A stretch of DNA of 64,000 nt from Paragordius varius (taxonomy: Eukaryota; Animalia; Nematomorpha), in the NCBI GenBank assembly GCA_964247055.1, contig OZ176052.1, forward strand, positions 5,394,001-5,458,000, in the 5' to 3' direction. Below are positions 1 through 64,000 of this stretch, piece after piece (the first letter of the stretch is position 1; each line of letters begins with the position of its first letter). The translations under genes and the position numbers were made by a program. The notes below the pieces were generated by a model. That model was not told where the DNA came from. It made no database searches and was given only the letters and a program-made list of their open reading frames with translations.

Positions 1-417
1 ATTTTAGGTAGTTTATTAGATTTTAATTATTATAATAACATTTTTTATTTTTTGAGGATGTTCGATATTTTGGTTGATTTTTTTGTACAATTTTGTGAAT
101 ATAATATTTTTACTCTTTTTATTTTTGTGAATAAAATGGGTATAAAACTGATTATTCACTTTAGGCTGCTTTTTAAAAATTTATGATGTCATATTTGAAC
201 CATATCCAAAAAAGCCTTTGCTTTTTAGGCCGATCAATGGTTAATATATATTTTTTAGAATAACTTTACGAGATAAGGTTCATTACATTTCTAAGGGTTT
301 TTTTAAACCTAACTTTTATTTTTTCCGCATATAGTTTTCATAAAATTTGGTTTTTTACACTTTCTAATTTAAATTTTTTTACGTGAAAATAAGGTTTATT
401 ACATTTGGCAACGTAAA

Positions 418-729
418 ATGGATGACATAACGAGTCAAGTGGCTCCTGGAACCACTCATATGAGCAAGGAAGAGGAGGATAAATACCAACAGTTAGTCGA
501 TGAAAATGACGAAATTTTGGCCCAAATCGCGCAAGTTTAAAAATTGGCCAAAATAGTTTAAGTTTTTAAAAAAAAAGTTATTGGTTTTATATATTAAAAA
601 AGGTATATAAGAGTTGATGATTAATTTTATTTTAAAGGGACCATTGGCATCTTGTGGGCAAAACGCAAGAACTAAACACGAATATTTTTAAAACTTTATT
701 ATTTTATATTATTGTAATAATTATAATTG
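418..729 (+). CDS. Possible small spliced gene (MDDITSQVAPGTTHMSKEEEDKYQQLVDENDEILAQIAQ...), faint SS18/SSXT-like spacing
   Basis: GC-enriched 39-codon frame from ATG 418 ends at a GT (535) just before an in-frame TAA. AG sites follow at 556 and 562. A second GC-enriched block at 638-700 reads DHWHLVGKTQELNTNIFKTLL. The exon structure is not unique. Confidence 0.25.
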
Positions 730-944
730 TGCGGACAAATTGATAAAACTTTATAAAAAAATTGTAATACAACCATACTTTACCATATAAACTCTTGACA
801 ACTATAAATTATTTTATGAGTGTTTTATTTTGCCATCCAAAATAATGAGTTAAATTAAACAATTTAAAGAGTATGATTGTCTTATTGTCCTTTAGTATGA
901 CGAAGGTTTTGTAAAATAAGATTCGTATAAACGTCAAGGTAGAA

Positions 945-990
945 AAAATATCAAATTTTCGCATAAAGACATCATCAGGAGTTGTATAAT
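945..990 (-). ncRNA. Degenerate minimal hammerhead-like motif in the left Penelope arm
   Basis: Minus strand reads AACTC-CTGATGA-TGTCTTTATGC-GAAA-ATTT-GATAT. The core boxes are intact but the stems are partly decayed. Confidence 0.35.
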
Positions 991-2350
991 AATTAGCAAA
1001 AAAAATTAAATTGATGTGACTAATCAATAATTTTAAAATTGACATATTGGACAAAGAAAAGTATTACAAAAAAACCGTTATAGTATGGCGCATGTAGCAA
1101 AATTTTTTTATAACGCACATATGTTTTATATTCACCCAAATAATAAAGAATAAAACATAAAAAAGCAATATCAATACTATAAAAAGGTTAAGAAATAAAC
1201 TATAATTTTTAATAAAAAAATTAGTCTCTTGGTGTATATCCCGCTTCTCTTCGCGCCTACTTAGTATGCATTTTTGTGAGCACTCTATGAATACATAATC
1301 TTTGGTTAGTTTGGATTTGAGCTTCTTTTCGACTGCTAGGATAACTAACGATTCAGAACTATGGTTTTCATCCAAACAATGTAAGAACGGGGCTGAATTT
1401 TTGCTTCTTACATGGTCTTTGAACCTCACCTTTATGTTTCTTTTCGACTGTCCTATGTACTTAGCATGACAGTTATTGGAATAAAACTGTATATTGTATT
1501 TTCAGATATCGCGAGTTTCAACATTGTGAGAACGTTTTGTAGTAAACTTTTAAAAAAAGTTTTCTTTTTAGAATTTTGCTAAGGTTGACAAGTGAAGTCG
1601 TACAGTATTTTCACCAGGGATATCACCAAGTGTCTTTAAAAATAATAATACATCAGTGTAGATCGGTTACGCTAATGGTGCCTGCAACACTACCAGACAT
1701 ATGTTATACAAATGAATCATAATCGTATCCTGGTATAATCCAGACTAGTCGTAAAAATGTATGCCTACCCTACAGCGGAATTTCTACCGACCTTGGCAAA
1801 ATTCAAAAAAGAATAAATAATTTAAAAGTTACTTTAAACCTAGAGCAAACGTTATCAATGTTGAGAACTCGCGATATTGCAATAATTGTCAAGCTAAGTA
1901 CCTTACATTTAAAAAGAGAGGTAAAGGTGAGGTAATATTCAGCCATATTTTTACATTGTTTGGATGACTAGATCGTTAGATATCCTAGCAATCGATAAGA
2001 ATTTTAAATCCAGACTAACCAAAGAATTTTTATTCATCAGTGCTCAAAAAAATTCTTACTAAATAGGCGCGAAAGAAGCGGGCATCACCCTTAGATTAAA
2101 TTTTTATCAAACCATAGTTTCCAAACTTCTATATAGTATTGATATTACTTTAATTTTTGTTTTATATTTTTATTATTTAGGTCCTATACATAAACATATA
2201 AGTTTATAAATTTTAGGCCACATATGCCATACTAGAACGGTTTCTATACTTTTCTTTGTCCATTATGTTAACTTTGAAATTGTTGATTAGCCACACATTT
2301 AATTTAAATTGAATTTAAATTTATTTTTACATTTTTGAACTTTATACTTC

Positions 2351-2390
2351 AAATATTTCCTGATGATGTCTTTGTGGGAAAATTTGAGTT
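2351..2390 (+). ncRNA. Degenerate minimal hammerhead-like motif in the right Penelope arm
   Basis: Reads ATTTC-CTGATGA-TGTCTTTGTGG-GAAA-ATTT-GAGTT, the paralogous position to the 945-990 motif. Confidence 0.35.
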
Positions 2391-4182
2391 TTTAATAGAT
2401 ATATAGTTATTTTCTACTTATTTACGACATGTATACGAATCATACTGTCCCTATTATTCACATTTTGTCTATCGAATTTCAATTTTTACTGTACAACTTA
2501 TTTTGGGTTAAATGGAATTAGAGACTTGATTTGTCAGCACATTTAATTGAAAGGTTTGTATCACAAAAAGGTTTAAAGTGTTTGATACCTTTCTAAAAAA
2601 TATTTTTATTTAGTTTTTACGTTTTGTCAATCCTATTTTTTATGTATTTAGAGTTAATGCAAATTTTTTGATGAATTATTAATTTTTCAGGGGCTCACAC
2701 ACATTTGAACCTTTTACTATTATCCATAATTAATCCTTTTATAACCAGTATCATGCGTTTGAAAACCAAAATAATTATAATTTTTAACATAAAATATTCA
2801 TCATGTTTTAGAAAGAGAAAAAGATTCAAGAATTGATGATGATGCTTAAGAGAAAGCAGGCTTTGGGTGAAATACCACTTTCCAAATAAAAATTGACTTC
2901 AAAATTTGCTTAAATATTTTTTAGTGTGCAATATTTAGCTTATTTTATTTATCCTTATTTTTATAATCGATAAGTATTATTATTATCATAGTCACAATGC
3001 ATATATATTATTCAGTGCAATGCAAACCAATGCTAAATTTAGTCAAATTATTTATATATATATATATATATATTTATTGAAGAAAATCCAGATTTTTAAA
3101 CTTCTTTTATACATAGGATTACACAAATAAATGTTTGCTTTTGTAAAATATATAGCATTTAATTAATTTCCTCTTTTCAAAGGTCCATTTTTTGTAAATA
3201 TTATCGTAATACTAAGCGCTAGAAATTAGATTATCGATTGAAACTCAATCTTAATTAAAATATGTTGTTGTTTTGGATAACTATATAAATAAATATTACT
3301 ATACTAAACGACAGTCTTTATTCTTTTTATACTGAACAAATCATTTTCGTTTTTGAAAATTATCAAATAGATTACAATCGATATAATCATTTGAAAGAGT
3401 ATTCGACATTAAATTTTTTTAGCCAATTATATGCAAAATATATTTTAAAATTTAAAAATACTTAATAAAAACCTAAAAAGGTAAATTCGAATACGCTTAG
3501 ATAAGTTTTATTAATAGAGAGCAGGCGTAACAAGATACTGCTTGGCAGATGAATACTTTTTCTGAATTTTTTCAAAGGGAGAAAATATTAAATGCATGTT
3601 AATTTTTAGGAGCCATTATATTACCAATGAAACTTGTTTTAATATATTGACAAAATAAATGTTTAAAATCTGTTTTATTCATAAATATTTGAACCATGGT
3701 GATATCCTAGATTAGGGGAGGACAACACACGGCCGCAAAATTGAAAATCACCATTTGCAAAAGCTCACAAAAACTTAGAACATAGATATTCTTGTTATAT
3801 TTTTCTAAATTTGTCTATTCAATTGGCAAACACTAAAACATTATTATATTCTGTTTGCATTTTAGAGTCTTATGTTTGAAATCTAATAATTTATTTATGA
3901 ATGCCCTCCCTATTTACAGTATGATTAAGTATACATTGCTAGCAGGTTATTTATTATTGTCAAATAGTAAATACAACAAAGGCAGGTTTATTTGGCTTAT
4001 AGTTATTTTTTTATTTTTACTATTTAGTCAATTATACTGCCTTTTGTTTTCTTTACTAATAACTTTCTAGCAATGTATACTTACTCATACTAGACAAATG
4101 CGATCCGTCGGTTTTTTTAGTTAAAAATGCCCGCGAAACAATTTGTGTTTGACCATGTCCCAAGATTATATGTCTGATGTTA

Positions 4183-5579
4183 CAGTAATTGTTAAAATTT
4201 AATATCAAGAATATTTTTTTTAATCTGTGTGGCATTTTTTTATCCTTTTAAAAGTTGTACAAGTATACAGTAGCGTATGCAGTAAAAGATTGTTAGTGCA
4301 AAATAATCTTAATGAACACAAAACAGGGGGATATTATGGATATGTTTATAAATAGGACTGAATGATAATTAATATATGAAAATTGTCCCCCTGTTTTGTG
4401 TTCATTAAGATTATTTTGCACTAACAATCTTTTACTGCATACGCTACTGTATATTTAAATGTACATACATGTCCCTTTTAACACATATATGAGAGATATA
4501 TTAGCATTATGTCCCCCTTCTCGCTACATATCTTATTAGAGAAATGGTAACATTGCATATGTGTTGTGCCTACTTCGATAAATAATTAGTGATATATCAT
4601 TTTTTTTATAAAATTAGGTATTAATCAGCATGTTATGTGTTGTGCATACTTTGATAATTAATTTATAAGTTTGATATATATTTTTTTATAAAATATTAAG
4701 TTTTTATCAATTTATTAAAAAGATATTTAGAATTAATGTATAGCTTTTTTGAAGTAGATAGTATAGATGAAAGTTTGCCATCAACATCAGATTCAAACTA
4801 TGGATAACCCAGACTCCAGAGATCAAAAAAAATTTTTTAATCGTCATTTTAGGTCAGTATTGGTGTAAAAGAAAGATAGAAAAAGCCATCCATTTTTTTC
4901 CATTACACAATGAAAAACCAAGTCGATGGATGGTTTTGTGATTTCTTAGATATGTCAGAATCAAGCATAAATAAATTGCGACAAAAGTTTATGCGAGGAG
5001 AGTCAATGATCCTCACTAAACAGGGCCGAAACAGGAAATAGGATCCACTAGAAACAGAAAATAATTTTAAATAAATAAATGATATTATTTTACCATTTTT
5101 CGTGACATTTCCCAGTTTAACTAATTTTAGGTGAAATATAATGTTTTCTAGCAAGCAAAATCAAAATATTTAAATATGTATAATACCAGTTTTATTGATA
5201 AGCGATCTATGCTAATTCCAAATATATTTTTTTATAGTTTTATATGATATCAGTTATAATTTTCTGAAATATCTTTATAAATTGATAAAAACTTAATTAT
5301 TTCTAAAAAAAATATATATCAAACCTAAAAAATTAATAATCGAAGTAGGCACAACACATCTGTAATGTTACCACTTCTCTAATAAGATATGTAGCGAGAA
5401 GGGGGACATATTGAATGTTAATATATCTTTTATATATGTGTACCGAAAAGGGACATGAATGTACATTTAATAAATATGTAAATGTATATTTTATATACTT
5501 GTATAACAACTTTTAAAAGGATAAAAAATGCCACATAGATAAAAAAAATATTCTTGATATTAATTTTTAACAATTACTG
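4183..5579. mobile_element. Long-TIR foldback DNA transposon remnant (Tc1/mariner-like ends)
   Basis: Ends are TA|CAGTAATTGTTAAAA ... TTTTTAACAATTACTG|TA. 4183-4750 (minus the nested MITE) is inverted relative to 5220-5579. The spacer holds a short HTH-like frame, FLDMSESSINKLRQKFMRGESMILTKQGRNRK. Confidence 0.8.
4268..4449. mobile_element. 182-bp MITE with perfect 64-bp TIRs and TA target duplication, nested in the left TIR of the 4183-5579 element
   Basis: 4268-4331 is the exact reverse complement of 4386-4449, with TA on both sides. It is absent from the partner TIR near 5480. Confidence 0.92.
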
Positions 5580-5603
5580 TAATTATGTTATTGTTACATT
5601 ACT

Positions 5604-5685
5604 ATGAAGTTTAATGGCTGATTACTTCACACTATAGTAAAGCAATTTGCAACACATTAGTGTATGGAAAACAACTAAAATGCAT
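5604..5685. mobile_element. Internally deleted copy of MITE family M1 (ATGCATTTTAATGGTTGC... TIR)
   Basis: Shares TTCACACTATAGT and GCAACACA..AGTGTATGGAAAA with the copies at 28068 and 55124. Confidence 0.6.
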
Positions 5686-6829
5686 ACTGTAATTAAATGG
5701 CTTCAAACATTTTGGCTAAATTCAAATAAAAATATTATGAATAAAATAATTTATTCTATTGTTAGAGTAAGAAAAACATGCTATCCCCTAAAAATATGGG
5801 AAAATCAATCATATAATAATTATAAGAATATTATGTTTGAGGTATAAAAATTTAGATAGCATAGTTAAAAAATTCAGGATACATCTAATATAAAGATAAG
5901 TCATTACATAAATATAATAAATTTGTCATGATAACCTTTTTATAATGTTGTGAATCCTAATGGGTAAAAAATCAAGTTTATAAAGATATAAAATTGAGAA
6001 GGTCATTTTAAACACAGTTTGCATGATACAATAAAATTAAAAATAGTAAAAAATTAATAAAACCGTGTTTTCTTCAGCTTAAAATTTATATATATATATA
6101 TAAATCAATCACATCTAGAGAGCTGATATTTTTAATTGAGAAAGATATATAAAATATATATGTATCTAAAAATAGGCTGTAAATATAGAAGAATACTTTA
6201 ACATTCAAAAATATGGACAGAATTTGGATTCCTATTTAAGTATAAAAAGTACAATGATAAAAATATTATGCATAGTTAGTTCTCTGTTTTGTTGGATAAA
6301 AATATATCATAATACCGATAGATGTATGGTGGGAAAAACTATTGTTTTTGGTTATATGGTCTCATAATTTGCAAAAAATTAGATAATAAACTTTTTTTAT
6401 AGACAAAATTATAAATGATGAGTAACAAACATGGTTTGTTGGAATGTTATGAATATATATATGTAATCTCAGAAACTCTTGTTCATTAGACGCATAAAAT
6501 GCTAAAAAATGCAATATATCCATTTTCAATAATATTTTGTCACATATATCTCTGATTGATTATAAGATAAAAATATAACATTTAATAAAAACTTAATAAA
6601 TTGCTTGAGTATTGAAAGATATTAATTTGTATCATGTAAATGAATATCATTTGGTATTACAATTATATATAAATATAAATTTATTTTAAATGTAGTGCAT
6701 TTGAAATAAAGCTCCTCCATACTCTATACAGCCTAAAAAATCAATATGCATCCCGCACAAGGCGATTAATGAAAATTACGCATTTACGAATTTAGTTCAT
6801 AGTAGGCAGAAAAATCACTGAGTGTTCGC

Positions 6830-9800
6830 CTAATCTAAAAATTTGATTGGATTCAATAGATGATAAGTAGTGGCATTACTAGCGATATTACTTAAATTAA
6901 TCATATTATTTGATCCGTTTTCTTGAATACCGATCAGCTGTTGCCCTTCAGGATTTAGAGGCCCAATATTACGGTACATAAGGTTCATAGGGTTTTCATG
7001 GTGTTGTGTCCTGCTGTTAGATTCAATAATTTCCCCCATATTACTTCTTCTATTGGAATCAGTATTAGCACCGACACCCCCACCACCACCAAGGAAAAAG
7101 GATGAAATTTGATTCTGGTGTTGCTGAAGAACCCCGTTATTTCCCAAATTTTGAAACATGGGAATACAATTATTGTTGTTGTTGACATTCATGGAGGAAG
7201 TATTCTCCAAAGATAGTATTTTACCACCATTGTTCATGATTAAATTGTTGTAAGAAAAATTTGATTCACGTGATGATGGTTCATCTTGATGCATTCTATG
7301 CAGAGTTGGTATCATTGATGAAGAATCAATGTTATTATTCATATTAAGATTATTTAAATTATGATTGTTATGTAAAAAAGATTGGTGATTATTTCCCCCC
7401 ATCATATTAGTAAGTGAATTAAAATGTGTCAAATCCTGAAGGGATGCTATATTTTTAAGGTAGGAGGTTATGTTAATATCCGATAGGATGGTTGAATTAT
7501 TCCCTAAACCAAAAATCTTTGATGATACATTATTAGTGTTAAAATTATTATTATTGATTTGATAAGAATTTGACTGTTGCTGAAGCAACAATTTATTGGC
7601 TATCGATTGAGCTTGTACCAAGAGTGCAGCATGGTTAGGTTGATCTGACGAGGTGCCATCGGCCTTGCCTTTGCATAAAAATAAAATTAACTTATTACAT
7701 ATTTAAATAATTATATAAGATTGAAATCCAATTCCCTTGGAACGAATCCCAATTCGCAAAAACTATCAAATCATAATCCGCTTTCAAAGAAAAGTAGCCG
7801 GCAAAAAATGACAAAAAGATCACTATTTTAAACCCGTTATCAACTAGTATTGGTTGGCATGACAATGCAAGATTTTTGTACATAAGCTTATATAAAAATA
7901 TGATCATATCAGGGAAAATCAAATGATTATAGATTAGCTTTAAACAAGTGGTTTAGGCTATGTGAGGATGTTTATCACTAATATAATGATGTGCAATGGA
8001 TTTATTTTATAGTACATCTAACAAATTATATTTCCCGAATATAAACTTTTTCATTCTAAACTGATGTTTTTAAATAATAAATTTCCTAATATACTTGATG
8101 TTACTCGTGTATATTTCTAATTAATATAAATGTCCATGAAGATAAGCGCAGACTAGTAAGACAACACATATAAAAGGGAAAACCACCAAAAAAATCATTT
8201 TATAAAAAGAAAAAAAAGTCAACTCACAAAAAGTGCACATACTGTAATAAGGATATTTTTTGAAAAAATCGTCTGCTGGATGAGCTTATAGTTTTAAACC
8301 AATATAAATAAAACTTTAATTATATATGAAAAAAGAATCACACCTATTTTAAAAATTTATATTACCATTATTCGTTGCTCCGGTATGGTCATTAATGTCA
8401 CCACCGTTTCCAGTACTGTTATTAAGGATAATGGATGCAGCTATCCTTTGTACATCAAACAGGGGGGACAATAATTTTTCTTCAGCATTTTCGTGTTCTA
8501 GTTCCCCCAATTTTTCAGCCGATTGCAATTGATTATTGGGAGGACTTGAGTTAGAACCATCAAGTGTGGCCCTAAGTATGCTTGAAATATCATTTATACT
8601 ATTGACTGAAGAGGAATCAAACGGGTTTCCGCTGTTAGTGTTAAACAAGAAATCCATTGAAAGTATGGGTGGAACCGAGATATTATTGTTATTATTGTTT
8701 CCATTGTGATGATTATTATGCATTGCATGAAGGCTGGAAAAGGGAGTTAAACCCGTAACAGTACCGTTATTCATAACGCTATCGCTATTATCACCATTGC
8801 TACCTCCTCCTGTACTCATGAAACTCATATTGTGTTTATGATTAAGGGGTGAAACTAGGTGATTATTATTATTATTATTGATAGACAATCCTAAATGCTG
8901 ATTTGTAATATTATTATTGTTGTTTATAAAATCAATCATACTCTGTTGCTGGTGCAAGGATTGAGCAATCAAAACATCCGCACCATTCAATAATTGTCGC
9001 CTAAAATGGTTATCTTGGTTTGGTTCCATCATATTTGGTAACTGCTGACGACCGCCATGAAGAAAGTGTTGAAGATTTGCTGCATTTATATTATTGTTGT
9101 TATTATTACAATTATTAATTTGATTTAATATGTTAGAGGTTTCATTCATGCTGTTTGTATTGGGATTTTGATGATTACCATTAACAAAAAGAGATGGAAG
9201 CATAAAATTAGCAGAGAATTGGTTTAAATCAGAATTATTTGATGAATGCGCTCCTTGGTGTTGAAGATTTTGTCCAAAATCTTGGTGAGCAAAATTTAAG
9301 TCTCTCTGATTAAGTTGTGTCATGTCCATAAAACCATTAGGAATTTGACCTCTTTGTATTTGTAAAAGTTGTTGGTTTAATAGAGTATTATTATCATTAT
9401 TTGTGGTGTTATTCATGGAAGTTAAAATTGTGCTTGGTAATTGTGTTTCTTTGATAATACTGTTAGAATTATGCATATTGCTTTGGTTAGCTAATAATTG
9501 GTGGTCAGATTGGTTTTTAGAAACATAACCATTATTTTTTGATACATGTGATTTTATTGGTGTCGATGAATCTTTTGGATTCATCGGAAACTCTACTGGT
9601 TGAATGTGATTTTTATTGATGGAATTCTTTGTTTGTTGGGGCGTCTTTTGTCCCACTCCAGTGTTAGTAGAAGGAGATGGGGTGATGTGTTTTGGTAAAT
9701 TTTGGTAATTGGAAACAGAAGAAGCGTCCATAATAACAAGTGGTTTGATCCGGTAATTGCCATCATCATATAGTTGATACCTATAAGTCAATAATAGTTT

Positions 9801-12800
9801 TATTTAAATATCAAAAAATATAAAAGTTTTAATGAGGTCTATAAATTAATTGAAATAAAAAAAATGTTGTAATTAACAAAAATGAAAAAAAAAATTCAAA
9901 AATGTGGGTACATTTGTAAGTAGAAGTGAATGAACTTGAATAATTAAGCCTATTTAAAATTAGTAATATTTAAAATTTTCATACGAACTTGTTTTACCCT
10001 TATATCATGAAATTATTTTTTTATTAACATTTATGTTTATTTTTATGATCACAATTTTTGTCCAAAAATGATATAAATTTGTAAATTAATTTACACTTTT
10101 TAACTATATTTTTAATATATTTGTAAGTAGGTAGAAATATTGACCTGAATCGCTGATTTTGATACAAAAATTTATGAACTTTTTGCAAATGAAAGCTAAG
10201 TTTATCAGATCTTGAGTATTTTTTGTCACACATGTGGCATAAGTATCGGAGATTAGTTCTATTGTACTTCTAAAATATTTTATATAATTCATTTTAGATG
10301 AAATTAAATATAAATTGTTTCATATATATATATATATACCTTCCCAGCATTAGCACCACGTTTTTTGACAATTATGGATTCATTGGAAGCGCCAGCATTA
10401 CAATTTTCCACCAAGTTATCTTTTGGTTGTTTTTGATTTATTTTTTTGGTTTTACCATTTTTACTGACACTATTATCTGTGCTAGATGGGATCCTTACAT
10501 TCGTATTGACATTAGATGATGGAATATTATTGCCATTTTGATTGGGATTAACGGGAAGAGATGTAAACATTTCTTCTTTCTTTGATTCATTTATGTTAAA
10601 ACTTTTAGGCGTAAAATTATCAATTTGTTGATTGTGGTTAAAATTTAAGTTATTATATTGATTAATATTGGTTATGTTTGCATTGTGAGGCATTTGTAAG
10701 GGTGATGTTAGTTGAAAAGTATAATTGTTCATATTTTGATGATGGTTGTTATTGTAAAATCCATCCAGGTTATGATATATTTGTGATTGAATATGTCCGG
10801 CTGCATTTGGGTTTGAAGATGGAAGATAAGAGGCCGAACAAAAGTCACCATAATTAGAACCATTTATCATATAGTTTTGAGATGGTACATAATTTATGTT
10901 GTTACTATTTACGGTTCCTGAGACTGTTTTTTGGTGATGTGAAGGATATACAACTTTATCAATACCGGCTAAATTAATAGCATCTTTGATCAAAGTGTTA
11001 AGGGGTCCTTTATAGTTTGCTATATCTTTGGTGGTATTATTGCTATTTAAGTTGAGTGTACTTGTGGTCGCGATAGCATTGTGTGCATCAGAAACTTTAT
11101 GAGCCGATTTTGGGACACGTTTAAAGGTATATAGTTCAAGAAAATTTGGTAAGTGAACTTTGGATAATACCGTTTCTATCGATTCTACAATGTGTGCATT
11201 CATAATTGCTATTTGTTCAGGTGAAAGTTTTGAGGCTTTACCACTATTTTCAATTTCCAACAGATTTACACATTTTAAAAGACTTGATTCAGTGTGATCG
11301 CCATTTTTGTTTTCATTGGCTAAAAGGGTATCGGTATCATCAATATGATGATCAAGTTTGACATTATATATATCGGATTCATAATTGGAGGCAGGAGTAT
11401 TTGAATGCGTTATAGAATGGGGACTTTTGTCCTCTCCTAAGCACGTGTTTGCACCATTTTCTGGAGATGTGGAAGAAATTCCAATTTGTGATTCAAAATG
11501 GTCGTTGCCGATTTCGGAATTAATGGTAGAGACAGCATGGGAAGTTATTAGCCTTTCAAAATTCATATCGGTGCTTTGTGGACAAATGGTGGTAGTTTGT
11601 AACACAGATCGCAATATGGGAGAATTGTTATTGTTGCAATCATTGGTAATACTGTGATAAGTTAGGGGACATATTTTAATATTGTTGGCATTATATGATG
11701 ATGTTGATGAATTAGTCATTAACATAGGAGTTGGGAAATTCGCAACTGATTGTGACTCTATAAGTTTTAGATCAAAAATTAAGTTGTTGTACAAAAATTA
11801 ATAATATATTATAATTTATATCTAATCGCATATTACTCAATGGATTTAATAACTTTAGCTATACATAATTTTGGCAATAAACTTAACAAAAACCGCAGAA
11901 AATCGAATATGTGTATTTACCATAATTTTGTGCCATTTTATCATTATTCTCGAGATGGTTCGAGTTTTCACTTGTAGTATCAACAGTATTCATTAAATTA
12001 TCCATGGTAGATTGATTTGTCATCATTGTATTTTGGGGTAGAGATACAGTTACAAAAGCTAAATTTTCGTTTATTTTATTTTTGTCACCATTAATGTCAT
12101 GAGACATGGGAGTTATGAAAGGAAAAGTGTGAGCTAATCTTACATGACGAGCCAATACTTGTTCTGAATGACATTCATAATCGCAGGGTTTAACCCGTTG
12201 GGAAGTAATAGCAGTGGAAAGATTGGAATCTTTTTTGTTAGATGGTCCTATTTCACCGTTAATGTCAACATGAGGACTACTTGATGTATGCGTTTCACCT
12301 ATGCACGAGCAAATTTTATATAACATTGAACTTAGCATTCAAAATGTATGGACACAATACATGCAAAATACACTGAATTTACAGCATTCTAACGTCGATA
12401 TACCAAACTTACCTCCAATTATTGGGCCACCCCCAATCATTACTGCAGAAGATGTGAGCTTAGCCATGCAAAATGTAAATTTAATAAAGCACCTGGTCCC
12501 ACGGAAATCAAAACTGAAATGTACAAAAATATTTACCTATTTCACAGAGCTATTTAACCTGATTATAATGGAGGAAAAAATCCCAAACGACTGAAACCAA
12601 AGTGTCGTAATTCCAATATATAAAAACAAAGGCGACATGCTTAACTACGCCTCCTACAGACCATTAAAATTACTTTAACATGCAACCAAATTATTCTAAA
12701 TTATAAAAAGGAATATACGTCATCTTTGCTCGATTGACGAAACCCAAATCGGTTTCGAACAGGGTATCCGCACCTCTGATGCCATATTTATTCTTAGAAG

Positions 12801-15800
12801 GCTATAAGAGAACTACAGATGCAAAAATAAAACCTTATATCACATCTTTATTGATTTAAGCCGAGCATTCGATTGCATCCCGCGGTCCATGATCACATTT
12901 GCGTGACGAAAAAAAAGAAACTCAGGAATGGATAATAAAAATAATAAACTTACTATACGAGAACACCACTAATTGCGTGAGAATTCCCGTGGGAAATACC
13001 AATCAATTCCACTGTCAGACTAAATTAACACAGATAAAACAGAGGCTTTAATAACAGGCTTACCTGTAGCTGAAATAAAATTCCCTTGCTCCATTTGTCA
13101 CTCTGAAGTGAAACTTAATTCCATCAAATGCACTAAATGCCAGCCGTGGGTCCATAAAAAGTGCTCACAAATTAAAGTAAGTTTATTAAGCATTGAAAAT
13201 TTTGTATGTAAATGTACAACACCAGATATAAACCCAGACAATCCCACACAAACTGACTACATCCCATCTATAAATCGAAATAGTAAACAAGTACAATTAC
13301 CTGGGTGACACAATAGCAGCTGATATCAATATTAAAAACGGTATAACAACACGAACACACTAAGCTTGGGCCAGATTCCATCAACTCAAGTCTATAATGA
13401 AACGCAAACACTTTTAAACCCAAACAAGGGGAAAATCTACACAATTACCATTCGCCCTGCCCTCACATATGCTAGCGAATGTTGGCCCTTAAATCAAACT
13501 AATGAAAAATAAATTATGTGAAATAGAAAGAAAAATCCTCAACTCATGTCTCACCAATCAGTATTACAATAATAAAACAAATAATAATAAAAGCATACAT
13601 AGTGTGTCAGATCACACCTATGTCTTTTCTCAGAGAAAATCATTTCAGGTACTGGGGCCACATTGAACGCTCAAATGGTTGGATTAACAAAGTTAGATCC
13701 TTTCATCCGAACGGCAATTTAAAACGAGGCAAACCATATCATGATTGGGAAAAAACAATCAGCCATGACTTAAACTTAACTCAATTGACCAAAGACGACT
13801 GTCTCGATCGCAAGTTATTTCGCTAAAGAATTTGGCTAGCACATGCTGGAGAACAACGACTTGATGATGATGAAATGGTCATAAATATCATATAGAGGCA
13901 AATATCATTTTTTCTGCCATATCAAATTTCGGCAATGGGTTTTACAAGTCTGTTAAATTAATCTACAATTATATTAAATTTTCAGTGATACTCAAACCGC
14001 GGCGCGGCGATAATTATCTGCAGTTTTAAAATATTTATTAATATTATATGGTGAAATATCCCTTGGAACACGTAAGATATTTTTTAGCCCTTTAAAATGG
14101 TGAGAGTAACACTGATTTAGATAGAAAATTAATAGACTTTGAAATTGGAGGAGCGAATGCATTATTTAAATATTAGCCATTATAATCTATTATGAAATTC
14201 ATATTAAGACGACTAATGTATTTAACGATATTAATGGCAAAGTTTACAATATTGAATGCAAAACTAAGATTTAACCAAAAGAAAAAACTTATAAAATCAT
14301 ATCAATAATATAATGTTACCATTAATTGTTCCCTGAGAAGTTTGAGTATTTGAGTGAAATGCATTACCATCAGTATCAAGTATGTCCCCATTGTTATCAT
14401 TAATAAGATAATTGCATCGATATACCGGTTTTTCCGATAAAGTTACCGTCGAAGGCAACATACTGTTAGTATTATTATTTTGGATAGTGGTAGAAATTGG
14501 TAAAATAGATACATTTTGAGATTCTAATAATACACCAACGTTGTCCACATTCCCATTGCATATGCTAAAAAATAAAAATTAGATATATATATATATATGG
14601 TTAAATGCTATCAAAAGCAATAAAAAAAACAAAAAGCCAAAAACCTTAACTTCGGGGACTGTAAAGTTGTATGGGAAATTGCATTTTTGGCGTTCAAATT
14701 ATCCAATTCGTCGTATAGCATTGTGGGTTGAGATTCAACAAATTCTTTAGTATTATGTATGGTTCCATTACATATATTGGCTAATAATATAATGGTAAGA
14801 TATACGCAAATTAAACATAGCGCTTATATGCAAAAAGCGTATTATTTGCACAAAAATAAAAACCTTTTTAAAACTAATAAAGATAAAGGCTTAAAAAATA
14901 GCCAACAGCTAATTATTTAAAACCAATTAAATGGTGTATTGCTGAAAAAGTTTACCTTTCCAGTTTTTAAAGGGACTATTTGATGGGTTGTTATCGATAA
15001 ACCAACCCCAATAAACCTTTTTATAATTAACAGCGCCTAAAAACTAATGAGCTCATGATAAACAACATATAGTCCCAAGGTAATTTTGGGTATTATGAAG
15101 CCCTTATGATAAGCAAAAAATAATTAAAAAATCAAAATTTTAATTATTTTCATTTAAAAAATAGGATCAAAAAATCCATACCGATTTCTGAGGAGCGAGT
15201 GCTAATATGGTTATCAAGTGGCGTAACAGAATTTGGCGTTGAAGTGTTACTAATAATACTGTTTAGGCCAGAAGATGGCGGCTTTGTTGCAATTAAATTA
15301 TTGTGAACGGTATCAACGTGCTTTTGTAAATCAAATAGAGCCTTAAATGCCGAAGGACAATACGGACATTTGAAAGGCCGTTCATTTGAATGTCGGTAAC
15401 TAATGTGCTTTTTTATGTTTGCTATGCGGGAACAAACTTGGGGACAATAGGGACATTTGTAACTGGAAGCTATAAAATTAAATAATTAGCTGCGAAATGT
15501 CTTTATGCAATGAAAATTTTTATAAGATTCCATTCTATGATAAATTTGAACACAGACCACGTTAAAAATAGTCGTATCCCACTAAAATGTTTAAAACTAT
15601 TTTACTATTGACCAATAGGTTAACACATAGAATGTTATATTAGGTTATTTTCAATTTCATATAGTCAAGAGATTATTTAATAATTTGAAAGATACATTAC
15701 ATGGTATGTAAAAAAATTTAACCTATCTAAAATACAGTATCCATTTTGGTGTCTATTAACTAATTATATAGCTAACCATATAAGAAATGGTTTATTAAAT

Positions 15801-18800
15801 TTTACAAATATTGATCCACTAAATTAATTCGTAATGCACATATGAAAGAGGACTGGCGTGAGAATTAAGATAGGCTTAATTTGATGGATATTTTGTAATG
15901 CTAAATTTTGAAAATATTATGGCAATTTATGTTAACATTTAACTTTATTGTTGACGTATTTAGATGCGGAACTTTGTGGATTTTTATATTAATAAATAGT
16001 AAAATAGTTATTGTAAGATTAATGTTAATATTTAAATAAAATTTGTAAATATTTTTCATATTAATAAATATCTGTAATATGGCAAAATTTTATTTTATCA
16101 TTTTATAATAAATAATTATAAAACACACAGGTAAAAATATTTGGGTTTTTAAAAATTTATGTAAATTTTAATTTTTTGTTTAGCATTGTTAATGATTAAT
16201 TATTTTAATTTTTTAACATATTAACAAATACAAGTAAAATATTTGGGTTTATGATATTTATGTAAATTTTTGATTTTTTTGTTTTTTTTTTGTTTTATAT
16301 GTTTTGCATTGTTAATTATTAATAATATTTAAATTATTAATAAATACAAGTAAAAATCAATGTTATTTTCCGGTTTTATATGTAATTTTAATTTCCAACC
16401 CTTATGAAAAGTATATCTTTATACACATAAAACATTGCTGTACAGATGCAAAAAAAGTTCAAAGTTGATAATAAAGATTTACTTTTTAGGTCAAACAAAA
16501 AATACTAAACCGTTATTTATAAAATATTTCCAAAGCTATGAAAAAGTATTGAAATAAATACTAATTAAATAAATCTATTTGCATATAAATCTATTAATAA
16601 TATAAATCATATGTTTATGTCGAAAATCATCCAGCAACATCCTGACTAAATCGGTATGATATTTTGGTTATGTTAGATTTGTTACAATTTGAATAATATA
16701 CAAATTACGATGCATCTACATTCGAATCCCTTTTTTGTTGTATCTTTAATGAAAAGAATTAGGATTATTATCAATAGATTATAGCAAGGCAAGGGGCCTA
16801 AGCTTTTCTGACATGGTATGGGGGTGCGAAGAAAAAACAAATTTAGTTTGCATTCTCTATTTGACCAAAGTGAAGAAAATCGTTTTTCGTGTTTTTTTAG
16901 ATTTAGCTGTTAGAAATAAAATGCAGATAGAAAACTCTAATATTATTTTTAATTTCGCAATTTTATGAAGGTATATTAAATTATTATCTTAATTAGTGCC
17001 TCTCACAATGATAATGACTAAATTAGCTGATTTAATTCTACTAGAGAATGCTGGTAAAAATATCTTAATTTTTAAAAATTATCCACATTATCCTTCTTTT
17101 GGGATCCTGTGATAACTTATCCAGTCTTCTTTCAGATATTTTTATCATTATTTTATTAAAACAGAGATAAAGTTAACTGTAATTTTTAAAATTTAGATAA
17201 TATCACCCGGATTATGGAGAATATCGAACAAACTTTAAAATATAATGTTATATTAATAAGACTCTTACACAATTGGAATCAGCGGTGTCAAAATTATCAA
17301 ATTGTCCCGCTATAATAACTAATGATAATAATCATAATTCTTTTCACTCGAAATACAACAAAAAAGAGAAATGAAATGTAAAGGTATCGTAATTTGTATG
17401 TTATCCAAATCGTAGCAAATATAACATTCACGAAATCTCATACCGATACAGTCAATGATATGATGATATAGATCAACCAGGATGTAGCTAGATAATTTCC
17501 AACATTAACTTATGATTTATATTAATAATAAAGCAAATTCATATGTAAATAATTTAATTTTATTTATAATTAGTAATTATTTCGATAATTGATCATAGCT
17601 TTAAAATAAGAATGAATTATAAATAACGGTTAAGTATTTGTGATTTATATAAAAGTAGGTGTTTATTATCAACTTTAAAACCTCTAAAATTTTTAATGTA
17701 AATATACTTTGTTTGCATCTGTACAGCGATGTTTTATCTAAGTATAGATTTATTTTTCATATTGGTTGGTAATTAAAATTACATATAAAATCGGGAAATA
17801 ACATTTATTACCTGTATAAATTAATATGTCAAAAATAGTTAAATATTATTAATTTAAAATCTACATAAATTTCCCAAACCCAAATTTTTTACCTGTATTT
17901 ATTATGTCAAAAATTTAAAAATTATTAATAATTAACAAAACAAAAAAAATTAAAATTTACATAAATTATCACAAATCGAAATATTTTTACAGTGCATTTA
18001 ATAATTATAAATAATAACTATATAAAATGATAAAAATAGGTTGCATAATACATGTATTTATAAATAAAAATATAAATAATTAATTTTAATTAATAAAAAT
18101 TAACATAAATAATCTTAAAATACTTTATTAATTTATTAATTAAACACAAAATTCCATATCTAAATACATATCAACAATAATAAATTCAAATGTTAATATA
18201 AATCGCTATAATATTTCCAAATTTAGCATTCAAAATATCCATAAAACTAAGCCTATGTTAATTCTCACGCCAACCCTCTTTCATATGTGCAGTATAAAAT
18301 AATTTTGTGGATCAGTACTTTTAACATTTAATAAACCATTTCTTTTATATGGCTAGCTATATAATTAGTTAACAGACACCAAAATGAATACTCTATATAA
18401 TGAGTATCATATTTGTTAATTCGAAAAAAACATTACATATTTTTCAATATGCATGCAGTGATTCCGTACAAAATGAATATAATTAGTATTTAAACAAGTC
18501 TTTATGTATAATTGGGAGTAAGACAAATGATCTAATACATAAAAATCTTACTATGATATTCTGAATGCGCTTTAAGGATACGTTGGGATGCAAATGGTTT
18601 ATTACAATGTTGACAAAGATAGCGTTGATCTATTCATAAAAAATGCTTGTTTATTCGATTCAAACCAATTACGATTATGATATTCATTAAACAAATTATT
18701 ACTGTCTTCGGTGACTTGTCGCCGTATATGATCAAGAAATTTAGCACGTGATGCATAAAGACATCCGCAGTTTGGGCAAGCAATAACTTTTTCCTGAGTG

Positions 18801-19498
18801 TGAGATCTAACATGTTCCTCAAGTTTGTTTTTATATCGAAATTCGTTATTACAACCTAAAATTATTACCCATTAAATAAATATTTATACCTTTCCAATCA
18901 CAATGATATCTTTTTTCTAAAATGTCATCATCAATACGTTTTTCCAAATCAATGTGTTGTTGAACATGTTGATAAAATATTATGTAATTTTCAGTTTGAA
19001 ACTATTTTATAAAACAAAAATTATGATGGTAACACATATGCTTTAAAAAGTTTATTAATCTTACATCACAATCACCTTTAAACCATTGACATTTAATTGG
19101 ATCTAATGGCTCTGGAATAATGTTAGAACTAAATGAATCCATAGCACATTGTTGAGTTTGCAAATCAATAAGAGTTTTTCCTATGGATTTTAATTTAGTA
19201 TGAAATGCGTGAAAATATATGTGCCTGAGCAATTCTGATGCATAATCAGCTACGTAATCACATTTAGTCCATTTACATAGAGAGCCTAAAAATCAGGAAT
19301 AATTTTACTTATATTATAATCATGCTGTCGCTTCAAAATTTTAGATATATCTCCCGAAAATTCCTTACAAATATGGTCGTTTTCAATGTGAGAAACAAAA
19401 GGTAAAACATCATTAAAATTTTGATTACAGGAATTCCATTCGCATTGTAAAAATAGCTCTTTTACCGTAAAAAACTTTGGAATTTTGAGATCATCCAT
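6830..19498 (-). CDS. HINFP: Histone H4 transcription factor HINFP/MIZF orthologue, C2H2 zinc-finger protein with very large low-complexity insertions
   Basis: Spliced exons give [31 protein letters not shown]...[19 protein letters not shown]...[20 protein letters not shown]...[10 protein letters not shown] and [21 protein letters not shown]...[10 protein letters not shown], collinear with vertebrate HINFP. Exons: 19498-19309 (or -19369), 19285-19065, 19001-18890, 18855-18703, 18629-18552, 15469-15182, possibly 15102-15067 and 15036-14956, 14780-14651, 14564-14320, 12298-11921, 11757-10340, 10269-10145, 9780-8366, 7668-6830. Intron phases are consistent. Confidence 0.92.
12340..13875 (+). mobile_element. 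5'-truncated, internally deleted RTE-clade LINE, antisense in a HINFP intron
   Basis: RT motifs [36 protein letters not shown] and [10 protein letters not shown] Cys-rich CSIC...[13 protein letters not shown] insert. C-terminal [13 protein letters not shown] and RGKPYHDW. Ends in a (GAT)n tail. Many stops and frameshifts. Confidence 0.9.
15735..18393. mobile_element. 2.66-kb foldback element with ~1.05-kb diverged TIRs in HINFP intron 5
   Basis: Ends are TA|CAGTATCCATTTTGGTGTC ... GACACCAAAATGAATACTC|TA. 15735-16790 is the diverged reverse complement of 17310-18393. No transposase ORF was seen in the spacer. Confidence 0.8.
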
Positions 19499-20229
19499 TT
19501 ATCACCTACATCTAAATAAGTGAATGCATGCCATTGTGCCTTTGTGTTTGTATTACAAAAATTTAAATTAAATATAATATAGCCGTAATCAAAAATATAA
19601 TCCCTTATACATAAAAAAACACGAAAAAAAATTTATTTTAGCCAATTTGAATATCATTACAACCATAAATTTTTTTAAAGTTACTGGGGAACAAATAATA
19701 TAGACGCATAGTAATATGCTTTTTTATGATTATTGGCTAAAAACTAAAATTAAATAGTTTTTTGCCATAAAAAGTATCACGATGATCGGAACATATAATG
19801 GGACATCAATAAACTCTTTTATAGGCAAGATGTTTTGCTATTTAATGATTCTTTTATCAATTTTATGACCCATAAGTATTATTAAAAATTCCATAATTTT
19901 ACCGTTAAAAAAATATATTTTTATTTTATAACGTGCAGTAAATCCCCTCATATTTTATCCAATAATGTTATAATATTTTTTCAGTATGTATTTATTCATG
20001 TCCAATCTGTTTTTTGGAAAGAGAATGCCTGTAGGGTGTGCGGCGTTTTTATTGTTTATTGTAGTAAGGTAGTGTGAGAATATTTTTATTTTTAACAGAA
20101 TAATTTCGCATGTTGTATATAGATGAGGGCAAATGTAGTAAAAAAGGCCGGGACGAGTGCAATACTTCATTTTAGAAATGTTTCAAAGTATAACACCTGC
20201 CCAGACCGGCTTTACTAATTAGTGTAGTG

Positions 20230-20289
20230 TAAGATAGATCATTAGGAATCAAATAAAATTAAGATAGATCATTAGGAATCAAATAAAAT
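20230..20289. repeat. Perfect 30-bp tandem duplication
   Basis: TAAGATAGATCATTAGGAATCAAATAAAAT occurs twice in tandem. Confidence 0.95.
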
Positions 20290-23204
20290 ATGGATGAAGA
20301 AGATATTATGTATGGAGTTATAAAAATATGGGGAAAAAGTAAACTGATTATTTTAGTACAAAATGTTGCCTTTATATAGAGCTCGTCCCATCGAGAACAT
20401 AAATGAAATGTACCGCGAAATTAAAAAATTATGATAGTCCATTAATAGGTATTACATAATATTAGCAATAATTCATGATTTAGGATGATTGAAAATAATT
20501 TGATGTAAACAACACAGAATAAGTTTTATATAACTACATAATAGATTAATTGGAGTCATTAAGAAACAGGGCGGGATAATATATATCTGAAACAAAAACA
20601 TTTATACCTGTACATAAATATAATGTGTATTTACCCACATTAAAAATTAAATAAAAAATATGTGACCACCACTTCAATTGCTATAATGATAATTGTTTTC
20701 TTGGTAAAAACAACTTTATATTATTAAAAGTATATTATGTTATAAAAAATATATTAAGGGATGTTTCAACTTGTTTTTGTATCCAGCATCATAACAGGTA
20801 AAAATAGATGATTGAGATTATCTTTTACCCTCATGAAAAATAAAATTATTTATCATGATTCAAATATAGAGAGTGAGTTGAGAAAAATATAAAAATTTAA
20901 ATAAAAAATAGTTTGTACTAATTTATTTTTATTGGATATGCTAGCAAACCTGTTTAGTTTATACAAACATTCCTTTCTTTTTCACCTCAACGGCTTTGGC
21001 TAAAAAAATGCTTTTTTCTATTTTATAATTCAAATGATCAATCTTCCAGAACATAGGTAGCGTTCTCTATAATGATATATAATTATAAATAAATTTAACC
21101 ACAAACTGCTTTCGAATTAGATAAAGATTGTGTTGTATTCAATTCAAAGGTTATAACGGAAATATTCAAAAACGATTTAAAATAATACATTGCACAAAGT
21201 AAAAAATTAAAATATAATTTTGTGAAAAAAAATCGTTTTAATTTTTATACAAAAAATTTGCTTTAGGCCTATTGTTCTCTGGAGTTTTTGTTATGTATTT
21301 TATATTTATATTTTTGTATATAATCGCCTTTTTTTATACTGTTTTGCATGTCGAGAACCCCCCTTTGTAAATTCGATAACAAAAAAAATCATGTAAACAA
21401 TTTAAAAAAATTTCATATGTCTATGTTAACTAATAAATTTATTTTTAGCTTAAGATTAAAAAAACAATTTTTATTATATCTATGTATATGATACTTTCTC
21501 CAAAAAAAGCAAATGTACATAAAGTTAGTGACGTGGATTTTTTAAGATTAGAGTAGCATTTTTTCCATAAATTGCATAAAGCACAAAAACACAATAATGT
21601 TGACAAACTCAAAATATATTTTTTATGGAAAATTAAACTGGAACAAAATTTTTAAACTTAAATTTGTAACACCATATTATATTGTTGGCCATTAATAATG
21701 CAGTAGCGTATGATATCAAACAAATATTGTCCATAAATTATATAAAATATAACGTGTTAAGATAGAAACTAATTGTAATTTTAACCATTTGTTCTTTTAT
21801 ATTCCTATGGTACTATGCTGCCAATTGGACAAAAATAAGGTGAATTTGCCAACCATTATAATATTTTTTTGTTAAAGATATGTTTTATAACTGTAAGGGC
21901 TGGTTTTTTAGATTAATTAGGATATGCTAAAAAATGTTTTAATTTTTACATTGATTTAATTTGGTAAGATATTAAAAAAAAAATATGCGGTTACATAAAA
22001 TAATTAATATTACCACAATTTAATTATATTAGCATTTTAAAATGATATTAGTATTAAAACTCTTAAAATAGATTGTTTTTTAGCAAGGGATTGCAACCTG
22101 ATCACAACCAATTGACTTTGGAGAATTAAACAACTATAGATTATATTGTATTTTAAATAACTAAGATTTCCTATTAATTTTATCTTGTATATGCATAATG
22201 TTCATAAATGAAGAAGCACCCTTACATCCGTTAAAACCATTTTTTTATATCGATCTGGCTTCTATTTTCGCTTAATAGATTCGGTTTCGCTTCCATTTTT
22301 TAATTTTATATAATTGTCACCAGTTTGTAACTATGAAAATTGGTGTATTTGTTTTTTTAGATCGAAAACAAGATATATTTAAAAGAGGAAAAATAAAATA
22401 ACGTTTCCCACCTATCAAATATAATAAAAACAAAAAAATATTTTTGGGTCTAAAACGTTCCAAAAAAGCTAATAGTTTCAGTTCCGAACCCTGGCTACAA
22501 CAATATTTATAAACAAAAAATCCTTAGATATGATAATTTTTGAACATAAAGAGTTCTGAGCCAAACATTTTAAATAAATCGGCTCAAAAATAATTGAGAT
22601 GGGAAGATTTTGATCGATTTAAATATTTACACAACCTATAAGATTTAAGAGGAACACGTTTTTTCAAATGTATTTCAGTCGGTCTTTTTCACATGGCTTA
22701 TTCTCTTAGCCAAGATTGTGTCTGCTAAACGGCTCATTCCCATGGCCCTAATTTACATTTAAAGCTTTAAATAGAATCTCGTAAAATAATTCTCTAGCTA
22801 TTACAAGAAGTCATACAGCCCTTACCTTAAAATTATCCTAATATAATAATGAATTATGTAAATCATGGCACGGACAAAACTTAAAACAGGATCGCACAAA
22901 CATCATGAAAAAAGTAATTTTATATTGAAATTGTCATCTATTATTGGTCGGCATAAAACTAAAAAAGGTTTTGAAATTGGCCTAGAACGATTACTTTGAC
23001 CTACAAACGTCTGTTTTTCCGAAATTTTTATATTTTTAATAAATATAATTAAAGAAATTATAAAATCATATTAAAAAATCTTAAATTCTAGTAACAGTTG
23101 TAAAATCCGTATTATAATGATAATCGAAATTTAAATAGAAAATTAATTGAAAGATAATTAATAACAGTAATTATAAAACGATATGTGAAACCCTTTCGTA
23201 AATA

Positions 23205-23255
23205 GTAATCGTAAACTAGTTTCGTGCTTATTACTTACTCATCAGAGACACAACT
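23205..23255 (-). ncRNA. Minimal type I hammerhead ribozyme motif (left copy, stem I damaged)
   Basis: Minus strand reads GTGTCT-CTGATGA-GTAAGTAATAAGCAC-GAAA-CTAG-T-T-TACGAT, 2 nt shorter in stem I than the right copy. Confidence 0.5.
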
Positions 23256-23909
23256 ATTTGACTTGGGGTTTTCACTTATCGATTTTGTATATATTTTCAA
23301 CTTTGCAATTTTGGTATAAATGCAGTTGGTTATACGAATTTAAATTAAATTTAATGGACATTTATAAAAAAAACTGAAATTTTGAAAATAAACTGAAAAT
23401 TAACTCTAGGTGTAAGCCTAGATTTAGAGTATAGCTACTTAGGGATTACATAGAAATCAATTTAATAACTATAAAGCACTCTATTTTGATAAGAAACTAT
23501 TGACGAAGGGTTTCACATATCGTTTATAATTCTGTTTATGTTATTATTCAATTAATTTTCTATTTAAATTTCGATTATCATTATAATACGGATTTTACAA
23601 CTGTTATTACAAAACATAATAATCAATCCGTCATTTACCATTACAATATCATCTTTATCTTATGTTTCTTATCAAAATAGAGTGCTTATAAGTTATTTAA
23701 TTGATTTCTATGAAATCCCTAAGTAGCTATACTCTAAATCTAGGCTTACACCTAGAGTTAATTTTCAGTTTATTTTCAAAATTTCAGTTTTTTTTATAAA
23801 TGTCCATTAAATTTAATTTAAATTCGTATAACCAACTGCATTTATACCAAAATTGCAAAGTTGAAAATATATACAAAATCGATAAGTGAAAACTTCAAGT
23901 CAAATAGTT

Positions 23910-23956
23910 GTGTCTTACTGATGAGTAAGTAATAAGCACGAAACTAGTTTACGATT
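23910..23956 (+). ncRNA. Minimal type I hammerhead ribozyme motif (right copy)
   Basis: Reads GTCTTA-CTGATGA-GT..AC-GAAA-CTAG-T-T-TACGAT. The core is intact, stem III is palindromic (ACTAGT), the cleavage triplet is GUU, stem I pairs at 5 of 6 positions, and stem II is weak (2 bp). Confidence 0.6.
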
Positions 23957-24141
23957 ACTATTTACGAAAGGGTTTCACATATCGTTTTATAATTACTGTT
24001 ATTAATTATCTTTCAATTAATCTATTTACTCAGTTATCATTATAATACGGATCTTACAACTGTTATTACAAAACACAATCTATCCGTCATTTACCATTAC
24101 TTAAATTCTAATGTTCTGCTTAATGAAAAGTGAATATATTA

Positions 24142-24346
24142 CAGTCATGTATCTTTTATTTTATCAAATATTTATTTTTTTCGTTAATTGGGTATAAATA
24201 TTTGGTAGAGAATGGAATAAACAAGAGCTTATGGTAATTTTTATACATGAATATGATATTGTTAATACCATAGAGCTCTTGTTTTTTCCATTCTTTACCA
24301 AATATTTATAAAATAAATTTTTGATAAAATAAAGGATAAATGACTG
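24142..24346. mobile_element. 205-bp hairpin MITE (CAGTCAT...ATGACTG, TA TSD)
   Basis: Almost the whole element is an imperfect inverted repeat, flanked by TA on both sides. Confidence 0.85.
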
Positions 24347-25948
24347 TATATAATACAATATGAGTAAGTATACATTGCTAGTTTTTCTTATTCCAAATAG
24401 CACATGTAGCAAAGAGAATTATTATTGGGTAATAATAGTTAAAAGTGAAAAAAATAATTATATGCCAATAATACGTCCTTTGATATATACGCTATTTGGC
24501 ATAATTAATGAAACACTAGTAATGTATACTTTTACTCATACTGTGAACTGAAAAATATTTACAAGCTAAACAATACCAGTATAGTGTTTTTTTATTTAAA
24601 AGAATGTTTACATATACAGTAAAAATCGATATACAGACAAAATATAAAAAATTAGTTTTATTTTTTTATAGTAATAAAATGGTCCCAAATAAAGTTTCGT
24701 TTGGCCAAAAAGAGAAAAGGGACCACACACACAAAAGGTAAAGTCAGAAAAAATTATTTGTTTTGACATAATGTTAAATTTTGAATCCTATTAATTTTTG
24801 TTTAAATTAATAGGTGTTTGTGTGAAATATATAGAACTCCTTTTTTCAATAGAAAATTTAAATGAGTATATGTGATATATCAAAATACCAATAGCCTCTA
24901 ATAGCGACAAATGTTTAGAGAGTATATCTGGTATAAGCCAACTGTAACCACATGTAGCATTTTTTATACTGTTAAATTTTTATTGGATATTTTACCGTTA
25001 TAAAGCAATTAACATCCTTCAGGAGTGACCGAGAACTTTAATAAATTAATGGAACAATAACCTATGCTCAATTAAATGATGCGATTTTTAATCCCTTTTT
25101 GTTTTATTATTTACACTCACATCCATGATCAATAACTTAGAGGAATATTGATAATTTTTATAATAGAAATAAGTTAAATGTAATTTTTTGTATGGAAAAA
25201 ATAACTTTTTTTTTATAGTTTTGCGACAGTTTGTGCTTATAACCTGGCTAATGTGTAACGGGAATTCATTAAAACACTGCACAATTATTTGTAGTCAATT
25301 ACATACCAGTATACTAGCAAAAATTAAGAACTCATTTTTAATAATTTGGTATTTTCAGAACTATTGCCCTAGAAATATAATGTTTCTAGAATATCACTTT
25401 GTCAACCTATATAATATAGGAAGAGTTGACAAATAAAATTGTGAGTTGGAATGATTAAATAAAAAGTTGTTTTTTTGACCATTTGACTCATGAGATCTAT
25501 AGCATTTGATAATGATAAATTTTTCTATAATGTTTAGTGGTCCAAATTTTAGGTATTAATACACAAATCATATTATCCCTAATTTAATCGGCCCGCAAAA
25601 ATCTCGAATTATAAGAGAAAAATCGATTCTTCCTTTTTCTTAAGACAATCTAATATTTAAAAATATATTGATGTAAAGACAAATTTTTTATAAACAAATC
25701 TTTTGATTAACACATAAAAATGATAGAAAAATTGTACATTTTAAATTCCGATCAACGCTGACGCAAAAAAGACGGTTTTATTGAATAATTTTTGTTGTGT
25801 TTAATTATATTTTTGTTATATTTAACGTAATGGTCTAAAAAATTTATAAATAAAAATTATTGAATAAATCATTATTCCGCATTTAGAGAATTATCTAACT
25901 CTTAATATGACGTGATAACACCGTAAAACTAATTTCATTATTATTATC

Positions 25949-26214
25949 CAGGGGTGTCTAACACAAATGGCTTCGTGGGCCGCATTTTTGACTTAAAATA
26001 TTCGACGGGCCTTTTGAAATATATATATGGGCATATATAGATAATTTATTAGATTTTAAACACAAGAATGTAAAATACAAACACAATATACAATTTTTTC
26101 TAATTCTTGCAAATTGGATAGACTTTTTTTGTAAAATTGTTCAAGAAAGATTTTGTGAGTATATTGTAATAATTTATGCACGTAAATTAGGTGGCCGCAT
26201 GTTACACACCCCTG
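25949..26214. mobile_element. hAT-type MITE
   Basis: TIRs CAGGGGTGTCTAACA / TGTTACACACCCCTG, subterminal GGGCCGCA motifs, and an 8-bp TSD matching at 7 of 8 positions (TTATTATC / TTTTTATC). Confidence 0.85.
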
Positions 26215-26514
26215 TTTTTATCAGCACAGATAGTTGAACGGTATACGGTAGTAACGTTGAAGCTATTTTAGGGATTTCCCGTCTAGCACACAATATTCGT
26301 AAAATAAAATCGACTAGATTCACTGACAATCAAAAGTTAATAACAGTACAATTAAAAAAAACCGAAATTAAAGATTAATATTTTTGATAAATATGATATT
26401 TTTTAATCCTTATTTTTTTTCCAATAACCTTAATTACGATTGAAAATAAAATAAGGAACAGATATATAATTCAAGGTTTAAAAATTATGGTCGCCTTATA
26501 AATAAAGATTATGA

Positions 26515-27470
26515 CTTCGTTGGGCTATTTACATTCTTTAGTTTTAAAGGTGGTCTGCATGGCTTTTCTCTAAAGGGTGCGATTGAGGTCATAATTGAAG
26601 TATTGAAGGAAATTAAATCTTATTTGATAAATTGTGGCCCAGTCTTCATAAAGTCGACCCCTACAGTTCTTTGTGGTTGCCCAAACGTATTAATAATGTC
26701 TTGTAGATAATCATCCTGGGGTGTCAATGTATATGCCCGCGAAACATAAGCGATTTGTCATTAAAACTTTTTTAATTTTGGGTATATTTAGTATTATGTA
26801 CGGATCAAAAATATTGTTATAATTATAAAGGGTGTGATTGTGTGTGCAAACAGGATTGCTAATATTTTATATTTTTGGTATTAGTGTCATGGGCTAGCAT
26901 TCCGAAGCGCCTATGTCAATACTGGTCTAATGATGGTACAGAAGATAATCCCTTTAGCTTGGAGTGATACGTTTATATTATATATTTTAATGATGTTTGT
27001 GAAATTCTATCTTTAATCGCTTCATTTACTCAACCGTTAGTTAATTGTTATGACCAAGATATTAAATTGTGATACTGTTTTTTACTCAAATTCACTGAGT
27101 AAGGAATGATCAGATGTGTTTACAGGAATAGCCGACCTGCATTTATTAAAACGATTAAATTCTAGAGAAGAACACTTTTGACCCATCTGTATCGTAAGGA
27201 TGGTTAATTTAACATCCAATAAACAGATGCTACAAGGGTATTTTACTTTTTTATATTACCATCATACATTTTGCTTATCTACATTCACTGTGTGATGCCA
27301 CAAGATTTGAATAAATCCTTCCAATTAATCATCTTGATTAGTTCCTGTTTATTGCACTAATGACTACATCATCCACAAAAAGGATCTCCCACGGGGACTA
27401 TCACTGATTTTTTTGGATTTTTCCATTATGAGCATGAAGAGTGATTGATGGGCTTGCATATTAGTCATTT
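26515..27470 (-). mobile_element. 5'-truncated RTE-clade LINE fragment
   Basis: Minus strand gives SLFMLIME, PWEILFVDDVVI (RT catalytic motif), KYPCSIC, KGIIFCTIIRPVLT and RGRLYEDW. The architecture matches the 12340 element, but the sequence is diverged. Confidence 0.8.
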
Positions 27471-27955
27471 GGTTTTTACGTTTTGTCTCTATAATTTCAA
27501 TTTTTACTTAAAAAATATTTATCACTGTGCCAATTGACAGACCTCAATTTTAGACACATCGATTAATTTTAATATAGAAAAACATTTTTTAAGCAGGCAA
27601 AGTAGTTTGAATTAAAATTATCTAATTTGCAAAACGAGTAAATCACGTGTATCAAGTTTTAAATCAATTTATTATTTACACGTATTTAATAAATATATAT
27701 TGCAATAACAATAATTTTATACATTCATACTCGATAATTTAATGCGAACAAAAGCATAAGATAATCATTTTATCATATATTCACAGAAATATAAAGATAG
27801 ACCCACTGCCCAAAGTAATGTAAAAATGGGTTCAATAATTATTACTTATTTTTTTCGTGAATAATATACCAAATTTTAAGGTTTTTGGGGGCAATATATT
27901 AATATTTAGTTTAAAAATGCCAAATTGCATATTAATAGAAATCATTATGAAATTT

Positions 27956-30900
27956 CTACAGATCTCGTTCTGTTATAGTTAATGCAACTTGTGGGTATAA
28001 ATTTAGTTCCTTTAATGTTGAATTGGGATTGAGCGTTGATATCTACAATCAAAAATAAATTATATGCATGCATTTTATAATGGTTGCTTATTTCACACTA
28101 TAGTAGAGCAATATGCAACACAGGAGTGTATGGAAAAAAGAAAGGAAATGATTGTTTATTCAACTTTTTGTTGTTTTTTCCATACACTACTGTGTCGGCC
28201 CAACTATATTGTGAAATAAGCAACCATTAAAATTCATATTGTATATAATGAATCTAAAATATAATTCATTTATTTAAAAAATTCATACATCGCAATTGGG
28301 CCAATATGTCATGAATTTGTAATCGGCTTTATCATACCCAAGGGACGTTATGTAATCCAACAAATTTTGAAGGGTATGCGTTGCTAAAAATCGTCTTTGG
28401 TAAACAACTGCGGCTCCCTTTTCCTTAAAAATACAGCAATTATAATATATAATTTTGTTAACTACAATTTTTAAAATATATACAGTAATATAAATAAAAA
28501 TCAAAAATAAAAGATATATATCATTTAACGTGAAACTATTGATTAGTATCATGACTATGTTCAAAATGAAATTTTAACCATTATATATGAAATATATATA
28601 ACTTCTCAAATAAAATTACTCAATTTTTATATAGAATAATGTATTCAACAAACTTTTTCTCCATCAGGTTTGTTCGATGGTGTTATGTTAGGAGCCCGAA
28701 TTTTTATAACTGATATTGGCTCATTACATGTTTTGGGTGGTTCGATCGGTAGGGTGTCAATAAGTGATTGCCTTATAGCCTAAATAAAAATTATTTAGTA
28801 TTTTTAATAAAAAAAACAATTTTTATCATATACAAAAAACAGAATAAAATCCTTTTTATTCATTTTGGTATCGTGTTATCTTAAGATTATTGTATATAAT
28901 CTCGAAAAAAGTAGTTTGTTCAAGATTAACAAAAAATTTAATTAAATAAAAATACACAAGTGAAGCGAAAATCCAATGTCTAAACACCCAAAAAAAGATA
29001 TCAACCAAATTTTGGTTTCCAACGTCGACATTTTTTTTATTTTATAATTAAAATTAATAATAAACATCACCAAAAATAAAAAAAATAATTCAAATTGTTG
29101 GCCATTAATAAAAAACAAAAGCTTTATAAAGTTATTATTTTATGTATATTATAAAAATAATAAAAAATTAAAAAATCTTATAAAACCTACCGATTTCAAA
29201 GCACCTTTTAGCGAAAAATGAAACTTAGCTTTACACTTTCAAAAATTTTTATTTAGAAACCACCCCCCCTTTAAAATTTAGTTTAAACTAGTTACAAGCA
29301 TCTCTACAAATAGCTGAAACTTGGTTCAGGCAATTATACGTTAGCTGCAAAGTAGCCTTAAGCGTTTACTAACACATCTTCGACAAATTAAATTTCAAAC
29401 CACTTCTAAATTCTCCCTATTGTCACCTCCCTGCGGTGTTGGCTAGGGGATTAAAATGCGCTATTTAAAAAGGCCAGTTTTTTAATGATGTGTAAAATCA
29501 TTAGTTGTACACATGGGCATGTGTTACGTAAAAAATCGCTTCAATTAACCATGAAGTATGTATATCATGAATGATGTGAATTAATTCGTGAGAATAAAAC
29601 TTCGAACCCGAAGTATCCTGATTTTCACATAAATTCCCAATAAATGATAATATAAAAAAATAATGAGTAGAACAACCAACCTACCTCTTTTTCTTTTAGT
29701 TTGTATTCGTTTTCGGCATGCTTGATTTGTTGTTCAAGTTGTTCTTGTTCAAATTCTCTTTCTTTAGCGACTTTTTTGGCTTTATCAGCTTTGAGGGATA
29801 GGCGATAAGCTTCGTCCTGTTCTCTTTTAATGTTTTCACGCATATCCCTTTCCATCTATCAAAACGTAAATGATATTTTGGTTTCAAATACAGTGGTTTG
29901 GGAACATATTATGTGAAGGTGAAAATAGCCAAAATAGGTGATATATTATATTAAAAATATAATATAGATTTTTTTAAAGACTAATATTATATTACGTTTA
30001 CAAAACGTCCGCCCATCAACTAATTAGTTTATATTAATTATCATGCATTTTTTGTTATTTAAGGCTTAGTTTTTCAGCTACAATTGTACAAGGTTGGACA
30101 TATTTACAAACCAAGTAAAACTTTAATATTATTCAATTATGTTTTAAATTATCCAATATTATTGAATAATAAGGAATATCTATCATATAAAAACTTAAAA
30201 TGGTTTGTAAAGCCCTAATGCAGATAAAAGGCTACGTTTTTTTCGCGACAACAGTGGACATTTAAGACTATTAGAATTTAATCGGAAAATTAATAATTTT
30301 AAACCTCTTCCTGTAGGGCTGTTTCTTGGTAATGCTTAAACACATCTTCAGAGTGGATCAACATGGTCATTAAATCTTGAATTGAATTATTCCCTAAAAA
30401 TTTATGAATGTTTAAATTTATATTATTTACATAATTAAATATTTGATTTTGATTTCCAAATATAATTAAAATTATCAAAAACACTTAGTAATGAATAAAA
30501 GTTAAGCAAGAAATTCCTATGAAATGCAAATTTATTAAGGATTTAATGTTGAAAAAGCTATATAAATAAAGTAAAATACCTTTAAATATATTTAACATCT
30601 CATATTGTCCACGACACTTTTGAAAAATAATCAATGTGGGATATTCATTTAATTTTAGGTTCCTTATGGTATTCTCAAATGTTTTACCAAATTTCGAGCT
30701 TGCCATTTGTAAAAACCTATATAGTCAATAAAAAAATAATAAATTAGTCAACTATGTGATAATAATTTGTAAAATGAATCCAAATTTTTTTATCGATATT
30801 TCAGTCAATCATTTATAATTATATTTATAGCGTTATGATTTATATTGAAAAATAGTTTCTCATTAAACATTAATGATAATAAAATCAACTATGCTGTAAC

Positions 30901-33900
30901 AAAAATAATTTGACTAATCAAATTTTTATATTTTCTCAAAAAAATATTTTTTTAATTACAAATCTCGATTGCTTTCATGGGTCATGTCCCAAGGCCAAAC
31001 AATAAAATGGTTATCCAAATAATTGATTAACATTTCTGAGGTAAGGTTGATTGAACAAAAGATGTTGGCTAAAATGCTATTATCATGATGCAAATAGATG
31101 AGCAATAATTTTCTCTAAAACAAAAAAATATAATAAATAATTAAAAATTAAATATCGATATGGTATTTTATTATCAATAATAATATATAGGTCTTTAAAT
31201 GTTATTTAAAATAAATATTAATTAATATCCAACTAAAGATCGTCAAAAATCGTTAATTTAGTGATGTTATTATAAATATTATCGTAATATTTGAAGTGAA
31301 AAAAGGCTAATGTTGTGTACAATTATTTATTTGATAGATGTATAATTTTTTAACGATGTACGACTTCTTATTAAAAACATAATAATATTTATTTTGAATC
31401 GAATCAACAACTATTAAAGGGTAGGTTTTCATTTTTATAGGCAAACACCAAATTTTTAATGTAAATTTCACTATAAAATTATATGGAAAACAAAATATTA
31501 CAAAAAAATAATTTTACGATTAAAACGTTACCTCTAGGATTGGTAAATTACAAGATTGATCTAAGGCAGCTTTTAATGTACCGACAAAAAATTTTGGATG
31601 TATTTTTCCATATCTATTGTAATAAAACATTTAATTAATTAAATCATAAATATTGAAGATTAAAATGCGTTAAGAAGTTTATGGTTTTTATTAATAATTT
31701 ATTTTAAATAGAAAAATTCTGATTCCGGAGCACGTATTTAAAAAACTTCATAAGTATATCAAAAAATTGGTCAAAAAAATAAAACTATTTTATTAATAAA
31801 GGGGCAAATTATAGTCCAATTTCGTTATTAAACAATAAACTACAGTGGCAAGGCTTATTAAACGTTATAACCGGATGTGTAAAAAATATTTTAGCAACTT
31901 CACGGAGTCGGATATATTGCAAATTTAATTTAAATATAAATTTATCTAATTAGCTTAAAATTACAATAATTGTGAATAATTATCAAATTATTATATATAT
32001 TATATATACTTAAATTTAGTGTATTAATAAAAATTTTAAAAATTATATTGTAAAAAATTTCTTTATTCAAATTAAAATTGTATTATTACATATAAACAAA
32101 ACATGAATACATTAGGTGATTTATAAAATATAATCAAATTTGCAAAGAACCGATAGAAATAAGTTTGGTTAATGCTATAGAAATATATTTGCCGCATAGT
32201 CAATAAAATAAAACACGAATTATATAAATATATTCATACCTTTTCTCATATTGCGAGATAAAATGTTCATGTCCTTCTTTAATATCATTTGTATGTGGTA
32301 AAACTAAGAATATTTATAACAATAATAAAACAATTTAACTATGTAAATTTAATCTTTTAAATTCTGTAATAAATTTATCTTTTAAAAAATAAAATAGCAA
32401 ACCCTATGTAGAGATAAAAGCCCATAAAAAACTCTCTTAAAATCAGTTTTAAAAAATATTTTTTCTCCCATATATATATCAAAATTGTAAAAAAAGGGGA
32501 AATGCAAACTTAATGGGGTATGACTAGTTTGTGGCGTGTAACCAAATGTCGAATTATTAAAACTATCGTCGTGCATTGAGGTGTCCTCATACAAACATTC
32601 AATGTCAGAGGTATGATCCTCTTCGCTTGTGGAAGAAATATTAAGTGGTTTTGCTGCATTTTTAGCTTTTGCAATCTCAGGTATACTTGATTTACTTGGG
32701 ATGTTCTTATCTGAATCCGAAATACAGATGATTAATTGGATAAATTAATGAGCTGTCTATCCGAAAAGTATTTTTAATTTTATGACAAAGTGGTGATAAA
32801 ATAAATAATTTTTTAAAGGATTTAAATTAAGTTAGTACGGAGGGATAAGCTATTAATAAAAGTAAAATAGGGATTAGATTTTTTGAATAAAGGTAATTAT
32901 AGCCATATATTCATCATTTAGCCATTTTGCAATAATATAATTTTTTCGAAAAAAAATAAAAACAAATTTTTTTAATTATAATATAAACATGGTTTTGAAT
33001 GATAATGAACGACCAAAATATATAGTATATGATTACTATATGGTAAAAAGTATAAAAACCAAGTTTAAAAATAAATGTTCAATCATACATACCCAAATTT
33101 CGAATATTATTAGAGAAAGCGTTTTTGTTAGTTATATCATTATCCAAAACATTATTTTTGGTTTTATTGTTATGTGTATGTTTGGTATCATTTGAGAATG
33201 ATAATATATCATTGTTATTCCGTTTGGAAGAACAACAAGAAGAAGAAAAAGTTGGAATCGGAGAATTTAATCTCAAAGCAGGCGGTAGAATATCGCTGCT
33301 ATCCAAAAAATCGCCGTCCTCGCCATCATCATCCGAAATTATTACATTTTTGCTTTTAGTAGACACTAATAGAACATAATAAATTGTAAAAAAAATTTAG
33401 TGGAAAAATCTTTTTAAAACAATAATAAAAAGGTCCAATAAAAAAATGAAATGTAAAAAAGAGAAAAATTTTATAAGATGCATAGTCGGAACTGTGAAAC
33501 AATAAAAACTGAAATTACTAACTTTTTAAAAATCGTTATGGAACGAAAAACGGTTTATTTATTTTTTTAATTTTTAACACAGGGTAAAGAGGTTATTTTT
33601 ATTATCCTATTCTATGTATTAAGTGTATTTACGGCTTCAATATTGTTATATATATATGAATCTTAAGATCCATTTAACTATTTATTTATATTGTTTTAAA
33701 TAAGCATGGAAATGACGGGTATATATATATTAAAATAAAACAAAGGTAATTGAACCAATCAATTATTTTGATACTCTTAAAATCAACAACAAAAATTATA
33801 TAAAATTTAACATTTCCATAAATTTCAGTGCATTAAATTTAAATTCATATATAGGCAAAAACATCAGACCCCATTTAAGGTACATAACTAGGGAAAATTA

Positions 33901-35614
33901 TGGATAATAATAATTAACCATGCGTTGATGGTAAAAAGGAAGGAGAATCATCATACAAAAGATCCATCCTACTTCCATTGTCCAGATTTTCAACCTTCGC
34001 AATAATTGATAAAATTATTTAAATTTTATTTAAATTGCCATCTATTCAATTTTAAAATTTAGATATGTGATAAGAAGTATATAAAAGTATGAAAAATTAT
34101 ATCATTTTTGGCTTTTTCATTAAATCAGGTTAATTATTTTGATAAGTTTTTTATACTATTATGAAAATTAGATAAAATATTATGGTGTATTAGATATAAT
34201 TTTATTTTTATTTTACCCAATAAGTTTAATTACTTTTTTCTGGGTAACCTCCAATTCATTAATGTGATCAAAACCGAGCTCCTTTATTTTATTTGATTCC
34301 TAAATAGATTGAAAATGAATTATTTAAAATAAGTTATAGGGTATCAAATTATTTGAAAGATATCGAAAGAAATAAGATTTTAACTTGTATAATAATTACC
34401 CGACAAATTTCATTCTCAAATCCAATCCATGATTGTAGATATGAGGGTATATTTGTTACATTTGATATAAGATCTTTGAGCTATATATATTTTAACCATA
34501 TAATAATTATGATGGAAAATTTTGTCAAAATATTATCAATAAAACTATTTAATTTCTTCATTAAAAGTGGCATATAAACGGAATATCCGTAAAAATGTAC
34601 ACAGGCCCCTGGTTTAATTATTAATTTATTTTATAATAATGAATACAGATTTAATATGATATAAAAGAATTTGTTATCATATATATATATATATATATAT
34701 TGATTGATAAGATTAAGGGCCAAAATATATGTGTAAATAAATATTTTTAACATGTGTTAAAATAAAGTTTTGAGTGGTTAAATTTTCTAATTTAAACAAA
34801 CATTAATTATTAAACAGACGTATAAGGGTTAATTTTTAACAATTCCAATTATCCGCTTAAAAATGTAACTTTTATTAGCCAAGGTTTATATTTCAGATTT
34901 TACGAAAATTTAGTTTTATTTTATAGATCATACCTGTTTAACTGTTAAATCTGACGTTATTTCAATTGTGTGAATCTTGTCAGTCCTTTTGTCAATAATG
35001 TTTAATAATCTATAACACATCAGAAAAATTATAAAACCTTTTAGGATTTGAATTTATTTTCAATTTTAGATAATTATCATCTGGCAAAGATAAGGATGAT
35101 AGAGTTGTCTAAAAGTTAAAAATATTTTTGAACGTAATCATAGATCTTAACATCGTTCGTCCAACCAGAAAGTTCGATTTCATCCATGTTCACTTTAAAT
35201 CTATCACTTATATATTGTTTGAGTTTATCTGAAATATAATAAAAAGTACATTACCAATTTTTTGAGATTCAAGTACTTTTATTAACGAAACTTTTCCATT
35301 GTAATTAATATGAAAATTTATTATGCGGGGTTTATTTATAGAATTACTGTCCAGACTAGGGTGATTCTACAGTAATATATCAATTAATACTTGAAGACTA
35401 GTGTCATCAATTTCAATATCGTCAACTTTGTTAAATGCGTCATTTACAGATTTCTACAATAATTAAAACATGAAATTAACTATAAGATCCCAATCATTCT
35501 TTTCGAGATATCGAATAGCTTCATCGAAATCTTCTATCCCAGTACAAACCTTTGACCATTTATATAAAGACAAACCTGAAAATCTACCAAAATTGCATCT
35601 TTGTCTGAATTCAT
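27956..35614 (-). CDS. FAF1: FAS-associated factor 1 orthologue (UBA, 2 UBL, UAS, coiled coil, UBX), 21 exons, 755 aa
   Basis: Spliced N-terminus MNSDKDAILVDFQVCTGIEDFDEAIRYLEKNDWDLI, plus KPRIINFHINY, YGKIHPKFFVGTL, RKLLLIYLHHD...WPWDMT, RENIKREQDEAYRLSLKAD and RRFLATHTLQ. Exons: 35614-35576, 35549-35481, 35453-35391, 35366-35255, 35228-35134, 35108-35038, 35009-34934, 34480-34400, 34299-34234, 33994-33919, 33365-33093, 32710-32510, 32303-32240, 31613-31532, 31114-30960, 30716-30580, 30393-30305, 29855-29685, 28779-28654, 28423-28289, 28042-27956. The sum is 2268 nt, an exact multiple of 3. Confidence 0.95.
28068..28237. mobile_element. MITE family M1, full copy, in the last FAF1 intron
   Basis: TIRs ATGCATTTTATAATGGTTGCTTATTTCACACTATAGT / ACTATATTGTGAAATAAGCAACCATTAAAATTCAT. 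Confidence 0.8.
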
Positions 35615-35705
35615 CCTCGTAACTTTGGCTTTTAAAACGACTGTTATTATGTTATGATACAATTACCGAATGTTGCTTAAATCGTAAAAGAACTTACATT
35701 TCCCA
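35615..35705. promoter_or_regulatory. Putative compact bidirectional promoter / 5'UTR region
   Basis: 91 nt separate the FAF1 ATG (minus, 35614) from the ATG (plus, 35706) of a small divergent gene. The regulatory role is inferred. Confidence 0.45.
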
Positions 35706-36035
35706 ATGTTGCATACAAGCTATAATAATGTGCTTAAAAAGGTGGATGAGCTCATGTCTACCCGCAGACTGTTTCCAGGAATCGTCGTGACATTGGGATT
35801 TTGGGGATTGTATTGGATTTATAATGGCTACGTAATTTTAATCAATATTTTTACCATATAGTATATCTATAAAGATACGCATCCATACATATATGTGAAA
35901 GAAATGGGACAAGATGGAAAAATGAAAACCAAAAAACTTACTGGTCTCATGTATCAAAAAATGCCACCAGAGGATATAGATTACAGTCAACAGTTTTATT
36001 CATTCGATGCCATTGATCATCGTAATAAACAATGA
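35706..36035 (+). CDS. Uncharacterised 99-aa single-pass membrane protein (2 exons, 30-nt intron)
   Basis: Exon 35706-35831 (MLHTSYNNVLKKVDELMSTRRLFPGIVVTLGFWGLYWIYNGY), GT-AG intron 35832-35861 ending in an in-frame TAG, and exon 35862-36035 (YIYKDTHPYIYVKEMGQDGKMKTKKLTGLMYQKMPPEDIDYSQQFYSFDAIDHRNKQ*). Both exons are GC-enriched against the flanks, and there is one hydrophobic helix. Confidence 0.62.
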
Positions 36036-36639
36036 AATTAGATAAAAATATAATTATAGCTTGAAATCATAATTAAATTAATAATACCTATATTTATATT
36101 TTTTTGGATAAATTGTCAAAATGTTTGGTTTATCAGAGCTGTGACTCAAAATTTTCGTTCTTGCTACCTCTTGTATTTTGTTACTACGCTTCCTAAAGGT
36201 TTTACCCACTTTTAATTACCTATTTTAAATTTATATTAACTAAAGTAAACTTTTATAAAAATAGCTTCATATTATTAACTTAAACAGTTTTGGCTCCGAT
36301 CCCTCCAATTAATTTATTTTACAAATTAAGAGAGCGCATAAAAAATTAATTAATTAGACAAAATTTTAAAAAACTTTTTTTAGTCGAATTGTAAATTTTG
36401 TATGCTAAAATATCAAGTTTTAATTATTAGGTTTTATGTTGAGCATACGCAAAAGGTTGAATATGTATTTTTGGATTTTGTTTACGCTGAAGTTTTATTG
36501 TATTAATATTGGGATTATGATTCAGTAAAACTTGAATGAGATTTGTGAATTTACGATTACTACAAGTAATTTTTGTCGAACGTAAAAAATAAAATTATAT
36601 ATAAAAATTTTTAATGAGATAAAATAAAAAAACATGTGT

Positions 36640-37750
36640 GTAAAGTTATTAAGAAAAAGTTTGTAATGTTATGTATATTGTTAAGATCTTTCTTTCTATT
36701 CATTATATTTTGTTCTTTGTGTATATAAAAATTCCCTTTTAATATTCTTTATGTACTATTTTCTTCTTTATTAAAAATTCCCTTTTAATATTCTTTATGT
36801 ACTATTTTCTTCTTTATCAACAACTTCGCCATCCCAAATTAATTTATTTGTGCATATCTAGGCATGATGGGCCAAAGCCGAATCATTTTTATTATTGTTT
36901 ATGTTCTTTTATCCGAACTTCTAGTCCTCTTTTTGTTTTTTCCACACCCTAAATTCTACTCATCAATATATAAGTTCCCATTTTAAAAATAAATTGCAGT
37001 ATATAGAGTAGTTTATATAGGGTTTTTCACAATACAGCCTATTTAAAAAATCGTTTATATTTCCCAAATCTGTCTAAAATGTTGGGGGCAATTTTATAAT
37101 CGGACCAATTATTTATTTATTCATCACATAAATATTTTTGAGCAGATAAATTGTCCCTTTATTTTGATTAACTTTATAATAATTTATAACTTACCACATT
37201 TTTATATCGATTTATTTATGATTGCGCAAGTTATGATTGAACTCTTTTTTATTTTAAACACGAATAGATGAAATAATTAAGTTAGGATTTTATCACCCGT
37301 TAAGCAGACTCACAGTAGTAAATGCTACATTTTAGTTATAAGGTTTAAAATTATTTCAACTTTTTATCCATAAGACGTATACTATTTGAGCCTATTTGAA
37401 CAGCTCATTCGATATGCCTGAATGATCTAGAAAACTGGTAATTTTTTTGATATAATGATCATTTATTTTGCAAATATGTTATTTGGTCAGAGTAGATTCT
37501 CTTTTCATAAAAAATTTATTATTTTATTTTCATTTTTGTTTCAAAACTTACCTTAATGTAAAGCAGCGTTAATCATAATACCTAGCGGTTGATTGCGAAT
37601 GGTATGATACCCTTAGAAAAACTGGATATTTGTTGGGAAAAATATTTAGGATATATATAAGGATCAATCTTGCGTTAACAAATCATTTGTCACCTGATGT
37701 ACTACCGGTCACAATCTGCCAATCAAAAGTCCTTTATATATATTTAAAAT
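36640..37750 (-). mobile_element. Decayed Penelope-like element (GIY-YIG endonuclease part, probable RT C-terminal part upstream)
   Basis: Minus strand gives KTKRGLEVRIKEHKQ, KNDSALAHHA and WDGEVVDKEENS at 36780-36950, and a weaker SYHSQS motif near 37600. Confidence 0.55.
36726..36817. repeat. Perfect 46-bp tandem duplication inside the Penelope remnant
   Basis: TAAAAATTCCCTTTTAATATTCTTTATGTACTATTTTCTTCTTTAT occurs twice in tandem. Confidence 0.95.
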
Positions 37751-38729
37751 AACTTTTTAATCTTGTATTAAAAAATATGAATAACTTTATAAAAAAATCC
37801 TCTATTTTTTTACCGTAAATATTTTATATTTAGGCAAGCAGAAAACTCCTAAAAATTATACTTTTATCTAATCTCTGGCGTAACAAAACGACCTGAAGTA
37901 TAGTTTTTATTAACTTTTTTCAAAAGAGCGGGTTAAGTTTTGGACCGATTAAAATTCATGGTTATAAGTAGTCATCATTAACACAAATTTATATATTAAT
38001 ATTGTAACATAAGAAAAAATTAATTTTTTAAATTGGTTTTGATAATATTTAAATAATAATAATAATAAATCAAAATTTAATAATCTGTTTTTTATATATT
38101 TCTATTAATTTTAAATATTATACCATTATCTTAATTTCATCACGTTTTAATAGTATGTTTTAATGTTTCCGATTGGTTATTTTTATCAGGGGTCATAAAT
38201 GCATTTATGAACAATTAGACATAACCCTAAAAGCCCATGGGTATATATTAGAGATTTATTGCGGTTTCATATAAGCCTTCGGCACAGTTTGGACTAAAAC
38301 CACAAATGTAAATCAGGGTACAGTTGATTAAAATATTAAAACTTTGTTTCATTCTCTAAAATATTCTCTTTAAAAATAATTTATGTAAACTTGAATACGA
38401 CACCGTGGTAATTATATGATAAAAGAGCCATATTTCTGAAAACCAAAATTTTTTATATAGCAATACCCATATTGGAGTTATAAATTACGTATTCGAAAAT
38501 ATTTGCAATTGCTAAACTCTTCTAATTAATTAATTTTCTAAACATCGTGGGGAGTTATAGTCCTTTTTAAGATATTATTTTTTACGGAACTTAATTTGTT
38601 AATGTATATCGATACATTGGTGTAGTATGGGTTTACACAAAATTCTAATAATAATCCCATGTGCCTTATTTGTAAACCAACGATAAGTAAGTTTCGTGAA
38701 TCTATATATTTATAAAAATGGAAAATGAT

Positions 38730-39430
38730 GGCTTTGTGATCTGGTACAACCGTAGCCCCATTCAAATCCAAACTTAGAAAAAATATAATCATTAATGAAT
38801 GCCCCGACAATAGTTTCGCCTTTTTTTTGAAATAGGCCCCCAGTTCGGGCCCACCCGGTGTGAAAAACGGTTTTTTTCGAAAACAGAAGTCCAAAAAAAT
38901 CGTGTCTTTGAGACAATTTTCTGGAGAACGTGTTGGACCATTCAATTTCAAATATGATTTTTGTTTGCTTATTTTCGATTGCGCCGAACATAGTCGTCTC
39001 GCTTTTTTGATTTAGGCCCTCTTTTTACCCGCTCCCCCCGTAAAATACAATTTTTTTTAAAAAACAAAGTCCACAAAAATAATTTTTTAAATCTATTTTT
39101 CGCCCTAGGTATGAGACCGTAAAAATTCAATATGGATTCCACGTATTCTCTGTTAAGCTACCCGCTAAAAACTGATTCCTCATGTAACTTTGTGATCTGT
39201 TTCCGGAAAACCGGTGAACCCAATCAAATCCAAATATCGAAAAAATATAATCATTAATAAATGTCCCGACAATAGCTTCGCCCTTTTTTGAAATTAGGTC
39301 CCCAGTTCGGGCCTACCCCGTGTAAAAAACAGGTTGAGAATTTTCCGGAGAACGTGTTGGACCATTCAATTTCAAATATGATTTTTGTTTACTTATTTTT
39401 GATCGCGCTGAACATAGTCGACTCACTTTT
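38730..39430. repeat. GC-enriched imperfect direct repeat (~250-270-bp unit, ~460-bp period) with a partial third sub-unit
   Basis: 38730-39005 and 39190-39430 share CCCGACAATAG, CCCCAGTTCGGGCC and GGAGAACGTGTTGGACCATTCAATTTCAAATATGATTTTTG. Partial copy at 39015-39085. Confidence 0.8.
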
Positions 39431-39558
39431 TCAAATAAACAATATATTAGTATGAATGCACCGTTTTAAAATTCCTATAAAATCATATTTAAATAATGTT
39501 TCGAAATAATCCACATATGTGGATCATTTTATTGTCACCTACTTCAAATAGCCCCTCA

Positions 39559-39610
39559 GAAGTCCGAAGGACTTCCTCGTGCTGCGTAGCAGCACGAGAT
39601 TTACGCCAGT
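39559..39610 (+). other. Two abutting perfect GC-rich hairpins followed by CCAG|T; possible Helitron-like 3' terminus
   Basis: GAAGTCC-GAA-GGACTTC is immediately followed by CTCGTGCTGC-GTA-GCAGCACGAG, then ATTTACG-CCAG-TATA. Confidence 0.45.
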
Positions 39611-41713
39611 ATAAAATTAAACGACACGGTAATACATCTGGATTTTATTAATATGACTACAGAAATGAAAACACTGAAAATATAATCACTAAAAATTGTG
39701 AAAATCTTCAACCAACAATAATTTTCGCGCAACCTCCGATAATAATGCCAAGTTAGACTGTTGCAAATTTAATCGCCAAAAAATGAAACCTTATTCAGAT
39801 GGTATATTTATGCATGGTAGATATTATAAAATGAGTTTAACTTAATACAATTTATTCAATAAATAGTAAAAGTCTTTCGCGAATACTATATGTCGGCGAA
39901 TAAAAGAACCACATATGTCATTGTAAAAAAAATATGTTTGAATCAAGGTGAAACAAGCAGTTCATTGTTAATATTGATCTTTATTATAATCTCGGTATTT
40001 AGTTTAATACAATTTTAAAAGATTTCTCGGTAATACATACATATATTTCTAATATATTCTTTAATATATTTAAAAATAGAATGTTAAGCAGGAACTTTAT
40101 TGGGTAAGTTTAAGTATCGTCTGTGAAAATCATATCAATTTTTCGAATAGAATTCATTGTGATATATTTATCTGTAGTTTTATCGGCAGATATATAATTT
40201 CTTGTTTTTTACACATTTAGTACTATTTAACAGCAAATATATCAATACTATATTTTGATATTTATAAAAAAATTAACACATCTCTATATGTTTATATAAT
40301 ATATTTATTTGACACTTATGTCTTGATATATATTAACTCAAATGTGGCTCTTCGGATTTTTGAGGTCGAAAATGTAGCTCTTTAAGCTTGTATTGAACAC
40401 CCGTGCCTTAAATTATTAAACAGGTTGAAATCAAATTAATTTTTTATGGATGTTAAAAACAAACCAAATCTGACAAGCATATTATAAATTTTTTATAAAA
40501 ACACACGATATAAGCAGTATACATCAAAACATGCATATGACATATGTGATTTCAAAATTTATTTTTTAAATATTCCGATCTAGTAATAAATATATCAAAT
40601 TTTCACCATATACATATTTATTATATAGACAATAATATTTAAGGATGTTTTTTTTTATAATATATGACTTACCGTATAATTGGACAGTAAGTACCCAATA
40701 TTAAACACATGGTTTTAATTTATAGAAATATTTTTGGTTAATTCGATCCAAATATTATATTCTTATAATTGTATATAAATAATTGATTATATAAATAATT
40801 TTTTCTTAATCTTTCATATTGAGCGTCTTAATATCCGTTTAATTAGTTTAATTGTTTATATGATTGTTAGTAGAAAAAATTGTAAATATATAATGCGGAT
40901 AAAAAAATACTTTAAAAAATTATTGATTTGTTTTTAGTGGTATTTTAAATACGACGATTTAGAACTTATACACACATATATATATATACACATCAAGATT
41001 GTTTATTGATTTTTCATAAATATATATTTTTATGTATTTTTAGAGCAATGGAAGAATAGCATTTTTCTTATATTATAATTGTTATAAGAACGGAACAGGA
41101 CGGAACAAAAAAATAATTTTTAACTTGTAATACTTTGATAATCCCCACGTTTTCAACGACGGTCTCCTCCATAAGAATTTCCAATCATTATTAATATCAT
41201 ATAATAATTCCAAGAATTCTTTATATAATTCAAACAATATGATGATTGATTTTAATTTGAAACTTTGTGAAAACACGAAAATTATCACCCGTAGTAATAT
41301 AATACCATTTTCTTGGAAATTTATTTCAATTTTCGATCGCGATTTTGGGATGTTAAATAATAACAACACTCTTTTTACTTTTTTTTAAAAACTTTTCAAT
41401 CTAATAATTAAGTTTGCATCGTCGCTAAAAATATATTTGAGCCATGGGTTGAAATGTTTAATATATTGTTTGATAATTAATTATTATATTATACATCATT
41501 TAATCAACTTTTGTGAGTCGATTACGAAATCTAGTCATTGATTTTTCCTTTCTCAGAAATGGAAAAGTGGTGTGCAATATTAATCAAACATAAATCTATT
41601 CCTAAAATAATTCTCTTTTACGTTAAATCAAATTAAATCAATCACTAATAATCCAAAATCCACATATATACCCATTACTCAATCATAAAAGGCTATGAAA
41701 AAAATTATGTTAA

Positions 41714-62393
<20,680 letters not shown>

Positions 62394-63697
62394 CTCCTGA
62401 AAAAGCAAGGAGCCTGTGTTTGACGAGATTATAACTATAAAGTAAAAGGAAACATTAATCTAAGTCATTAAACCCCCCTAAGTGACTTGAAATTAAAATT
62501 ACACGCACACACATTTAATCATACAAAGTGGTGTTAAACGAATATCAATATAACATAGCACAAATACATTTTTAATAAAATAGCCAAATTAAATCAAAAA
62601 ACCAATTTGATATTATAAGCCCGTGATTTAACAATTATATGTGACATTAATTTTTATATTAAACATTGATTGATTGATCCCAGTTACCATTTTTACCATC
62701 TCGATTTTCACAATAAAGTTAATTATATCATATACTCGTAAAAATATCATTATACATACAATAATGTGAAAAATAAATTTATTTAAACCAAATACAATTG
62801 ATTCCTTACCAATAAGTTAAGCTTTCCGAACTTGCACCTAAAAGGGGTTTCGTTTAAATCTAGAATTAGATAACGCATACTTTTTTATAAATAAACCGAA
62901 TAAGAAAATATACGCTTAAAAATAGTGAATCAAAATATTAAGTAATTAATTTATATTAACAAAAGAATGTCGGATCTACCCATAGTGAGTCAAATTTAGG
63001 GAAAATTTTAATATACTTATTTTACAATTTTTGAAAACTCACCATCTTTTAATATCCAAGAGAATTTTAAAAGTTACGTTGCATTTAATGATAAACCCAC
63101 AAAACTAAAATTATTTATACATAAAGGCAAATGGCTATTTATTTTTGTGCTTCAATATGCTTAATTTGCAAAACGAATCGTTTAAGCTATGTTTTTTATT
63201 GTAACATCAAATGTACTTCGTTATGGCGGTTCTAACGTTTATTTCACAACAGAATCTCAAGACCTGAAAAATATTCGTCGTTTACGATAAAAGCAAGATT
63301 CGGTACCCTTATAATTATACAGAGTGTGCCGTTAAGGGTCAATTTGACTAAAGCATACCAGTTTTTCAAATCCCGAATGGGAGTTATGTTGCACATAATG
63401 AACGCAGAAAATTAAATATTTAGCTAATTGTTAAAAAAAATTATTTAGGAATCAATAAAAACTTTGCAAGTTGTGCTCGAGTGTTAATGTTTTATAAATA
63501 CAGTTTTTAAATGCAAATACCGATTTTTTATTGAAAAATCTAAAGTATTCAAAATGTTTTTTAAATAAATTTTTAGGCTTTATTAAAGGGTAATTTAAAA
63601 TATCAATTATGCACACCCAAAAGTCTCTTAATTTAATCAATTTGATGCAATTAAATCAATAAAGGTCTCTTACCGTGACCATCGTTAATTCTAGCTA

Positions 63698-64000
63698 TCT
63701 TGTCCACCAAATAATAAATTTATGCAAAAAATAATATTATATTAAATTTATTCCAATTTTACGTAAAAAACATGTATTTTGAAAGGAAATCGATTATTAT
63801 TTAATATAGTACATCGTCTTCAGAATTCGCTCATCTCTCAGTTAATATATGAGTAATAGAAAAACTCATGGCGAAACCATTCCTCAACCATTCTCCCACT
63901 TTTTCAAAATTGTTTAGGTGCTGCTTTCTAGTGTGCCCCCCATTGATGTGAAGTTGTTTTAGTCAGATGACGTTAGGTTAGGGGAATTAAGCGGATGCGG
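63698..64000 (-). mobile_element. 3' part of a decayed mariner transposon (runs off the window)
   Basis: Minus strand gives PHPLNSPNLTSSD*NNFTSMG...VGEWL...HILTER*, matching the mariner C-terminus PHxxYSPDLAPSDYHLFxSMG...KLPERW. A candidate TIR TA|TCTTGTCCACCAAATAA starts at 63698. Confidence 0.8.

Follow-up and report, generated by a model that had tools for sequence, protein, structure and literature searches.

This study reveals that in a HINFP/MIZF-like gene of Paragordius varius, located on the minus strand of the window (the whole stretch of 64,000 nucleotides analysed here), the eighth C2H2 finger has its first cysteine (Cys1) in exon 7 and its second cysteine (Cys2) in exon 8, with exactly 69 residues between them when the donor atg/GTAACA and the acceptor GCATAG/gtg, both in phase 1, are joined. 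The initial annotation had placed the two cysteines in separate exons, 69 low-complexity residues apart, and our frame-continuous model and exact residue count confirm this. Our tentatively preferred interpretation, to which the sequence gives something just short of an even chance, is that finger 8 is an intact finger with a long inter-cysteine loop. The gene and its parts are located as follows.

8349-19498, minus strand: HINFP/MIZF-like gene, all-GT-AG model of 1532 aa, stop codon at 8351-8349
15182-15469, minus strand: exon 6, fingers 6 and 7, canonically spaced, and the beginning of a spacer (Pfam zf-C2H2, 6.3e-09; tblastn to the vertebrate HINFP locus)
14320-14564, minus strand: exon 7 (93-codon open frame; enumeration of in-frame junctions)
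14414-14443, minus strand: N-terminal part of finger 8, with linker, first strand and Cys1 (shuffle test and published Mizf alignment)
14320-14413, minus strand: first half of the insert, 31 codons plus 1 nt, GC 0.31
12299-14319, minus strand: intron 7, phase 1, GT-AG, 2,021 nt (spliced model)
12317-13880, plus strand: LINE fragment, 5'-truncated, decayed and antisense to the gene (depth and copies)
11921-12298, minus strand: exon 8, 378 nt, phase 1 to phase 1 (spliced model)
12186-12298, minus strand: second half of the insert, 2 nt plus 37 codons, GC 0.40
12129-12185, minus strand: C-terminal part of finger 8, with Cys2, X12, His, X4 and His (shuffle test and published Mizf alignment)
10340-11757, minus strand: exon 9, a 473-aa N-rich spacer from finger 8 to finger 9 (spliced model)
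10145-10269, minus strand: exon 10, finger 9 (spliced model)
8349-9780, minus strand: exon 11, the motif after finger 9, then a long N-rich tail (match to the vertebrate motif)

As judged from its sequence, this minus-strand gene is the HINFP/MIZF orthologue. The model consists of 11 exons, or 12 with exon 6b, and its reading frame is continuous, with no internal stops and canonical sites at 10 of 10 introns; the gene is present as one copy in the 110.6-Mb assembly of this genome, which has a GC content of 26%. A pattern map against the published Mizf alignment, which covers human, zebrafish, Trichoplax, Ciona, Drosophila and C. elegans (PMC2837044 Additional file 5), reveals nine collinear C2H2 fingers, with finger 8 present but split. 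Fingers 1-7 form a compact array collinear with that of published Mizf, fingers 1-2 and fingers 3-4 form tandem CWCH2 pairs with the knuckle CDWKGC among them, and a pseudo-finger, CPxCG...KFxDHxRRQ, lies between fingers 4 and 5, matching the same alignment; the spacing in finger 3 is X6, not X4. A metagenome pattern scan with the degenerate motif KF[LF]DHIRRQ returned seven loci, three of which (L008, L009 and L013) represent one vertebrate HINFP locus, while the remaining four are unrelated. This vertebrate locus is taken as non-human because many of its positions differ from the published human sequence. Intron 3 of the P. varius gene (34 nt, phase 1, after the WK codons of the finger-4 knuckle) shares its position and phase with vertebrate HINFP, where its counterpart is about 450 nt long (locus L008), and the RFRY motif right after finger 9, at the start of exon 11, has the counterpart PRFRY/KEHEDGY in the same locus. 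The exon 4 peptide gave no match in the metagenome scan, and the 150 matches listed for the finger 3-4 exon belonged without exception to poly-zinc-finger proteins whose many matches had been summed, with no HINFP among them. Word searches with the single frames of exons 6, 8 and 9 were blank as well, under a length window that leaves out proteins of about 1500 aa and, for exon 6, an overly strict cut-off. A locus under one other species label is nearly identical in DNA and hence uninformative on conservation. HINFP is described in PMC10730174, citing Miele et al. 2005, as a protein that binds the histone H4 promoter and has NPAT as a partner. The P. varius protein differs from human HINFP in being three times as long.

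Both halves of finger 8 can be recognized. The Cys1 codon (14416-14414) lies within PVYRCNY in a 93-codon open frame (14578-14300), and the C-terminal half lies in a 151-codon open frame (12338-11886), with cysteine codons at 12185-12183 and 12173-12171 and the end of the motif at 12129; at the intron stop frequency of this gene, such frames would arise by chance with probabilities of 5e-4 and 4e-6, respectively. The exact C-X12-H-X4-H that had been reported for the C-terminal half is encoded by codons 12185-12129. All elements typical of the family are kept in finger 8, namely the SEKP linker, Y-R-C, a Cys2 with DY after it, X12 and H-X4-H; an aromatic residue, tyrosine, stands two positions before Cys1, and the tyrosine at +2 and leucine at +10 after Cys2 match the F/Y and I/L of the published sequences. 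Alignments of both halves are ungapped and collinear, and the score of the N-terminal half against the vertebrate THSKEPTYHCEF was reached by only 1 of 5000 shuffles, the score of the C-terminal half by 215 of 5000. The Cys1 motif is undecayed, with the rare residues P, Y, R and C in GC-rich codons amid an Asn-rich stretch. The C-terminal half also gives a weak partial Pfam match to zf-C2H2_REST, at profile positions 6-24 only. The published Mizf alignment indicates that the cysteine of KPC is the canonical second ligand and that the extra cysteine four residues after it, absent from all six published Mizf sequences, is lineage-specific; the CDY at Cys2 is shared with Trichoplax and Ciona. As in P. 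varius, finger 8 of Mizf in other animals is in place between fingers 7 and 9, with Y-x-C, Cys2 followed by D/x-Y, X12 and H-X4-H. The spacing Cys2-X12-His-X4-His fits the classical C2H2 range of Cys2-X12-His-X3-5-His, but the spacing between the cysteines, 69 residues in the best model, falls outside the classical two to five. Elsewhere in Mizf four residues separate these cysteines (two in C. elegans), in contrast to 69, or at least 30, in P. varius. A phase-1 intron inside the finger is likewise found in P. varius, but the vertebrate HINFP locus shows no intron within finger 8.

The insert between the cysteines contains N10, S9, T8, I6, D6 and G6, with no Cys and no W. Its two halves have an exon-like GC content (0.31 and 0.40), as against 0.10-0.28 in other introns, and are open in frame, with a chance of about 0.08 x 0.05, and the open frames close 6-13 codons beyond the predicted splice sites. 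On these three grounds, both halves look coding. Polymorphisms are listed at 14367, 14368 and 14373 in the first half and at 12280 in the second half; all four are non-synonymous, which fits an unconstrained linker and, equally, a decaying region. One polymorphic allele loses the only other GT in the insert and leaves the frame unbroken.

The intron inside the insert, described initially as 2 kb long and LINE-containing, is confirmed at 2,021 nt, and 12317-13880 belongs to a high-copy family with RVT_1. The family is dispersed, with at least 40 copies in the genome that are about 90% identical, and an intact copy (L005) encodes the RVT_1 reverse transcriptase; read depth over the fragment is 10-100 times that of its flanks. 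The LINE is polymorphic for presence and absence, as an empty-site joint (12316->13881) occurs in DNA contigs of three runs (X1, X2 and X3), and intron 7 of this allele is about 474 nt long. All runs in which the stretch was found consist of DNA contigs. A transposon origin of the insert itself is rejected, since exons 7 and 8, like the intron outside the LINE, each occur as a single copy.

Very AT-rich genomes such as those of Plasmodium and Dictyostelium are known for Asn-rich low-complexity inserts in conserved proteins. The P. varius insert resembles these in being rich in N, S and T, hydrophilic and of the kind placed at surface loops and linkers of conserved domains. Unlike them, it occurs in an animal, and it separates two metal ligands instead of extending an ordinary surface loop. 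A closer parallel can be drawn with finger 1 of Zic proteins, in which 6-38 residues lie between the cysteines (PMC2222250), and with tCWCH2 fingers, in which the number is 4-34 and an extra loop is present in the ZIC3 structure 2RPC (PMC2837044). In both, as in P. varius finger 8, the cysteine ligands are split by a long, variable and poorly conserved insert off the hairpin, and by this analogy a long-loop finger 8 would be an extreme version of the situation known in Zic proteins. The P. varius insert, however, is about twice as long as the longest published inter-cysteine loop and has an intron inside it, and finger 8 has neither the knuckle tryptophan of the Zic finger nor its packing on finger 2.

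If finger 8 is intact, it would still close on zinc through its four original ligands, and the insert would leave the tip of the beta-hairpin as a disordered loop, as it does in finger 1 of Zic. By loop-closure scaling this would cost roughly 2.5-4 kcal/mol, so that the zinc site would be weaker but not abolished. The insert probably arose in the P. varius lineage, either because low-complexity coding sequence grew around a recently acquired phase-1 intron or because splice sites slid into that intron, and insertion of the LINE copy into intron 7 would be a later event. It is possible, though on balance doubtful, that this is a DNA-binding finger that assembles around zinc despite a 69-residue disordered loop across a lineage-specific intron, with the longest inter-ligand insert known for the C2H2 fold. 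Were it functional, it would roughly double the known tolerance of C2H2 fingers for inserts between metal ligands and would offer a natural test case of loop length versus zinc affinity. The gene also illustrates how the expansion of low-complexity sequence at introns can, in an animal genome that is very AT-rich, draw apart the conserved DNA-binding array of a histone-gene regulator (fingers 7, 8 and 9) while the ligands are kept.

A competing explanation, which we regard as a serious minority possibility, is that finger 8 is a relic or has been rewired, in that the insert put the original site out of action and Cys1 plays no further part. In this case the local C-X3-C pair might serve to bind zinc (as C-X3-C-X8-H-X4-H), or the C-terminal half might be a zinc-free helix, and YRC would survive only through the young age of the insert or through another role. 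The initial annotation offered a choice between an intact and a rewired finger, and its anatomy holds, since the cysteine of KPC is canonical and YRC carries the human and vertebrate first ligand, but its either/or leaves out a third reading, in which finger 8 may be a relic that no longer binds zinc through Cys1. The +4 cysteine, new relative to the six Mizf sequences, lies in the very finger that had its first ligand displaced, and local rewiring of the site would require such a residue; no published loop reaches 69 residues, the listed insert polymorphisms are without exception non-synonymous, and finger 8 is the least regular across Mizf, C. elegans having C-X2-C. However, X12 and H-X4-H are spaced from the cysteine of KPC and not from the +4 cysteine, and vertebrate finger 8 also has an extra, non-ligand cysteine, at +8. 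The Cys-to-His spacing of 8 in a rewired site misfits classical beta-beta-alpha geometry, for which the PROSITE C2H2 pattern has no such spacing. Conservation of the linker, strand and Cys1 well beyond chance argues in the same direction. The half finger alone matched no zinc-finger chain in a search of solved structures, and AlphaFold2 did not fold it, exon 8 alone giving a pLDDT of about 38 and no secondary structure; this is a weak test, as the control, fingers 6-7, was itself weak (pLDDT 50-70). If finger 8 is a relic, it would represent ordinary domain decay in a fast-evolving lineage.

It is improbable that splicing has been mis-modelled, so that the mature mRNA lacks the 69-residue loop, either through skipping of exon 7 (with exon 6b) or through an AT-AC intron, 14412-12197, that removes the whole insert. 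An alternative donor restoring a short knuckle after YRC, raised initially as an objection to the split, was absent among GT/GC-AG donors: enumeration after YRC gave no GT/GC-AG intron that restores C-X2-6-C, and in-frame alternatives leave 30-69 residues between the cysteines, never fewer than 30. A micro-intron at 14367-14333 (a 35-nt GT...AG) is rejected: its removal would change the frame and lead into a stop, and one allele lacks its GT. The AT-AC pair would give C-RVKP-C, exactly the C-X4-C of the family, and a full-length U6atac gene (66 bits) is present in the genome, because of which a minor spliceosome is probably present as well. However, seven AT-AC solutions occur in this AT-rich stretch, as chance expects. 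U12-type introns have a near-invariant 5' site, ATATCCTT, and a branch site, TCCTTAAC, 10-15 nt before the 3' end. The 5' site of the pair is instead ATTATCTT, its 3' end is preceded by CTATTACTTCCCAAC, and no TCCTTAAC-like branch site lies in the 10-15 nt interval, and with pairs at chance level a U12-type intron is unlikely here. A U12 snRNA had no match among the 42 scored of about 10,000 candidates, a search in which the control was also silent. Against any removal of the insert stand its halves, open in the correct frame, exon-like in GC and with frames closing just past the GT and AG sites, and the allele that destroys the only other GT yet keeps the frame. Exons 7 and 8 both run from phase 1 to phase 1, which favours skipping as an option; skipping of exon 7 keeps the frame, as the end of exon 6 and the start of exon 8 share phase 1. 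Under the preferred reading of an intact finger, the same shared phase means that exon skipping could switch between a full finger and a finger without Cys1. The extent of exon 7 proposed initially, 14564-14320, is right at its end, but its start at 14564 requires an extra upstream exon, a possible exon 6b at about 14780/14744-14651; if exon 7 is joined directly to exon 6, the only in-frame acceptor is at 14523.

The insert in finger 8 is one of three N/S/T-rich inserts downstream of finger 7, each with an intron in it: about 76 or more residues from finger 7 to the linker of finger 8, 69 in the finger-8 knuckle and about 570 between fingers 8 and 9. For the exon 9 spacer no homologue or family was found in a word search, whose length window leaves out proteins of about 1500 aa. 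The SNPs listed for exon 9 comprise 10 synonymous and 10 non-synonymous changes, where 21% would be expected to be synonymous.

In the HINFP (Mizf) gene of P. varius, finger 8 appears to be a C2H2 finger whose two cysteine ligands are encoded by different exons. The window has a GC content of 26%, and long open frames bearing C2H2 fingers form a chain at 19498-8349 on its minus strand. With GT-AG introns set by hand and then verified by script, this chain gives a predicted HINFP model of 11 exons and 1532 codons with no internal stops.

Predicted exons of the HINFP gene (GT-AG model)
19498-19309, minus strand, predicted exon 1
19285-19065, minus strand, predicted exon 2
19001-18890, minus strand, predicted exon 3
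18855-18703, minus strand, predicted exon 4
18629-18552, minus strand, predicted exon 5
15469-15182, minus strand, predicted exon 6
14523-14320, minus strand, predicted exon 7
12298-11921, minus strand, predicted exon 8
11757-10340, minus strand, predicted exon 9
10269-10145, minus strand, predicted exon 10
9780-8352, minus strand, predicted exon 11, with the stop at 8351-8349

The 110.6-Mb assembly searched carries one copy of the HINFP-like gene. Exon 7 had initially been opened at acceptor 14564, which is a strong site but does not match the frame of exon 6 unless an extra exon, exon 6b, is added. A candidate for it, at ~14780/14744-14651 (minus strand), lies within intron 6 in an open frame of 70 codons and could be spliced in frame between exon 6 and acceptor 14564; finger 8 is unchanged under either version. 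A short way upstream of exon 7, an (AT)n microsatellite (14640-14580) varies in length among contigs of the same runs. The gene also holds two micro-introns, 19308-19286 (23 nt) and 18889-18856 (34 nt), both GT-AG on the minus strand.

Protein searches returned no named orthologue; two independent references were used for orthology, a published alignment and a vertebrate HINFP locus. The alignment, by Hatayama and Aruga 2010 (PMC2837044, Additional file 5), covers the finger region of Mizf (= HINFP) from human, zebrafish, Trichoplax, Ciona, Drosophila and C. elegans. The worm model agrees with it in finger order, in the tandem CWCH2 knuckles, in fingers 5-7 and finger 9, and in a pseudo-finger with a KFLDHIRRQ end. 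The vertebrate locus was recovered from metagenome contigs (L008, L009 and L013) by a degenerate DNA pattern and was used solely for comparing finger 8 and intron positions; the protein it encodes departs from the published human sequence at many sites, and the locus was therefore taken as non-human vertebrate, presumably from host or environmental animal DNA. The 34-nt intron 3 of the worm has the same position and phase as a ~450-nt intron in L008, after the finger-4 knuckle WK codons, and a motif following finger 9 is common to both (PRFRY-KEHEDGY in the vertebrate). Because of these agreements, the sequence assignment as a HINFP orthologue is well supported. Finger 3 (19090-19065, minus strand) has six inter-cysteine residues (CQWFKGDC) against four in published Mizf, a second, small knuckle expansion.

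The two motifs of finger 8 lie where the initial annotation had placed them, the part with the first cysteine (Cys1) at 14443-14414 and the part from the second cysteine to the histidines at 12185-12129. The Cys1 codon (14416-14414, minus strand) is the last of the N-terminal motif. The predicted junction, atg/GTAACA with GCATAG/gtg, both phase 1, bears out the 69 low-complexity residues claimed between the cysteines; this loop is N/S/T/D/G-rich and contains no Cys. The N-terminal motif aligns ungapped with vertebrate THSKEPTYHCEF, at a score attained by 1/5000 shuffles of exon 7, and the C-terminal half also aligns ungapped, Cys on Cys and His on His (score attained by 215/5000 shuffles). In five of six aligned species Mizf finger 8 is C-X4-C-X12-H-X4-H, the exception being C. 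elegans, and Trichoplax and Ciona read C-D-Y from the second cysteine, as the worm does (PMC2837044). Since the X12/X4 spacing and C-D-Y agree with that alignment, the KPC cysteine in exon 8 is identified as the canonical second ligand. None of the 6 published Mizf sequences has the further cysteine that the worm carries four positions on (+4 Cys) (PMC2837044). The split of finger 8 is thereby confirmed at the level of the predicted gene.

We favour the interpretation that finger 8 is intact, with a long disordered excursion: it would close on zinc with its original ligands, the 69-residue insert looping out of the hairpin tip. This is favoured because finger 8 retains its linker, an aromatic ahead of Cys1, all four ligands and an unchanged X12/X4 spacing, and because the Cys1 motif keeps GC-rich codons amid an Asn-rich stretch, where a useless motif should decay. 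From loop-closure scaling we infer that 69 rather than 4 residues would cost ~2.5-4 kcal/mol, which argues the same way, as this is small relative to the usual stability of zinc sites. There is also published precedent for long loops: Zic finger 1 has 6-38 inter-cysteine residues (PMC2222250) and tCWCH2 fingers have 4-34, the insert forming an extra loop in the ZIC3 structure 2RPC (PMC2837044). Against an intact finger, however, the worm loop is about twice the published maximum, and HINFP finger 8, unlike Zic, has neither the knuckle tryptophan nor a partner finger. The lineage-specific +4 Cys is what a locally rewired zinc site would need, and we regard such a site, taken jointly with a relic finger, as a serious though somewhat improbable alternative. 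The initial proposal of a functional C-X69-C or rewired finger is partly supported: the split is borne out and the canonical cysteine is settled, and function itself is putative. An intact finger 8 would be a long-loop C2H2 finger of a known kind, previously undescribed in the HINFP/Mizf family. The C-terminal half alone matched no zinc-finger chain among solved structures, and its Pfam match is partial, sub-threshold and without the first-cysteine positions. AlphaFold2 gave exon 8 alone a pLDDT of ~38 and no secondary structure; the single-sequence control, fingers 6-7, itself reached only 50-70, with helices without hairpins. Both halves are nearly identical under another species label in read data, too close to gauge long-term conservation.

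The split also withstands a splice-based refutation. Exhaustive enumeration of introns starting <=6 codons after Cys1 and ending <=6 codons before either downstream Cys found no GT-AG or GC-AG intron that restores a short knuckle, and every in-frame, stop-free single-intron model of these types leaves 30, 36, 46, 52, 53 or 69 inter-cysteine residues. The loop has one further GT (14367), which a common allele replaces while keeping the frame. An AT-AC intron removing the whole insert is unlikely: seven such pairs are present and one (14412-12197) yields C-RVKP-C, but these are expected by chance at this base composition, and that candidate begins with ATTATCTT, not ATATCCTT, and lacks a suitably placed branch-site motif. 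Moreover, both insert halves are open in the gene frame (chance ~0.08 and 0.05, given 0.078 stops per codon in introns), their frames end only 6 and 13 codons past the predicted GT and AG, and their GC of 0.31 and 0.40 compares with 0.10-0.28 in other introns. The machinery for such splicing is probably encoded, since a full-length U6atac snRNA gene was found outside the window (G000:C2:4857045-4857187; 66 bits, cut-off 33); U12 snRNA was not detected among the few candidates scored in a genome search.

Fingers 1-7 span residues 19-307, roughly as in other Mizf proteins, and three inserts follow finger 7, each interrupted by an intron.

Inserts downstream of finger 7
Insert 1, ~76 residues, finger 7 to the finger-8 linker; longer with exon 6b
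Insert 2, 69 residues, within finger 8
Insert 3, ~570 residues, finger 8 to finger 9; encoded for the most part by exon 9

For the 473 residues that exon 9 (minus strand) contributes between fingers 8 and 9, a protein search found no homologue and no Pfam family. Among listed differences (the best-supported 40 of ~280, so counts are rough), 10/20 in exon 9 are synonymous against 21% expected, and because of this excess we read exon 9 as coding and constrained; in the finger-8 loop 4/4 are non-synonymous. A non-repetitive stretch of the exon 9 product might be a lineage-specific domain.

Intron 7 (2,021 nt) interrupts finger 8 in the worm, whereas finger 8 of the vertebrate HINFP gene has no internal intron. 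It was correctly described as LINE-containing, an intact copy of the family encoding RVT_1. In DNA contigs from four runs the LINE copy (12317-13880) is covered 10-100 times as deeply as its flanks. The LINE insertion is polymorphic and young, because in contigs of three runs, one of them labelled as another species, 12316 is followed by 17 other letters and then by 13881. Exon 7, the non-LINE remainder of intron 7 and exon 8 are all single copy, so the 69-residue insert itself shows no recognisable transposon origin. At least 40 copies of the LINE family, ~90% identical, were counted. The family may still be active, since one copy, L005 (3-2354), retains an intact 784-aa frame with an RVT_1 domain (1.3e-30) plus a PHD-like finger, and matches another, L006, at 99.6% identity across 2.4 kb.

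What the first reader, a model, noticed from the sequence alone, without database searches (positions are those of the whole stretch)
34934..35614. Six consecutive 24-28-nt spliceosomal introns at the start of FAF1
Seen: GT-AG introns at 35575-35550 (26 nt), 35480-35454 (27), 35390-35367 (24), 35254-35229 (26), 35133-35109 (25) and 35037-35010 (28). Removing them gives an uninterrupted match to the FAF1 UBA and UBL domains (DFQ|VCTGIE, WDLI|KSVN, QKI-D-KLKQ), while retaining any one gives a stop or frameshift. Several donors are weak (GTTTGT, GTTCAA, GTTTTA). Established: introns this short are known from ciliates, microsporidia, nucleomorphs and dicyemids, and lie below the default minimum of many gene finders. 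Inference: this animal's spliceosome handles ~25-nt introns while also splicing multi-kb ones, which is the best candidate here for an undescribed system. Intron 5 has an alternative in-frame donor (43 nt).
Basis: partly seen in the sequence, partly recalled or inferred. Interest (0 to 1): 0.92.

Follow-up and report, generated by a model that had tools for sequence, protein, structure and literature searches.

The report
Six tiny introns in FAF1 gene
The start of an intact FAF1 gene in what is most likely a horsehair worm is split by six introns of only 24-28 bases that sit where a related horsehair worm and a mussel have longer introns, which would add a third animal group to those known to have introns under 30 bases, although no RNA data could be obtained to show the splicing.

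Summary
Removing the six GT-AG segments (26, 27, 24, 26, 25 and 28 nt, minus strand, 35575-35010) gives one 175-codon open frame from ATG 35614. Retaining any one gives a stop within about 15 codons.

The spliced product matches the UBA and UBL1 domains of about 45 FAF1 proteins. The closest is Gordionus (Nematomorpha): 62% identity over the C-terminal half, against 41% or less for all others.

Introns 1, 2, 4 and 5 lie at exactly the same alignment column and phase as Gordionus introns of 42-56 nt and mussel introns of 1.2-5.9 kb. Introns 3 and 6 share the phase but lie in gappy linkers, so their exact borders are less sure.

A second DNA run carries four of the six segments unspliced, so they are not assembly errors. 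The rest of the gene has introns of 100 to about 1250 nt.

No RNA evidence was obtainable: three RNA-labelled runs held nothing at this locus.

Best reading (0.85): real spliceosomal micro-introns, shrunk from ancestral introns. They resemble the 5'-clustered microintrons of flatworms but are shorter, as short as those of dicyemids and myxobolids. I found no published report for nematomorphs.

This scan has already noted the same class at many other loci of this genome, so this locus is one more well-supported instance, not a first sighting.

The parts
35576..35614 (-). FAF1 exon 1 (39 nt, ATG at 35614-35612; MNSDKDAILVDFQ)
   Evidence: the Gordionus protein starts MNS-KDNTVADFQ
35550..35575 (-). 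micro-intron 1, 26 nt, GTTTGT...TCAAAG, phase 0
   Evidence: same column and phase as the Gordionus 42-nt and mussel 5928-nt introns; present in X3 DNA contig 35486-35834
35481..35549 (-). exon 2 (69 nt; same length in Gordionus and mussel); core of the UBA domain
   Evidence: Pfam UBA_4 positions 11-29 of 43, 26.5 bits, above cut-off
35454..35480 (-). micro-intron 2, 27 nt, GTTAAT...TTGTAG, phase 0, in-frame TAA
   Evidence: same column and phase as the Gordionus 46-nt and mussel 1162-nt introns. The laid X3 contigs stop at 35449 and resume at 35486, so this intron was not covered
35391..35453 (-). exon 3 (63 nt; end of UBA and start of the linker)
35367..35390 (-). micro-intron 3, 24 nt, GTATTA...CTGTAG, phase 0, in-frame TAG; borders less certain
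   Evidence: phase 0 like Gordionus intron 3 (63 nt), 6 columns away in a gappy linker; absent in the mussel. GC is 0.21, against 0.50 for the rival 24-nt choice 35370-35347. Present in X3 contig 35267-35449
35255..35366 (-). exon 4 (112 nt; first half of UBL1)
35229..35254 (-). micro-intron 4, 26 nt, GTAATG...TTTCAG, phase 1
   Evidence: same column and phase as the Gordionus 45-nt and mussel 2509-nt introns; present in X3 contig 35117-35267
35134..35228 (-). exon 5 (95 nt; also 95 nt in Gordionus, 92 nt in the mussel; second half of UBL1)
35109..35133 (-). micro-intron 5, 25 nt, GTTCAA...TTTTAG, phase 0; an alternative in-frame donor at 35151 would give 43 nt
   Evidence: same column and phase as the Gordionus 56-nt and mussel 5750-nt introns. 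The 43-nt form would delete six residues (VKIYDY) and break the conserved 95-nt exon length. X3 covers it only in part: contigs end at 35096 and start at 35117
35038..35108 (-). exon 6 (71 nt; end of UBL1 and linker)
35010..35037 (-). micro-intron 6, 28 nt, GTTTTA...TTATAG, phase 2; borders less certain
   Evidence: phase 2 like the Gordionus (666 nt) and mussel (1408 nt) introns, 6-8 columns away in a gappy linker. ORF-preserving alternatives of 31, 43 and 52 nt exist. Present in X3 contig 34973-35096 with one C>T change on the gene's strand
34934..35009 (-). exon 7 (76 nt; start of UBL2), followed by the first long intron
34481..34933 (-). intron 7, 453 nt, GTATGA...ATATAG, phase 0: first ordinary intron, marking the size switch
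   Evidence: same column and phase as the Gordionus 2001-nt and mussel 401-nt introns
27956..34480 (-). rest of FAF1. UBL2 exons are 34480-34400 and 34299-34234. An unresolved acidic/linker part lies at about 34000-32500. UAS to UBX exons are 32303-32240, 31613-31532, 31114-30960, 30716-30580, 30393-30305, 29855-29685, 28779-28650, about 28383-28289, and 28042-27959 plus the stop. Introns are 100 to about 1250 nt
   Evidence: spliced alignments. Exon lengths 64, 82, 155, 137 and 89 nt are identical to Gordionus and the mussel. Pfam PF21021, 77.5 bits. 61.6% identity to Gordionus over 333 aa

Best explanation
The six segments are genuine U2-type (GT-AG) spliceosomal introns of an intact, functional FAF1 gene in a nematomorph (horsehair worm) related to, but distinct from, Gordionus. 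They are ancestral bilaterian introns that shrank in this lineage: kilobases in a mussel, 42-63 nt in Gordionus, 24-28 nt here, which is probably close to the lower limit this spliceosome tolerates. Inferred mechanism: each is recognised across the intron (intron definition) as a short, U-rich, AG-free stretch. It starts at a minimal GT donor and ends at the first AG some 24-28 nt downstream, with a branch adenosine a few bases before that AG and no real polypyrimidine tract. From intron 7 on, the same pre-mRNA carries ordinary introns of 100 to about 1250 nt. Shown: the anatomy, the reading frames, the homology, the positions and phases, and the presence of the segments in DNA. Inferred: their removal from RNA, the branch points and the mode of recognition.
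For: Frames: one 175-aa ORF after removal, and a stop within about 15 codons if any one is kept. Homology: the spliced product hits the UBA (residues 1-45, spanning junctions 1 and 2) and UBL1 (about 61-145, spanning junctions 4 and 5) of about 45 full-length FAF1 proteins. Exon 2 alone is the middle of Pfam UBA_4. Orthologue: Gordionus XP_065321057.1 is by far the closest, at 61.6% and 40% identity against 41% and 26% or less for all others. Its gene has the same exon pattern, with first introns of 42, 46, 63, 45 and 56 nt followed by 666-2001 nt. Positions: introns 1, 2, 4, 5 and 7 have identical column and phase in the window, Gordionus and the mussel Sinanodonta; introns 3 and 6 have the same phase within 6-8 gappy columns. 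The chance of four exact coincidences is about 2.5e-7. Composition: micro-introns have GC 0.205, like the long introns (0.217) and unlike the exons (0.29-0.34). All six acceptors are the first AG after the donor. The six are U-rich (T 0.42 or more), whereas the three exonic GT...AG decoys of similar length are not (T 0.31 or less). DNA: contigs of another run (X3, a different organism label) carry introns 1, 3, 4 and 6 in place.
Against: There is no RNA evidence. The three RNA-labelled runs with the same species label as X1 hold nothing of this locus, and one of my two read-laying runs was lost to a filter. Four of six donors have T at +3 and none resembles the GTAAGT consensus. Branch points cannot be assigned from six sequences. 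For every junction other ORF-preserving GT...AG choices exist, and more distant guide proteins pick some of them. For introns 3 and 6 homology does not fix the border. The middle (linker) part of the gene model is unresolved, so the intactness of the whole gene is inferred from its conserved ends. X3 may not be independent of the assembly's source population.
Confidence: 0.85

Rival explanations
1. The introns are real, but one or more junctions differ from those drawn, or are used alternatively. Examples are the 43-nt form of intron 5, the 31/43/52-nt forms of intron 6, and 35370-35347 or the 60/81-nt forms of intron 3. This rival overlaps the best explanation and does not exclude it.
For: Two to ten ORF-preserving GT...AG choices exist per junction. 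Distant guide proteins choose the 35152 donor or 35017/34985 borders in some alignments. Introns 3 and 6 lie in linkers that do not align well.
Against: The nearest orthologue recovers all six as drawn. The exon lengths of 69 and 95 nt equal those of Gordionus. The drawn introns are the AT- and U-rich choices, whereas the rivals include GC-richer coding-like sequence. The phases match Gordionus at all six.
Confidence: 0.2
2. The 5' end of the gene is decaying. The segments are insertions that are not removed, and the protein, if any, starts downstream without UBA and UBL1.
For: No RNA evidence. The donors are weak. No full-length FAF1 of this species is in the protein collections.
Against: All seven exon pieces stay open and conserved, including the 40% identity to Gordionus over the N-terminal part. 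The interruptions are all GT...AG, lie at ancestral intron positions with the right phases, and have intron-like composition. Random decay would not produce this.
Confidence: 0.04
3. The segments are removed at the DNA level, as germline-limited internal sequences, and not by splicing.
For: Not directly excluded, because no somatic-versus-germline DNA comparison was possible.
Against: The borders are GT...AG at conserved intron positions and phases. The only other DNA run laid shows the retained form and no joined form (no joints). The Gordionus orthologue is annotated with introns at the same sites.
Confidence: 0.02
4. Assembly or sequencing artefacts created the segments.
For: None found.
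Against: X3 contigs reproduce introns 1, 3, 4 and 6 base for base, apart from one substitution. X1 and X2 hold 96% and 74% of the sampled words. The segments are complex sequence, not homopolymer slips.
Confidence: 0.01

Closest known systems
Flatworm microintrons (Opisthorchis felineus, Clonorchis, Schistosoma, Echinococcus, Macrostomum; PMC6530080)
   Same: A discrete class of very short introns that cluster next to each other, sit preferentially at the 5' end of genes, often lack a polypyrimidine tract, and coexist with kb-long introns in the same genes. They are easily missed by gene finders with default minimum intron lengths.
   Different: The flatworm peaks lie at about 37 and 90 nt, against 24-28 nt here, below the 30-nt mark. 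The phylum is different (Platyhelminthes against Nematomorpha). Flatworm microintrons are reported to have splice sites closer to the consensus, whereas here four of six donors have T at +3.
Ultra-short introns of Dicyema japonicum and myxobolid myxozoans (PMC13644364)
   Same: Animal GT-AG introns of about 22-27 nt at conserved positions between conserved exons. Splice-site motifs are reduced (little beyond GT and AG), with A residues a few bases before the AG as the likely branch site. The hosts are parasitic lineages.
   Different: There the short length is the genome-wide median in compact genomes. Here it is one class at the 5' end of a gene whose other introns are 100 to about 1250 nt, in an AT-rich genome with large intergenic spaces. 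That paper surveyed 51 animal genomes and names only these two lineages; its main text does not mention nematomorphs.
Gordionus sp. m RMFG-2023 FAF1-like gene (XP_065321057.1 / CAK9302705.1)
   Same: Orthologue with the same exon pattern, phases and 5'-short/3'-long intron architecture; exons 2 and 5 have identical lengths (69 and 95 nt).
   Different: Its short introns are 42-63 nt, and its sixth intron is 666 nt rather than 28 nt.
Tiny introns of ciliates (Paramecium about 25 nt, Stentor 15-16 nt) and nucleomorphs
   Same: The length range, and stops or frameshifts on retention.
   Different: Those are unicellular lineages where nearly all introns are tiny, with no coexisting long introns in the same gene. 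This comparison is from general knowledge and PMC13644364, and was not tested here.

Membership tests
U2-type GT-AG spliceosomal introns | GT at the 5' end and AG at the 3' end | tested here: met
   all six
U2-type GT-AG spliceosomal introns | Precisely removed from the mature mRNA | tested here: inconclusive
U2-type GT-AG spliceosomal introns | Removal restores the reading frame of a conserved protein; retention breaks it | tested here: met
U2-type GT-AG spliceosomal introns | Position and phase shared with introns of orthologues | tested here: met
   introns 1, 2, 4 and 5 match exactly in Gordionus and the mussel; introns 3 and 6 share the phase at nearby columns
U2-type GT-AG spliceosomal introns | Branch-point adenosine and polypyrimidine tract upstream of the AG | tested here: inconclusive
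   A residues lie 6-13 nt before each AG, and TTCTGAT and TTTTAAC motifs occur in introns 6 and 5. Six sequences are too few, and there is no clear pyrimidine tract beyond general U-richness
U12-type introns | Donor /RTATCCTT and branch site TCCTTAAC | tested here: not met
   none of the six donors or interiors has these motifs
Animal ultra-short introns of the dicyemid/myxobolid kind | Length under 30 nt | tested here: met
   24-28 nt
Animal ultra-short introns of the dicyemid/myxobolid kind | The short length is the genome-wide norm (median 22-27 nt) | tested here: not met
   in this gene only 6 of about 19 introns are tiny and the rest are 100 to about 1250 nt; a genome-wide census was not possible
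Flatworm-type microintrons | Clustered next to each other at the 5' end, beside long introns | tested here: met
   six in a row from the first exon, then 453 nt and longer
Flatworm-type microintrons | Length peak about 37 nt (and 90 nt) | tested here: not met
   24-28 nt here; the neighbouring gene has 30 nt, and the HINFP-like gene has 23 and 34 nt
FAF1 (FAS-associated factor 1) proteins | N-terminal UBA domain | tested here: met
   Pfam UBA_4 on exon 2; phmmer matches to residues 1-45 of FAF1 proteins
FAF1 (FAS-associated factor 1) proteins | Ubiquitin-like domains after the UBA | tested here: met
   phmmer matches of residues about 61-145 to the UBL1 region of homologues; alignment. No Pfam hit on the single short exons
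FAF1 (FAS-associated factor 1) proteins | UAS (FAF1, PF21021) domain | tested here: met
   77.5 and 26.6 bits on two exons
FAF1 (FAS-associated factor 1) proteins | C-terminal UBX domain | tested here: met
   61.6% identity to Gordionus through to the C-terminus. Pfam UBX is only weak (E 0.021) on a 31-aa exon piece
Nematomorpha (source organism) | Proteins group with nematomorph orthologues to the exclusion of other animals | tested here: met
   one gene only: FAF1 is 61.6% identical to Gordionus against 41% or less for about 150 other FAF1 sequences. The GC of about 25% resembles the 26.9% of Gordionus (10.1101/2023.06.26.546503). No tree was built and no other nematomorph was available

The most novel reading that the evidence does not exclude
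Horsehair worms of this lineage have a distinct micro-intron splicing mode. A U-rich stretch is cut from a bare GT to the first AG about 22-28 nt downstream (a length ruler rather than a classical branch site plus pyrimidine tract), and this works side by side with ordinary splicing of long introns in the same pre-mRNA. Because such introns fall below the minimum intron length of common gene finders, part of the reported large-scale 'loss' of universal animal genes in nematomorph genomes (for example BUSCO 71.6% in Gordionus) could be an annotation artefact in the species with the shortest introns.
Probability: 0.3. Interest if true: 0.8.

Novelty: new member of a known kind. Interest (0 to 1): 0.6.

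Why it matters
A paper of September 2026 (PMC13644364) states that animal introns under 30 nt are known only from myxobolid myxozoans and dicyemids, both with compact genomes. A nematomorph would be a third, independent lineage. It would also be the first in which such introns sit as a 5' cluster in the same transcripts as ordinary long introns, in a genome that is not compact.

That makes it a natural system for asking what sets the lower length limit of the animal spliceosome, and how one spliceosome handles both extremes. The series mussel (kb), Gordionus (42-63 nt), this species (24-28 nt) at identical sites shows the shrinkage step by step.

Practically, gene models and completeness scores for these genomes will be wrong wherever software refuses introns this short.

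Tried and rejected
- **RNA evidence.** Two run searches (two searches were busy) found only RNA-labelled runs with next to none of the sampled words. The second laid X9, X10 and X11 with zero contigs.
- **Own-species protein.** I looked for a transcript- or annotation-derived FAF1 of the window's own species, using the Gordionus protein and then an alignment seeded with window exons. Only Gordionus and distant insects came back.
- **Whole spliced protein in database tools.** Not done, because spliced sequences have no reference. I used exon pieces and local scripts instead.
- **Sea-urchin gene model.** My exact-match model builder found no model in L002, so the urchin was dropped from the intron comparison.
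- **ORF-path null model.** It is only moderately discriminating.
- **Middle of the gene.** My spliced aligner gave inconsistent exons for about 34000-32500 with different guides. I left that part unresolved.
- **Rfam.** A scan of the window found no snRNA or any other family.
- **Neighbouring 99-aa gene.** No Pfam family and no homologue.
- **X3 differences.** The three changes in 34973-35096 (one in intron 6, two conservative replacements in linker codons, worked out by hand) are too few to compare intron and exon constraint.
- **Literature.** No paper in the library links nematomorphs with intron length. The Cunha et al. 2023 nematomorph genome paper is not in the library and could not be checked.

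Full report
**What is there.**
On the minus strand an ATG at 35614 opens a frame that is interrupted six times within 680 nt. The interruptions measure 26, 27, 24, 26, 25 and 28 nt, and each begins with GT and ends with AG. Taking them out joins seven exon pieces (39, 69, 63, 112, 95, 71 and 76 nt) into one 175-codon frame. The unspliced stretch has stops in all three frames. Keeping any one segment gives a stop at codon 27, 42, 65, 110, 132 or 159. The two segments whose length is a multiple of three carry in-frame stops.

**More than chance?**
A dynamic-programming control allowed up to six GT...AG removals of 20-30 nt from 145 random ATGs of the window. It gave a mean open path of 100 nt and a 95th percentile of 418 nt, against 533 nt at this locus. 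This is suggestive only, because the control set still contains real genes. The real weight comes from homology and intron positions.

**What the gene is.**
- A conserved downstream exon (31114-30959) retrieved 291 FAF1-type proteins from 1.84 billion representatives.
- The spliced 175 residues match the N-termini of about 45 full-length members. Residues 1-45 match the UBA domain, spanning junctions 1 and 2. Residues about 61-145 match the first ubiquitin-like domain, spanning junctions 4 and 5.
- Exon 2 alone scores above Pfam's cut-off for UBA_4, positions 11-29 of 43. That is what one expects if the domain is split by introns 1 and 2. The UAS exons hit PF21021 at 77.5 bits.
- Downstream exons of 64, 82, 155, 137 and 89 nt have exactly the lengths of their counterparts in Gordionus and in a mussel.
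- The gene runs to a stop at about 27956. A linker part at about 34000-32500 could not be modelled consistently.

**Whose gene it is.**
The best hit is FAF1-like XP_065321057.1 / CAK9302705.1 of Gordionus sp. m RMFG-2023, a horsehair worm. Identity is 61.6% over the C-terminal 333 residues and 40% over the N-terminal part. Every other sequence fetched reaches 41% and 26% or less. The window's GC of about 25% is like the 26.9% reported for Gordionus (10.1101/2023.06.26.546503). The source is therefore most likely a nematomorph, but not Gordionus itself. This rests on one gene and no tree.

**The decisive comparison.**
I rebuilt the Gordionus gene from its locus (L001).
- Gordionus exons are 36, 69, 87, 184, 95 and 92 nt and onward.
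- Its introns are 42, 46, 63, 45 and 56 nt, then 666, 2001 and 221 nt and onward.
- The mussel Sinanodonta woodiana (L003) has introns of 5928, 1162, 2509, 5750 and 1408 nt and onward.

On a protein alignment, introns 1, 2, 4, 5 and 7 of the window fall in the same column and phase as introns of both species. Intron 3 shares phase 0 with Gordionus intron 3, six columns away in a gappy linker, and is absent in the mussel. Intron 6 shares phase 2 with both, 6-8 columns away in another gappy linker. Four exact coincidences among 525 possible sites have a chance of about 2.5e-7.

So do two more distant guides, while others differ at single junctions. The tiny segments are therefore ancestral introns that have shrunk.

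**Not an assembly error.**
Contigs of a DNA run filed under another organism label (X3) carry introns 1, 3, 4 and 6 in place, with one substitution in intron 6. No joined form was seen.

**RNA.**
No RNA evidence was obtained. The only RNA-labelled runs offered (X9-X13, same species label) hold next to none of the sampled words. X9, X10 and X11 laid no contig on 34720-36100. No full-length FAF1 of the window's own species is in the protein collections.

**Anatomy of the tiny introns.**
- GC is 0.205, like the long introns of the gene (0.217) and unlike its exons (0.29-0.34).
- The donors are GTTTGT, GTTAAT, GTATTA, GTAATG, GTTCAA and GTTTTA. Nothing is conserved beyond GT, and T stands at +3 in four of six.
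- Four acceptors end in TAG, one in CAG and one in AAG.
- In all six the acceptor is the first AG after the donor (P about 0.012 from the local AG frequency).
- Of the 31 GT dinucleotides in the region, only 11 have their first AG 18-34 nt away. Six are the introns, two are nested inside them, and three are exonic decoys.
- The introns have T of 0.42 or more and GC of 0.27 or less. The decoys have T of 0.31 or less and GC of 0.32 or more.

This fits recognition across the intron of a short U-rich, AG-free stretch, but six cases cannot establish a rule.

**How it most likely works.**
- Shown: the segments exist in DNA. They must be absent from the message for a conserved protein to be made. They occupy ancestral intron sites.
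- Inferred: they are removed by the major spliceosome through intron definition, with a branch adenosine 6-13 nt before the AG and no true pyrimidine tract. This is what has been proposed for myxozoan and dicyemid introns (PMC13644364).
- Inferred: the narrow 24-28 nt range suggests they sit at the lower length limit.
- Open: why only the first six introns shrank. Gordionus shows the same 5'-short/3'-long pattern at a larger scale, and flatworms show the same clustering (PMC6530080).

**Comparison with what is known.**
- PMC13644364 (Sept 2026) surveyed 51 animal genomes and found introns under 30 nt only in myxobolids and Dicyema. It predicted that more lineages would turn up. Nematomorphs are not mentioned in its main text, and its supplements were not available.
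- PMC6530080 describes flatworm microintrons (peaks at 37 and 90 nt) that cluster at 5' ends beside 3-kb introns.
- The present case has the flatworm architecture at the dicyemid/myxozoan length, in a third phylum.
- No paper in the searchable library links nematomorphs with intron length. The 2023 Acutogordius/Nectonema genome paper is not held, so I cannot exclude a remark there.

**Within this scan.**
Earlier notes report the same class at many other loci of this genome. I used them as leads only. This locus adds six in a row, with orthologous intron positions in a nematomorph relative and a mussel.

**Verdict.**
The reading as real micro-introns is supported at about 0.85. Exact borders are firm for introns 1, 2, 4 and 5, and probable for introns 3 and 6. 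It is a new lineage for a known kind of feature. Proof by RNA is still missing.

Noticed in passing
window 35706-36035 (+): A small gene lies head-to-head with FAF1, with the two ATGs 91 nt apart. Exon 1 is 35706-35831, a 30-nt GT-AG intron is 35832-35861 (GTAATT...ATATAG), and exon 2 runs 35862-36035. The product is 99 aa with a hydrophobic stretch. It has no Pfam family and no homologue by word search.
   Followed up: partly
window 19498-18500 (-): The 5' end of the HINFP-like zinc-finger gene (ATG at 19498) appears to carry introns of 23 nt (19308-19286), 63 nt (19064-19002), 34 nt (18889-18856) and about 72 nt in a row, before an intron of about 3 kb. I read this by eye and compared it only with my memory of human HINFP, not with a fetched homologue.
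   Followed up: partly
L001 3001-16093 (Gordionus FAF1): The Gordionus orthologue shows the same 5'-short/3'-long switch at a larger scale: introns of 42, 46, 63, 45 and 56 nt, then 666-2001 nt. The architecture therefore predates the split of the two worms, and only the minimum length differs.
   Followed up: yes
window 29855-29685 and 28779-28289 (-): Compared with Gordionus, the window's FAF1 lacks one intron: exons of 81 and 90 nt are fused into 171 nt. It also seems to have an extra intron of about 266 nt inside the UBX exon (219 nt in Gordionus, 216 nt in the mussel). So there is intron loss and possibly gain as well as shrinkage.
   Followed up: partly
window 34000-32500 (-): The acidic/Ser-Asn-rich linker of FAF1 (for example the open stretches 33396-33082 and 32744-32385) could not be modelled. 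Different guide proteins give incompatible exons, and more tiny introns may hide there.
   Followed up: partly
window 34720-36100, runs X3, X6, X7, X8: DNA runs filed under four other organism labels hold parts of this locus. X3 is over 99% identical at low depth. They are either very close relatives or other samples that contain this worm.
   Followed up: no
window 23090-24100: A first-reader note mentions hammerhead ribozyme cores here. The Rfam gathering-threshold scan of the whole window returned no family at all.
   Followed up: no
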